Source: Nanobdellota archaeon | GTDB taxonomy: Archaea; Nanobdellota; Nanobdellia; Woesearchaeales; JACQSR01 | Reading direction: 5' to 3' | Length of the DNA: 53,269 bases | Assembly (NCBI GenBank): GCA_042577505.1 | Contig: JBHPEA010000003.1 | Location: 1-53,269 of the forward strand | In this document: one piece after another, positions 1 to 53,269 of the stretch | How the letters are laid out: every line of letters begins with the position of its first letter | Position numbering within the stretch: the stretch's first letter is position 1 | The notes under the pieces: generated by a model | What the model was told of the DNA's origin: nothing | What the model saw: only the letters and a program-made list of their open reading frames with translations | Database searches by the model: none | Made by a program: the position numbers and the translations under genes

Positions 1-364
1 ATTTTTGGCCAAGATTTTCGAAATATTTAGTAAATACAAAAAAAGTGTAGATTTAATCGCTACCACCGAAGTAAGCGTTTCGGTATCAATTGATAATGAC
101 TCCCACATTAAAGATATCGTTAATGAACTTAAACATGTAGGGGAAATTACAATCAATCCTGATAGGGTTTCTATATCCATAATTGGAGATGGACTTAAAT
201 CTACCCAGGGTAGGGCTGGTAAGATTTTTAGTGTGGTAGGAGAACAAGGAGCTAATATAGAGATGATCACCCAGGGCGCCTCAGAAATCAATGCTACATT
301 TGTTATAGAAAAAGACAAATTCGAACCAGTTATAACTGCCCTTCATAAAGAGTTCTTTGAGTAA
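1..364 (+). CDS. lysC: Aspartate kinase, C-terminal ACT domains (5'-partial)
   Basis: Frame open from the window edge. FLAKIFEIF..SVDLIATTEVSVSVSID and SIIG..G..GKIF..NIEMITQGASEIN are typical tandem ACT domains of aspartokinase; asd lies elsewhere in the window. Confidence 0.85.
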   Translation, partial: FLAKIFEIFSKYKKSVDLIATTEVSVSVSIDNDSHIKDIVNELKHVGEITINPDRVSISIIGDGLKSTQGRAGKIFSVVGEQGANIEMITQGASEINATFVIEKDKFEPVITALHKEFFE

Positions 365-388
365 GTTGTTGTTACTATCCATCAATAA

Positions 389-404
389 CGAAAACTATAT
401 AAAG
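389..404 (+). promoter_or_regulatory. Archaeal BRE-TATA promoter (likely leaderless transcript)
   Basis: CGAAAACTATATAAAG ends 22 nt before the ATG at 427; no SD sequence. Confidence 0.65.
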
Positions 405-426
405 TTAAATTCATTATCCCTATACT

Positions 427-1503
427 ATGTACAAACACTTAATTATAATCTGCCTAGTATTCTTATTAGTTCCAGTTGTATTAGCTGATAATGTAGAACT
501 CCAAAATGTTAAAATTTACGTTGATGGAGACAGACAATCAGGATCTGTAGAAATTAGACCTAATTCAAATCTAACGATAGAAATCCAAGTTGAGAGCGAT
601 ATTGAAGACGAAGATACTGAAGTCGAAGAAGTTAATGTTGAGATAATCATAGAGGATCTTGATGATGGAAGGGATATCGATTATGAATTTGAAGAGTTTT
701 CTATGGAACATTCAGAGGAGATCACCCTTAAAAAAAATATTCAGGTTCCCTATATTCTCGATGAAGAAACTTATTTACTTACTGTTAAATTAAAAGCAGA
801 TGATGATGAAGGGAATGACTATAAAGATGAAGATGAATTCGATTTAATAGTGGAAAAGGAACAAAATGAAGTAGTTGTTTCAGATTACTCTTTCTCACCT
901 TCCGACATACAATGTGATCAAGATGTAACCTTAAACCTTGAGATTACCAATATTGGCGAGGAGAAGGAGTATAATGTTATAATTGAATTGGAAAGTAATA
1001 TTCTTGATTTTAATGAAAAAACTAATGATATTGATTTAGATGAAGAGGGGGATGACAGCCAATATGAGAAAGATTATACAATTTCCATCCCTGAAAATAT
1101 CAAAGGCAGCGTTCAAATTAAGGTTAGTCTAACATACGATAATGATGATATAACCGATGAAACCTACATCCCTTTTACCGTACAATGTGAAAGTAAGCAA
1201 GTTGAGAATCCAGAACCTGAGGAAGAACCAGATACACCGGTTACACCTCAAGAACCAAAAGATGAAGAAGAAAATGAAGAGGAAGATCCCATTGTCCCAG
1301 ATACTATAGATGATGATGAAGAAACAGACCCAATTACAATTACAACTGAACCTTCAGTGCTTCCCAACGCGGGTTACATTAGTACAGAAGAAAAATCATT
1401 CCTTGATAACTTCGATGAAACAACAACTTTAATCATACTAGGAGAAATTCTTGTGATTTTTATTATACTTTTTATCATACTACTTATAAGATCTTCTAAA
1501 TAG
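427..1503 (+). CDS. Secreted, C-terminally membrane-anchored acidic surface protein with Ig-like/CARDB-type domains (putative S-layer-associated)
   Basis: Signal peptide MYKHLIIICLVFLLVPVVLA, two beta-rich modules (LEITNIGE..E), a Pro/Glu/Thr linker, and a C-terminal TM helix followed by RSSK. Confidence 0.7.
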   Translation: MYKHLIIICLVFLLVPVVLADNVELQNVKIYVDGDRQSGSVEIRPNSNLTIEIQVESDIEDEDTEVEEVNVEIIIEDLDDGRDIDYEFEEFSMEHSEEITLKKNIQVPYILDEETYLLTVKLKADDDEGNDYKDEDEFDLIVEKEQNEVVVSDYSFSPSDIQCDQDVTLNLEITNIGEEKEYNVIIELESNILDFNEKTNDIDLDEEGDDSQYEKDYTISIPENIKGSVQIKVSLTYDNDDITDETYIPFTVQCESKQVENPEPEEEPDTPVTPQEPKDEEENEEEDPIVPDTIDDDEETDPITITTEPSVLPNAGYISTEEKSFLDNFDETTTLIILGEILVIFIILFIILLIRSSK

Positions 1504-1561
1504 GTAATATTACCACCAAACAGTGATAAGTTTTATAAATAAAAGAACATTCTACCCAAAA

Positions 1562-2332
1562 ATGGTATTAAGTAAGCAACAGTTAACATTACTTAAAGAT
1601 AATTTCAGGTTGAATATTTACGAAATTAAAATCTGGACGTCTTTATTATCAAGGGGGATTTCTTCTGCTGCAGAACTTGCTGATATATCCGGCGTGCCTA
1701 GATCAAGATGTTACGATGTTCTTGAAACTTTAGAAAAGAAAGGTTTTGTTATTATGAAAATTGGAAGACCAATTAAATATATAGCAATACCTCCTAACGA
1801 TGTTTTTAATCGTGTTAAAAAGGAAATTACTAATGAGACAAGTAGAGTAATTGAGACAACAAATGAGCTTAAAAAATCAGAAACATTCAAAGAATTAGAA
1901 TTACTTTACAAAACAGGGATTACACACATAGATCCTCTAAAAATCGCTACATCAATAACAGGTAAGGCAAACATTAACATACAAATTCGAACATTATTTG
2001 AGAAAGCTAAATCAAAAATATCATTACATATTGAAAGCGATTCAATAAAAAGGTCTAACAATTTAAAATCACTAATAAAGAAGACTAAGAAATTGGGTAT
2101 TAAAACCACAGTATACACTAATGATAAAAAAATCAAAGACCAATTTAAAGAGTATTGTTCTGTTATTCTATGTAGAACAAATTTAAGGTTTGTAATTATG
2201 GACCAAAAAGAAGTTCTGTTTTTTACAACAGATCCAATGATCAATCCAACTTATGAAAACGCAGTTTGGATAGACTCTCCTTTCATTGTCAAACAATTTG
2301 ATTCGATAATTCAAAAGAACCTGAAACCGTAA
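1562..2332 (+). CDS. TrmB-family transcriptional regulator
   Basis: LNIYEIKIWTSLLSRGISSAAELADISGVPRSRCYDVLETLEKKGF is the TrmB wHTH, followed by a PLD-like effector domain. Start moved from 1523 to ATG 1562 because TTTTATAAAT lies at 1531-1540. Confidence 0.85.
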   Translation: MVLSKQQLTLLKDNFRLNIYEIKIWTSLLSRGISSAAELADISGVPRSRCYDVLETLEKKGFVIMKIGRPIKYIAIPPNDVFNRVKKEITNETSRVIETTNELKKSETFKELELLYKTGITHIDPLKIATSITGKANINIQIRTLFEKAKSKISLHIESDSIKRSNNLKSLIKKTKKLGIKTTVYTNDKKIKDQFKEYCSVILCRTNLRFVIMDQKEVLFFTTDPMINPTYENAVWIDSPFIVKQFDSIIQKNLKP

Positions 2333-2388
2333 GTTTTATATATGTGCAGCTATTTCAAGAATACAACATAAAAAAGAATTTTTCTAAG

Positions 2389-3030
2389 ATGAGCGATAAA
2401 GAAGTTCTTAAATCCGGTACCACGACGGTAGCCATCGTCTGTAAAGATGGGATTGTATTGTGCGCAGACATGAGAGTGACATCAGGTTACTTAATATCCT
2501 ATAAGAAGTTTGAGAAGATTCTAAAGATCACTGATAATATAGCATTAACACTTGCGGGTACAGTATCTGATGTTCAACTCATTGTTAAGCTTATCAAGGC
2601 TGAACTGAGATTAAAGTCAATCAGAACAAAAAGAGAACCCTACATCAAAGAAGCAGTAAACCTATTATCAAGTATGGTTTACCACAACATCAGGAAAATG
2701 TCATTAATACCTGGTATAAGTCACTTTATTGTAGGGGGTAAAGATCCAACAGGTTATTATGTGTATGATTTAGGAGCTGATGGATCAATAACAAAATGTG
2801 ATGAGTTTTGTTCATCAGGTTCAGGTTCAGTTATGGCATATGGCGTTTTAGAGACTTTATACAAAAAAGACATGACAGTTGAAGAAGGCATTAAATTAGG
2901 TGTAAAATCTATTAATGCAGCTATTCAAAGAGATATTGCATCAGGTGATGGTGTTAATGTAGTAACCATTACTAAAGACGGTGCAAAAACAGTATTAACA
3001 AAAGAAACAACATATAAAGTTGAAGTCTAA
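2389..3030 (+). CDS. psmB: 20S proteasome beta subunit
   Basis: Short propeptide then G|TTTVAI (catalytic Thr1), plus SGSGS and RDIASGDG motifs. Start taken as ATG 2389 rather than GTG 2344. Confidence 0.95.
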   Translation: MSDKEVLKSGTTTVAIVCKDGIVLCADMRVTSGYLISYKKFEKILKITDNIALTLAGTVSDVQLIVKLIKAELRLKSIRTKREPYIKEAVNLLSSMVYHNIRKMSLIPGISHFIVGGKDPTGYYVYDLGADGSITKCDEFCSSGSGSVMAYGVLETLYKKDMTVEEGIKLGVKSINAAIQRDIASGDGVNVVTITKDGAKTVLTKETTYKVEV

Positions 3031-3066
3031 ATCTTCTTTTTAAGAAGATACAAGGCAATTCTTAAA

Positions 3067-4959
3067 ATGAGTGAAATCATTAAAGAGATCTTAAAGGAAC
3101 TTCCATCGGGAAAAATATCTGATGCAGGATTTGAAGGTGCCAATATAGTTCTCTATACAAAAGATCAGGAATTTTTCGTAAATAACGAAGGTTTAATACG
3201 AAAAGTTGTCGATAATTTCAAGAAAAGAGTAGAATTAAGACCAGATCCATCTATAACAATGGATCTAGAACAAGCAGAAAAAGAAATCCGAAAGATTATT
3301 CCAGAAGAAGCAGTTGTTGACCAAGTTATCTTTGATCCTCAACGTTCTCAGGTTATTATTGAAGCAGAGAAACCTGGCTTAGCCATAGGGAAACAAGGAG
3401 CAGTTCTTAGAGATATCCGAGCAAAGACCTTTTGGGTACCTTTGATTAGAAGAAAACCTGCAATAAGGTCAAAAATAATCGAGAACATTAGAGCAGTACT
3501 ATACCAAAACTCAGATTATCGAAGAAAATTTCTTGATAAAACAGGTCACAGAATATATGATGGTTGGGTAAGGGAAAAAAAGAACGAATGGATAAGAGTA
3601 AGTTATCTTGGTGGTGGACGCCAGGTAGGTAGGAGTTGTATACTTCTTCAAACACCAGAATCTAGAGTTTTAATCGATTGTGGAGTAAACGTTGCATCAA
3701 TAGATAATGCCTACCCATATCTAGAAGCACCTGAGTTTGATATCAAACAATTAGATGCAGTAATCATTAGTCATGCACATCTCGATCATTGTGGTTTTAT
3801 TCCGTATCTATTCAAATACGGTTTTGAAGGCCCTGTTTATTGTACACCACCTACAAGGGATCTATCAGCATTAATGCTCCTTGACTACGTTAAAATCATG
3901 AGATCTGAAGGAAAGGAACCCATTTTTACATCTGATGAAATCAGAGAAATGGTCAAACACACAATAACTTTAGATTATGAAGAAGTAACAGACATTACCC
4001 CAGATATTAGAATTACATTTTACAATGCAGGTCATGTATTAGGAAGTTCTATGGTCCATCTCCATATTGGTAATGGATTGCATAATCTAGTTTATACAGG
4101 TGACCAAAAATATGGTAAAACAAGATTATTAGACCAGGCCATAACTTCTTTCCCACGACTTGAAACATTAATGATCGAATCGACCTATGGTGGAAAAGAT
4201 AATAACCTACCAGAGAGAGAAGAGTGCGAAAAACAATTTGGAGAAATTATTTCTGCAGCAATTGAAAGAAAGGGTAAAGTTCTCATCCCTGTATTAGGAG
4301 TAGGTAGAGCACAAGAAGCATTAGTGCTTGTTGAGAGTCTTATTAAGACTAAGAAAATACCTGACATTCCTGTCTTCATAGACGGTTTAATATGGGACAT
4401 CACCGCAATACACACCGCATATCCTGAGTACTTAAATTCCTCAGTTAGAAAGCAAATATTCCATAAAGATGAAAACCCATTCTTATCAGATGTCTTCAAA
4501 AGGGTTGGATCTCAAAAAGAAAGAAAGGAAATTATTGAAGATTTGGGACCATGTGTGATACTAGCAACATCTGGTATGTTGTGTGGTGGACCATCAGTTG
4601 AATATCTCAAAGAACTTTCCGATAACAAGAAAAATCAATTGCTTTTTGTTTCATATCAAGGAGAGGGTTCTCTTGGTAGAAGAATTCAAAGAGGAGAAAG
4701 GGAATTCCAAATGGGTGTACCCGGGAAAGTAGAAGTTTTAAGAATAAATCTTCAAGTAGACACAATCGAAGGATTTAGTGGTCATTCAAGTAGACCCCAA
4801 CTTATGAACTTTATTGGACATTGCGAACCAAAACCAAAAAAGATAATTGTTAATCATGGCGAATCTTCTCGATGTCTTGACTTAGCAAGCTCAGCTCATA
4901 AAAAATACCGCCTTGAAACTCTTGCTCCTAGAAATCTTGAAACTGTTAGAATTCGCTAA
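3067..4959 (+). CDS. fttA: aCPSF1/FttA KH-domain beta-CASP ribonuclease (transcription termination factor)
   Basis: N-terminal KH domains (KPGLAIGKQG), HAHLDH metallo-beta-lactamase motif, AGHVLGS, FSGH, NHGE; conserved adjacency to psmB. Confidence 0.95.
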   Translation: MSEIIKEILKELPSGKISDAGFEGANIVLYTKDQEFFVNNEGLIRKVVDNFKKRVELRPDPSITMDLEQAEKEIRKIIPEEAVVDQVIFDPQRSQVIIEAEKPGLAIGKQGAVLRDIRAKTFWVPLIRRKPAIRSKIIENIRAVLYQNSDYRRKFLDKTGHRIYDGWVREKKNEWIRVSYLGGGRQVGRSCILLQTPESRVLIDCGVNVASIDNAYPYLEAPEFDIKQLDAVIISHAHLDHCGFIPYLFKYGFEGPVYCTPPTRDLSALMLLDYVKIMRSEGKEPIFTSDEIREMVKHTITLDYEEVTDITPDIRITFYNAGHVLGSSMVHLHIGNGLHNLVYTGDQKYGKTRLLDQAITSFPRLETLMIESTYGGKDNNLPEREECEKQFGEIISAAIERKGKVLIPVLGVGRAQEALVLVESLIKTKKIPDIPVFIDGLIWDITAIHTAYPEYLNSSVRKQIFHKDENPFLSDVFKRVGSQKERKEIIEDLGPCVILATSGMLCGGPSVEYLKELSDNKKNQLLFVSYQGEGSLGRRIQRGEREFQMGVPGKVEVLRINLQVDTIEGFSGHSSRPQLMNFIGHCEPKPKKIIVNHGESSRCLDLASSAHKKYRLETLAPRNLETVRIR

Positions 4960-5925
4960 TCATTTAATTAAATTTATTGCGTAAGCTGCACCAACAATTC
5001 CAACATTCTTTTCGATAATTATTTGTATTTGAATATTATCTAAAACCTCTTTTAATGATGGATTATCAATGAATTCTTTTTTGAATTTACCGGAAAATGC
5101 TCCCACATTACCAATTGCAATCCCTCCAGCAATGTATAACCCCCCATAAGGTAACGTCTCTAATGCAAAATTCCTAGCAGCTCGAGCATAAAATTTTATG
5201 AAAATATCCAAAGCCTCTTTACTACATTTATTCTTTCTTCTAGAATTTGAGATCTCTTTTGAATTTTGATTGGGAGCATTATGATACTTGTGGTGTTTTA
5301 AATATTTATAGATATTCTCTATCCCTCTTCCTGATACAACATCCTCGTAATATAAAACTCTATTTGTGTTATTTACTTTTTGAATAAATTTTGCTAAATG
5401 GAACTCACTTGCATAAAACAAAGGTAAATCTGCATGACCTCCTTCTGAAGGGTGGGGGATGTAGCATTTATTTTTTTTATTAAAAGTTAAAAAAGATTTA
5501 CCTAATCCTGTACCGGCACCAATTATAGATTTATTTCCAAATTTCTCTTCATTACCTCTCTTAATTATCCTAATTTGATTTTTCTTCAATACATTAATAG
5601 CATACCCCACTGCTTCAAAATCATTAATTAAAATAACTTTTTTCAAACCAAATCTTTTTTTAATTAGATTAACATCAATTATCCAATTAGTATTGCTCAT
5701 ATGAACTCTAGATCCTTCTATAGGTCCAGCAACAGCAAAACATCCTTTCTCAACTTTATATCCTCTTCTTTTTGATTCTTGTAAAAATATTTTTAGGTGA
5801 CTGTTGAATGATCCTATAGATAATATCTTCTTGTTAAACAAAATTTTTGCTTTTTTTGAATCTATCTTAATTATCCCAAAATTAGTGTGAGTGCCACCCA
5901 CGTCAACTCCCAAAACTATAGCCAT
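4960..5925 (-). CDS. glk: Glucokinase, bacterial Glk type (non-ROK)
   Basis: DVGGTH, AVAGP, LINDFEA, GAGTGLG, SEGGH and GGLYIAGGI motifs; no ROK cysteine cluster. Confidence 0.88.
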   Translation of the reverse strand: MAIVLGVDVGGTHTNFGIIKIDSKKAKILFNKKILSIGSFNSHLKIFLQESKRRGYKVEKGCFAVAGPIEGSRVHMSNTNWIIDVNLIKKRFGLKKVILINDFEAVGYAINVLKKNQIRIIKRGNEEKFGNKSIIGAGTGLGKSFLTFNKKNKCYIPHPSEGGHADLPLFYASEFHLAKFIQKVNNTNRVLYYEDVVSGRGIENIYKYLKHHKYHNAPNQNSKEISNSRRKNKCSKEALDIFIKFYARAARNFALETLPYGGLYIAGGIAIGNVGAFSGKFKKEFIDNPSLKEVLDNIQIQIIIEKNVGIVGAAYAINLIK

Positions 5926-6007
5926 ACACCCAAATTCAATTTAATATTATTAAAGATTTTGTTTGCTAGCCAAAATGTTTATTAATAATAGCCGTTAATC
6001 TCATCTT

Positions 6008-6886
6008 ATGACCTTAGAAGATTATAAGAAAGCTGGAAAAATTGCAAGAGAAGCTTTAGAATATGGAAAATCATTAATTAAGAAAGATTCTAAAATAGTT
6101 GACGTTTGTGATCAAGTTGAGAAGAAGATATTTGATCTTGGTGGAAATCTAGCTTTTCCTACACAAATATCTTGTAATGAAATTGCCGCTCACTTCTGTC
6201 CATTAGAAGATGACAAAAAAGTTTTTTCTAACCAATTAGTTAATCTCGATGTTGGCGTTCACGTCAATGGATATATTGGAGACAATGCATGTTCAGTTGA
6301 TTTGGGCGGATCCCATACAGAATTTATAAATGCTGCAGAAGATGCGTTAAAAGCTGCAACAGAAGTTCTAAAAGTTGGAGTAACCTTAAGTGAGATCGGT
6401 AGAGAGATTGAAAATTCAATAAAGAATTATGGACTAAATCCAGTAAAAAATCTTTCTGGGCATGGATTAGACCAATTTAATATTCATTCAATTCCACAAA
6501 TTCCAAATTATGATACAGGAGACAATACCAAACTCGAGAAAGGAATGTTCATTGCTGTCGAACCTTTTGCTACCGATGGTTCTGGTATGGTTCATGATAA
6601 AGGAGAACCTACGTTATTCTCCCAAACAGGATCAAAACCGGTTAGAGTGGAATTTGTTAGAAACATCCAAAAAGAGATAGAATCTTACCAAGGATTACCT
6701 TTCACAACTCGGTGGTTGAACAGGAAATTTACACCAACAAAAACTTCTTTCGCTTTAAAACAATTCAAACAATTAGATATTGTCCATGAATACCCTCCAC
6801 TTGTTGAACGAAGTAATGGGTGGGTTAGTCAAGCCGAAAACTCTTTCTACATAGATGATGAAATTATTTGCCTAACTAAGTTGTAG
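6008..6886 (+). CDS. map: Methionine aminopeptidase type II
   Basis: AFP..IS.NEIAAH, DVGVHVNGYIGD, NLSGH, AVEPFAT, plus the type II insert and VSQAE. Confidence 0.95.
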   Translation: MTLEDYKKAGKIAREALEYGKSLIKKDSKIVDVCDQVEKKIFDLGGNLAFPTQISCNEIAAHFCPLEDDKKVFSNQLVNLDVGVHVNGYIGDNACSVDLGGSHTEFINAAEDALKAATEVLKVGVTLSEIGREIENSIKNYGLNPVKNLSGHGLDQFNIHSIPQIPNYDTGDNTKLEKGMFIAVEPFATDGSGMVHDKGEPTLFSQTGSKPVRVEFVRNIQKEIESYQGLPFTTRWLNRKFTPTKTSFALKQFKQLDIVHEYPPLVERSNGWVSQAENSFYIDDEIICLTKL

Positions 6887-6924
6887 AAACCTTTAAAAAC
6901 AAGCCATCTTCACCGAGAAGTAAA

Positions 6925-9099
6925 ATGGCAGAAAAAATGGTTGATAGGGTAATGGGCATTATGAGTGAGCCTATTCAGATTCGAAATATCGCAATTTGTG
7001 CGCATATTGATCACGGTAAAACAACATTCTCAGATAATCTTCTTGCAGGAGCTGGTATGATGTCCAAAGAAGATGCAGGTAAAGCACTGAAACTTGATTT
7101 TCACGAAGATGAGCAAGAAAGAGGAATCACAATTGATACTGCAGCAGTATCTATGGTTCACACTACAGAAGGTAAAGAATTCTTAATTAATTTATTAGAT
7201 ACACCAGGTCACGTTGATTTTGGTGGTGACGTTACCAGAGCTATGAGGGCTGTTGATGGAGCTATCGTATTAGTAGACGCGGTTGAAAGTATCATGCCTC
7301 AGACTGAGACTGTACTAAGACAAGCTCTTAGAGAATATGTTAAACCAGTTCTATTCATCAACAAGGTTGACAGATTAATTAAAGAGCTTCAACTAACACC
7401 TGAACAAATGCAGGAAAGATTTGTAAAAATTATTGCTGCAGTTAACAAATTCATTTCTCAAATTGCACCAAAAGATTACAAAGAGAAATGGCAAGTTAAT
7501 GTTCAAGATGGTTCTGTAGCATTTGGATCTGCATTCCACAATTGGGCTCTTTCATTAAATTACATGCAGAAAAATGGAATTACTTTCAAAGATATCATCG
7601 AAGCTTACGATGGTACAGATAAATATAAAGAATTAGCAGCTAAAGCACCCTTACACGAAGTTGTTCTTGACATGGTTGTAAATCATCTTCCAAATCCGGT
7701 TGTTGCACAAGAATATAGAATCCCTCACATTTGGAGGGGAGATTTGGAAAGCGAAGATGGACAATCCCTTATAAAATGTGATCCAAATGGAAAACTTTTC
7801 TTTGTTATTACTAAAATTGTCATAGATCCACAAGCAGGAGAAATCTCCGCTGGAAGGCTTTTCTCAGGGACTATGGTTAAAGGATCTAATTGTCATCTAA
7901 ATTTAACTAAACTACCTTCTAGAATCCAGCAAGTTTTCATATACAATGGAGCAAAAAAAGAAATTGTCGATAATGTTCCATGTGGTAATTTTATTGGTGT
8001 AGCAGGTATCAGGGGTTTCTCAGGAGAAACAATCACTGCTGAACCTTCAGAACCTTTTGAAAAAATCAAACACATTTTCGATCCAGTTGTTACAAAAGCA
8101 ATTGAAGCTAAAAAACCAGCTGATCTACCAAAATTAATCGAAGTTTTAAGACAAGTTGGTAAAGAAGATCCTACTGTTCAAGTTGAAATCAATGAAGAAA
8201 CAGGAGAGCACCTCCTTCATGGTATGGGAGAACTTCACTTAGAAGTTATTGAGAACAGAATCAAAACAGAAAAAGGAGTTGAAGTATCAACATCCCCCCC
8301 TATTGTCGTTTACCGTGAATCTGTTCTAAAGAAAGGTCAAGAAGCAATGGGAAAATCACCTAACAAACACAACCATTTCTTTTTCACAGTTGAAGTACTT
8401 GAACCAGAAATTCAACAAGCGATCAAGGATGGAAAAATTCCAGAGGGTCGTGTAAAGAAGAAAGACTCAATATTACGAGATGCACTAGTTGAAGCTGGTA
8501 TGGACTCAAAAGAAGCAGTAAAGGTGAAGGATGTCTATAAGGGTAATATGTTTATTGATGCCACTCGTGGTCAAGTCCATCTAGGTGAAGTTATTGAGAT
8601 GATATTAGACATGTTTGAAGATGTTATGAACCAAGGACCACTTGCTAAAGAACCTTGTTTCAATATTAAAGTCATTCTTAATGATATGAAGTTGCACGAA
8701 GATGCGATACACAGAGGTCCTGCTCAAGCATACCCTGCTATTAGGGAAGGTATCAGAGCATCTTTTATGACGGCTGGTCCTGTAATGTTTGAACCATTAC
8801 AAATTCAATTGATAGAAGCTCCTGCGGAGTTTATGGGAGAACTTTCTAAATTAATTAGCAACAAAAGAGGTCAACTATTAGATATGCAACAAGAAGGCGC
8901 TTTAGTTACTATAAAAGCTAAAATGCCCGTTGGAGAGATGTTCGGTTGGTCTTCGGATTTAAGATCTGCTACAGGAGGAAGAGGTAACTCTTCATTAATT
9001 GATCAGATGTTTGAAAGACTTCCGGGAGAACTACAAGAACGTGTTCTTAAAGTTATTAGGGAAAGAAAAGGTTTGACTGACTCTATGATTGGAGCATAA
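6925..9099 (+). CDS. fusA: Translation elongation factor aEF-2
   Basis: AHIDHGKTT, RGITI, DTPGHVDF, NKVD; diphthamide loop LHEDAIHRGPAQ is intact. Confidence 0.98.
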   Translation: MAEKMVDRVMGIMSEPIQIRNIAICAHIDHGKTTFSDNLLAGAGMMSKEDAGKALKLDFHEDEQERGITIDTAAVSMVHTTEGKEFLINLLDTPGHVDFGGDVTRAMRAVDGAIVLVDAVESIMPQTETVLRQALREYVKPVLFINKVDRLIKELQLTPEQMQERFVKIIAAVNKFISQIAPKDYKEKWQVNVQDGSVAFGSAFHNWALSLNYMQKNGITFKDIIEAYDGTDKYKELAAKAPLHEVVLDMVVNHLPNPVVAQEYRIPHIWRGDLESEDGQSLIKCDPNGKLFFVITKIVIDPQAGEISAGRLFSGTMVKGSNCHLNLTKLPSRIQQVFIYNGAKKEIVDNVPCGNFIGVAGIRGFSGETITAEPSEPFEKIKHIFDPVVTKAIEAKKPADLPKLIEVLRQVGKEDPTVQVEINEETGEHLLHGMGELHLEVIENRIKTEKGVEVSTSPPIVVYRESVLKKGQEAMGKSPNKHNHFFFTVEVLEPEIQQAIKDGKIPEGRVKKKDSILRDALVEAGMDSKEAVKVKDVYKGNMFIDATRGQVHLGEVIEMILDMFEDVMNQGPLAKEPCFNIKVILNDMKLHEDAIHRGPAQAYPAIREGIRASFMTAGPVMFEPLQIQLIEAPAEFMGELSKLISNKRGQLLDMQQEGALVTIKAKMPVGEMFGWSSDLRSATGGRGNSSLIDQMFERLPGELQERVLKVIRERKGLTDSMIGA

Positions 9100-9160
9100 C
9101 ATTTATAAAGGACCTAAAATTCCTTAGAGGATTACTGAAATTTATTAAAGGAGGAAAAAA

Positions 9161-10441
9161 ATGGCAAAGGAGAAACCACACATTAACCTTGTATTTATCG
9201 GTCACGTAGACCACGGAAAATCAACTACAGTAGGTAGATTACTATTTGATTCTGGTAATATCGACGAGCAAGCTCTTAAGAAGTTAAAGGATAAAGCTGA
9301 AGAACTTGGAAAAGGTGGATTCGAGTTCGCTTTTGTTATGGATAACTTAAAAGAAGAAAGAGAACGTGGAGTTACAATCGACTTAGCTCACAAGAAATTT
9401 GACACTGAAAAATATTACTTCACAATAATTGATGCACCTGGCCACAAGGATTTTATTAAAAACATGATTACAGGAGCATCTCAAGCAGACGCTGGTGTTT
9501 TAGTAGTTGCTGCAAATGATGGAGTTATGGCTCAAACAAAAGAGCACGTATTCCTTGCAAGAACACTTGGTGTAAATCAACTTATTGTTGCTGTTAACAA
9601 GATGGATATGAAAGACTATGATGAAGGTGTTTTTAACAAAGTTAAAGCTGATGTTGAAGCTCTTCTTAAAACAGTTGGATATGATCCAGCAAAAGTACCT
9701 TTCGTTCCAATCGCAAGTCTTCCAGGAGACAATGTTGCTAAGAAAACAGATAAAATGGGTTTTGCTAAAGAGACTTTACTTGATGCAATTAACAACATTA
9801 GTCCTCCTGAAAAACCAACCAACCTTCCTATGAGGGTTCCAATTCAAGACGTTTACAACATTACAGGAATTGGAGTCGTGCCAGTTGGGAGAGTTGAGAC
9901 TGGTATTTTGAAAGTTAATGATAAAGTAGTTATAGTACCTGGAAGAGAAGGTAAAGGAGTTCCAGGAGAAGTTAAGACCATTGAAATGCATCACGAACAA
10001 ATGCAGCAAGCTGAACCAGGAGACAATGTTGGTTTATCAGTTAGAGGCATTGGAAAGAAAGATATTACTCGTGGTGACGTAATGGGTCACGCAGATAACA
10101 TTCCAACGGTTGCGTCAGAATTCACCGCACAAATAGTTGTTTTAAACCATCCGACTGTTGTTACAGTGGGTTACACACCAGTGTTCCACATACATACAGC
10201 GCAAGTTGCATGTACAATAACAGCAATTGAGAAGAAACTAAACCCTGCAACTGGTGAAGTACTAGCAGAAAATCCAGACTTCATTAAAAACGGGGATGCA
10301 GCGATCATTAAGGTTAAACCAACAACACCTTTAGTTATTGAAAAGCAGAAAGAAATTCCTCAGCTAGCAAGGTTTGCTATCAGGGATTCTGGAGCTACAG
10401 TAGCTGCAGGTATGTGTATCGACCTAGTCAAAAAGGCTTAA
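9161..10441 (+). CDS. tuf: Translation elongation factor aEF-1alpha
   Basis: [24 protein letters not shown]; strong SD GGAGG upstream. Confidence 0.98.
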
Positions 10442-10487
10442 TCCCTTTATTGGGATCATGGTGAACTGACCTTTATCATGAGGAACT

Positions 10488-10796
10488 ATGCAAAAAGCAA
10501 GAATAAAAATTGCCAGTACAGATATTAGCAAAATCAATGAGGTCTGCTCTTACATAAATGATATTGCAACGAAAACTGGTGTAAATTTGCGTGGTCCGAT
10601 ACCTCTTCCTACTAAAAGATTAAAACTAACTACAAGAAAGACTCCTTGTGGTGACGGTAAGGCTTCTTGGGAACGTTATGAAATGAGAATTCATAAGCGT
10701 GTTATTGATCTAGGTCTTGATGAGAGAGCTCTTAGACTTGTAATGAGAGTGCCAATCCCAGATGGATTGAATATTGAAATAGAAATGATCGAGTGA
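10488..10796 (+). CDS. rpsJ: 30S ribosomal protein S10 (uS10)
   Basis: GPIPLPTK, RKTPCGDG..WERYEMRIHKR; canonical position after tuf. Confidence 0.98.
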   Translation: MQKARIKIASTDISKINEVCSYINDIATKTGVNLRGPIPLPTKRLKLTTRKTPCGDGKASWERYEMRIHKRVIDLGLDERALRLVMRVPIPDGLNIEIEMIE

Positions 10797-10803
10797 TTTC
10801 TAA

Positions 10804-11079
10804 ATGATTGATGATAATGTTGAAATTTCTTCGGAGGATTATCAAACTTTTTTTACTAGAAAAGGTCTAGATGTTTCATTATATCAATTTTCAGTTATAT
10901 CATTACCCGAAGCAAATGAGGAAATTTTCCGAAGTTACCTATCATCTTCTATGATTTTCGTAACTGATTTTAGACCATTTTCAGATAGCGGTTTTGTCGA
11001 AGGAACTGCCTGGACACCAAAGGACCTATACTTGTATTATGACTCGATCCGAGAAGAAAAAATACCGACATATCACTAA
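10804..11079 (+). CDS. Hypothetical protein (91 aa)
   Basis: ATG 7 nt after the rpsJ stop; fills the gap; no recognisable motif. Confidence 0.5.
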   Translation: MIDDNVEISSEDYQTFFTRKGLDVSLYQFSVISLPEANEEIFRSYLSSSMIFVTDFRPFSDSGFVEGTAWTPKDLYLYYDSIREEKIPTYH

Positions 11080-11084
11080 GAAAT

Positions 11085-11432
11085 CTAAAATGGTAATTCA
11101 CATTGTGGATCTATAACTCCCATATAACCCTCTAAAATACTTACTAATCTATCTTCGTCTTTAGAAATTTCTCTTGCCTTGGCTGCATATGCTATAGTTT
11201 GTGTAGATTCAAAGGTAATACTCCCTACTTCTAATTTACTAGATCTTCTTTTCTTATCCGGTTCAGTTGCCAAATATACTTTAACTGTTCCTTCATATAT
11301 GGGAAATCTTGGATCATGAGTGAGCTTACCGGTTTGACCATACTCTACACCAAATCTAATAATGTCAAATGCAGGGAAATTATCTATTACTGCATCAGGT
11401 ATAGGCACTTTCAAATTTCTTATTAACTCCAT
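11085..11432 (-). CDS. Hypothetical protein (115 aa)
   Basis: ATG-started ORF with an AT-rich upstream region; no recognisable motif. Confidence 0.6.
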   Translation of the reverse strand: MELIRNLKVPIPDAVIDNFPAFDIIRFGVEYGQTGKLTHDPRFPIYEGTVKVYLATEPDKKRRSSKLEVGSITFESTQTIAYAAKAREISKDEDRLVSILEGYMGVIDPQCELPF

Positions 11433-11525
11433 AATAATAAGGTAATGAAAATTCGAATAAAAAGCTTTAGACGACTAGTAGTTACCAATATCTTTAAATA
11501 TGAAATTAAACCCGCAGACCTATAA

Positions 11526-11645
11526 GCCGCGATCGCATAACCTGGTATTGCGCTAGCCTTGAGATATTAAATTTGCGTTGCAAATTTATGGCACGAGCAA
11601 GCTGGTTTCCGCAAGGATATCCCGGTTCAAATCCGGGTCGCGGCG
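11526..11645 (+). tRNA. tRNA-Ser (anticodon UGA) with a 36-nt canonical 37/38 intron (11564-11599)
   Basis: Acceptor stem GCCGCGA/TCGCGGC with discriminator G; anticodon stem CTAGC/GCTGG with TGA at 11560-11562; long variable arm; T arm CCCGG-TTCAAAT-CCGGG. BHB motif: 4-bp helix CTTG/CGAG flanked by 3-nt bulges AGA and CAA. No encoded CCA. TATA-like TTTAAATA at 11493-11500. Confidence 0.96.
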
Positions 11646-11696
11646 TTTTACTACTAGTTTTATTCCAATCTCCATCAGAAATTAAAAAGAAATTAC

Positions 11697-13403
11697 TTAT
11701 AATATCCCTTTGAGACTCCAACCTAGGACGTAGTTTCTTTTCAGTTGAGAATCATTGATAGGTTTTCCGTCAAGGATATCTCTGTATAATCCAACGATAT
11801 GTACATCCTTTTCAGTATCAATGTAAAATTGATTAATGCCATTCTTAACAAGTTCTTGTGCTCTAGATAATAAGGCGAATTCTTTGTTGTTCAATATCTG
11901 AGTTCCGTTAAAAATTTTCTCAGTATTGAATCTACAATTCATTTCATTAATAAGTGGTCCTTTTAATTGATGTCTTAGTGTCATTAGCCTTATTTTACCG
12001 TGAACAAAAACAACGAAATTTTTATTTTTAAATTTAGATAATTCTTTTATTGATAATTCTGGTGAGATTAGGGTGGAGGATTTTAGATTTTTATTGTAAA
12101 ATTCAACATCAATATCGTTAAAGGAGTTGATATTATTATCAAGAATTATTGGCAGATTTAGATTAAGTGCTGTTATTGCTAAATTACCTGCAAATATGCC
12201 ATCTGGGCAAGTGGAGTTTATATTTGATTTAATATTTGAAATATCTTTATCAAACATTAGACGGGGAGTTTTTGCATATATTTTTTTACCTTTATTGTGA
12301 ACAATTTTTGAAATTGAATCAAAATCATCATTCATGACATCATAGCAAATAATATCTGCCCCATTATCAAGCGCAATTTGAGCATCGGCTTGGTTATGTG
12401 CACAAACAATCAATAGTTTACCTGAACTATTTTGGTGTTGAATGTTGGGAACCTTAACAAGGGGTTTTTTTCTAAAAGTATTAACTTTTTTTATATTAAC
12501 ATTGTAATGTTCTTTGTTTGAGATGGTCTTAGCAGACGCCTTAATAGGATTGAATATATTATTGCTAGAATAAGCGCCTTCTGTAAACTCACGAGAAAAT
12601 GCTTGATGGAGTTTCTTTTCTGTTTTTTTCGAGACATGGAAATTATTCTTATAGTAACTTTGGATTGCTTCCTTATATGCTTCTGTTACAGTTGCGACAT
12701 AGTAAGGGGTGCGCATTCTACCTTCAATTTTTATCGAGTTAATTCCTGATTTAATGATCTCTGGAAGTTTATTGATAAGACATAATTCCTTCGTTGAGAG
12801 AAGATATCGATCGTTATACTTCTTTCTGCATGGTTGGGCACATTTTCCCCTATTGCCCGATCGACCACCTAAAAAACTAGAAAAAAGACAGCTTCCGGAA
12901 AAACAAACGCATAAAGCACCGTGACAAAAGATTTCAAGTTCTTTTTTGAAGTTTTTTCTAATAGTTAATATCTCTTCTTTACTTAATTCCCTTGCAAGAT
13001 TAATTCTGTCTACTTTTAAGATGTTAGCGTGAGTTGAGTTCATCACACCAGCTTGTGTAGATATATGGATTTTTAATTGGGGGAAACTCTCTTTAATTAA
13101 ACTTATTAATGAGATTTCTTGAATAATAACAGCGTCAATTCCTGCTTGGTATGCAAATGAGAGTTGATTAAAAAAATCTTTTATTTCTTTGTTTTTAATT
13201 AATGTGTTCATAGCTAGGTAAATTTTAACATTATTACTTTTACAAATTTGAACTGCTTGTTTAAGGTAATTTTCATTGAAATTGGTAGAATAAGATCTTG
13301 CAGAGAATTTTTGCATGCCTAAATAGACAGCGTCTGCACCTTTTTGTATTGCAGCCTTCAAATTTGCCATACTCCCAACGGGAGAAAGAAGTTCAATTGT
13401 CAT
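11697..13403 (-). CDS. Peptidase U32-family Fe-S protein, long form (RlhA-like RNA hydroxylase)
   Basis: ELLSPVGS, GADAVYLG, HISTQ, LARELS, HGALCVCFSGSC..SGNRGKCAQPCR (Cx6Cx15Cx3C), KIEGR; degenerate second barrel at the C-terminus. Confidence 0.85.
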   Translation of the reverse strand: MTIELLSPVGSMANLKAAIQKGADAVYLGMQKFSARSYSTNFNENYLKQAVQICKSNNVKIYLAMNTLIKNKEIKDFFNQLSFAYQAGIDAVIIQEISLISLIKESFPQLKIHISTQAGVMNSTHANILKVDRINLARELSKEEILTIRKNFKKELEIFCHGALCVCFSGSCLFSSFLGGRSGNRGKCAQPCRKKYNDRYLLSTKELCLINKLPEIIKSGINSIKIEGRMRTPYYVATVTEAYKEAIQSYYKNNFHVSKKTEKKLHQAFSREFTEGAYSSNNIFNPIKASAKTISNKEHYNVNIKKVNTFRKKPLVKVPNIQHQNSSGKLLIVCAHNQADAQIALDNGADIICYDVMNDDFDSISKIVHNKGKKIYAKTPRLMFDKDISNIKSNINSTCPDGIFAGNLAITALNLNLPIILDNNINSFNDIDVEFYNKNLKSSTLISPELSIKELSKFKNKNFVVFVHGKIRLMTLRHQLKGPLINEMNCRFNTEKIFNGTQILNNKEFALLSRAQELVKNGINQFYIDTEKDVHIVGLYRDILDGKPINDSQLKRNYVLGWSLKGIL

Positions 13404-13494
13404 AGAACTGACAGGGGGCAGGTGTTTATAAGTTTTTAGAGATTGTGAGTTACGATAATTAACATATTCCTTAGATATATTAATTTCTTAGAAT

Positions 13495-13971
13495 TTAATT
13501 AACAGTATATTTTTGCGGTTGAGGTAATTTCATTCCATCCGCCAGAGCTTCAACACCATACATCTCTCTAGTGATCACCTTAAGATCTACTAATGCATCT
13601 CTAGCTAGTTCAAAATTCTTAAAAAATCCGATTTCTTCTTTTTTCGAATATAATGCCAATAAAAAAGCAACTCTTCTTGTATCATCATTCTCAGGATCCA
13701 TTAATTGATCCAACTTCTCCCTTTCCATATTACCTGCTAACAAGTGATATGAAGCCTTCCCCTCTGCAGTAAAAAAATCAGTCATTAACTTTCTAATTCC
13801 ACCGCGATTGATCTCTGATGGGTTTTCTAGTATATAATTTGCTTGTTGATATATTTGACCATAGAGTTTATTGAGATCATCAGCATCTAAAGAATTTGGA
13901 GATTCATCTGCAAAGGTTGAACCACCATTAATTTCACCGAGCATTCTTTCTAATTCTACACGCTTATCCAT
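13495..13971 (-). CDS. Hypothetical helical protein (158 aa)
   Basis: ATG preceded by an SD-like GAGGGGG and a TATA-like TTTATAAA; no family recognised. Confidence 0.7.
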   Translation of the reverse strand: MDKRVELERMLGEINGGSTFADESPNSLDADDLNKLYGQIYQQANYILENPSEINRGGIRKLMTDFFTAEGKASYHLLAGNMEREKLDQLMDPENDDTRRVAFLLALYSKKEEIGFFKNFELARDALVDLKVITREMYGVEALADGMKLPQPQKYTVN

Positions 13972-14077
13972 GAACTAGACCCCCTCTATAACTATATTTT
14001 GCCAAAGAAAAGGTAATTATTCTATATTTATAAACCTTTTACTAATATTTATAAGTACAAAACATTTTTCATAAAAT

Positions 14078-14929
14078 ATGGCTTCAAATGGTTTTATTGG
14101 AACGGCATCAATCCAAGATATTATTCTGCTCATTTTTGCGATAATATTGACTTTTTTCTTGGGTGCGTTAGTCAATGCTTTAATAATCAGGCTACTTAAA
14201 GATAAAGTAAGGCCCAGTATCTATAAACCAATATCAAAAATAATTATGTATACCATTTACATAGCAGGTTTATTTATAGCTTTCAACTACATAATTGATT
14301 TTGATCTATCTGCCAGTTTGGCTGCTCTTGGTTTCCTTGGTTTTGTTATCCTCTGGCCTATTTTACCAATTCTTCAAAATATTGCGGCAGGATTCATAAT
14401 CTCTTTAGAAAGACCATTTCAAGAAGAAGATGTTGTTAATATTGATGGACAATTAGCAGTTGTAAAAGATATTATGTTGATGAAAACAGTATTTCGTTCT
14501 TATGATGGAAAAATAATTACGGTTCCGAATATACTATTCTTAACTTACAATCCCATTGTAAATTACAGCAGAGGAGAGTTTATTAAAATTAAATTATCGC
14601 TAGATCTAGAATCTGCATCAGACAAAGATGATGCAATTAAAGTAATAAAAAAGATATGTGCGGATGATCCATACATCTTACCAAATGTACCTCAGAAAAA
14701 ACTTACAAAACTTACAAAAATTTTCGAAATTCCAAAGAATTTTTTTACAATACCTAGAAATATTAAACAATTAACACCACAGGTTTTGATCAAAAGGGTA
14801 AATAAAGAAAAGGTCACATTGGAAGTATGGTTTTGGATCTGGGATATTTTAATGAAAGAAAAAACAGTTGACTCTTTTTATAGCAAATTAATAATAGAAT
14901 TCAAAAAAGAAAAAATTAAGTTTGGTTAA
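14078..14929 (+). CDS. mscS: Small-conductance mechanosensitive channel
   Basis: Three N-terminal TM helices, LQNIAAGFIISLERPF..EDVV.I.G..VVKDI...T, DGKIITVPN, IVNYSR. Confidence 0.88.
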   Translation: MASNGFIGTASIQDIILLIFAIILTFFLGALVNALIIRLLKDKVRPSIYKPISKIIMYTIYIAGLFIAFNYIIDFDLSASLAALGFLGFVILWPILPILQNIAAGFIISLERPFQEEDVVNIDGQLAVVKDIMLMKTVFRSYDGKIITVPNILFLTYNPIVNYSRGEFIKIKLSLDLESASDKDDAIKVIKKICADDPYILPNVPQKKLTKLTKIFEIPKNFFTIPRNIKQLTPQVLIKRVNKEKVTLEVWFWIWDILMKEKTVDSFYSKLIIEFKKEKIKFG

Positions 14930-15309
14930 AGTTTTTCAGGATTAGTTATATGCTTTATTGCTTCTTTCAAAGTTAACATACCAATCATTTTGTTATTCTC
15001 TGTTATTGCACACGAAACTACTCCTTTATCAACCATTAATTTGTAAGCTTTTTTCAACCTATCATTATCTTCAAAGACAATAATCTCTGTATGCATAACA
15101 TCTTTTGCTTTAAAATCTGCAACATTCTTAGCCGGAATAATTATCTTATCTATTATATCAGTAATTGAAATTATTCCAACTGGTTTATCGTTGTCATCAA
15201 CAACATAAATATGCCTCTGTGTATACTGCTTTAATTTTTTTGCAACTTCTGAAACTGTGTCGCTATCTTTACATGTAAACGGTTCAACTAAAAAACATTC
15301 TGATATCAT
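14926..15309 (-). CDS. CBS-domain pair (Bateman module) protein
   Basis: DTVSEVAKKL..IYVVD..KPVGIISITDI and a second repeat with MIGMLTLKE; SD GGAGG upstream; 3 nt after the upstream ORF. Confidence 0.88.
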   Translation of the reverse strand: MISECFLVEPFTCKDSDTVSEVAKKLKQYTQRHIYVVDDNDKPVGIISITDIIDKIIIPAKNVADFKAKDVMHTEIIVFEDNDRLKKAYKLMVDKGVVSCAITENNKMIGMLTLKEAIKHITNPEKL

Positions 15310-15312
15310 TTC

Positions 15313-16275
15313 CTACCCTCCTCTTGGTGCAACATAATTTAATTGTTTCATGGGTTGCGCCATAATATGTGGTTGTTTAGGATCAACTCCTGGCGGCATT
15401 GGCCATATTGATCCTCTTACTGGTGTATAACCATCAAATGGTCTAACATATTCCTTCATTCTTTGATCAAGAGACTTTACATCTAATTGTGAAGCAACAT
15501 TTAATTCCTTTCTTAGTTGCTCACTCGTTTTATCCCTTATGTAATTTGCAACTTGATCTTGGAATTTTTTTGTACCCCTATCAAAAGCGATACCGCTAGT
15601 TGCTAATGCCGCAGCTTGTGCATAGGGTGTTGCTCCTCCAAGTAAAGGGGACAAGTACTCACTAATAAATCCTGCGCCTTTTGCTGCAATAAGGTTGTTT
15701 ATTGCACCTTCAGCTAAAGGACTATAACTTCTTTTTCTAAACGGTCCTGTGATTGTGTACCATGCTCCTTTTGCCGATTTCTTAATATAATTTAATGTTC
15801 CAGTAGATTCATCTTTATTTAATGATTTATGCATCCTCATTGATTCATAGAGATCAGTTGCCACGTTAATTCCAGCACCAGCCATTACAGCAGTCATTGC
15901 TGCTCCAGCTCCAGCTAAAAGTGGTAATACTGGTCCACCCAATACAGTTCCAACTATTGCTCCAATTGCTGACAATCCTCCATAAGCACCTAGTCCAGCA
16001 GCAACATATCTTGATGCAGTAGCTACTTTTGAAGGTTTGAAATATTCTGCACCATGTTTGTCGAAGTTCTCTTTAGTTAATTGTTCAATTCTTTTTTCAA
16101 TTTGTCCTCTAGTTCCAGTTCTTTCTGCTTCTTTTAGAATATCTTCTATTGCAGGATTATTATTGACCATATACTTTTTTGATCTGTTCCAAAAATCATC
16201 AGCATTCTTAATACCTGTATAATGCGGAGATACATAATCGAGTAATCTTCTTTCTAGTGTTCCCATTTCAATCAC
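15313..16275 (-). CDS. Hypothetical protein with a long Gly/Ala-rich hydrophobic hairpin
   Basis: About 48-aa segment VAAGLGAYGGLSAIGAIVGTVLGGPVLPLLAGAGAAMTAVMAGAGINVA; no signal peptide; the true start may be ATG 16266 (SD GGTGA). Confidence 0.75.
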   Translation of the reverse strand: MIEMGTLERRLLDYVSPHYTGIKNADDFWNRSKKYMVNNNPAIEDILKEAERTGTRGQIEKRIEQLTKENFDKHGAEYFKPSKVATASRYVAAGLGAYGGLSAIGAIVGTVLGGPVLPLLAGAGAAMTAVMAGAGINVATDLYESMRMHKSLNKDESTGTLNYIKKSAKGAWYTITGPFRKRSYSPLAEGAINNLIAAKGAGFISEYLSPLLGGATPYAQAAALATSGIAFDRGTKKFQDQVANYIRDKTSEQLRKELNVASQLDVKSLDQRMKEYVRPFDGYTPVRGSIWPMPPGVDPKQPHIMAQPMKQLNYVAPRGG

Positions 16276-17651
16276 CCTTTAGTTGCCCTCCTGTTATTAT
16301 AAAAGTTCCTACCTGCTTCGATTCCTTTAGTGGCTAATGTATAAGGAGCTTTAACTAAAGCAACTGCTCCTTTCTTTAATCCTTTCTTCGCTTTACTATA
16401 ATAACGAAAACCAGCATAAGCAACAGCTAATGCTACTGCTCCACCAAACATACCGTCAGTAATCATATATGCAGTCGTTGATGGTTGATTAGGATCTGGA
16501 TTTACAGCAACGTATGCTTGATCATTACTTGCTTTTCTTATTTGTTTTTCCACTTTAACTTCCAAAGCTTTTTGTGTTGCAACTAACTGTTCGACCGCTC
16601 CGCTTTGCTCCTCTATTGGATAATCTCTACCTACTGATCTTAAAGCCTCTAAACCTGCTTGTGCTTTACCATACAAATCTTCGAATGTTGCTTCTTTTCT
16701 TGCAACTTTCTCAAGAGTTTCTCTAAACTCTTCTTTTGCTATAACTAATTCTTGAAGATGTTCGTTTTGATATTGTGATTTCTTCGACAACGCTTCTGTT
16801 CCATATTGGCTAATGGCATCAAAAGCTCCTCTATCCCCTGTTCTTTTATATTCTTCTACTGCCGCTTCTAGTACCCTCTCATAACCCCTAGCTAATTCTG
16901 CAAGATCTCCCTTCATTACATTCGCATCAACTTTTGCTTGTAACCATGTCTTATAATCTTGCTTAAGTTGCTCCTTAACTTGTTCAACAGATAATTCTCT
17001 TTCGTTATTTTGGTGTTCATTCCAAATTGTAGCAATAGTCTCATCATAACTTTTTCCTTCTCTTTTCAGTGTGTCAATTCTTGCAACTAAATCTGGATGA
17101 TCTTCCTCTAATTTCCACTTCAATATTTTATATCCTTCCCAATTTCCAATCTCTGAGAATTTACCAACAACTTTTCCAAATGTTGAATTTGGATCAATTA
17201 CTTTGTTAACGGCATCACCAAATAAAAACAAAGCGTTTGCAGTATGATTATGTAATCCTTCAAGTAATGCTAAAGATTGGTTTTCAAATGTAGAATAATG
17301 ATCAGCAATTGCATTCATTGAATCATAAGCTTGTTGTGCAATAGCTTCAACATCTTTTAGTTCAGGTCTTTTTTGTATGAACATAACTACATCTTGTTCT
17401 GAATCTCCAAGATCAAGAACCGGATCAAAGGGTAATCTTACTCCTGGAAATAATTGATCTAATCTTTGTTGTACTTCCTCAGCTACTCTTTCCCTTCCAA
17501 CAACATAGGTAACACCTACACCACCTGCAGGAGCCAAAGGAGTAACATACCCTAAATGCCTCAACCTTGATGGTGATTTGCCTGTCTCTTGTGCCACAGT
17601 TGACTCTAATTTAGAAGTATCCTCTTGTCCGTTATTTTGATCATTTGTCAT
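16272..17651 (-). CDS. Hypothetical coiled-coil protein with N-terminal hydrophobic patch and C-terminal TM helix
   Basis: E/Q/K/A-rich helical body; TM-like GMFGGAVALAVAYAGF followed by a basic tail; its stop overlaps the next start. Confidence 0.78.
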   Translation of the reverse strand: MTNDQNNGQEDTSKLESTVAQETGKSPSRLRHLGYVTPLAPAGGVGVTYVVGRERVAEEVQQRLDQLFPGVRLPFDPVLDLGDSEQDVVMFIQKRPELKDVEAIAQQAYDSMNAIADHYSTFENQSLALLEGLHNHTANALFLFGDAVNKVIDPNSTFGKVVGKFSEIGNWEGYKILKWKLEEDHPDLVARIDTLKREGKSYDETIATIWNEHQNNERELSVEQVKEQLKQDYKTWLQAKVDANVMKGDLAELARGYERVLEAAVEEYKRTGDRGAFDAISQYGTEALSKKSQYQNEHLQELVIAKEEFRETLEKVARKEATFEDLYGKAQAGLEALRSVGRDYPIEEQSGAVEQLVATQKALEVKVEKQIRKASNDQAYVAVNPDPNQPSTTAYMITDGMFGGAVALAVAYAGFRYYSKAKKGLKKGAVALVKAPYTLATKGIEAGRNFYNNRRATKG

Positions 17652-17695
17652 AGTAGTCTACTAACCAATCACTATTTAATAAAATTACGTATGTA

Positions 17696-17730
17696 AATTC
17701 CGATTATCAATCAGATTTCTAATCGAAATT
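17696..17730. promoter_or_regulatory. 35-bp imperfect palindrome, candidate operator
   Basis: AATTCCGATTATCAATC-A-GATTTCTAATCGAAATT with 14 of 17 positions complementary, in the divergent intergenic region next to an Lrp-family gene. Confidence 0.5.
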
Positions 17731-17823
17731 ATTGCATTTTCGACCATTTTCTTGAAAAATTGAGAATTCCGCCAAAAACACACAAAATACGGCTTTATTT
17801 ATAAATAAGTTTAAAAATTAACC

Positions 17824-17838
17824 CGAAAAGTTTAAATA
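17824..17838 (+). promoter_or_regulatory. BRE-TATA promoter of the Lrp/AsnC gene
   Basis: CGAAAAG-TTTAAATA, 33 nt before ATG 17872. Confidence 0.65.
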
Positions 17839-17871
17839 TTTCCTTATAAACTATAGTTCAAAGTTGGAAAA

Positions 17872-18885
17872 ATGGCTACACACTTTGGAAGGATAAGGGA
17901 GCATCAAGACATTGTTAGAATTAAAGATTCTGATAGGAAATTCATATATGAGCTTGAAGAGGACTCCAGAAAGCCCCTTACAGCCCTCGCAAAGAAACTC
18001 CATGTATCAAAAGACACTGCTCATTATACGCTAAATAAATTGCTTAAATCGAATGTAATCGAGCATCTAGGACCTGTTGTTGACTTAACTAGACTGGGCT
18101 ACCAAACATTCCATGTATTTTTTGTTGTCCATGATATTGAAGGTAAGAGAGAAAATGAATTCATGGATTATTTAGCTAATCATCCCAATACAAAAGCATT
18201 AATGGAATATTCCGACAGATGGGGCCTAGAATGGACAGTTATAGCTAAAGATATATTAGATTTCGATAAGATCACTTCCAGAACTGCTACCTTATTTTCA
18301 GATATAATTATTGAGAAATCAAAATTAGAAGTCATCAAAGGATTTAAATCAACAACTTTAGCGTCTAGAAAAGCCTATTTCGAGAAAGAATCAACTCTGT
18401 ATGTTCCTGATAATTATGATAGAGCAATATTGGCTTGTTTGAATAATGACGGTAGAATGTCCTCTTACGAAATTAGTGAAAAGATTGGGATGTCTCCCAA
18501 CAATGTTAGATACAGATTAAAGAACCTTGTAAGATCAAACGTCATAAGACATTTTACTACAACAGTCAATCTAAACTCTTTAGGGTACCACCTATATACA
18601 ATTGGTGTTTTAATCAAATCTCTCGACGAGAAACAGGAAGCAAAACTCCGGGAATACCTATTTCATCAAAGGTTTATTACAAGAGCAGTAAAAGTACTTG
18701 GTTATTGGGATTTACTCATTACAATAGTCTCAGATACCATAAGGAATTATCACAAAACAATTAAGGATTTAGAAAGTGAGTTCTCAGACATTGTCATAAA
18801 CTACGAAGCTCTAACAGCATACCGTGAAAAAACTTTCAAATATGTTCCTGAAATAGCAATTGCCGACGTAGAACTTAATAAATAA
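17872..18885 (+). CDS. Lrp/AsnC-family regulator with two tandem HTH-RAM units
   Basis: DRKFIYELEEDSRKPLTALAKKLHVS..VDLTRLGY and DRAILACLNNDGRMSSYEISEKIGMS..VNLNSLGY..G.WDLL. Confidence 0.88.
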   Translation: MATHFGRIREHQDIVRIKDSDRKFIYELEEDSRKPLTALAKKLHVSKDTAHYTLNKLLKSNVIEHLGPVVDLTRLGYQTFHVFFVVHDIEGKRENEFMDYLANHPNTKALMEYSDRWGLEWTVIAKDILDFDKITSRTATLFSDIIIEKSKLEVIKGFKSTTLASRKAYFEKESTLYVPDNYDRAILACLNNDGRMSSYEISEKIGMSPNNVRYRLKNLVRSNVIRHFTTTVNLNSLGYHLYTIGVLIKSLDEKQEAKLREYLFHQRFITRAVKVLGYWDLLITIVSDTIRNYHKTIKDLESEFSDIVINYEALTAYREKTFKYVPEIAIADVELNK

Positions 18886-18948
18886 TATTTCTCACTACCC
18901 AGTAATCACATAACAAATCTTTATATAAGATCTTCTATTACTATTTTC

Positions 18949-19419
18949 TTGGGGGTTAATTTGTCAGAAACTGCTGGTATTGAAAAAAAACTCGAAAATA
19001 TGGGGAATACACTCTCTGTAAACTATGTCTATAGAAACCTAACATTAGAAACTTATAAGCAGGTATATACAAGTCTAAAGAGGGCTGGTTTGAAATATCC
19101 CAATGATGATCCAGAAACCAAAAAAAGAAGAGAGAAAGCAATTTTATATTCTTTAGTTGAAATAGAATTTCAAGCTGCGTGCTTTGTTATCAGTCAACAA
19201 CTCCATCCGGATGAAGTAACCCAACCTATTGAGCAGATAGAAACAATGGATGAACAAGAGAGAAAATCATTATTCAGACAACGACTTTATGAAAATCCGG
19301 ACAAAATAGGATTCTTTTCCGAGCGAGAAAGAATGTTGGAATTCCTAGCATCTTCAGAAGTGAGACTTTTACAATACCAAGATTTTGGAAACCCAAAAAA
19401 AGATCTCACAAGCGATTAA
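18949..19419 (+). CDS. Hypothetical protein (start uncertain: TTG 18949 or ATG 19000)
   Basis: TATA-like TTTATATA about 20 nt upstream; helical composition; no family recognised. Confidence 0.62.
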   Translation: MGVNLSETAGIEKKLENMGNTLSVNYVYRNLTLETYKQVYTSLKRAGLKYPNDDPETKKRREKAILYSLVEIEFQAACFVISQQLHPDEVTQPIEQIETMDEQERKSLFRQRLYENPDKIGFFSERERMLEFLASSEVRLLQYQDFGNPKKDLTSD

Positions 19420-19856
19420 GACAAGTGTTTAAGATTTACTTGGTAATTCTCCAATTTTTCAATCGCACCCTTTCGTATTCCCATACATACTTCTTGAGTA
19501 GAAGCTAATTGTCTACTTTTTGCAACTAGTTTTGCATTTTGAGCTTCTGCTTTTTGATTTAAAACTTGTTTTAAAGCTTCAACCTGCCTATCGTCCAAAC
19601 CACTAATTATTCCTTCTAATATAGTAATTTGATTCTTAATATTATCAGGAACTTCTAATTGTTCGGCATAGGTAGAACTAAGCTGAAAATATCTATTTGC
19701 TAATTTATCACCACATGCTTTTAATGCAGCGACATAGTATCTTATTTGCTTTTGCATCTTTTGATGTTCAAGACCACTTATACTCCTATTATTTATTAAA
19801 TTACCATAAACATGCGCAGCAAGTGACTCAACAATACCTTCATCAAGATCATCCAT
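19416..19856 (-). CDS. Hypothetical coiled-coil protein (146 aa)
   Basis: SD-like GGTGA upstream and a TATA-like TTTATATA; no family recognised. Confidence 0.68.
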   Translation of the reverse strand: MDDLDEGIVESLAAHVYGNLINNRSISGLEHQKMQKQIRYYVAALKACGDKLANRYFQLSSTYAEQLEVPDNIKNQITILEGIISGLDDRQVEALKQVLNQKAEAQNAKLVAKSRQLASTQEVCMGIRKGAIEKLENYQVNLKHLS

Positions 19857-19912
19857 TTACATCACCAAAACAAAATTTAATGTAGCACTATATAAATTTT
19901 TCTCTACTCAAT

Positions 19913-21136
19913 CTACTTTATCAGAAATAAAGTATCATTCTTCCTAATTTTCTCAGAAACAGCTATAGTAACATCATCCCCTTTCTTTGCGCTTTTGACA
20001 CTTTTATCATCAATAACAATCTTTTTTATTTTTGTTTTAACAATTCCTGTAGTTGGACCAGTTATCATAATTTGATCTCCTACTTTTATCTTTCCAGTCT
20101 CGATCATAAAATGGCCAGCTTTTGGTTTTGAATAATAATTAACGACTTTTCCGATCTTAATTTTTTGTTGTTTGGATTTTGAGCCATAAACTCCCGCCCA
20201 CTCACCAAGTTTCTTTCCTAAATAATAACCACCGTGCCAGAAACCTCTATTGAAAACCTTTTCTAAATCTCTAATCCAAATTTTAACTTTTTCTTCAGTG
20301 TAAGTTCCAGTTGAAATACCATCAATAGCTTCGCGATATACCTTAGTTACAGCATAAACATAATCTGGACTTCTTGCTCTACCTTCCATTTTAAGAATTC
20401 CCACTCCAGTATCACTTAATTGATCTAAAAATCCTACAGTGCATAAATCCTTAGGAGACATCACAAACTTATTATCAATTACAAGTTCATCTCCAGTTTC
20501 ATCATCAATGACCCTATATGCACGCCTACATGCCTGCAAACATCTTCCCCTATTTGCAGATTGATTATACAGCCCTAAACTCATATAACATTTCCCAGAA
20601 ACAGAAACACACAATGCACCATGACCAAACAACTCGACTTGCATTAACTTCTTTGAGGGACCAACGATCTTTTTCTTTTTAATCTCATCAGCAATCTTCT
20701 TGATCTGTTCTAATTTCAACTCTCTTGCTAAAACAACAATATCAGCAAACTTTGAATAAAATTTAACCGACTCAACATTAGAAACATTCGCTTGTGCAGA
20801 AATGTGAACTGGTAATTTAATCGATTTAGCGTATTCTAAAACAGAAACATCATGTGCAATTATTGCATCTACTCCTTCTTTCTTTGCTTTGTCACAAATC
20901 TTCTTCATTTTAGAAAGATCATTATCATACATAATCGCATTTAAAGTTAAATAGCACTTTACTTTATTTTTATGACAAACACTAGCAATTTTCTTAATGT
21001 CCTTAATCGAGAATTTCTTAGCAGAAAGCGATCTCATATGTAAATCGTCTATCCCAAAATACACTGAATCTGCTCCTGCTTTTATAGCTGACATTAGACA
21101 TTCATATGAACCAGCTGGTGCTAATAATTCAATCAT
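19913..21136 (-). CDS. Peptidase U32-family Fe-S protein with C-terminal beta-barrel (TrhP/YegQ-like)
   Basis: ELLAPAGS, GADSVYFG, LARELKL, HGALCVSVSGKC..SANRGRCLQACR, MSPKDLC, KMEGR, and a C-terminal IGKVVNYYSK..IKVGD domain. Confidence 0.87.
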   Translation of the reverse strand: MIELLAPAGSYECLMSAIKAGADSVYFGIDDLHMRSLSAKKFSIKDIKKIASVCHKNKVKCYLTLNAIMYDNDLSKMKKICDKAKKEGVDAIIAHDVSVLEYAKSIKLPVHISAQANVSNVESVKFYSKFADIVVLARELKLEQIKKIADEIKKKKIVGPSKKLMQVELFGHGALCVSVSGKCYMSLGLYNQSANRGRCLQACRRAYRVIDDETGDELVIDNKFVMSPKDLCTVGFLDQLSDTGVGILKMEGRARSPDYVYAVTKVYREAIDGISTGTYTEEKVKIWIRDLEKVFNRGFWHGGYYLGKKLGEWAGVYGSKSKQQKIKIGKVVNYYSKPKAGHFMIETGKIKVGDQIMITGPTTGIVKTKIKKIVIDDKSVKSAKKGDDVTIAVSEKIRKNDTLFLIK

Positions 21137-21220
21137 GGACGAGTCATCATATCCCTTTTTAAAAAGATTGTTGCCAAATGGTAGAAACGTTTTTAAATCG
21201 TCTTCTTTTTCGCCATTCTA

Positions 21221-24200
21221 ATGAAATACAATCCGCAAGAACTAGAACAAGAAATGCTTGCTTTTTGGAATCTTAAATCTATATACAAGAAAGCAAAGGC
21301 AAGAAACAAAGGAAAAAAACCTTTCTATTTCTTAGATGGACCTCCATATACTTCTGGAAGAATTCATATTGGTCAAGCTTGGAATAAATCATTGAAAGAT
21401 ATGGTACTAAGATACAAAAGAATGCAGGGATTTGATGTGTGGGATAGAGCCGGATATGACATGCACGGATTACCTACTGCCCATAAAGTAGAAGAAAAAT
21501 TTGGGATAAAAAACAAAGATGAAATTCCAAAATTCGGTTTTGCAAAATTCATTGAAGAATGTAAAAAACTGGCTTTAACTAACTTAGAATTCATGAACCA
21601 AGATTTTGAAAGACTTGGAGTTTGGATGGATTTCAAAAACGCCTACCAAACTATTGATAACTCATTTATGGAAGGAGAATGGTGGTTGATCAAAAGAGCA
21701 CATGAAAATAAAAGATTATACGAAGGTTTCAAAACAATGCATTGGTGTGCAAAATGTGCCACATCATTAGCAAAACACGAATTAGAATATGAAAATGTTA
21801 CCGATACTTCAATTTTCTTCAAATTCAAAGTAAAAGAAAAAAAAGATGAATACTTAATAATTTGGACTACAACTCCTTGGACTTTAGCTTTCAATTTAGG
21901 TGTTATGGTTAATCCAGAATTAGACTATCTAAGAGTCAAAGTCGATGATGAAACCTGGATTGTTTCAAAAGCTCTAGCATCAGTATTAATATCGGGTGTT
22001 GCAGGAAAGAAATTTCATATTCTTGAAGAGTTTAAAGGAGATAAACTAAAAGGTTTGAAATATGAACACCCATGGGATAAAGAAATAAAAGATTTCAAAG
22101 AATTAAAGTCAGAAAAAATTCATACCGTTGTAATGTCATCAGAATACGTTGACACTTCTGCTGGATCTGGTTTAGTGCATATGGCACCTGGTTGTGGTCC
22201 AGAAGATTTTGAAGTAGGTCACAGAGAAGGTATTCCTGCTTTTAACAATATTGACGAATTTGGAAAATTCCCCGAATCAATGGGGAAATTCTCTGGTCTA
22301 ACTGCAAAAAAAGATGACAAATCTTTCATAGAAGCCTTGGGAGACAACTTAATTGCCACTTCAGATGTTGAACACGAATATGCCCACTGTTGGCGTTGTA
22401 AAAGTCCTGTTGTATTCAGAACAACAAAACAATGGTTCTTCAAAGTAGAAGATATGAAAGATCGTATGAGGGAATTAAATAAGAAAGTAAAATGGCAACC
22501 AGATTGGGCGGGAAATAGATGGTTTGATTCCTGGATTAATAATTTAAGAGATAATGGTATCACAAGACAGAGAGAATGGGGTACCCCCTTGCCAATTTGG
22601 AGATGTGATAAATGCCAAGATTTTGATGTCATAGGTTCAAGCCAAGAACTTAAACAAAAAGCAGGAAAAATACCAAATGATCTTCACAGACCCTACATTG
22701 ATGAAGTAAAAATCAAATGTAAATGTGGCCATGAAAAGACTAGAATCCCCGACATTCTTGATGTTTGGATTGATGCAGGTTCCGCATCTTGGTCATGCTT
22801 AGACTATCCTCAAAAGAAAGACAAATTCGACTTAATGTTCCCAGCAGACTTTATTCTAGAAGGAAAAGATCAAATCAGAGGTTGGTTTAATCTACTTACA
22901 GTCGGTTCAATGGTTGCTATGGATGCGAATTCCTACAAATCTGTCTACATGCACGGTTTTGTTCAAGATTCTGAAGGAAGAAAGATGTCTAAGAGTCTAG
23001 GAAATGTTATTTCACCCTATGAAGTCATTGACAAATATGGTGCCGACACTTTAAGATACTACATGATAGGTGGAGCAATCCCTGGAATAGATATCAACTA
23101 CAACTTCGAAGATATGAAAGTAAAAAACAAGAACTTAAACGTATTATGGAACGTACATAATTTCTTAATCGATCTTTGTAAAAATTACAATTTAGATCCT
23201 ACTAAAATAAAAGGAAAATTATCAATCGAGGATCAATTCATACTTTCAAAACTAAATTCAACAATAAAAGAAGTTACAGATATGTATGAAAACTATAAAC
23301 TAAATGAAATTCCAACTAAGGTTGAAGAATTATACTTACAATTATCTAGAACATACCTTCAATTAACGAGAGAAAAAGTATCTACAGGAACTGATGAAGA
23401 TAAGAAAAGAATTGCATCAATCACTTTCAAAGTTCTTTTAGAATCTATAACTTTGCTTGCACCAGTTATTCCTTTTATTACAGAAAAAATGTACCAAGAT
23501 TTAAGAGGACAATTCAAACTTAAAGAAGAGAGCTTACATCTTTTACCTTGGCCAAAATGTGATCAGAAACTAATCAACAATAAATTGGAAAGTGATATGA
23601 ATATTGCATCACAAGCTATTCAGGCAATATTAAACAGCAGAGAAAAAATTAATATGGGAGTAAGATGGCCTCTTAAAGAAGCTGTTGTTGTTACACACGA
23701 TAAAATTATTTCCACTGCTTTAAAGCAGTTAGAAGACATTGTTAAAGTTCAAACTAATATTAAATCCCTTATAGTTAAACCTTCCCTACCTGGAGTTAAG
23801 AAGACTATCAAAGCCGATTTCAAAACATTAGGGCCTATATACGGAAATGTAACACCCAAGATTATTGCAAAATTATCTTTAGAAAGTCCTAGTTCTGTAA
23901 TTGAACATCTAGAAAAAGACGGTAAGTTCTCTATGACCGTTGGTGGAAAGAAAATTGAGATAAAAAAAGAGAATATCATAATTTCAAGAGAAGTTCCAGA
24001 AAAATTCCAAGAAGCAGAAGCTAAAAATGCTCTTTTCTACTTAAACAAAGATATGACATTGGAATTAGAGGCAGAAGGTTACGCTAGAGAGATTACAAGA
24101 CATATCCAAGCAGCAAGGAAAAAAGCAGGATTTGAGAAAAAAGATAAGATTAAACTAAACTTAGTTTGTAAAGATGAACTTCAAGATATCTTAGAACCGT

Positions 24201-24337
24201 GGATAAAGAAAATCCAAGAAAAAACAGGAGCAAAACAGTTGAAAGTTACTATTACTATCCCAAAAGCGAAATTTATCCATCATATTAAAGGAAAAGTAAG
24301 AAATAAGAACTTTGAACTTCTATTTTCTAAAAATTAA
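21221..24337 (+). CDS. ileS: Isoleucine--tRNA ligase (archaeal type)
   Basis: DGPPYTSG.IHIGQ (HIGH variant), WTTTPWTL, GSGLVHMAPG, EGKDQIRGWF, KMSKS. Confidence 0.96.
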   Translation: MKYNPQELEQEMLAFWNLKSIYKKAKARNKGKKPFYFLDGPPYTSGRIHIGQAWNKSLKDMVLRYKRMQGFDVWDRAGYDMHGLPTAHKVEEKFGIKNKDEIPKFGFAKFIEECKKLALTNLEFMNQDFERLGVWMDFKNAYQTIDNSFMEGEWWLIKRAHENKRLYEGFKTMHWCAKCATSLAKHELEYENVTDTSIFFKFKVKEKKDEYLIIWTTTPWTLAFNLGVMVNPELDYLRVKVDDETWIVSKALASVLISGVAGKKFHILEEFKGDKLKGLKYEHPWDKEIKDFKELKSEKIHTVVMSSEYVDTSAGSGLVHMAPGCGPEDFEVGHREGIPAFNNIDEFGKFPESMGKFSGLTAKKDDKSFIEALGDNLIATSDVEHEYAHCWRCKSPVVFRTTKQWFFKVEDMKDRMRELNKKVKWQPDWAGNRWFDSWINNLRDNGITRQREWGTPLPIWRCDKCQDFDVIGSSQELKQKAGKIPNDLHRPYIDEVKIKCKCGHEKTRIPDILDVWIDAGSASWSCLDYPQKKDKFDLMFPADFILEGKDQIRGWFNLLTVGSMVAMDANSYKSVYMHGFVQDSEGRKMSKSLGNVISPYEVIDKYGADTLRYYMIGGAIPGIDINYNFEDMKVKNKNLNVLWNVHNFLIDLCKNYNLDPTKIKGKLSIEDQFILSKLNSTIKEVTDMYENYKLNEIPTKVEELYLQLSRTYLQLTREKVSTGTDEDKKRIASITFKVLLESITLLAPVIPFITEKMYQDLRGQFKLKEESLHLLPWPKCDQKLINNKLESDMNIASQAIQAILNSREKINMGVRWPLKEAVVVTHDKIISTALKQLEDIVKVQTNIKSLIVKPSLPGVKKTIKADFKTLGPIYGNVTPKIIAKLSLESPSSVIEHLEKDGKFSMTVGGKKIEIKKENIIISREVPEKFQEAEAKNALFYLNKDMTLELEAEGYAREITRHIQAARKKAGFEKKDKIKLNLVCKDELQDILEPWIKKIQEKTGAKQLKVTITIPKAKFIHHIKGKVRNKNFELLFSKN

Positions 24338-24340
24338 ACC

Positions 24341-24356
24341 CGAAAATTTTATAAAT
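24341..24356 (+). promoter_or_regulatory. BRE-TATA promoter (leaderless)
   Basis: CGAAAATTTTATAAAT ends 20 nt before ATG 24377. Confidence 0.65.
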
Positions 24357-24376
24357 CACCCCATGAACAACGATAT

Positions 24377-24841
24377 ATGTCAAAAATCATTCACAAAGAC
24401 ACACCTTTATCTGAATTAACTTTAAGAAAGTACGAAAAACCTGATAATTTATCTGATAGAGATCTCGTGAGAAAACTCTGTCTTTCCATAGGATTACTCC
24501 AACCTGGAGATTCCAGGGATGTGATGGTTGATATTTTACACACTTTACTCATTGCGAAAAAGGATGGCCAGACTCTAACTTCAAAAGATATTGAAGATAA
24601 CGCAAAAAAATTAAGGGTCGCATGCAGCTTACCATTAAACGGATTAGCATCATCAAACATAAGAAGACAAATCAAACGGTTAAAAGATCTTTTTCTTATT
24701 GAATCTAAAGCTTCAAGATACAGAATCACAGAGTTCAACAAAACATCTGAAGTATTTGAAGAAAAAATTGAGAAATATTTCTTACCCTCAATTCTAAATA
24801 GAACCAAAGAATACTTAGGAGAAATAGACAAGAGATTCTAA
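24377..24841 (+). CDS. Putative winged-helix DNA-binding protein
   Basis: LTSKDI..ASSNIRRQIKRLKDLFLIE..YRI is a wHTH pattern; N-terminal ELTLRKYEKP..LSIGLLQPGDSRD. Confidence 0.65.
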   Translation: MSKIIHKDTPLSELTLRKYEKPDNLSDRDLVRKLCLSIGLLQPGDSRDVMVDILHTLLIAKKDGQTLTSKDIEDNAKKLRVACSLPLNGLASSNIRRQIKRLKDLFLIESKASRYRITEFNKTSEVFEEKIEKYFLPSILNRTKEYLGEIDKRF

Positions 24842-25209
24842 CTTGACTGAGAAACTTTCTTCTTTCTTAGAGTAATTAATATAGCAATATTCAACACGAG
24901 CGGAACTGCGAATATAAATCCAGGCCAACCTTGTTGAGAAAGAAATAATAAAAATAATAACCCAAGAGGTACTGTCTGAAATAGTGTATTGAGATAATAA
25001 TACCACCTGCTTTCAATATTTATTATTACCAATAAAAAATTAATAAGCGATACAAAACCCAAAAATGCAGCAAAGCCAAATAGTATAAAGTGAACCGGTT
25101 CCTCAACCCACTTACCATAACTAACACTCATTAGTAAGATTGAAACAATTATTAATATCGAATCCCTTATTGATTGTAGTATTCTATTAGCCTTACTTGC
25201 CATTTTCAC
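24838..25209 (-). CDS. Small 4-TM membrane protein
   Basis: Four hydrophobic segments and a basic C-terminus. Confidence 0.7.
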   Translation of the reverse strand: MKMASKANRILQSIRDSILIIVSILLMSVSYGKWVEEPVHFILFGFAAFLGFVSLINFLLVIINIESRWYYYLNTLFQTVPLGLLFLLFLSQQGWPGFIFAVPLVLNIAILITLRKKKVSQSS

Positions 25210-25284
25210 TACTTACTAACAGAACAAATATTTAAATATTATCTAAGTATACCAATCTTCTAGCATCTATAACTTACTTTTAAC

Positions 25285-27021
25285 ATGGAAACACTCCAAG
25301 AAGCCAAATTAGAGGACTTAATTCCACTCCCCTATGATAATGTTAGGAAGGCATATGAGAGAAGAATTTCTCTACTTCGGGAAGCAGAAGAAAGTTTTTT
25401 AAACAAAAAAAAGGATCAGTTACCAAGACTCCAAGCATTACTCCATTCTTTTGTAAGGGAAGAAGATCCATCCGACATTTCACAAATATCAAGTTTAATG
25501 CAATCTCTAATTATTGATTCTACTGGTTTTGGATCAGCACAAAGTCGATATGCTAGTCGAATTAAACAGAATCTTGAAGACACAATAGGTTTGGAAGAAT
25601 TGCATGTTTACACTAGAAAAGATATCGCAACTAGATTAAGAAGGCTTTATGAGGATATAAATCCAAACTTTGTATTATCTACAAATGCATTTGTGGTCGA
25701 TTTGGGTCTTAAAAATACAGCAGCAGCTTTCTCTATAGAATCCTCGGCAATGGGTGTTGATATAGATGGCAAGGCAATACCGGGTGTTTTACTTATGTGT
25801 GGATATTCCATACTTGATTTAGTAGATAACTCAGACTTTATTGGTGATGTGGGACTCTCATGTAAACAAGAAGTTCTAACACCCCTAGAAAATGCCAAAT
25901 TTCGACCTTATCTGATATCAAAACTAACTCTAAGCGACCAGGAAAAGGCTGTCATCGATGATATGATGGAAATGTACAGACCAGGCGAGACCGAATTTAA
26001 TGCAAAATTATTAATGAAAGCAATAGGGAATGTTGTTTCAAGACAATTCAGTTCTTTCGATTATAACGATCTCCAAACATTAAACTTGAAAGGAGATGAT
26101 CCAGATGCTCAACAAAAAAAGGACAAAATATTTCATGATACCTACGATCAAGGTCTTTCCATCGGAGGAACTGTTTTAGTAGCATCGGCCTATGCAATAA
26201 GACTTACACTTCAAAAAAATGGTGAAGAACTCCCTGATATGCCCAATAATCCAGATTATAATTTAAGCTGGGGTGGAAATTTCTTAAGATTTGTATACGG
26301 AAATGAAGCTACTGAAAGACCTGATTTCCAACAAAGAGCAAAGGCTATGGATACTTACTTTCAATTGATAAGAACACATGGCCCGGGTAATGCATCAACT
26401 TTTGCAGTTAGGGCGGCAGCCAGCGCATATACTGATTTACCGGGCGCTCTAAACTCAGGTATAAATGTATTATCGGGGGATCGACATGGTTTTGCTGCTG
26501 TTCTGTCTTACCAACAAGTATCACAAGCATACGATAGACTAAGAGAACAACATGGTCACATATCTAGGCATTTTATTGCAGAAGAGGTTGCACGAATTTA
26601 TAGAGAAGAAGGAGTATTCCAAGGATTTGGCCACCCTGTTTATAAAAGACCCAGAGAAAGAACACCACCAGGAGATCCAAGATTCGGAATTATGAGAGAA
26701 ATTATTCAGTCATGGGGCGATTCTGAAATTCAAAGAAAGATGCAATTTTACAATGAATGGGATAATCAGGTTGGTGATTTTACTAAGAGGGAGAAAGGAT
26801 CCTCTGCAGGTTTCCCAGCTAATGTTGACCTTTTAACACCAATTTTATTACAAGATAGAATTGGGTTGCCTCCGGAAGCAAATCCTCTAATGTTCTATTG
26901 TGGTAGGGAATTTGGCCATGTTCTACACTATATTGAAGCTATCCAATTTCCACTTATAAGATCTAGAGGGCTTTATGAAGGGCCAAGAGCTAGAGAAATT
27001 AAGCCAGTAAATAATTTCTAA
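25285..27021 (+). CDS. Divergent citrate synthase-family protein with N-terminal extension
   Basis: GYSILDLVDNSDF, THGPGNASTFAVR, LSGDRHG, GFGHPVYK..GDPR, FPANVD and LIRSR..YEGP match citrate/2-methylcitrate synthase motifs. Confidence 0.75.
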   Translation: METLQEAKLEDLIPLPYDNVRKAYERRISLLREAEESFLNKKKDQLPRLQALLHSFVREEDPSDISQISSLMQSLIIDSTGFGSAQSRYASRIKQNLEDTIGLEELHVYTRKDIATRLRRLYEDINPNFVLSTNAFVVDLGLKNTAAAFSIESSAMGVDIDGKAIPGVLLMCGYSILDLVDNSDFIGDVGLSCKQEVLTPLENAKFRPYLISKLTLSDQEKAVIDDMMEMYRPGETEFNAKLLMKAIGNVVSRQFSSFDYNDLQTLNLKGDDPDAQQKKDKIFHDTYDQGLSIGGTVLVASAYAIRLTLQKNGEELPDMPNNPDYNLSWGGNFLRFVYGNEATERPDFQQRAKAMDTYFQLIRTHGPGNASTFAVRAAASAYTDLPGALNSGINVLSGDRHGFAAVLSYQQVSQAYDRLREQHGHISRHFIAEEVARIYREEGVFQGFGHPVYKRPRERTPPGDPRFGIMREIIQSWGDSEIQRKMQFYNEWDNQVGDFTKREKGSSAGFPANVDLLTPILLQDRIGLPPEANPLMFYCGREFGHVLHYIEAIQFPLIRSRGLYEGPRAREIKPVNNF

Positions 27022-27062
27022 AAAACATAATTTTTATAAAAGCTAAACATTAATACCTCTTC

Positions 27063-27260
27063 ATGTCAAAACAGAAAAAACTTACAAGATCAAAGAAAGA
27101 AAGAATTATTGCTGGTGTTTGTGGTGGATTAGCAAAATACTTTGATACTGATACTTCTTTAGTTAGAATTCTTTGGGTGATTGGTACACTTATAACTGGA
27201 GTTGTCGGTGGAGTAATTGCTTACATTGTAGCTTGGATTATAATCCCAGAAGAACACTAA
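27063..27260 (+). CDS. pspC: PspC domain protein
   Basis: KKLTRS..RIIAGVCGGLAKYF..LVRILW..AYIVAWIIIPEE. Confidence 0.92.
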   Translation: MSKQKKLTRSKKERIIAGVCGGLAKYFDTDTSLVRILWVIGTLITGVVGGVIAYIVAWIIIPEEH

Positions 27261-27349
27261 AAGCTCAATTTTATATACTAAATCCCCCCTCCAGCTATAA
27301 AAGGGGGTGTTCTTTGTAATTTTATATAACCTATTGTAGCTTTAAAAAA

Positions 27350-29638
27350 ATGATTAAACAAGTATTAGAAAAATTAGCCAATGTCCAAGAGAAATACCCA
27401 GTAATTATTGTGTTATTAATGCTTATTGTATCTTTATTCTTTGGTTATTATGCTTTCAGAATTGAGTCAGACTCTTCATTTGACGTTATGTTTAGCGAAG
27501 ACACTGAAACTATTAAATTAAAAAATTTAATGTCGAATGAATTTGGATCTACTGACAGTGTTTTCATTCTTGTAAATGTTGATGAGGAATTAAATGATAT
27601 AACGATGCTTCAGGATATTCGACATCCTGATGTCTTGAAAGCAATTAAAACATTATCTGGAAGCCTGGAAGCAGAAACTTCTGTGTCTTCTGCAGTCAGT
27701 CTGGTTACGATTTTTGATTTAGTGTATGGGAGACTCCCCACAACATTAGAAGAATCAAAATCAATGATTAACAACCTTCCGGAAGAAATTAAAAAATCCT
27801 ATTTATCAAGTGTCCTTAGCGATGATTTTAGTGCTACAGCTATTTTTGTTAGCATTGACGTCGAGAACAAACCAGGTTCATTAATAAAAACAGAAGAGCT
27901 AATTAGGGAAAAGATTGAGCAAACACCCTTCCCAATTGGGGTATCAGCCAAGTTAACAGGTTTGCCCATCTTAATTAACAGAATCTTATTCTTCATCATC
28001 AACGATAATATCACTACAATCTTTCTCGCTATATTGGGAGTTTTTATAGTACTTTGGATATATTTTAAATCGTACAAAATAGCTTTACTAAGCATAATCC
28101 CTGTCTCACTTACCTTACTTTGGTTAGCTGGAACACTCCATCTGTTGGATGTAAGAATCACTGTGATGATAGCTAGTGTTGGTGCCATGATCGTAGGAAT
28201 GAGCGTGGACTACGCAATTCATTTAACACACGCTTTCCATAAGAAAGTAAAAGAAGGTGAAACAGATGTAACAAAAACCGCTGTAGTAAGCATCGGTGCA
28301 GCATTATTTGCATCTGTAGCTACAACCTTTGCGGGTTTCTCTGCAATGATGTTAGGTTCTACACCTAATTCAGTTACTCAAGGCCTTTCACTTTCAATTG
28401 GAGTTGTCTATGCTTTCATCATCACACTTATTCTGTTACCAGCACTCATGGTATTACAAAGAAAATTTATTTATACGAAACTTGACGAAACAATATTCAA
28501 AATTAGAGGAAGAAAAGAATCTTCAAAAAAAGGTATTATTGATTCTTTCCTTAAAAAGTTAGCCGAATTTCAAGTTAAAAGACCCATTTTCATTTTAGGT
28601 ATTGTTGGTATTATTACACTTCTTATCATTCCTGGTTTTAGTATGGTCTATATGGACACTGATGGTAAAAACTGGATGCCAGAAAATGATGATGTCGTTG
28701 ATACTATGAATCTTGTTGGTACAAAATTTGGCGGCACTGACTCTGTTAATGTTTTATTTTTAATTGAAGGGGATGAACTGGATTCCATTAATGACCTAAG
28801 AGATCCAAGGGTCATTAGGCCAATGGCCTCCCTCGATAAAGTGTTGGAAGGTATAAAATGGATAGATATTGTCGAATCTCCAACAAACGATATCAGATCC
28901 TTCAACGATGGGAGGATTCCTCAAGATTACGAAAACATCAAAAAAATCATTGAAGAAAATCCTTCTATTAATTCCAACTTCAATGATGATTATAGTATTG
29001 CCAAAACGAGCGTTAGAGCAAATGGTTTTGATCCTTGGCAATTTTATGATCTAAAGAATGAGGTCGAAAGCATTCCTTTCCCAAAGGAGATTTCAATAGT
29101 TTATCAGGGTGCAGCTCCAAGAGATGTTGAATTAGAACAGATGATGGGGAGTGACACTATGAAAACTGCCCTAATCGGATTCGTTCTAGTTATTGTCATA
29201 GCGTCATTATTCTACCTTTCAATCATTTCAGGATTACTTGCTTTTATTCCAATTGTATTCTCAATTATGTGGACTGTAGGGACTATGGGTTACATAGATT
29301 TGCCATTTACCATCCTTACAACAGGTATGTTGGCAATTCTAATGGGAATGGGAATAGACTTCAGCATTCATCTTATCCACAGTACAAAATTAGCTATGGA
29401 AAAGTATAATTCAGTTGAAAAAGCAGTTCCTGAAGCAATGATGGACACTGGACAGGCACTTTCCATAACTACAATAACAACAGTTATAGGTTTCATGGCA
29501 TTGTCTTTTGCTACTCTTGTAAATACAATGAGACTGGGTTGGACATTAGCAATAGGAATATTTGCTACGTTTTTTGCTTGCATTTTAATAGTACCAGCCG
29601 TTCTCACCCTAAAATATAAACGGAGGAATGAAAAATGA
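27350..29638 (+). CDS. RND/MMPL (HAE3-like) transporter
   Basis: Two repeats of 1 TM + extracellular domain + 5 TM; GMSVDYAIH and GMGIDFSIH proton-relay motifs. Confidence 0.92.
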   Translation: MIKQVLEKLANVQEKYPVIIVLLMLIVSLFFGYYAFRIESDSSFDVMFSEDTETIKLKNLMSNEFGSTDSVFILVNVDEELNDITMLQDIRHPDVLKAIKTLSGSLEAETSVSSAVSLVTIFDLVYGRLPTTLEESKSMINNLPEEIKKSYLSSVLSDDFSATAIFVSIDVENKPGSLIKTEELIREKIEQTPFPIGVSAKLTGLPILINRILFFIINDNITTIFLAILGVFIVLWIYFKSYKIALLSIIPVSLTLLWLAGTLHLLDVRITVMIASVGAMIVGMSVDYAIHLTHAFHKKVKEGETDVTKTAVVSIGAALFASVATTFAGFSAMMLGSTPNSVTQGLSLSIGVVYAFIITLILLPALMVLQRKFIYTKLDETIFKIRGRKESSKKGIIDSFLKKLAEFQVKRPIFILGIVGIITLLIIPGFSMVYMDTDGKNWMPENDDVVDTMNLVGTKFGGTDSVNVLFLIEGDELDSINDLRDPRVIRPMASLDKVLEGIKWIDIVESPTNDIRSFNDGRIPQDYENIKKIIEENPSINSNFNDDYSIAKTSVRANGFDPWQFYDLKNEVESIPFPKEISIVYQGAAPRDVELEQMMGSDTMKTALIGFVLVIVIASLFYLSIISGLLAFIPIVFSIMWTVGTMGYIDLPFTILTTGMLAILMGMGIDFSIHLIHSTKLAMEKYNSVEKAVPEAMMDTGQALSITTITTVIGFMALSFATLVNTMRLGWTLAIGIFATFFACILIVPAVLTLKYKRRNEK

Positions 29639-30909
29639 AGAGAATAATTACACTGCTTATCATGTTTTTAGTTACTCTAACATCTGTAGCGGCGTTAGAA
29701 ATTAGTATCAACGATTTTGATCCCAAGCCTGCTGAAGCAGGTAAGGCTGTAAATGTCTGGTTCGAAATTGAAAATCCATCCAGTGACCCTGAAGATGGGG
29801 GCTATATTGAAATAATTCCAAAAGACGGACTTGAACTTACACCGGGTGAAGATACAGAAAAGAAAGTAGGAATCATTGGTGCTAGAAGTTCCCAAATAGT
29901 AAAATTTAGATTACTTGTCTCAGAAGACACATTCAAAGGTAGTCACAACATCGAAGCTAGATTAAAAAAAGATGGTTCATCCTTATCTAAAAAGGAACTC
30001 TCTATCGAAGTTACTGATAAAGATCTCAAAGAGGTAAATTTAGAAATTGGTGATATAGAATCAGATCCAACCCGAATTAAACCTGATGATGACAATGTAA
30101 AAATTGTTGTCACAATCCAAAACATCGGGGATGGAAGAGCACGGGGTGTTAAAGCTGTTCTAAAAAACCTACCAAAAGGAATAACCTTATCTGAAAGTTA
30201 CTCAGGCACCTCTCTTCTCGGAAATATCGAAGCTGATGGAACCAGCACTGCTACATTTTACATCGATGTAGACAAAACTGTTAATCCAAAAGAATACTTC
30301 GGAAATATTGAGATGACCTATAAATATAAACTATATGAGGATGAAGACGATTATATTTTCGAAGAAGAAATCGTCCCATTACAAATTGCAGTAAAACCAG
30401 TTCCACTCTACAATATTACGTTACTTGAAATAAGTCCAGGAAAATTGACAGCAGGAGATGATAATGTTAAACTTAGAATAACGATAGAAAATATTGGTGA
30501 AGAAGCGGGAGAATCTGTTAGATTAAAAGCATATGGAAAGACAGAGCAACCTTTTTCATTTGACAGAAGTTCTGATTTTATTGCCCCTACTCTCGATCCA
30601 GGTGAAATTGGCCAAGCGACTTTAGAATTTGACATTGACGAAGACGCAAATGTTCAGAAATACTATCTAGATATTGAAATAAAGAGTGTTGTTAATGATG
30701 ATGTAATTACATACAGCGAGAAATTACCAATAACTGTATCTTACCCTAGACCTAATAATCCATGGTGGCTTGTTGGTATTGGGATTATAATATTGGCAGG
30801 AGTCATAGTATATATCCTTCTAAGAAAAAGAAAGACAACAAAATCACCAAAGAAAGTTGAAGGTACTGTCGGTAAGAACTATTTGGATAAAATGAAACAG
30901 AAGAGGTGA
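29635..30909 (+). CDS. Secreted Ig-like repeat (COG1361/S-layer domain-like) protein with C-terminal TM anchor
   Basis: Signal peptide, three beta-sandwich repeats (IENP, IQNIGDG.A, IENIGEE.G), C-terminal TM plus basic tail; ATGA overlap with the RND gene. Confidence 0.8.
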   Translation: MKRIITLLIMFLVTLTSVAALEISINDFDPKPAEAGKAVNVWFEIENPSSDPEDGGYIEIIPKDGLELTPGEDTEKKVGIIGARSSQIVKFRLLVSEDTFKGSHNIEARLKKDGSSLSKKELSIEVTDKDLKEVNLEIGDIESDPTRIKPDDDNVKIVVTIQNIGDGRARGVKAVLKNLPKGITLSESYSGTSLLGNIEADGTSTATFYIDVDKTVNPKEYFGNIEMTYKYKLYEDEDDYIFEEEIVPLQIAVKPVPLYNITLLEISPGKLTAGDDNVKLRITIENIGEEAGESVRLKAYGKTEQPFSFDRSSDFIAPTLDPGEIGQATLEFDIDEDANVQKYYLDIEIKSVVNDDVITYSEKLPITVSYPRPNNPWWLVGIGIIILAGVIVYILLRKRKTTKSPKKVEGTVGKNYLDKMKQKR

Positions 30910-31502
30910 AAAAAATGGACTGGCAATCAATAAAAGGTAAAAAAATCATTTTTTTTGGGATGATCCCTATTGTTGTTTTACTTAATTATTTAACTGGGGT
31001 ATTATCAACTTACTTAGGGATCCCATTCTTTTTAGATACCTGGGCAACATCATTAGGAGTTATGGTTGCTGGTCTTGGAGTTGGATTAGCAGGTGGTGTT
31101 ATTTACAATATCGTCATGGCACTTACTGTTTGGGGATTCCCTGCATGGATTTGGGCTTTCTCAAATATTTGGATAGCAATTATAACATTCATATTGTGGA
31201 AAAGAAACCTAATCGACATAAGAAGACCTGGTGTTGTTTTATTATGTGGTATAATTATTGGGTTAACAAATTCTGTTGTTACAATCATAATTAAATTCTT
31301 TGCATTCGGAGGTTTACCTACTTATGCTGGAACAGAACCAACGTACGCAGCATTTCTGGCCTTAACAGGCAGCACAATTTTTGCAACTATAGGTGAACAC
31401 GTCACCACAGAACTAGCAGATAAAACTGTTTCAATATTTATCGCTGCAATAGTGTTATCATCGTTACCAAAAAAGTTTATATTAACAAAGAAACGTGATT
31501 AA
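30906..31502 (+). CDS. ECF transporter S-component-like membrane protein
   Basis: About 6 TM; PFFLDTWAT..AG..G..GG..N and LADKTVS resemble the FLDSIGT/DK-type S-components. Confidence 0.7.
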   Translation: MKKMDWQSIKGKKIIFFGMIPIVVLLNYLTGVLSTYLGIPFFLDTWATSLGVMVAGLGVGLAGGVIYNIVMALTVWGFPAWIWAFSNIWIAIITFILWKRNLIDIRRPGVVLLCGIIIGLTNSVVTIIIKFFAFGGLPTYAGTEPTYAAFLALTGSTIFATIGEHVTTELADKTVSIFIAAIVLSSLPKKFILTKKRD

Positions 31503-32199
31503 AATGGCATATGACTTTTTTAACGAAACGTTTATTGTTTTTGAGACAATAATTAGTCTAGTTATCGTAGTCTCATGTCTTTTAGTATACCTCAGAACTA
31601 GGGAATTATTCTCGTTAAGTTTACAAAAGGGAATAAAATATTTCAGTAATGCTTATCTTCTTTTCACGATTTGTTTCACAGTCAGATACGTACTAAATGC
31701 ATTTACATTTTTCTCAAACATTTTTGAAACTTTACCTTCTTTTGCATTGTTTCTAAGATTCATAATTTACTTTACAGCATCCTTAGGAGGATTTTACCTT
31801 GCGTACAGCATAATGTGGAGGAAATTTGAAAGTGATTTCTCTAAAAGGATTAATCTTTTCAGAAACTTATTTTTCATTATCGCAGCGATCTTGATATCAC
31901 TTATCGAACTTTACTTATTATTAGCCCATGGTATTGATGAACCATTTGTATTTCTGATAACTATGATGGTATTACTACTATCAGCAATATTAGTGAACTG
32001 CAAGCAATTCCATTGTTATACAAAAAAAGTTACAAATCCATTTGTATCGACAGTGGGTCTTGGATTCGGAATATTTTTTGCAATTTTTTTAGGGACTCTT
32101 TTATTCCCAATTATACCAACTGCCCATTTTTACATTTGGGGTATTGTAACAATTTTCTTTGTGACTGCAACTAATAACGTGTTGAAATATTCAAAATGA
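31495..32199 (+). CDS. 7-TM membrane protein of unknown function
   Basis: Seven hydrophobic segments; polar loop RTRELFSLSLQKGIKYF after TM1; no soluble domain. Confidence 0.72.
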   Translation: MIKMAYDFFNETFIVFETIISLVIVVSCLLVYLRTRELFSLSLQKGIKYFSNAYLLFTICFTVRYVLNAFTFFSNIFETLPSFALFLRFIIYFTASLGGFYLAYSIMWRKFESDFSKRINLFRNLFFIIAAILISLIELYLLLAHGIDEPFVFLITMMVLLLSAILVNCKQFHCYTKKVTNPFVSTVGLGFGIFFAIFLGTLLFPIIPTAHFYIWGIVTIFFVTATNNVLKYSK

Positions 32200-33197
32200 C
32201 AAAAGTAATAACCACCGCATCATTCCGAGGAGGAACTGGAAAATCAACAATAATTTGCAATCTTTCAAGCTACTTATCTTCTTTAGGAATGAAGGTAATC
32301 TTAATTGACGCAGATATTATTAGCCCGGGTGTTCATGCCATATTTGGATTAGATCATTCTAATTTCTCAAAGACTCTTACTGATTACTTGGAAGGGAATG
32401 CAGATATTAACGATATTGTGTATGATATCTCATCAAATATTAATTTAGCTGAAGAAACACTATTCCTTGTACCTTCATCTATTTCACAAGGAGACATTGC
32501 AAACTTATTATTAAACAAACACAGCGTTAAACTTTCAAAAGTAATATCCAATTTATCAAAAAAATACAATCCTGATTTCATTTTTGTTGATACTCACCCA
32601 GGTATTAATGAAGATATGTTAGTAATATCTGGATCCACAGATATTTTATTTAATGTTGTAAGACCTGATAACCAAGATTACCAGGGATTAGAGGTTTCCT
32701 CCAATATTTCAAAGAAATTAGGAGTCACTTCTTTCGTTATACTAAACAAAGTTCATCCAAAGATGAATAGAAACAAACTAATTTCCAATGTTAAAAGTGC
32801 ATTTAAGATCCCTGTTGCTGGAGCATTACCTTTTTCAGATGATTTAATGCTCTCTCAAAGCCAATATGTATTCTCTGATGAACACCCTGACCATGCATTA
32901 AGTAATGAAATAAGAAATATTGCAGATCGGGTCTTCAATATTAGGCCAAAAAAACATTTAGAAATAATGCATGAGATACTTGAAGTTACGTCCAAGGGGA
33001 TTTCCCCAGAAAAATTCGATTCAAAACAAAGATCCTCAAATAAATATCAAAAATATACCAACGATTTAATAAAAAGGGGATTTATAAATATAGTTACGCC
33101 AAATGGAAAAAAGCTCCTAAAAACTTCATCAAAAGGTCAAAAATATTTAAAAAAATATAAAATTATTAGAAAATTTGTTGATAATTTCAGATTGTAA
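32196..33197 (+). CDS. MinD/ParA-family ATPase fused to a C-terminal winged-helix domain
   Basis: Deviant Walker A SFRGGTGKS, IDAD..SPG.H, DTHPG, RPD.QD.QG, NK. The last ~80 aa (LEIMHEIL..KYTNDLIKRGFI..TSSKGQKYL) are wHTH-like. Confidence 0.82.
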   Translation: MTKVITTASFRGGTGKSTIICNLSSYLSSLGMKVILIDADIISPGVHAIFGLDHSNFSKTLTDYLEGNADINDIVYDISSNINLAEETLFLVPSSISQGDIANLLLNKHSVKLSKVISNLSKKYNPDFIFVDTHPGINEDMLVISGSTDILFNVVRPDNQDYQGLEVSSNISKKLGVTSFVILNKVHPKMNRNKLISNVKSAFKIPVAGALPFSDDLMLSQSQYVFSDEHPDHALSNEIRNIADRVFNIRPKKHLEIMHEILEVTSKGISPEKFDSKQRSSNKYQKYTNDLIKRGFINIVTPNGKKLLKTSSKGQKYLKKYKIIRKFVDNFRL

Positions 33198-33244
33198 CTA
33201 AACCAAAAAACTTATAAACCACCCACTACTTCTACTAGTTTTTA

Positions 33245-34336
33245 ATGGAAGAAAATACCATTAAAGCGAAGTTGATTTTGGAGGACGGTTCTGTTTTCTA
33301 CGGTTTTTCATTTGGTTCAAATGTTTCAATTGCTGGAGAAGTAGTTTTCAATACAGGTATGGTTGGTTACCCCGAAACTCTAACAGATCCCTCTTATCGA
33401 GGACAAATTCTCACATTAACTTACCCACTTATTGGTAACTATGGTATTCCCTCTGACAAAACAGACAATAACTTGAAAGAATTCTTTGAATCAGATAAAA
33501 TCCAAATTTATGGACTTATAATATCAGATTATTCTTTCGATCCGAGCCACTGGAATAAAGATAAAACACTCTCTGAATGGTTAAAAGAGCAGAATATCCC
33601 CGCATTATATGGAATTGACACTAGAGAGCTTACTAAAAAACTTCGTTCAAAAGGAACAATGCTTGGTCGTATTGAAATTGAAGAAAAAATCAAGAATGAT
33701 GATCCTAATGAAAGAAATCTTGTTGCTGAAGTCTCATGTGAGGAAAAAGTAATTTATGGCAATGGAAAAAAGAAAATTGTCCTTGTAGATTGTGGCCTTA
33801 AAAATAACATTATAAGATGCCTTCTCAAAAGAAACGTCCAAGTTATTAGAGTTCCATGGGATTACGATTTCACCAAAGAAAATCCAGACGGAATAATGAT
33901 TTCAAACGGCCCTGGAGATCCTAAAAAAGCAAAAGCAACTATTAAGAATGTTCAAAAAGCAATGGAAAATGGAACTCCTATTTTCGGAATATGCATGGGT
34001 AACCAAATTCTTGCTCTTGCAGCAGGTGCAGATACATATAAACTTAAATTTGGGCATAGGAGTCAAAACCAACCTTGCGTTTTAGCTAATTCAAAACGTT
34101 GTTTTATTACTTCCCAGAACCATGGGTACGCTGTTGATGGAAAAAGTCTTCCAAAAGATTGGGAAGAATGGTTCATAAATTCAAATGATGGAACTAATGA
34201 GGGTATTAGACACAAAACAAAACCTTTTTTCTCTGTCCAGTTTCATCCAGAAGCTACTCCTGGACCAGTTGACACAGAATTTCTATTTGATGAATTCATT
34301 AAGGTGATTAAGAATGGGGGGTCATATAAAACATGA
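33245..34336 (+). CDS. carA: Carbamoyl-phosphate synthase small subunit
   Basis: GEVVFNTGMVGY, TDPSY, SNGPGDP, GICMGNQ, SQNHG, QFHPEA. Confidence 0.97.
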   Translation: MEENTIKAKLILEDGSVFYGFSFGSNVSIAGEVVFNTGMVGYPETLTDPSYRGQILTLTYPLIGNYGIPSDKTDNNLKEFFESDKIQIYGLIISDYSFDPSHWNKDKTLSEWLKEQNIPALYGIDTRELTKKLRSKGTMLGRIEIEEKIKNDDPNERNLVAEVSCEEKVIYGNGKKKIVLVDCGLKNNIIRCLLKRNVQVIRVPWDYDFTKENPDGIMISNGPGDPKKAKATIKNVQKAMENGTPIFGICMGNQILALAAGADTYKLKFGHRSQNQPCVLANSKRCFITSQNHGYAVDGKSLPKDWEEWFINSNDGTNEGIRHKTKPFFSVQFHPEATPGPVDTEFLFDEFIKVIKNGGSYKT

Positions 34337-37300
34337 AACCTAAAAAAGTTTTATTGTTGGGATCTGGAGCACTTAAAATAGGTGAGGCTGGTGAATTTGA
34401 TTATTCTGGATCTCAAGCTATCAAAGCCCTAAAGGAAGAAGATAAGAAAATAATTTTAATTAATCCAAACATTGCAACAATTCAAACATCAGAAGGATTT
34501 GCAGATAAAGTCTATTTTCTTCCCGTTAACCCTTATTTTGTAGAAGAAGTAATCAAGAAAGAAAAGCCAGATAGCATCCTTCTCCAATTCGGTGGTCAAA
34601 CAGCATTAAATTGTGGTCTAGAACTAGAGAAATGTGGGATTTTGAAAAAATATAAAATAAAAGTCCTGGGAACACAAGTCAAAACAATCCAAGATACTGA
34701 AGATAGAAATTTATTTGTAAAAAGATTATCAGAAATAGGGATTGTTACAACAACTTCAAAAGCAGTTAATAATGTTAAAGACGCAATAAAAGTAGCAGAA
34801 AAAATAAAATACCCTGTAATGATTCGTGCTGGATTTGCATTGGGTGGTAAAGGTTCTGGAATTGCAATATCAAGATCTGAACTAGAAGAAATTGCAAAGC
34901 AGGCTCTTTCAGATACAAGCCAAATTCTAATTGAAAAATATCTCGGTGGATGGAAAGAAATTGAATATGAAGTGGTTAGAGATGCTTTTGATAATTGCAT
35001 TACAGTATGTAACATGGAAAACTTTGATCCAATGGGAATCCATACAGGTGAAAGTATTGTAATAGCACCCTCACAAACATTAACAAATTCAGAGTATCAT
35101 AAACTTAGAGAGATTTCAATCAGAGTAATCCGGCATCTAGGAATAATTGGTGAATGTAATATTCAGTTTGCATTAAATCCCCATTCTGAAGAATATGCAG
35201 TAATAGAAGTAAACGCAAGACTTTCAAGATCAAGCGCATTAGCATCAAAAGCTACTGGATACCCATTAGCTTTCATTGCTTGCAAATTAGCACTCGGTTA
35301 CTCATTAACCGAATTGAAAAATTCCATTACAAAATCTACGATTGCCTGTTTCGAACCTGCATTAGATTATTGTGTTGTAAAAATACCCAGGTGGGATCTC
35401 AATAAATTCAGTCGTGTCTCAAAAAAAATCAGTTCTGAAATGAAATCAGTTGGAGAGGTAATGAGTATAGGAAGAAAATTCGAAGAAGCTCTACAAAAAG
35501 CAATTAGAATGCTTGGAAAAGGTATGAATGGTATTGTAGCTAACGAATTAAAAATTGATGATATTAGATCTGAATTAAAAAATCCAACAGATGAAAGAGT
35601 TTTTGCAGTAGCCGAAGCACTAAATCAAAATATCCCAATCAAGGAAATCCATGAATTAAGCGGAATCGATCCATGGTTCATCCACAAAATAAATAATATC
35701 AATGAGATATCAAAAAAACTGAAAGGTGAACTTACACCTGACTTGATTAGGCAAGCTAAACAACATGGTTACTCAGATAATCAAATAGCTATAATTAGGG
35801 GTTCTTTAGAATCAGACATTAGAAAGATAAGAGAGAAATTTAATATTCACCCCTATATTAAACAAATAGACACACTAGCTGCAGAGTATCCCGCTAAAAC
35901 AAATTATCTTTACGTAACTTACAATGGAAGTAGAGATGACGTAAATTTTGACGAAACTAATAAAATCATTGTTCTAGGTTCAGGTGCATACTCAATAGGA
36001 TCATCTGTTGAATTCGATTGGTGTTGTGTTAATTCTGCGGTTACACTAAAAAATCTTGGCTACACCACAATCATGATAAACTATAATCCTGAAACTGTTA
36101 GCACTGATTACGATATCTGCAACAAATTATATTTTGATGAATTATCACTTGAAACTATAATCGAGATTTACAAAAAAGAATCTCCAATAGGTATTATTGT
36201 TTCTGTAGGAGGCCAAATTCCTAACAACTTAGCAAAAAAATTGGCAGACGTCGGAATAAATATCATCGGTACATCACCAGATTCTATAGATCGTGCAGAA
36301 AATCGCCATAAATTCTCGGCTTTACTTGATAGCTTAAACATCGATCAACCGGATTGGAATGAATTGATAGACCCTCAACAAGCATTAAAATTCTCTAAAA
36401 AAGTAGGATTCCCTGTTTTAGTAAGACCCTCTTATGTATTAAGTGGTGCTGCAATGAATGTCGCGGTTAATGAAAAAGAATTAACTGGATACCTTAAAGC
36501 AGCTACGAAAATATCTAAAGAATATCCAGTAGTAATATCGAAATTTATAACAGGAGCAAAAGAGATTGAATTTGATGGTGTTGCAAATAATGGGCAATTG
36601 ATGCTCTACGCAATCTCTGAACATATAGAAAACGCAGGTGTACATTCAGGAGACGCGACTCTTGTCTATCCTGCCCAGCGAACTTATTTGGAAACTACAA
36701 GAAAAATTAAAAAGATTGCAAGGGAGATTTGTGGATCGCTAAATATAAGTGGACCCTTCAATATCCAATTCATTGCTAAAGACAATCAAATAAAAGTAAT
36801 CGAATGCAACCTTAGAGCCTCTAGAAGTTTTCCCTTCGTTTCAAAAATATTAAAAGTAAATTTTATTGATTATGCCACAAAAGTAATGGTCGATTCACCA
36901 CTCCCAAAAATTGATAAGAACGCATTCGAACTAGAATATGTAGGTGTCAAATCGCCCCAATTCTCATTTTCAAGGCTAAGGGGCGCTGATCCAATAACTT
37001 CAGTTGAAATGGCCTCAACTGGAGAAGTAGCATGCTTAAGTTATGATGTAAGGGGGGCTTATTTGAAATCTATTTTATCAACTGGTATGAAACTTCCAAA
37101 AAAGAACGTCTTGTTATCAATTGGAGGCGATCAAAATAAACATGGATTCCTCAAATACGTACAAAGATTAGTTGAAAGCAATTTCAATATTTTTGCAACT
37201 GAGCATACTTCAATTTTTTTAAGAAGAAATGGAATATGGAATACGATGGTTTACAAAGCTCATAATACCCATAAAAAGAATAATATAATCAATATGATCT

Positions 37301-37506
37301 CTTCAGGAGAAATCGGTCTTGCAATTCTTATTCCTGATAATCTCAATACAAATGGATTACAAGATGAATACCTAATAAGGAGAAAAAGCGTTGATTTCGC
37401 AATCCCATTAATTACAAATTTTCAAATCGCTAAATTATTCGTAAATGCCCTTGTTTATGAAAAAGGGAAAGGTTTTGAAATAAAAAGTTGGGATGAATAT
37501 GAATAA
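34333..37506 (+). CDS. carB: Carbamoyl-phosphate synthase large subunit
   Basis: GEFDYSG, two ATP-grasp folds (FALGG.GSG, RPSYVLSG), GIHTGES, GVHSGD, C-terminal MGS domain. Confidence 0.97.
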   Translation: MKPKKVLLLGSGALKIGEAGEFDYSGSQAIKALKEEDKKIILINPNIATIQTSEGFADKVYFLPVNPYFVEEVIKKEKPDSILLQFGGQTALNCGLELEKCGILKKYKIKVLGTQVKTIQDTEDRNLFVKRLSEIGIVTTTSKAVNNVKDAIKVAEKIKYPVMIRAGFALGGKGSGIAISRSELEEIAKQALSDTSQILIEKYLGGWKEIEYEVVRDAFDNCITVCNMENFDPMGIHTGESIVIAPSQTLTNSEYHKLREISIRVIRHLGIIGECNIQFALNPHSEEYAVIEVNARLSRSSALASKATGYPLAFIACKLALGYSLTELKNSITKSTIACFEPALDYCVVKIPRWDLNKFSRVSKKISSEMKSVGEVMSIGRKFEEALQKAIRMLGKGMNGIVANELKIDDIRSELKNPTDERVFAVAEALNQNIPIKEIHELSGIDPWFIHKINNINEISKKLKGELTPDLIRQAKQHGYSDNQIAIIRGSLESDIRKIREKFNIHPYIKQIDTLAAEYPAKTNYLYVTYNGSRDDVNFDETNKIIVLGSGAYSIGSSVEFDWCCVNSAVTLKNLGYTTIMINYNPETVSTDYDICNKLYFDELSLETIIEIYKKESPIGIIVSVGGQIPNNLAKKLADVGINIIGTSPDSIDRAENRHKFSALLDSLNIDQPDWNELIDPQQALKFSKKVGFPVLVRPSYVLSGAAMNVAVNEKELTGYLKAATKISKEYPVVISKFITGAKEIEFDGVANNGQLMLYAISEHIENAGVHSGDATLVYPAQRTYLETTRKIKKIAREICGSLNISGPFNIQFIAKDNQIKVIECNLRASRSFPFVSKILKVNFIDYATKVMVDSPLPKIDKNAFELEYVGVKSPQFSFSRLRGADPITSVEMASTGEVACLSYDVRGAYLKSILSTGMKLPKKNVLLSIGGDQNKHGFLKYVQRLVESNFNIFATEHTSIFLRRNGIWNTMVYKAHNTHKKNNIINMISSGEIGLAILIPDNLNTNGLQDEYLIRRKSVDFAIPLITNFQIAKLFVNALVYEKGKGFEIKSWDEYE

Positions 37507-37544
37507 ACAAAAAGCTTATAAATATTAAAATGAAAAAAACAAAT

Positions 37545-38456
37545 ATGAACTTTAAAGGAAGAGACATCATATCCATCCGTGACCTTTCTAAAAGTGATAT
37601 GATTCATATTTTAAAGACGGCCGAAAAATTTGATGGGAAGAAACACAAGCCCATTCTAAATGATAAGGTAGTAGCGAGTCTCTTCTTCGAACCTTCTACT
37701 AGAACAAGATTAAGTTTTGAAAGCGCTGCTTCGCAATTAGGTGCAAAAGTTATAGGCTTCTCAGATGCCCAATCAACTTCAGTAAAAAAGGGAGAAACTG
37801 TCTGGGATACCATAAAAATGGTAGAACAGTACTCCGATTGTATTGTCATGAGAAATCCTATAGAAGGATCAGCAAGATTAGCATCAGATGCATCTTCTGT
37901 CCCAATTGTTAATGCAGGCGACGGTGCAAACCAACATCCCACTCAAACATTAATGGATCTTTATACAATTAAAAAAGCGAAAGGAAAAATTGATGGTTTA
38001 AAGATAGGTTTTGTTGGTGATTTAAAATATGGTAGGACAGTCCATTCTTTAGCTTTAGCATTAAGTCATTTTAACGTAAAGTTGTGCTTTATCTCACCTA
38101 AGGCTCTTGAAATGCCTTCAGAGTACCTTAGGGAGTTAGATGATAAAGGAATCCAGTATATAGAAGTTGAAAAGATCGAGAAAGTTGCTAAGGAATTAGA
38201 TGTAATGTATGTTACAAGAATCCAAGGAGAAAGATTCCCAGATCCACTTGAATATGAAAGATATAAAGGAGTTTACCGAATTGATAAAAATATTGTAGAT
38301 AACTCAAAGAAAGGAATGATAGTAATGCATCCATTACCAAGAGTTGACGAAATTGCTACTGATGTCGATCCCCTCCCAAATGCTTGGTATTTCAAACAAG
38401 CTAAAAATGGGATCCCAGTTAGAAAGGCTATACTATCACTGGTGATTGGCTTATGA
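37545..38456 (+). CDS. pyrB: Aspartate carbamoyltransferase catalytic subunit
   Basis: FFEPSTRTRLSF, HPTQ, GDLKYGRT, MHPLPR. Start taken at the second Met, 21 nt after CTTATAAAT. Confidence 0.97.
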   Translation: MNFKGRDIISIRDLSKSDMIHILKTAEKFDGKKHKPILNDKVVASLFFEPSTRTRLSFESAASQLGAKVIGFSDAQSTSVKKGETVWDTIKMVEQYSDCIVMRNPIEGSARLASDASSVPIVNAGDGANQHPTQTLMDLYTIKKAKGKIDGLKIGFVGDLKYGRTVHSLALALSHFNVKLCFISPKALEMPSEYLRELDDKGIQYIEVEKIEKVAKELDVMYVTRIQGERFPDPLEYERYKGVYRIDKNIVDNSKKGMIVMHPLPRVDEIATDVDPLPNAWYFKQAKNGIPVRKAILSLVIGL

Positions 38457-38902
38457 AAGAACAAAAAATTCCTGCACTTAAAGAAGGAACTGCAATAGAC
38501 CACATCCCTAGTGATAGGACCCCAAAAGTATTACAAATTCTTAATCTATCAAAAATCGATGATTTTGTCTCAATCGGCATGAATCTAAAATCAAAACAAA
38601 TGGGAACAAAAGGTATTATTAAAATTGCAAATAGGCTACTGACACAATCACAGTTGGACAAACTCTCAGTAATTGCTCCTGGTTCGACAGTTAATATAAT
38701 TTCAGATTATAATGTTAAGAAAAAAATCATAGTAAAAATGCAGGATAAAATCAAGAAAGTCATGAAGTGTCCCAACCCAAGCTGTATAACTAATGCTGAA
38801 GAAGTCATAACGGTATTCGACGTAAAGGATAAAGAACCTCTACAGGTCAGATGTAGGTTCTGTGAAAGAATGTTTGGGATTAAAGAGATAATTCTGAAAT
38901 AA
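38453..38902 (+). CDS. pyrI: Aspartate carbamoyltransferase regulatory subunit
   Basis: GTAIDHI; Zn site CPNPSCIT..CRFCE. Confidence 0.96.
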   Translation: MKEQKIPALKEGTAIDHIPSDRTPKVLQILNLSKIDDFVSIGMNLKSKQMGTKGIIKIANRLLTQSQLDKLSVIAPGSTVNIISDYNVKKKIIVKMQDKIKKVMKCPNPSCITNAEEVITVFDVKDKEPLQVRCRFCERMFGIKEIILK

Positions 38903-39976
38903 TTAATACTTAATTAGTTTACCATCAACTTCTATTTTAGGGTGTCTAAAAACATGATCATAGTGAGTAATAGTTTTTATTGGTCCACCAAACCAATAAT
39001 TAGAACCTATCGCAATGTGAGCAGTACCAGACGCTTTTTCATCTAAAACAGTGGCACCCAAACATTTTGCTGACTTATTTATTCCAATTCCAAACTCTGA
39101 AATTTTTGTAATATTCTCAGGATATTTAGCTCTTGATTCCGCCCATGCTATTGTGTCCTTTAAATACAAACCTTCTGGACTCCCCGCCATCTTTACCAAG
39201 TTCCCATTTTCTATAAACATAGTAACAGGTTTTTTCAATAATATTGTACCTTCCCTATAACACAAAGATACATCTACTACAACTTTACCACTCACATTTT
39301 CTTTTCCATTTGGTGCGATATAGACTTCACCACAAGGCATATTACCACCTTTCCCTGCAGTTTTATAATCTCCCGTATTTGAAATTGCACTGGACCCCTC
39401 GATGTTAATTCTAAGGTTGGTACCAGCTTTAGTTGTAACCCTTATTTCATTTCCATTATCAAGAATTTCCTTTAACTTAGCTCCTCTTTTTTGAATATCT
39501 TCATAATCAATATCAATTGCTTTTACTAAATCGCCAAATTGACTTGTTTCGATACAGCCCAAACTTGGTGCAGACATGAATCTATGACTATGAGATTTAA
39601 CAAATCTCCTAAAACTACTCCCTAATTTACCCATTTCACCTAATCTGCTTGATAAAAACAATAATATTATGCTATTTTCTTTTAGACTCCCCATCGCGTC
39701 GACTATTTTCTCATGAGCTTTTTGACCTGAAATAGTTGGATTTTGTAAAAAAAGATCAACATTAAGATTAAGATTCCTTCCTGCTAGATAAAAACTCGTT
39801 GCAATTAGTGGTGATACTAACCTATTAGACGCACCAACATCACCGATAATTAAAATCTTTTCTTTTTGTGGAGTGAGACACTCTTGATACACTCTCTCAC
39901 AAACTTTTACACTTTTTTTAGCCATATCAATAATGGCATGCCTCTCAAGAAACCTTCTAACCTGATCGCTTAACAT
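38903..39976 (-). CDS. M29-like (aminopeptidase T/leucyl) metallo-aminopeptidase
   Basis: GNMPCGEVYIAP, EFGIGIN, DEK..GTAHIAIGSN..FGG..HYD. Confidence 0.8.
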   Translation of the reverse strand: MLSDQVRRFLERHAIIDMAKKSVKVCERVYQECLTPQKEKILIIGDVGASNRLVSPLIATSFYLAGRNLNLNVDLFLQNPTISGQKAHEKIVDAMGSLKENSIILLFLSSRLGEMGKLGSSFRRFVKSHSHRFMSAPSLGCIETSQFGDLVKAIDIDYEDIQKRGAKLKEILDNGNEIRVTTKAGTNLRINIEGSSAISNTGDYKTAGKGGNMPCGEVYIAPNGKENVSGKVVVDVSLCYREGTILLKKPVTMFIENGNLVKMAGSPEGLYLKDTIAWAESRAKYPENITKISEFGIGINKSAKCLGATVLDEKASGTAHIAIGSNYWFGGPIKTITHYDHVFRHPKIEVDGKLIKY

Positions 39977-40059
39977 GATGTTAGATCAAGAAAAAATCAG
40001 TTTAAATACTTTTCTTTTTATACAAAAATCTTTATATAATGTTATACCTTCATGATAAT

Positions 40060-40722
40060 ATGAATCCAAACGACGTAAAAGATAAAATCCCTAAAAAGAT
40101 GTTCCCTATTCTCGACTCTGAGATCAAAGAGTTTCGACCCGCACAACAGAAATCAATTGAAAATGGACTATTAGACGGAAAGAATATCCTTGTATGCACC
40201 CCTACTGCATCTGGGAAAACCCTAATTGCTGAACTTGGTGCATATAAATCAATATTAGATAAAAGTAACAAAACTATCTATATTGTACCTTTAAAGGCAT
40301 TAGCATCCGAAAAACACAAAGAATTTACAAAGAAATATGGGGATGTATCTAAAATTGCATTATCTATTGGAGATAAGGATTCTTCTGATACATATCTGAA
40401 TGATTATGATCTAATTATAACAACATCAGAAAAACTAGATAGTCTTATAAGGCACCATGCTCCATGGATAAATTCAGTAGGATGTATTATTATAGACGAA
40501 ATCCACCTGCTCAATGATCCCTCAAGAGGACCAACTTTAGAAATAATTATTACTATTCTAAGAAAATTGATACCAAATGCTCAGATAATTGGACTTTCTG
40601 CAACTATTGGTAATCCAGAAGAACTTGCTGAATGGCTTAATGCAACTCTAATCAAAGATGACTGGAGACCAGTAAAGTTAGAAAAAGGGATTTATTTTGA
40701 AAACCAAATAGAATTCGATTAA
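40060..40722 (+). CDS. Hel308/Ski2-like helicase, first RecA-like domain only
   Basis: Q motif FRPAQ, PTASGKT, VPLKALA, TSEK, DEIH, SAT, WRPV, then stop. No motifs IV-VI. TATA at 40031-40038 favours ATG 40060. Confidence 0.82.
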   Translation: MNPNDVKDKIPKKMFPILDSEIKEFRPAQQKSIENGLLDGKNILVCTPTASGKTLIAELGAYKSILDKSNKTIYIVPLKALASEKHKEFTKKYGDVSKIALSIGDKDSSDTYLNDYDLIITTSEKLDSLIRHHAPWINSVGCIIIDEIHLLNDPSRGPTLEIIITILRKLIPNAQIIGLSATIGNPEELAEWLNATLIKDDWRPVKLEKGIYFENQIEFD

Positions 40723-41891
40723 GTTAATCCCAATCCTTTCATAATAATATTGGAATCAAAAACTTTTAAATCCTCATATTCCTGACCAACTCCAATAAAT
40801 ATTATCGGCTTATTTGTAACATTACCAATCGAAACAGCTGTCCCTCCTTTTTCATCAACATCTGCTTTCGATAATATTACCCCATCAAGTCCAATTGTAC
40901 TGTTAAATGTTTTAGCTTGCTCAACACAATCATTACCAGTTATACTTTCTCCGACAAATAATTTCATATCTGGATTAGCGACTCTGATTATCTTCTTCAT
41001 TTCATCCAATAGATTTTTATTTGAATGTAATCTACCAGCAGTATCGATAAGCACAACATCTAAATTTTTTGATTTTGCATGCTGAATTGCGTCAAATGCA
41101 ACTGCCGCTGGATCTGCTCCGTAATCATGTTTAATTATTTTTACACCCAATTTTTTTGCATGATGTTCCAGTTGATCTATTGCAGCTGCTCTAAATGTAT
41201 CTGATGCAGCCAGAACACAACTTAAATTATTATTCTGTAAATATTTTGCAACTTTAGCGATGGTAGTAGTCTTACCAGATCCATTAATGCCAACAAAACA
41301 AATAATATACGGTTTTTTTGATTTTACTGTTTCAAGAAAATCTATCTTTTCAGTTCTAAGAACATCTTCAATCGTATTTTTTAGTGTTTCCAGTATTGTT
41401 TCTTCAATCTTTCCACGTTTTACCACCTGATTTACAAGTGTCTTCGATAAATCACCCTTTATTCTATCAATAACTTCCACTGCAACATTATTTTCCAATA
41501 AAACCAATTCAAGTTCGTTAAATGACTCTTCAAACTCATTTTCAGATATTGATGTAGATGTAATTTTTTCTTTTAATTTCGAAAAAACTCCTTTCTTTTC
41601 TTCAACAGGTTCTTCAACCTTCTTTTCCTCTTTAACTGGAGCTTCTTCTTTTTCCTTGATCACTTCTTGGACTTGAGGTTCTTCTACCTCTTCAGTAACT
41701 TCCTTTTTTTCTTCTACCTTCTGTTCTTCAACTATTTCCTTTTTTTCTTCAACAACCTTTTCAATAGGTTCTTTGATTTCTTGTATCTTTTCCTCAACTT
41801 TCTCTGCTTTTTCCTTTGCTTCTCCAGTCTCTAATTTACTAGAAATCTTAGAAACAGCATTTTTTATTTTTTCCTTAAGAAATGAAAACAT
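40719..41891 (-). CDS. ftsY: Signal recognition particle receptor FtsY
   Basis: Acidic/E-K-rich A domain, GINGSGKTTTIAK, DTFRAAA, DTAGR, KGG, GVGQ.Y.DL. Confidence 0.97.
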   Translation of the reverse strand: MFSFLKEKIKNAVSKISSKLETGEAKEKAEKVEEKIQEIKEPIEKVVEEKKEIVEEQKVEEKKEVTEEVEEPQVQEVIKEKEEAPVKEEKKVEEPVEEKKGVFSKLKEKITSTSISENEFEESFNELELVLLENNVAVEVIDRIKGDLSKTLVNQVVKRGKIEETILETLKNTIEDVLRTEKIDFLETVKSKKPYIICFVGINGSGKTTTIAKVAKYLQNNNLSCVLAASDTFRAAAIDQLEHHAKKLGVKIIKHDYGADPAAVAFDAIQHAKSKNLDVVLIDTAGRLHSNKNLLDEMKKIIRVANPDMKLFVGESITGNDCVEQAKTFNSTIGLDGVILSKADVDEKGGTAVSIGNVTNKPIIFIGVGQEYEDLKVFDSNIIMKGLGLT

Positions 41892-41892
41892 C

Positions 41893-42318
41893 TTAATTCA
41901 TATCAGCAGCTAGTTCGCTGATCTCCTTTTCTAAGTTAGAAGCATATTTAACGACTTGTTGGAATTGTTCTACCATTTGCTCCTGCGCAACCTTTAATTC
42001 CTCTAATTGTTTCTTCAAAAGTTTTGAGGTACCATCAATATCTTTTTCCACTACAACATCCGCTCCTACATTTATTAGTAATTTTTGCTCTTTCTTTAAG
42101 GTAGCTTTTGTAAAAATTCCATTCTGAAGAGGAACTAAAATCTCAGAACTATCTTTTATCTCTTGAAAATCATCTAATCCGCTTATAGTAGACATTAATT
42201 CTGTCATCTGTTGTTCCATAACCTTAAGATGATTTTGAACATTTGAAATTTGTTGCTCAACCAACTTCATTTCTACATACTTTTTTTGTAATTCTTCTTT
42301 CTTTTCCATTTTAATCAT
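41893..42318 (-). CDS. pfdA: Prefoldin alpha subunit
   Basis: Coiled coil, EILVPL..GIF..LINVGADVVVEK beta hairpins, coiled coil; conserved position upstream of ftsY. Confidence 0.92.
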   Translation of the reverse strand: MIKMEKKEELQKKYVEMKLVEQQISNVQNHLKVMEQQMTELMSTISGLDDFQEIKDSSEILVPLQNGIFTKATLKKEQKLLINVGADVVVEKDIDGTSKLLKKQLEELKVAQEQMVEQFQQVVKYASNLEKEISELAADMN

Positions 42319-43286
42319 TTCTTTAGGGACATTTGTTTATATAAATTATCAAACATTACTCCCATAGGTTCTCTTTCGTTAATAGTTTTTAACGTATCTG
42401 CAATTAATGGCGCTAAAGATATAACCTTAATTTTATCTATCTTATTCTCTTCAGGAAGTTCTATAGAATTTGAAATAATAACTTCCTTAATGGGTGCTTT
42501 TTCAAGACGTTCAATTGCAGGTCCCGATAATACACCATGTGTTGCACAAACATAAATATCTTTAGCCCCCCTTTTCTTCAACTCTTCGGCTCCAAGAGTT
42601 ATTGTTCCAGCAGTGTCAATCATATCATCAACCATAATTACATTTTTATCCTTTACATCCCCAATGATATTCATTACCTGAGCATGATTTTGTCTTGGTC
42701 TTCTCTTATCGATCATAGCAATGTTACAATCAAGTTGTTTAGAAAATTCTCTTGCTCTAGCAGCTCCGCCTGCATCAGGACTTACAACAACAACATCTCT
42801 CAGTTTTTTCTCCATTATGTACTCAACAAAAAGTGGCATGCATTCTAAATTATCAATTGGAATATCAAAGAATCCTTGAATCTGAATTACATGTAGATCA
42901 AAAGTTATTAATTTGCTTAATCCTGCTTTAGTCAACAAATTAGCCACTAATTTTGCTGTTATTGGTTCCCTTGGAATTATCTTTTTTTCTTGTCTTGCAT
43001 ATCCAAAATAAGGAATCACTCCAATTATCTCTTTTGAAGAAGCCCTCTTTAATGCATCTATTAATATCAATAATTCCATTAAATTCTCATTAACTGGTTT
43101 AGATGTAGACTGAACAACAAAAACATTACATCCCCTTACACTTTCATTAACTCTTACATACGTCTCTCCATCAGCGAAATTCTTTATTGAAAGGGGGCAT
43201 AGAGGTACACCTAAATTTTTTGATATATCCTGAGCTAAACTCATATTCGATGTTCCACTAATCAACTTAACATGGCTTTTGTCCAT
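42315..43286 (-). CDS. prs: Ribose-phosphate pyrophosphokinase (class I-like)
   Basis: FADGE, PYFGYARQ, DLH..QIQGFF, VSPDAGG, DDMIDTAGT. Start set at ATG 43286. Confidence 0.96.
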   Translation of the reverse strand: MDKSHVKLISGTSNMSLAQDISKNLGVPLCPLSIKNFADGETYVRVNESVRGCNVFVVQSTSKPVNENLMELLILIDALKRASSKEIIGVIPYFGYARQEKKIIPREPITAKLVANLLTKAGLSKLITFDLHVIQIQGFFDIPIDNLECMPLFVEYIMEKKLRDVVVVSPDAGGAARAREFSKQLDCNIAMIDKRRPRQNHAQVMNIIGDVKDKNVIMVDDMIDTAGTITLGAEELKKRGAKDIYVCATHGVLSGPAIERLEKAPIKEVIISNSIELPEENKIDKIKVISLAPLIADTLKTINEREPMGVMFDNLYKQMSLKK

Positions 43287-43368
43287 ATATATCCGTGATC
43301 CAGGAGCCTTTAAAAAAGTTATCAATGTAACATAATATATTTATATAGGACATAAGATCTATAGGAAA

Positions 43369-44442
43369 ATGGAAAAAATAAATGTAGGTATATTAGGGGC
43401 TACTGGAATGGTTGGTCAACGCTTTATCTCTTTATTAGACAATCATCCATGGTTTAACGTAACAACATTAGCTGCATCACCAAGATCTTCAAATAAATCC
43501 TACAGTCAAGCAGTAGAAGAAAGGTGGTCATTAAAATCGCCAATTCCTGAAAGTGTCAAAGGAATAAATGTACAAATAGTAGAAGATGATTTAAAATCTA
43601 TTGCAGACAACGTAGATTTGGTTTTTTCTGCTTTAGATATGGACAAAGAAAAAATTAGAGAAATTGAAAATAACTATGCAAAGGAGGGTGTTGCGGTTGT
43701 TTCGAATAATTCCGCTCATAGATGGACTGATGATGTCCCCATGATCATGCCGGAAGTAAACTCTCATCATGCAGAGTTAATAAAAATACAAAGAGAAAAT
43801 AGAAATTGGACTGGACTAATTGCAGTAAAGCCAAACTGTTCTATTCAATCCTATGTTCCACCTATTGATGCACTTAAAACTTTTATTCCAAAGAGGATTT
43901 TGGTTACAACATTACAAGCTATATCTGGAGCAGGAAAAACTTTTGAAAGTTGGCCAGAGATGGTTGATAATGTTATTCCATTTATTGGTGGAGAAGAAGG
44001 TAAATCCGAAAAAGAACCGATGAGGATATGGGGGAATATCCAAAATGGGAAGATTGAGTTAGCAACTCAACCAGAAGTATCTGCTACATGTATTAGGGTA
44101 CCTGCATCTGATGGTCATATGGCAAGTGTTTCAGTTGAATTTGAAAATAGCCCCTCAAAAGAACAAATTATTGAAGCGTGGAGCAACTTTAAAAATCCGA
44201 TTCAAGAACTTAATTTACCCTCAGCACCTAATCCTTGTCTAAAATATTTTGATGAAGAAGACAGGCCCCAAACTAAATTAGATCGAGATTTTCAAAATGG
44301 AATGGGTATAACTATGGGTAGATTGAGAGAAGATCCCTTGTTTCAATGGAAATTCGTATGTTTATCTCATAACACCGTCAGAGGGGCTGCAGGAGGAGCT
44401 GTTTTAGTAGCTGAACTTCTAAAATCTAAAGGATATTTCTAA
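43369..44442 (+). CDS. asd: Aspartate-semialdehyde dehydrogenase
   Basis: GATGMVGQ, PEVN, PNCS (catalytic Cys), QAISGAG, HNTVRGAAGG. Confidence 0.96.
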   Translation: MEKINVGILGATGMVGQRFISLLDNHPWFNVTTLAASPRSSNKSYSQAVEERWSLKSPIPESVKGINVQIVEDDLKSIADNVDLVFSALDMDKEKIREIENNYAKEGVAVVSNNSAHRWTDDVPMIMPEVNSHHAELIKIQRENRNWTGLIAVKPNCSIQSYVPPIDALKTFIPKRILVTTLQAISGAGKTFESWPEMVDNVIPFIGGEEGKSEKEPMRIWGNIQNGKIELATQPEVSATCIRVPASDGHMASVSVEFENSPSKEQIIEAWSNFKNPIQELNLPSAPNPCLKYFDEEDRPQTKLDRDFQNGMGITMGRLREDPLFQWKFVCLSHNTVRGAAGGAVLVAELLKSKGYF

Positions 44443-44497
44443 AAAAAGGTTAAAGTTTAAATACCACCTAGCAGTTGACATTTAGTGATTAATACAT

Positions 44498-44847
44498 ATG
44501 GTAAAAACCACTAAAATCAATGGTAAAATTGTTATTGGATTAGTTGAACAAGTTAAAATAAATAACAAATCCAAAACACATTCATGTCTGGCAAGAATTG
44601 ATACCGGTGCTACAAAAAGTTCTATTGATTCTAATTTGGCTAAAGATCTAGAACTGGGACCAATAGTTGCTTCTAAGCTTGTAAGATCTGCTCATGGAAA
44701 AAAAAGAAGACCTGTTATAATGGTTAAAATCGAGTTGACAGGAAAAAATATCGAAGAAGAATTTACCATAGCAGATAGAAGTCACATGAAATATCCGGTA
44801 TTAATTGGGCAAAATATTCTCAAAGACTTCATAATTGATCCTTCAAA

Positions 44848-44851
<4 letters not shown>
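44498..44851 (+). CDS. RimB-like retropepsin-fold protease (RimK-associated)
   Basis: ARIDTGA..SSID, RRPV, FTIADRSHMKYPVLIG; ATGA-coupled to rimK. Confidence 0.82.
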
Positions 44852-48859
<4,008 letters not shown>

Positions 48860-48863
<4 letters not shown>

Positions 48864-49330
48864 TCTTCTTCACATTCTTCAACTAACTCTTCTATATTAT
48901 CTTCAGAAACCGTAATAATTTCTTCTTCTTCCTCAGCTTCAGCTAACTCATAATTTTCTTCTTCTGAAAAAGAATATTCTAGTTCCTCTTCAGTAGGCAA
49001 TTCATAAATAGCAAATTCGTAATTTGGAGTATATTTTTCCTCATCCTCTTCACTCAAATAATCTTCTCCACCTCTTAAGGAAATACCAATTTCTTCTTGC
49101 AAATACTGCTCAAATAATGGCATAGTATTCAGTTCAGCATTAGGATCTAGAAATGCCCAAGGATCCTCAGGATCACTATCATCTATAAAATTTACTCCTT
49201 CAATAATATCTATCTTTTCTTCCAAAGAATTATTACCAAACGTTCTTAGAATTTTTGTTATGTCTTGTCTATTGGAGCTATATCTATCAGAAGGACTATT
49301 GTACTGTTCCACCCCAATTGTATCTTGCAT
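48860..49330 (-). CDS. Very acidic hypothetical protein
   Basis: Glu-rich C-terminal half; no signal peptide; no family recognised. Confidence 0.65.
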
Positions 49331-49451
49331 TTTTACGCATAACTTTCAGACCTATTTTCGGTTTTTAAGCATCCATTTAAAAAGCTTTCGGAAAAAGAAA
49401 TTGAGGTTTTATACACAAAGATATTTAAATATCAACTACTAAGTTTGTCCT

Positions 49452-49652
49452 ATGGCAGGAGCAGAAACAGTAAATTGGATTTTTTTCATACTTCTCCCTT
49501 TAATTATTTGGGAAGCGGTATGGAAAGGAATTGCTCTTTGGAAATCTGGAAGGAATAAACAATTACCATGGTTCGTTTGTATTTTTATTTTCAACACGGT
49601 TGGAATATTACCAATAGTTTATCTTTTATTCTTTCAGAAAAAAAAGAGGTAA
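49452..49652 (+). CDS. Small 2-TM membrane protein (DUF5652-like)
   Basis: W..VWKGIALWKSGRNKQ..WF..FNTVGILPI.Y motif; TATA-like TTTAAATA upstream. Confidence 0.8.
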   Translation: MAGAETVNWIFFILLPLIIWEAVWKGIALWKSGRNKQLPWFVCIFIFNTVGILPIVYLLFFQKKKR

Positions 49653-49655
49653 GAC

Positions 49656-49669
49656 TTTTTCTTTTTTTT
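49656..49669 (+). terminator. Oligo-T archaeal terminator candidate
   Basis: TTTTTCTTTTTTTT starting 3 nt after the stop codon. Confidence 0.5.
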
Positions 49670-49726
49670 ATTTTAAAATAAAAAGCTTTAAATACTTTTA
49701 ATTCGAAGAGCAATTCTAATTAAAAA

Positions 49727-49819
49727 ATGGGGTTGGTTAAGTATAGTTTAAAGAGGGGTTGGTGCATAGATTCTTTTAGTCTAAGTTCTGGCTGTCTTCT
49801 TCGACTTAATTCTCCCCGT
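49727..49819 (+). promoter_or_regulatory. Structured 5' leader (long imperfect hairpin) upstream of the giant fibre gene
   Basis: ATGGGGTTGGTTAAGT (49727-49742) pairs with ACTTAATTCTCCCCGT (49804-49819); inner hairpin TAGATT-CTTTT-AGTCTA; TTTAAATA at 49687-49694. Confidence 0.5.
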
Positions 49820-49851
49820 CCAAATTATTTTCAATAAAAAGAGGTACAACA

Positions 49852-52800
49852 ATGGGAGCAAGACATACGACCGGGACTAAATTACTACTAATTCTGGTGA
49901 TGTCTTTCGTATTCGTTTTAACTCTTAGCGTCAGCTCTATCGCAACTTTGAATGTTTCACTTTCTGATCAAGGAACCGGTGTAAGAAATAAAACATCTGG
50001 ACAACTATTAGAAACTGGAAACATAACTATAGAAATATATGAAACACTTTCTGGTGGAAGTGCAATTTATTCTCAAACATTTGCTAATGGTATTGTGAAT
50101 GGTTCTTGGAATGTCATGTTGGGTGAAACAACCGGACTACCTCTTGAATATGGAAAAGTGTACTATCGTGCTTACGAAATAAATGGGGAAGCTGCTTCTT
50201 TTACAAATGGTACTGGTGGTACTGTTGGTAGACAATATTTCTACGCACCACTTGGTGATATAAATGGAACTAACATTATTGATGGAACAATTGATGGAAC
50301 CGAAATAACCGACAATTCCATTACTGGATCTGATATCAACAATCAAACAAACTTAACACTTGGAGAAAAAATCTCATTTACACTTGGAGGAATTGTAGAC
50401 AATATTCTTAATGGTTGGGTAGCAATCACAGGAAACGCTAGTGTTTCTGGTGACTTAAATGTTACAGGAGACATTAATGTTAACGGAAATATGAACTTCC
50501 AAAATATTTCTGGAAACGATGCAACTTTTACTACATTAACTGTTACTGGTACTTCTAACCTAAGTAATGTTATAATAAGTAACGTTGAAATTGATACAAA
50601 TAACATTAGTGTTAATGAAATATCTTCAAAGGGATCTGATTTAATTATATCAAACAATAATGCAGCAACTGATATAGCAACATTTACTGAAAGTGGAAGA
50701 GTTGGAATTGGAACTGATGCTCCCAATGGAACCCTTCATGTAATTGGAAATTCAATTTTAGTTGCAAACTTTACTAATCAGACAGGAAATTCAGTTATAG
50801 GAATTGGTGGAGCTGCAATTGCATATACACAAGGAGGTCTACAATTAACACCTTCATTAGGAGGTAATGGACTTTTCATTGAATCGGATGGAAACGTTTC
50901 TCTTGATGCAGCATTTGAAATGTTTGATACTAATGAAAATTACACACGGTTCATAACTGGGGTTCAAGACGGATCAATTGTATATACATTACCAATAACT
51001 GCGCCTACTGACGGTCAGGTTTTAGCAGCTAATTCATCTGGTGAAATGTTCTGGACTACAGACGATGAATCTGCATATTTAATAAATGGAACAGATGCAA
51101 ACTTCACAAATCTATGGGTAACTGGAACTTCTTATCTTAGCAATGTAACAGTTAATTCAGACAACATTACTGTCAATGAAATACATTCAAGAGATGGAAA
51201 TTTAACATTCTTTGATGCTGCTGGTTACGAACAGATGAGAGTAACTGATGACGGCAAAGTTGGAATTGGAACATCATCCCCTAATGGTTTACTGCATGTC
51301 TACGAAGATAGTAGCGCACGGGCAAATATTACAATGCAAAATCCAAATTCAAGCGGAGGCGCCATGTTAAATTTAGAAAGTGATACTGGAAGTGCATACC
51401 TAAGCATGGTTGGATCTAATTATCCTATGTCAATAGTTGCTAATCGAGGTCTACTTAATGTTGATAATGCTGCCGATGGATTAATTTTTCACCCAGGAAA
51501 TACTGGTAATATAATTTTCGCAACCGGTAACTTGTGGAATCAAAGTATGAATATTGAAAGTGACGGAAAAGTTGGTATTAACACTTCAACACCAAGCCAT
51601 ACATTAAATGTCAAAGGGGATGCTAACATTACTGGCAATCTTATTGTCGGTAATTCAGTGATCAGCGACCTTAACGTCACAGGAGATCTTCGAGTAGATG
51701 GTGTTTCATACCTAAGCAATGTAACAGTTAATTCAGATAACATTACTGTAAACAAAGTTATCTCAAGAGATGGTAACCTATCATTCTATGATAACGCTGG
51801 TACTGAAAACGTTAGATTTACAGAAGATGGTAGGGTCGGTATTGGTACAACAGCACCCGACGCCCATTTACATGTTCAGAAAAGTGCAGAAGAGGTTTTA
51901 GTTGCGATTAAAAACACACTCGATGGATTTACTTCATCTGCTTCATTAGATATCTACAATGCTGATGATGATTATGTGCGTCTTGGTATATTCTCACGGA
52001 ATAATTCAGATACTCCACCAATTTTTCAAAACAGATCAGTCTTAACTAGTAATGCGCCAAGTGGAATGATATTTGCTTCCAGGGGAGCATCACCAGATAT
52101 TGTATTCACACAAGGTACTTTCACTGAAAGAATGAGAATTGATAGCAATGGTCAATTAGGAATAGGGACCGCATCCCCTACTGAACTATTAGATGTAAAT
52201 GGTAGTGTTAATGTATCAGGAACCCTCTACGCAAACAACGTAAGTTCCAATTCACCATTAAGATTACAGACTGGTGGAACTACAAGATTATTCATTAACG
52301 ATACAGGACGCATTGCAATTGGAAAAGAAATTACATCCGAATTCATTGATATACAAGGAACCACTAACGATCCAAATGATGATCAGTTAACTATGAAATT
52401 ATTCAATACAAATTCATCAGGAATCGCATTGTACAGAGCAACTGCTGGTCAAGATTATGGGGTTGTTTTTGCCCATGCTGGAGCGGATTATGGATTTGGA
52501 TCTTTCGCAAACAAAGGTATGGTAATGAGTGAAAGATTAAGTGAGGGCTTATTATTAACTGCTGATAACGGAACTATAACATTTATGGCAGGAGATACTG
52601 GTACGTATCCAGAGAGGGCATTCATTGCAAAAACCGGTCAATTTGGTATCAACACAACCTCTCCAACCCACACACTTCACGTCAATGGTTCTGCAAACAT
52701 TTCTGGAACATTGTACACAGGCACTACTGTATCAAGTGGTTTAACTGTTGAAGGAGACTTAAACGTAACTGGGGTTTCATACCTAAGCAACGTTACAGTT

Positions 52801-53269
52801 AATGCTGATAACATCACTGTAAATGAAGTTCATTCTAGAGACGGTAACTTATCATTCTATGATAACCAAGGTAACCTAACAATTCACATAAACGAAACAA
52901 AGGGATCCGTTGGAATCGGTGCTCCATCTGTTAGATACCCACTTGAAGTTATTGGTGATGTAAATGATAATCACTTCCTAGCAATCAGAAACGCAAACAA
53001 TGGAGCTAGCGCAACATCAATGGTTGAAACCTCATTAGATAGTGGAATAGCTAATTTCGGTATAGCGTCAGAAAGTTTTGCTGCACCATTAATGCAAAAT
53101 AGAGGAATAATTTATGCACATTCTGGTGCGAATGGTATATCGCTTATTGCAGACAATGTTAGTGCAGATATTAAGTTTGCTACCGGTGGACAAAATGAAA
53201 GGATGGTAATTGATTCTGATGGAAATATTGGAATTAACAATAGTGATCCACAGAAACTATTATCTATTT
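49852..53269 (+). CDS. Giant secreted tail-fibre-like repeat protein (3'-partial, >1139 aa)
   Basis: My translation from ATG 49852 (SD GAGGT) stays open to the window end. Signal peptide MGARHTTGTKLLLILVMSFVFVLTLSVSSIA; nine G-x-[VILF]-[GA]-I-[GN] repeats; many N-x-S/T sequons. Not in the ORF track because it has no stop in the window. Confidence 0.9.
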   Translation, partial: MGARHTTGTKLLLILVMSFVFVLTLSVSSIATLNVSLSDQGTGVRNKTSGQLLETGNITIEIYETLSGGSAIYSQTFANGIVNGSWNVMLGETTGLPLEYGKVYYRAYEINGEAASFTNGTGGTVGRQYFYAPLGDINGTNIIDGTIDGTEITDNSITGSDINNQTNLTLGEKISFTLGGIVDNILNGWVAITGNASVSGDLNVTGDINVNGNMNFQNISGNDATFTTLTVTGTSNLSNVIISNVEIDTNNISVNEISSKGSDLIISNNNAATDIATFTESGRVGIGTDAPNGTLHVIGNSILVANFTNQTGNSVIGIGGAAIAYTQGGLQLTPSLGGNGLFIESDGNVSLDAAFEMFDTNENYTRFITGVQDGSIVYTLPITAPTDGQVLAANSSGEMFWTTDDESAYLINGTDANFTNLWVTGTSYLSNVTVNSDNITVNEIHSRDGNLTFFDAAGYEQMRVTDDGKVGIGTSSPNGLLHVYEDSSARANITMQNPNSSGGAMLNLESDTGSAYLSMVGSNYPMSIVANRGLLNVDNAADGLIFHPGNTGNIIFATGNLWNQSMNIESDGKVGINTSTPSHTLNVKGDANITGNLIVGNSVISDLNVTGDLRVDGVSYLSNVTVNSDNITVNKVISRDGNLSFYDNAGTENVRFTEDGRVGIGTTAPDAHLHVQKSAEEVLVAIKNTLDGFTSSASLDIYNADDDYVRLGIFSRNNSDTPPIFQNRSVLTSNAPSGMIFASRGASPDIVFTQGTFTERMRIDSNGQLGIGTASPTELLDVNGSVNVSGTLYANNVSSNSPLRLQTGGTTRLFINDTGRIAIGKEITSEFIDIQGTTNDPNDDQLTMKLFNTNSSGIALYRATAGQDYGVVFAHAGADYGFGSFANKGMVMSERLSEGLLLTADNGTITFMAGDTGTYPERAFIAKTGQFGINTTSPTHTLHVNGSANISGTLYTGTTVSSGLTVEGDLNVTGVSYLSNVTVNADNITVNEVHSRDGNLSFYDNQGNLTIHINETKGSVGIGAPSVRYPLEVIGDVNDNHFLAIRNANNGASATSMVETSLDSGIANFGIASESFAAPLMQNRGIIYAHSGANGISLIADNVSADIKFATGGQNERMVIDSDGNIGINNSDPQKLLSI
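51130..52866 (+). repeat. Three dispersed ~90-bp intragenic repeats encoding SYLSNVTVN[SA]DNITVN..[HI]SRDGNL[ST]F[FY]D
   Basis: Copies start at 51130, 51706 and 52777; a degenerate fourth copy lies near 50550. Confidence 0.85.

Follow-up and report, generated by a model that had tools for sequence, protein, structure and literature searches.

The window analyzed here, the whole stretch of 53,269 nucleotides, is one entire contig (C3) from the assembly of a Woesearchaeota-type DPANN archaeon whose genome is 86.7% complete (86.67%). At its far end, a frame on the forward strand (49852-53268) opens with an ATG and runs over 1139 codons without any stop up to the end of the window, as the first-pass annotation had described. 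Such a frame escapes any ORF listing that discards the frames running past a contig end. A Shine-Dalgarno-like GAGGT (49841-49845, + strand) can be read directly from the sequence six bases ahead of the ATG at 49852. The first 31 residues, encoded by the 93 bases that precede position 49945 (49852-49944, + strand), look on inspection like a leader of the Sec type, with a basic n-region, a hydrophobic core of 15-20 residues and small residues before a predicted cut between SIA and T. This leader and the context of the probable cleavage site are kept in nine relatives, in agreement with the Sec-type signal that had been proposed at first.

Past the leader, the frame is organized around motifs of the GxVGIGTxxP type. 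All nine of the motifs initially quoted were located, at residues 282, 468, 572, 660, 767, 819, 929, 1018 and 1124, and most of them do have an ERMRI-like strand before them and LHV or LDV after them. Among the six-frame segments of more than 150 aa in the genome, two or more such motifs are found only in this frame, in its two continuations and in one frame of contig C35, which has two matches and is unrelated to the fiber gene; copies in such number are so rare that the motifs of the fiber cannot be put down to chance. What had been seen as variable inserts of 80-100 aa between the motifs turned out to be three recurring types of module, of about 105, 90 and 52 aa.

All the parts lie on the + strand. 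A base domain of all-beta, Ig/FN3-like type (aa 32-140; 49945-50271), supported by its AF2 fold and its conservation in relatives, comes first and is followed by a sequon-rich proximal shaft (aa 141-281; 50272-50694) which has a low pLDDT as a folded monomer and matches the stalk-module HMM weakly (E 0.0027). Then come the first GRVGIGT junction, an atypical module and a stalk core (aa 282-467; 50695-51252; stalk core E 4.8e-21). The atypical module carries a single YTLP...GQVL...W motif, and the YTLPITAPTDGQVL...SGEMFW stretch pointed out earlier is indeed present at aa 378-401; the YTLP motif was found in 3 of 263 fetched proteins, so that it is not a feature of the family. From there on, the modules alternate: a first beta-helix-type module of 105 aa (aa 468-571; 51253-51564; module HMM E 2.4e-30), a stalk module (aa 572-659; 51565-51828; stalk HMM E 3.2e-43) of which nearly all residues fall within the predicted trimer interface, a second 105-aa module that was included in the trimer prediction (aa 660-766; 51829-52149; HMM E 2.1e-31), a short stalk module of 52 aa (aa 767-818; 52150-52305; HMM E 9.6e-35), a third 105-aa module (aa 819-928; 52306-52635; HMM E 3.3e-26), another stalk module (aa 929-1017; 52636-52902; HMM E 7.7e-46) and a fourth 105-aa module (aa 1018-1123; 52903-53220; HMM E 1.1e-33). 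The assembly breaks inside the ninth junction motif (53215-53269), and the last 55 bases are identical to the last 55 of another contig, C53.

The gene most likely continues over C53 and ends on a third contig, C30. Indeed, the overlap between the terminal ends of C3 and C53 is exactly 55 bases long, that between the initial ends of C53 and C30 is also exactly 55, and the leftover bases at both junctions (one on one side, two on the other) preserve the reading frame. The C53 portion encodes 1278 aa with neither start nor stop, and the C30 portion 629 aa ending in a stop. Two congeners (G003 and G002) have purF, a small acidic ORF and guaA side by side, separated by 82 and 67 bp; in the genome under study, the end of C3 carries purF and the acidic ORF, and guaA is reached after 8.2 kb of C30. 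Together, the overlaps and the synteny of the purine genes point to one gene running from C3 through C53 to C30, for which the full protein would most likely be at least 3046 aa long (about 3,000), the C3 frame being the 5' third of the gene. Within the genome, the module HMMs match only these three pieces, which hold 27 motif matches (9 + 13 + 5). The short node connecting the contigs is absent from the genome, the join being made by overlap and synteny, and C53 could be strain-variant sequence or be traversed more than once. In a shorter version of the gene, C3 would join C30 directly to give about 1769 aa, and C53 would come either from a variant strain taken into the same assembly or from a second locus: the same 55-mers allow that path in the assembly graph, and C53 has no unique flanking sequence. 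We consider this version unlikely, since C53, devoid of start and stop and entering the same repeat node by both of its ends, must lie inside a gene of the fiber kind, while the genome has no second N-terminal or C-terminal piece and the contamination of the assembly is only 0.28%.

With the gene followed to its probable stop codon, the C-terminus could be inspected on C30, where some 35 residues are all that follow the final motif. Neither the S74 domain nor the membrane anchor that had been suggested for this end is there: searches at E 0.1 left all three pieces free of PF13884, and those of the whole genome at E 0.01 gave no Peptidase_S74, the control searches being positive, and apart from the leader neither end of the fiber shows a membrane anchor. 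The decay that a nearby stop or frameshift would have revealed is not observed, and the count of paralogues, raised in the first-pass annotation, comes to zero in this genome.

The shaft modules are homologous to known fibers, and both of the relations claimed at the outset, to phage tail fibers and to the MAT fibers of Bdellovibrio, were recovered by profile comparison. The PDB sequence matches at E <0.001 are Bdellovibrio MAT fibers only (8ond at 4.3e-8, 8oml and 8ojn). The 105-aa module type is itself homologous to the solved MAT beta-helix domain, as positions 1-105 of the 107 of its profile align with residues 22-133 of 8OND, both end loops included (E 4.2e-10), and the profile of stalk plus module reaches E 1.9e-19 against the same structure. 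On the phage side, PHROG 18345 and 9942, both described as 'tail fiber protein', match the fiber with E values of about 1e-29 to 1e-63, 8.8e-39 to 8.3e-63 among them. Relatives are found in 33 of 50,697 phage records, where they are annotated as tail fibers of cyanophages, pelagiphages and Thermus phages, at only 24-29% identity to the fiber protein. In the module family, 28,256 representative clusters match at E <=0.001, with top matches of 2000-7600 aa, and Peptidase_S74 occurs in 27 of the 117 non-self relatives listed. Searches of Pfam and NCBIfam gave no meaningful family for the protein; the rows for Sep15_SelM and an rRNA-maturation family were below the cut-off and matched the low-complexity stalk.

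Selection acts on these modules. The modules are highly divergent from each other (20-33% identity to the first one), and two duplicated modules are identical at 101 of 106 protein positions and at 88.7% in DNA, with a dN/dS of 0.033. Four further pairs have a dN/dS of 0.14-0.41; a sixth pair, misaligned so that only 3 of its 52 residues agreed, was left out. The modules are under purifying selection. At the DNA level, no exact 24-base linker was seen at the junctions, no word of at least 21 bases being present three times or more.

Structure prediction was carried out with three copies of the shaft segment and gave a score of 0.94 in each of three runs, while the best of three controls scored 0.00; the models have 957-972 contacts and a partner pLDDT of 93-94, and at least 97% of the contacts are common to the runs. 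The mark of this tool was reached in its calibration by 20 of 30 proteins solved as same-chain pairs and by 1 of 23 whose solved structure is a single chain, a setting unlike ours, which used three copies and a custom alignment of 7 rows. The score may also stem from memorized structures of solved fibers. Given its homology to trimeric shafts, the protein is most likely an intertwined homotrimer, as was first proposed and as the models predict, and no monomeric S-layer-like fold was obtained. When folded alone, the 105-aa module 2 has a pLDDT of 77.6; the top five rows of its PDB fold search are MAT chains, none of which reaches E 0.001 (rmsd ~12 A), and the viral structure library contains no match to it at E 0.001 or better.

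The base domain is confidently folded (AF2 pLDDT 87-95 over model residues 11-100), and a fold search returns generic Ig/FN3 beta-sandwiches only, in a flat list with a best Z of 6.7; Foldseek gave nothing for it with an E of 0.001 or less, and the protein atlas scores of at most 0.85 are leads only. Searching longer proteins with the N-terminal region gave one match only, and among the 142 proteins that the representative search fetched at first, only P0123 and P0202 have the domain. It is present in 22 archaeal loci and only in archaeal, mostly DPANN, records. In nine other fetched proteins it occupies the same position after the leader with differing C-terminal parts, the passengers behind it including long fibers, a beta-helix enzyme-like protein and a dockerin-bearing protein. 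In the MAT fibers, the invariant N-terminal domain is placed next to the cell surface in the account given by PMC10769870, and by analogy the base domain would be the cell-proximal end of the archaeal fiber.

The protein is also rich in potential glycosylation sites. More than 40 N-x-S/T sequons had been announced; the 1139-aa frame contains 52, against 23.5 +/- 4.0 in 500 shuffles (maximum 37), and their density of 4.57 per 100 aa compares with a median of 0.40 across 941 crudely called ORFs of the genome, each 150 aa or longer. An STT3/AglB gene is present as well (170 bits). The N-glycosylation put forward at first is therefore plausible, with about twice as many sequons as expected from the shuffles and a gene for the enzyme, and the fiber is probably modified by AglB. 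Giant secreted ORFs rich in sequons are also numerous elsewhere in the genome, the longest reaching 5709 aa.

The surroundings of the gene are cellular. All 46 of the window ORFs scanned are non-viral, belonging to housekeeping families or to no family, and downstream of the fiber come surface proteins and then purine genes, so the absence of adjacent phage genes noted at the beginning holds. Neither capsid nor terminase genes were found downstream, and Phage_capsid, Terminase_6N and Phage_sheath_1 have no match anywhere in the 86.67%-complete genome, the sheath family being the one marker used for a linkage to an eCIS or tailocin. On this evidence the fiber gene is chromosomal, not proviral, and its reading as a cell-encoded gene for a fiber protein with a Sec-type leader is supported. 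It sits in an accessory island of ~16 kb that is flanked by the purine genes and also contains a LamG protein and a Cys-rich surface protein. The island is absent from this site in all three congeners, in one of which the purF/guaA junction holds a different insertion. Of 200 further genomes sampled across the order, 5 have fiber modules, and none of the three congeners does; such a sporadic distribution means that the fiber is not a general attachment device of the DPANN. Composition gives no sign of a recent import: the GC3 of the fiber (0.22-0.27) is native when set against the genome ORFs (0.245 +/- 0.032), and its slightly higher GC fits its Gly-rich composition. The idea that the DUF5652 gene upstream encodes a conserved membrane partner was also discarded, since none of 22 related loci and none of the 3 congener loci has it, and a search of the genome for the reverse transcriptase of a diversity-generating retroelement gave no match. 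This genome encodes much of purine and pyrimidine synthesis, so that its life need not be an obligately host-attached one.

Our favored explanation, to which we give moderate confidence, is that of a secreted, trimeric DPANN fiber of ~3,000 residues, probably adhesive. From the cell outwards, it would consist of a Sec-type leader, an Ig-like base of ~110 aa and a long shaft, in which stalk modules of two sizes (~90 and ~52 aa) would be interspersed in alternation with ~15 beta-helix-type modules of ~105 aa, each of the shaft modules beginning at a GxVGIGTxxPxxxL loop. Exported, probably glycosylated and displayed at the surface, the homotrimer would extend, by extrapolation, over roughly 0.1-0.2 micrometers and end in a very small Cys-pair tail devoid of an S74 chaperone domain. 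It would project from the cell and contact other cells or surfaces as an adhesin, and since the tip is so small, the binding may lie along the sides of the divergent modules. The overall reading of the first-pass annotation, that of a glycosylated, domesticated fiber adhesin for host recognition by an episymbiotic or predatory archaeon, is thus supported in part, namely for a cell-encoded fiber, its homology to phage and MAT fibers, a predicted trimer and a plausible N-glycosylation.

Two other explanations have to be weighed against the adhesive fiber. The protein could belong, as a tail fiber, to a provirus or to a particle resembling a phage tail (tailocin or eCIS) that is encoded in or near the locus, as suggested by the strong PHROG matches, the tail-fiber annotation of its relatives in phage records, the accessory nature of the island and a report of archaeal eCIS with diverse tail fibers (PMC12923769). 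This is very improbable in view of the absence of capsid, terminase and sheath families from the 86.67%-complete genome, of the island neighbors and their purine-gene flanks, of a Sec-type leader and a base domain common to non-fiber DPANN surface proteins, of the native codon usage and of the low identity of the phage relatives. A real trimeric surface fiber could otherwise have no role in adhesion to a partner cell and serve as a structural or protective coat (a glycocalyx or a spacer) or as a decoy that soaks up viruses. The minimal C-terminal tail without a recognizable binding domain would fit such a role, as would the sporadic distribution, and the other giant secreted ORFs suggest a dense glycoprotein coat; however, all the characterized relatives, MAT and phage tail fibers alike, are binding devices as PMC10769870 presents them, and modules that diverge so much and yet remain under purifying selection fit specific surfaces better than bulk filler. 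We hold a coat or decoy to be rather unlikely.

The closest known systems are the non-S74 MAT fibers of Bdellovibrio bacteriovorus (e.g., Bd2133, PDB 8OND), which have the same order of leader, beta-rich domain and long shaft according to Caulton et al. 2024 (PMC10769870). In both, the beta-helix modules are capped by GxVGxGTxxPxxxL loops, and the archaeal fiber further resembles the MATs by its predicted trimer and by its mosaic relatives, in which the same base carries different C-terminal parts. A confidently folded all-beta domain of ~110 aa fills the place of the beta-rich domain of ~130 aa of the MATs, a correspondence of position and not of compared N-terminal sequence. B. bacteriovorus has 21 MATs, 8 of them NS74, and the archaeal fiber lacks S74 as those 8 do (PMC10769870), but it is a single copy against these 21, about three times longer than a MAT and dense in sequons. 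The archaeon that encodes it has no outer membrane, unlike Bdellovibrio, its base domain is found only in archaeal records, its tail is tiny where the MATs have a folded, receptor-binding tip domain, and it carries no sign of the predation that is the setting of the MATs. With the phage fibers (PHROG 18345 and 9942; cyanophages S-TIM5/S-TIM54 and S-CBP1; pelagiphages; Thermus phages YS40 and phiFa), it has the shaft modules and the junction motif in common. It differs from them in lying outside a viral genome, in having a leader and a cellular base domain, in lacking the S74 chaperone and in its 24-29% identity; T5 pb1 and the K1F endosialidase are the S74-type phage fibers named in the MAT paper (PMC10769870). 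The same module family is found in entries named 'Tail fiber domain-containing protein' from Nanoarchaeota, Woesearchaeota, CPR and Margulisiibacteriota, and in giant metagenomic proteins with 20-47 such modules; many of all these proteins end in S74, and the fiber studied here does not. The nanohaloarchaeal 'SPEARE' proteins are likewise secreted by archaea with small genomes, are very large and have been proposed to act in host contact; compared by description alone, their domain content differs from that of the fiber.

To our knowledge, the means by which DPANN archaea find and hold their partner cells are largely unknown, and the fiber gene offers a concrete and testable candidate for this contact. 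Its parts can be expressed separately, and the solved bacterial homologue can guide the constructs. By cryo-ET, nanotubes and tail-fiber-like 'antennae' on the host cell were described, in an account that offers no molecular identity for any fiber on the symbiont side (PMC11329633). The archaeal protein combines the module set of MAT and tail fibers with an archaeal base domain in a swappable island, which is the pattern expected of a determinant of partner range. Taken further, the base domain could be a DPANN-wide docking module for swappable passengers, the fiber a 'fishing line' of 0.1-0.2 micrometers with ~15 divergent and selectively maintained modules, each with its own lateral glycan-binding face, and the purF/guaA junction a hot spot for swapping partner-range determinants; as a joint reading this is speculative, and we regard it as improbable in its entirety. 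In the literature on DPANN/Woesearchaeota tail fibers, archaeal S74 and giant adhesive surface proteins, we found no description of such fibers. Database annotation already gives some of these proteins the label 'tail fiber domain-containing protein'.

The long open frame reported in the first-pass annotation is borne out: it starts with an ATG at 49852 on the + strand, has a GAGGT six bases upstream of that codon, and runs through 1139 codons to 53268 without a stop up to the end of the window. The nine GxVGIGTxxP-type motifs that had been named were all found in frame (9/9), most of them with an ERMRI-like strand before and LHV or LDV after. More than 40 N-x-S/T sequons had been claimed; we count 52, versus 23.5 +/- 4.0 (maximum 37) in 500 shuffled versions of the protein, and their density is 4.57 per 100 aa versus a median of 0.40 over 941 crude ORFs of the genome. 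The YTLP...GQVL...W stretch is indeed present once, at aa 378-401, but it does not stand as a family feature, being found in only 3 of 263 fetched proteins.

The source genome (1.28 Mb in 59 contigs, 86.67% complete, 0.28% contamination) holds two other contigs that continue this frame. C53, of 3837 bases, is a single end-to-end open frame of 1278 aa with neither start nor stop, and C30 opens in the same kind of frame, which reaches a stop after 629 aa. The terminal 55 bases are identical between C3, the contig that the window spans completely, and C53, and the initial 55 bases are identical between C53 and C30. These words have no further occurrence in the genome, and shared ends of this sort are what a k=55 assembly graph leaves where it breaks at an internal repeat. 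At the joins, one base is left over after the last full codon upstream and two before the first full codon downstream, so that the frame is kept if the contig ends abut. That the fibre gene is shorter and that C53 is not part of it is quite improbable. Gene order independently supports one gene across C3, C53 and C30. In two congeners, G003 and G002, a small acidic ORF sits directly between purF and guaA, the gaps measuring 82 and 67 bp; in the source genome the housekeeping genes of C3 end with purF and the acidic ORF, and guaA is met 8.2 kb into C30. The simplest path, C3-C53-C30, would yield a protein of at least 3046 aa, or 3048 aa if the missing node contributes nothing.

This protein begins with a leader (aa 1-31, + strand), which is followed by an all-beta domain, about 110 aa long and confidently folded (pLDDT 87-95), for which a fold search returned generic Ig/FN3 sandwiches only (best Z 6.7). 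The shaft is then built from three recurring module types, every one beginning at the motif: modules of about 105 aa that end in ERMRIxSD, stalk modules of about 90 aa and short stalk modules of about 52 aa. There are 15 modules of the 105-aa type (4, 7 and 4 on C3, C53 and C30), and they are 20-33% identical to the first copy. One duplicated pair shares 101 of 106 residues and 88.7% of its DNA, with a dN/dS of 0.033, and four other pairs gave 0.14-0.41, one misregistered pair being left out of the set. These values mean that the gene is under purifying selection, and the decay that the first-pass annotation had considered did not materialize. The Peptidase_S74 domain and the membrane anchor that had been thought possible are both missing from the C-terminus, which carries no hydrophobic anchor and extends only about 35 residues beyond the last motif, as a short tail containing a pair of cysteines.

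The shaft is not covered by any Pfam model, and the only solved structures recovered by sequence search at E below 0.001 are the mosaic adhesive trimer (MAT) fibres of Bdellovibrio. In profile searches, positions 1-105 of the 107 in the 105-aa module profile align end to end with the first beta-helix domain in the Bd2133 structure (8OND; E 4.2e-10), and a stalk-plus-module profile reaches a best E of 1.9e-19, followed by 8oml, 8ojn and 8ol4. As described in PMC10769870, the MAT family is marked by a signal peptide and, after it, by a beta-rich domain of some 130 aa that is invariant and is placed at the cell surface as a supposition; the shaft is trimeric along its entire length, with capping loops, and the tips are swappable, S74 being present in 13 members and absent from 8. 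The trimer proposed earlier is supported by prediction: one stalk-plus-module unit in three copies scored 0.94 in 3/3 runs (957-972 contacts, pLDDT 93-94, at least 97% of contacts shared between runs), and the best of three controls scored 0.00. In calibration, the pass mark was reached by 20 of 30 solved same-chain pairs and by 1 of 23 solved single-chain proteins; this job is unlike the calibration set-up, and the pass may stem from memorised solved fibres. For a lone folded module (pLDDT 77.6), the top five PDB rows were MAT chains, none at E <=0.001 and with a high rmsd, and the viral structure library gave uncultured-phage proteins (best E 3e-3).

The module profile found no further copies in the source genome beyond the fibre gene and no match in its three congeners (84-91% complete). 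Of 200 further genomes drawn from the order, 5 gave a match, as did 4 of 152 in the high-quality subset, source genome included in the latter tally; these frequencies are lower bounds since repeats often remain unassembled. Among representative clusters, 28,256 matched at E <=0.001, of which 4,831 reached 1e-10 and 143 reached 1e-30; the top-ranking ones are giant proteins, 2000-7600 aa in length, in which 20-47 stretches match. Some named relatives are entered as 'tail fiber domain-containing protein' in Nanoarchaeota and Pacebacteria, others as hypothetical proteins in Woesearchaeota and Margulisiibacteriota, and Peptidase_S74 occurs in 27 of 117 non-self relatives among the matches listed.

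The N-terminal base domain is less widely distributed than the shaft modules. It directly follows the leader in nine other fetched proteins whose downstream parts differ, among them a 3102-aa fibre, a protein named pectin-methylesterase-like by its source and one for which precomputed annotation lists dockerin and EF-hand domains. Record titles assign all 22 loci confirmed in the named genome collection to archaea (8 Woesearchaeota, 3 Pacearchaeota, 3 Nanoarchaeota or Nanoarchaeia, 4 unclassified archaea, 3 labelled Methanosarcinales and 1 Altiarchaeota), as scanned with one narrow peptide pattern, so that the true range may be wider. These carriers measure 98-3102 aa as read, ten being cut by contig ends, and contain 0-26 fibre motifs. 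Several proteins that share the base domain (at L029, L032, L034 and L043, and P0007) end in a similar short Cys-containing motif, C...G.I[FY][FY]...C.C...W, which may represent a small tip domain that recurs among them; the two-cysteine tail of the present fibre is shorter.

PHROG 18345 and 9942 ('tail fiber protein') match the C3, C53 and C30 pieces (E 1e-28 to 8.3e-63), and relatives occur in 33 of 50,697 annotated phage records, at 24-29% identity. That the fibre belongs to a provirus or an eCIS is nonetheless barely credible. All 46 window ORFs scanned are non-viral, some without a family, and the window genes include EF-2, EF-1alpha, S10, IleRS, the proteasome, carAB, pyrBI, prefoldin, FtsY, prs, purA and purF; the window has no tRNA genes. 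The nearest named relatives of FtsY are Woesearchaeota and Nanoarchaeia records (top match 67% identity), and the codon usage of the fibre gene is native to the genome. Capsid, terminase, sheath, S74 and reverse-transcriptase families gave no match in the 86.67% complete genome, and the downstream capsid or terminase genes that might have been expected of a provirus were not found. On these searches the fibre gene is not proviral. Its gene structure, homology, island context and selection are demonstrated and its trimer is predicted. The protein is a genuine and well-supported archaeal form of the MAT and tail-fibre type, of putative function, which lacks S74, carries a base domain of archaeal kind and is encoded in an accessory island. 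The protein would be exported by Sec, cleaved of its leader and N-glycosylated by AglB, which is encoded on C22. The Ig-like base would be held at the envelope by a partner, and the glycosylated trimeric shaft would project about 0.1-0.2 micrometres, as extrapolated from values of ~142-150 A for 370 residues of Bd2133 and ~550 A for a full-length Bd3182 model. Such a fibre could adhere to other cells or surfaces, perhaps via the sides of its divergent modules because the tip is minimal; a non-adhesive coat or decoy is conceivable, if unlikely.

About 16 kb separate the acidic ORF from guaA in the source genome, and this block, missing from the purF/guaA site in 3/3 congeners, comprises the genes for a small DUF5652 protein, the fibre, a 735-aa LamG-domain protein and a 1243-aa Cys-rich protein. 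The junction has no insertion in G002 and G003; in G001 (L051, C16, 14455-18184) it holds four other genes (375, 404, 277 and 195 aa), and it may be a recurrent insertion site. The DUF5652 gene (window 49452-49649, +) encodes a 65-aa two-helix membrane protein (E 4.3e-28) and is probably part of the island, as it is single-copy in the genome and missing from the congeners' purF loci; none lies beside the base-domain genes at the 22 related loci. It occupies the 520-bp 'intergenic' stretch upstream of the fibre gene. Directly 3' of the fibre stop, on C30 (L010), lie the LamG gene (1910-4114; two Laminin_G_3 domains, E 1.6e-30) and the Cys-rich gene (4380-8108; no clear family), both leader-bearing and sequon-rich; these two and the fibre gene take up the island. 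The acidic ORF (window 48860-49330, -; 156 aa, very acidic, without a Pfam family), which separates purF from the island, is likely to be a genuine gene under conservation, since a 37.5%-identical homologue occupies the same position in G003.

Elsewhere in the window, a helicase-like ORF of 227 aa (40039-40722, +) carries the DEAD/ResIII half alone; a C-terminal helicase domain was not found, and the ORF may be split or truncated. The genome also encodes many other giant ORFs, the longest of 5709 and 5659 aa, on C14, C29, C15, C34, C5, C45, C46, C50 and other contigs; they have sequon densities of 5-7.5 per 100 aa and are free of fibre modules. Glycosylated surface proteins seem to account for much of the coding capacity of this small genome.
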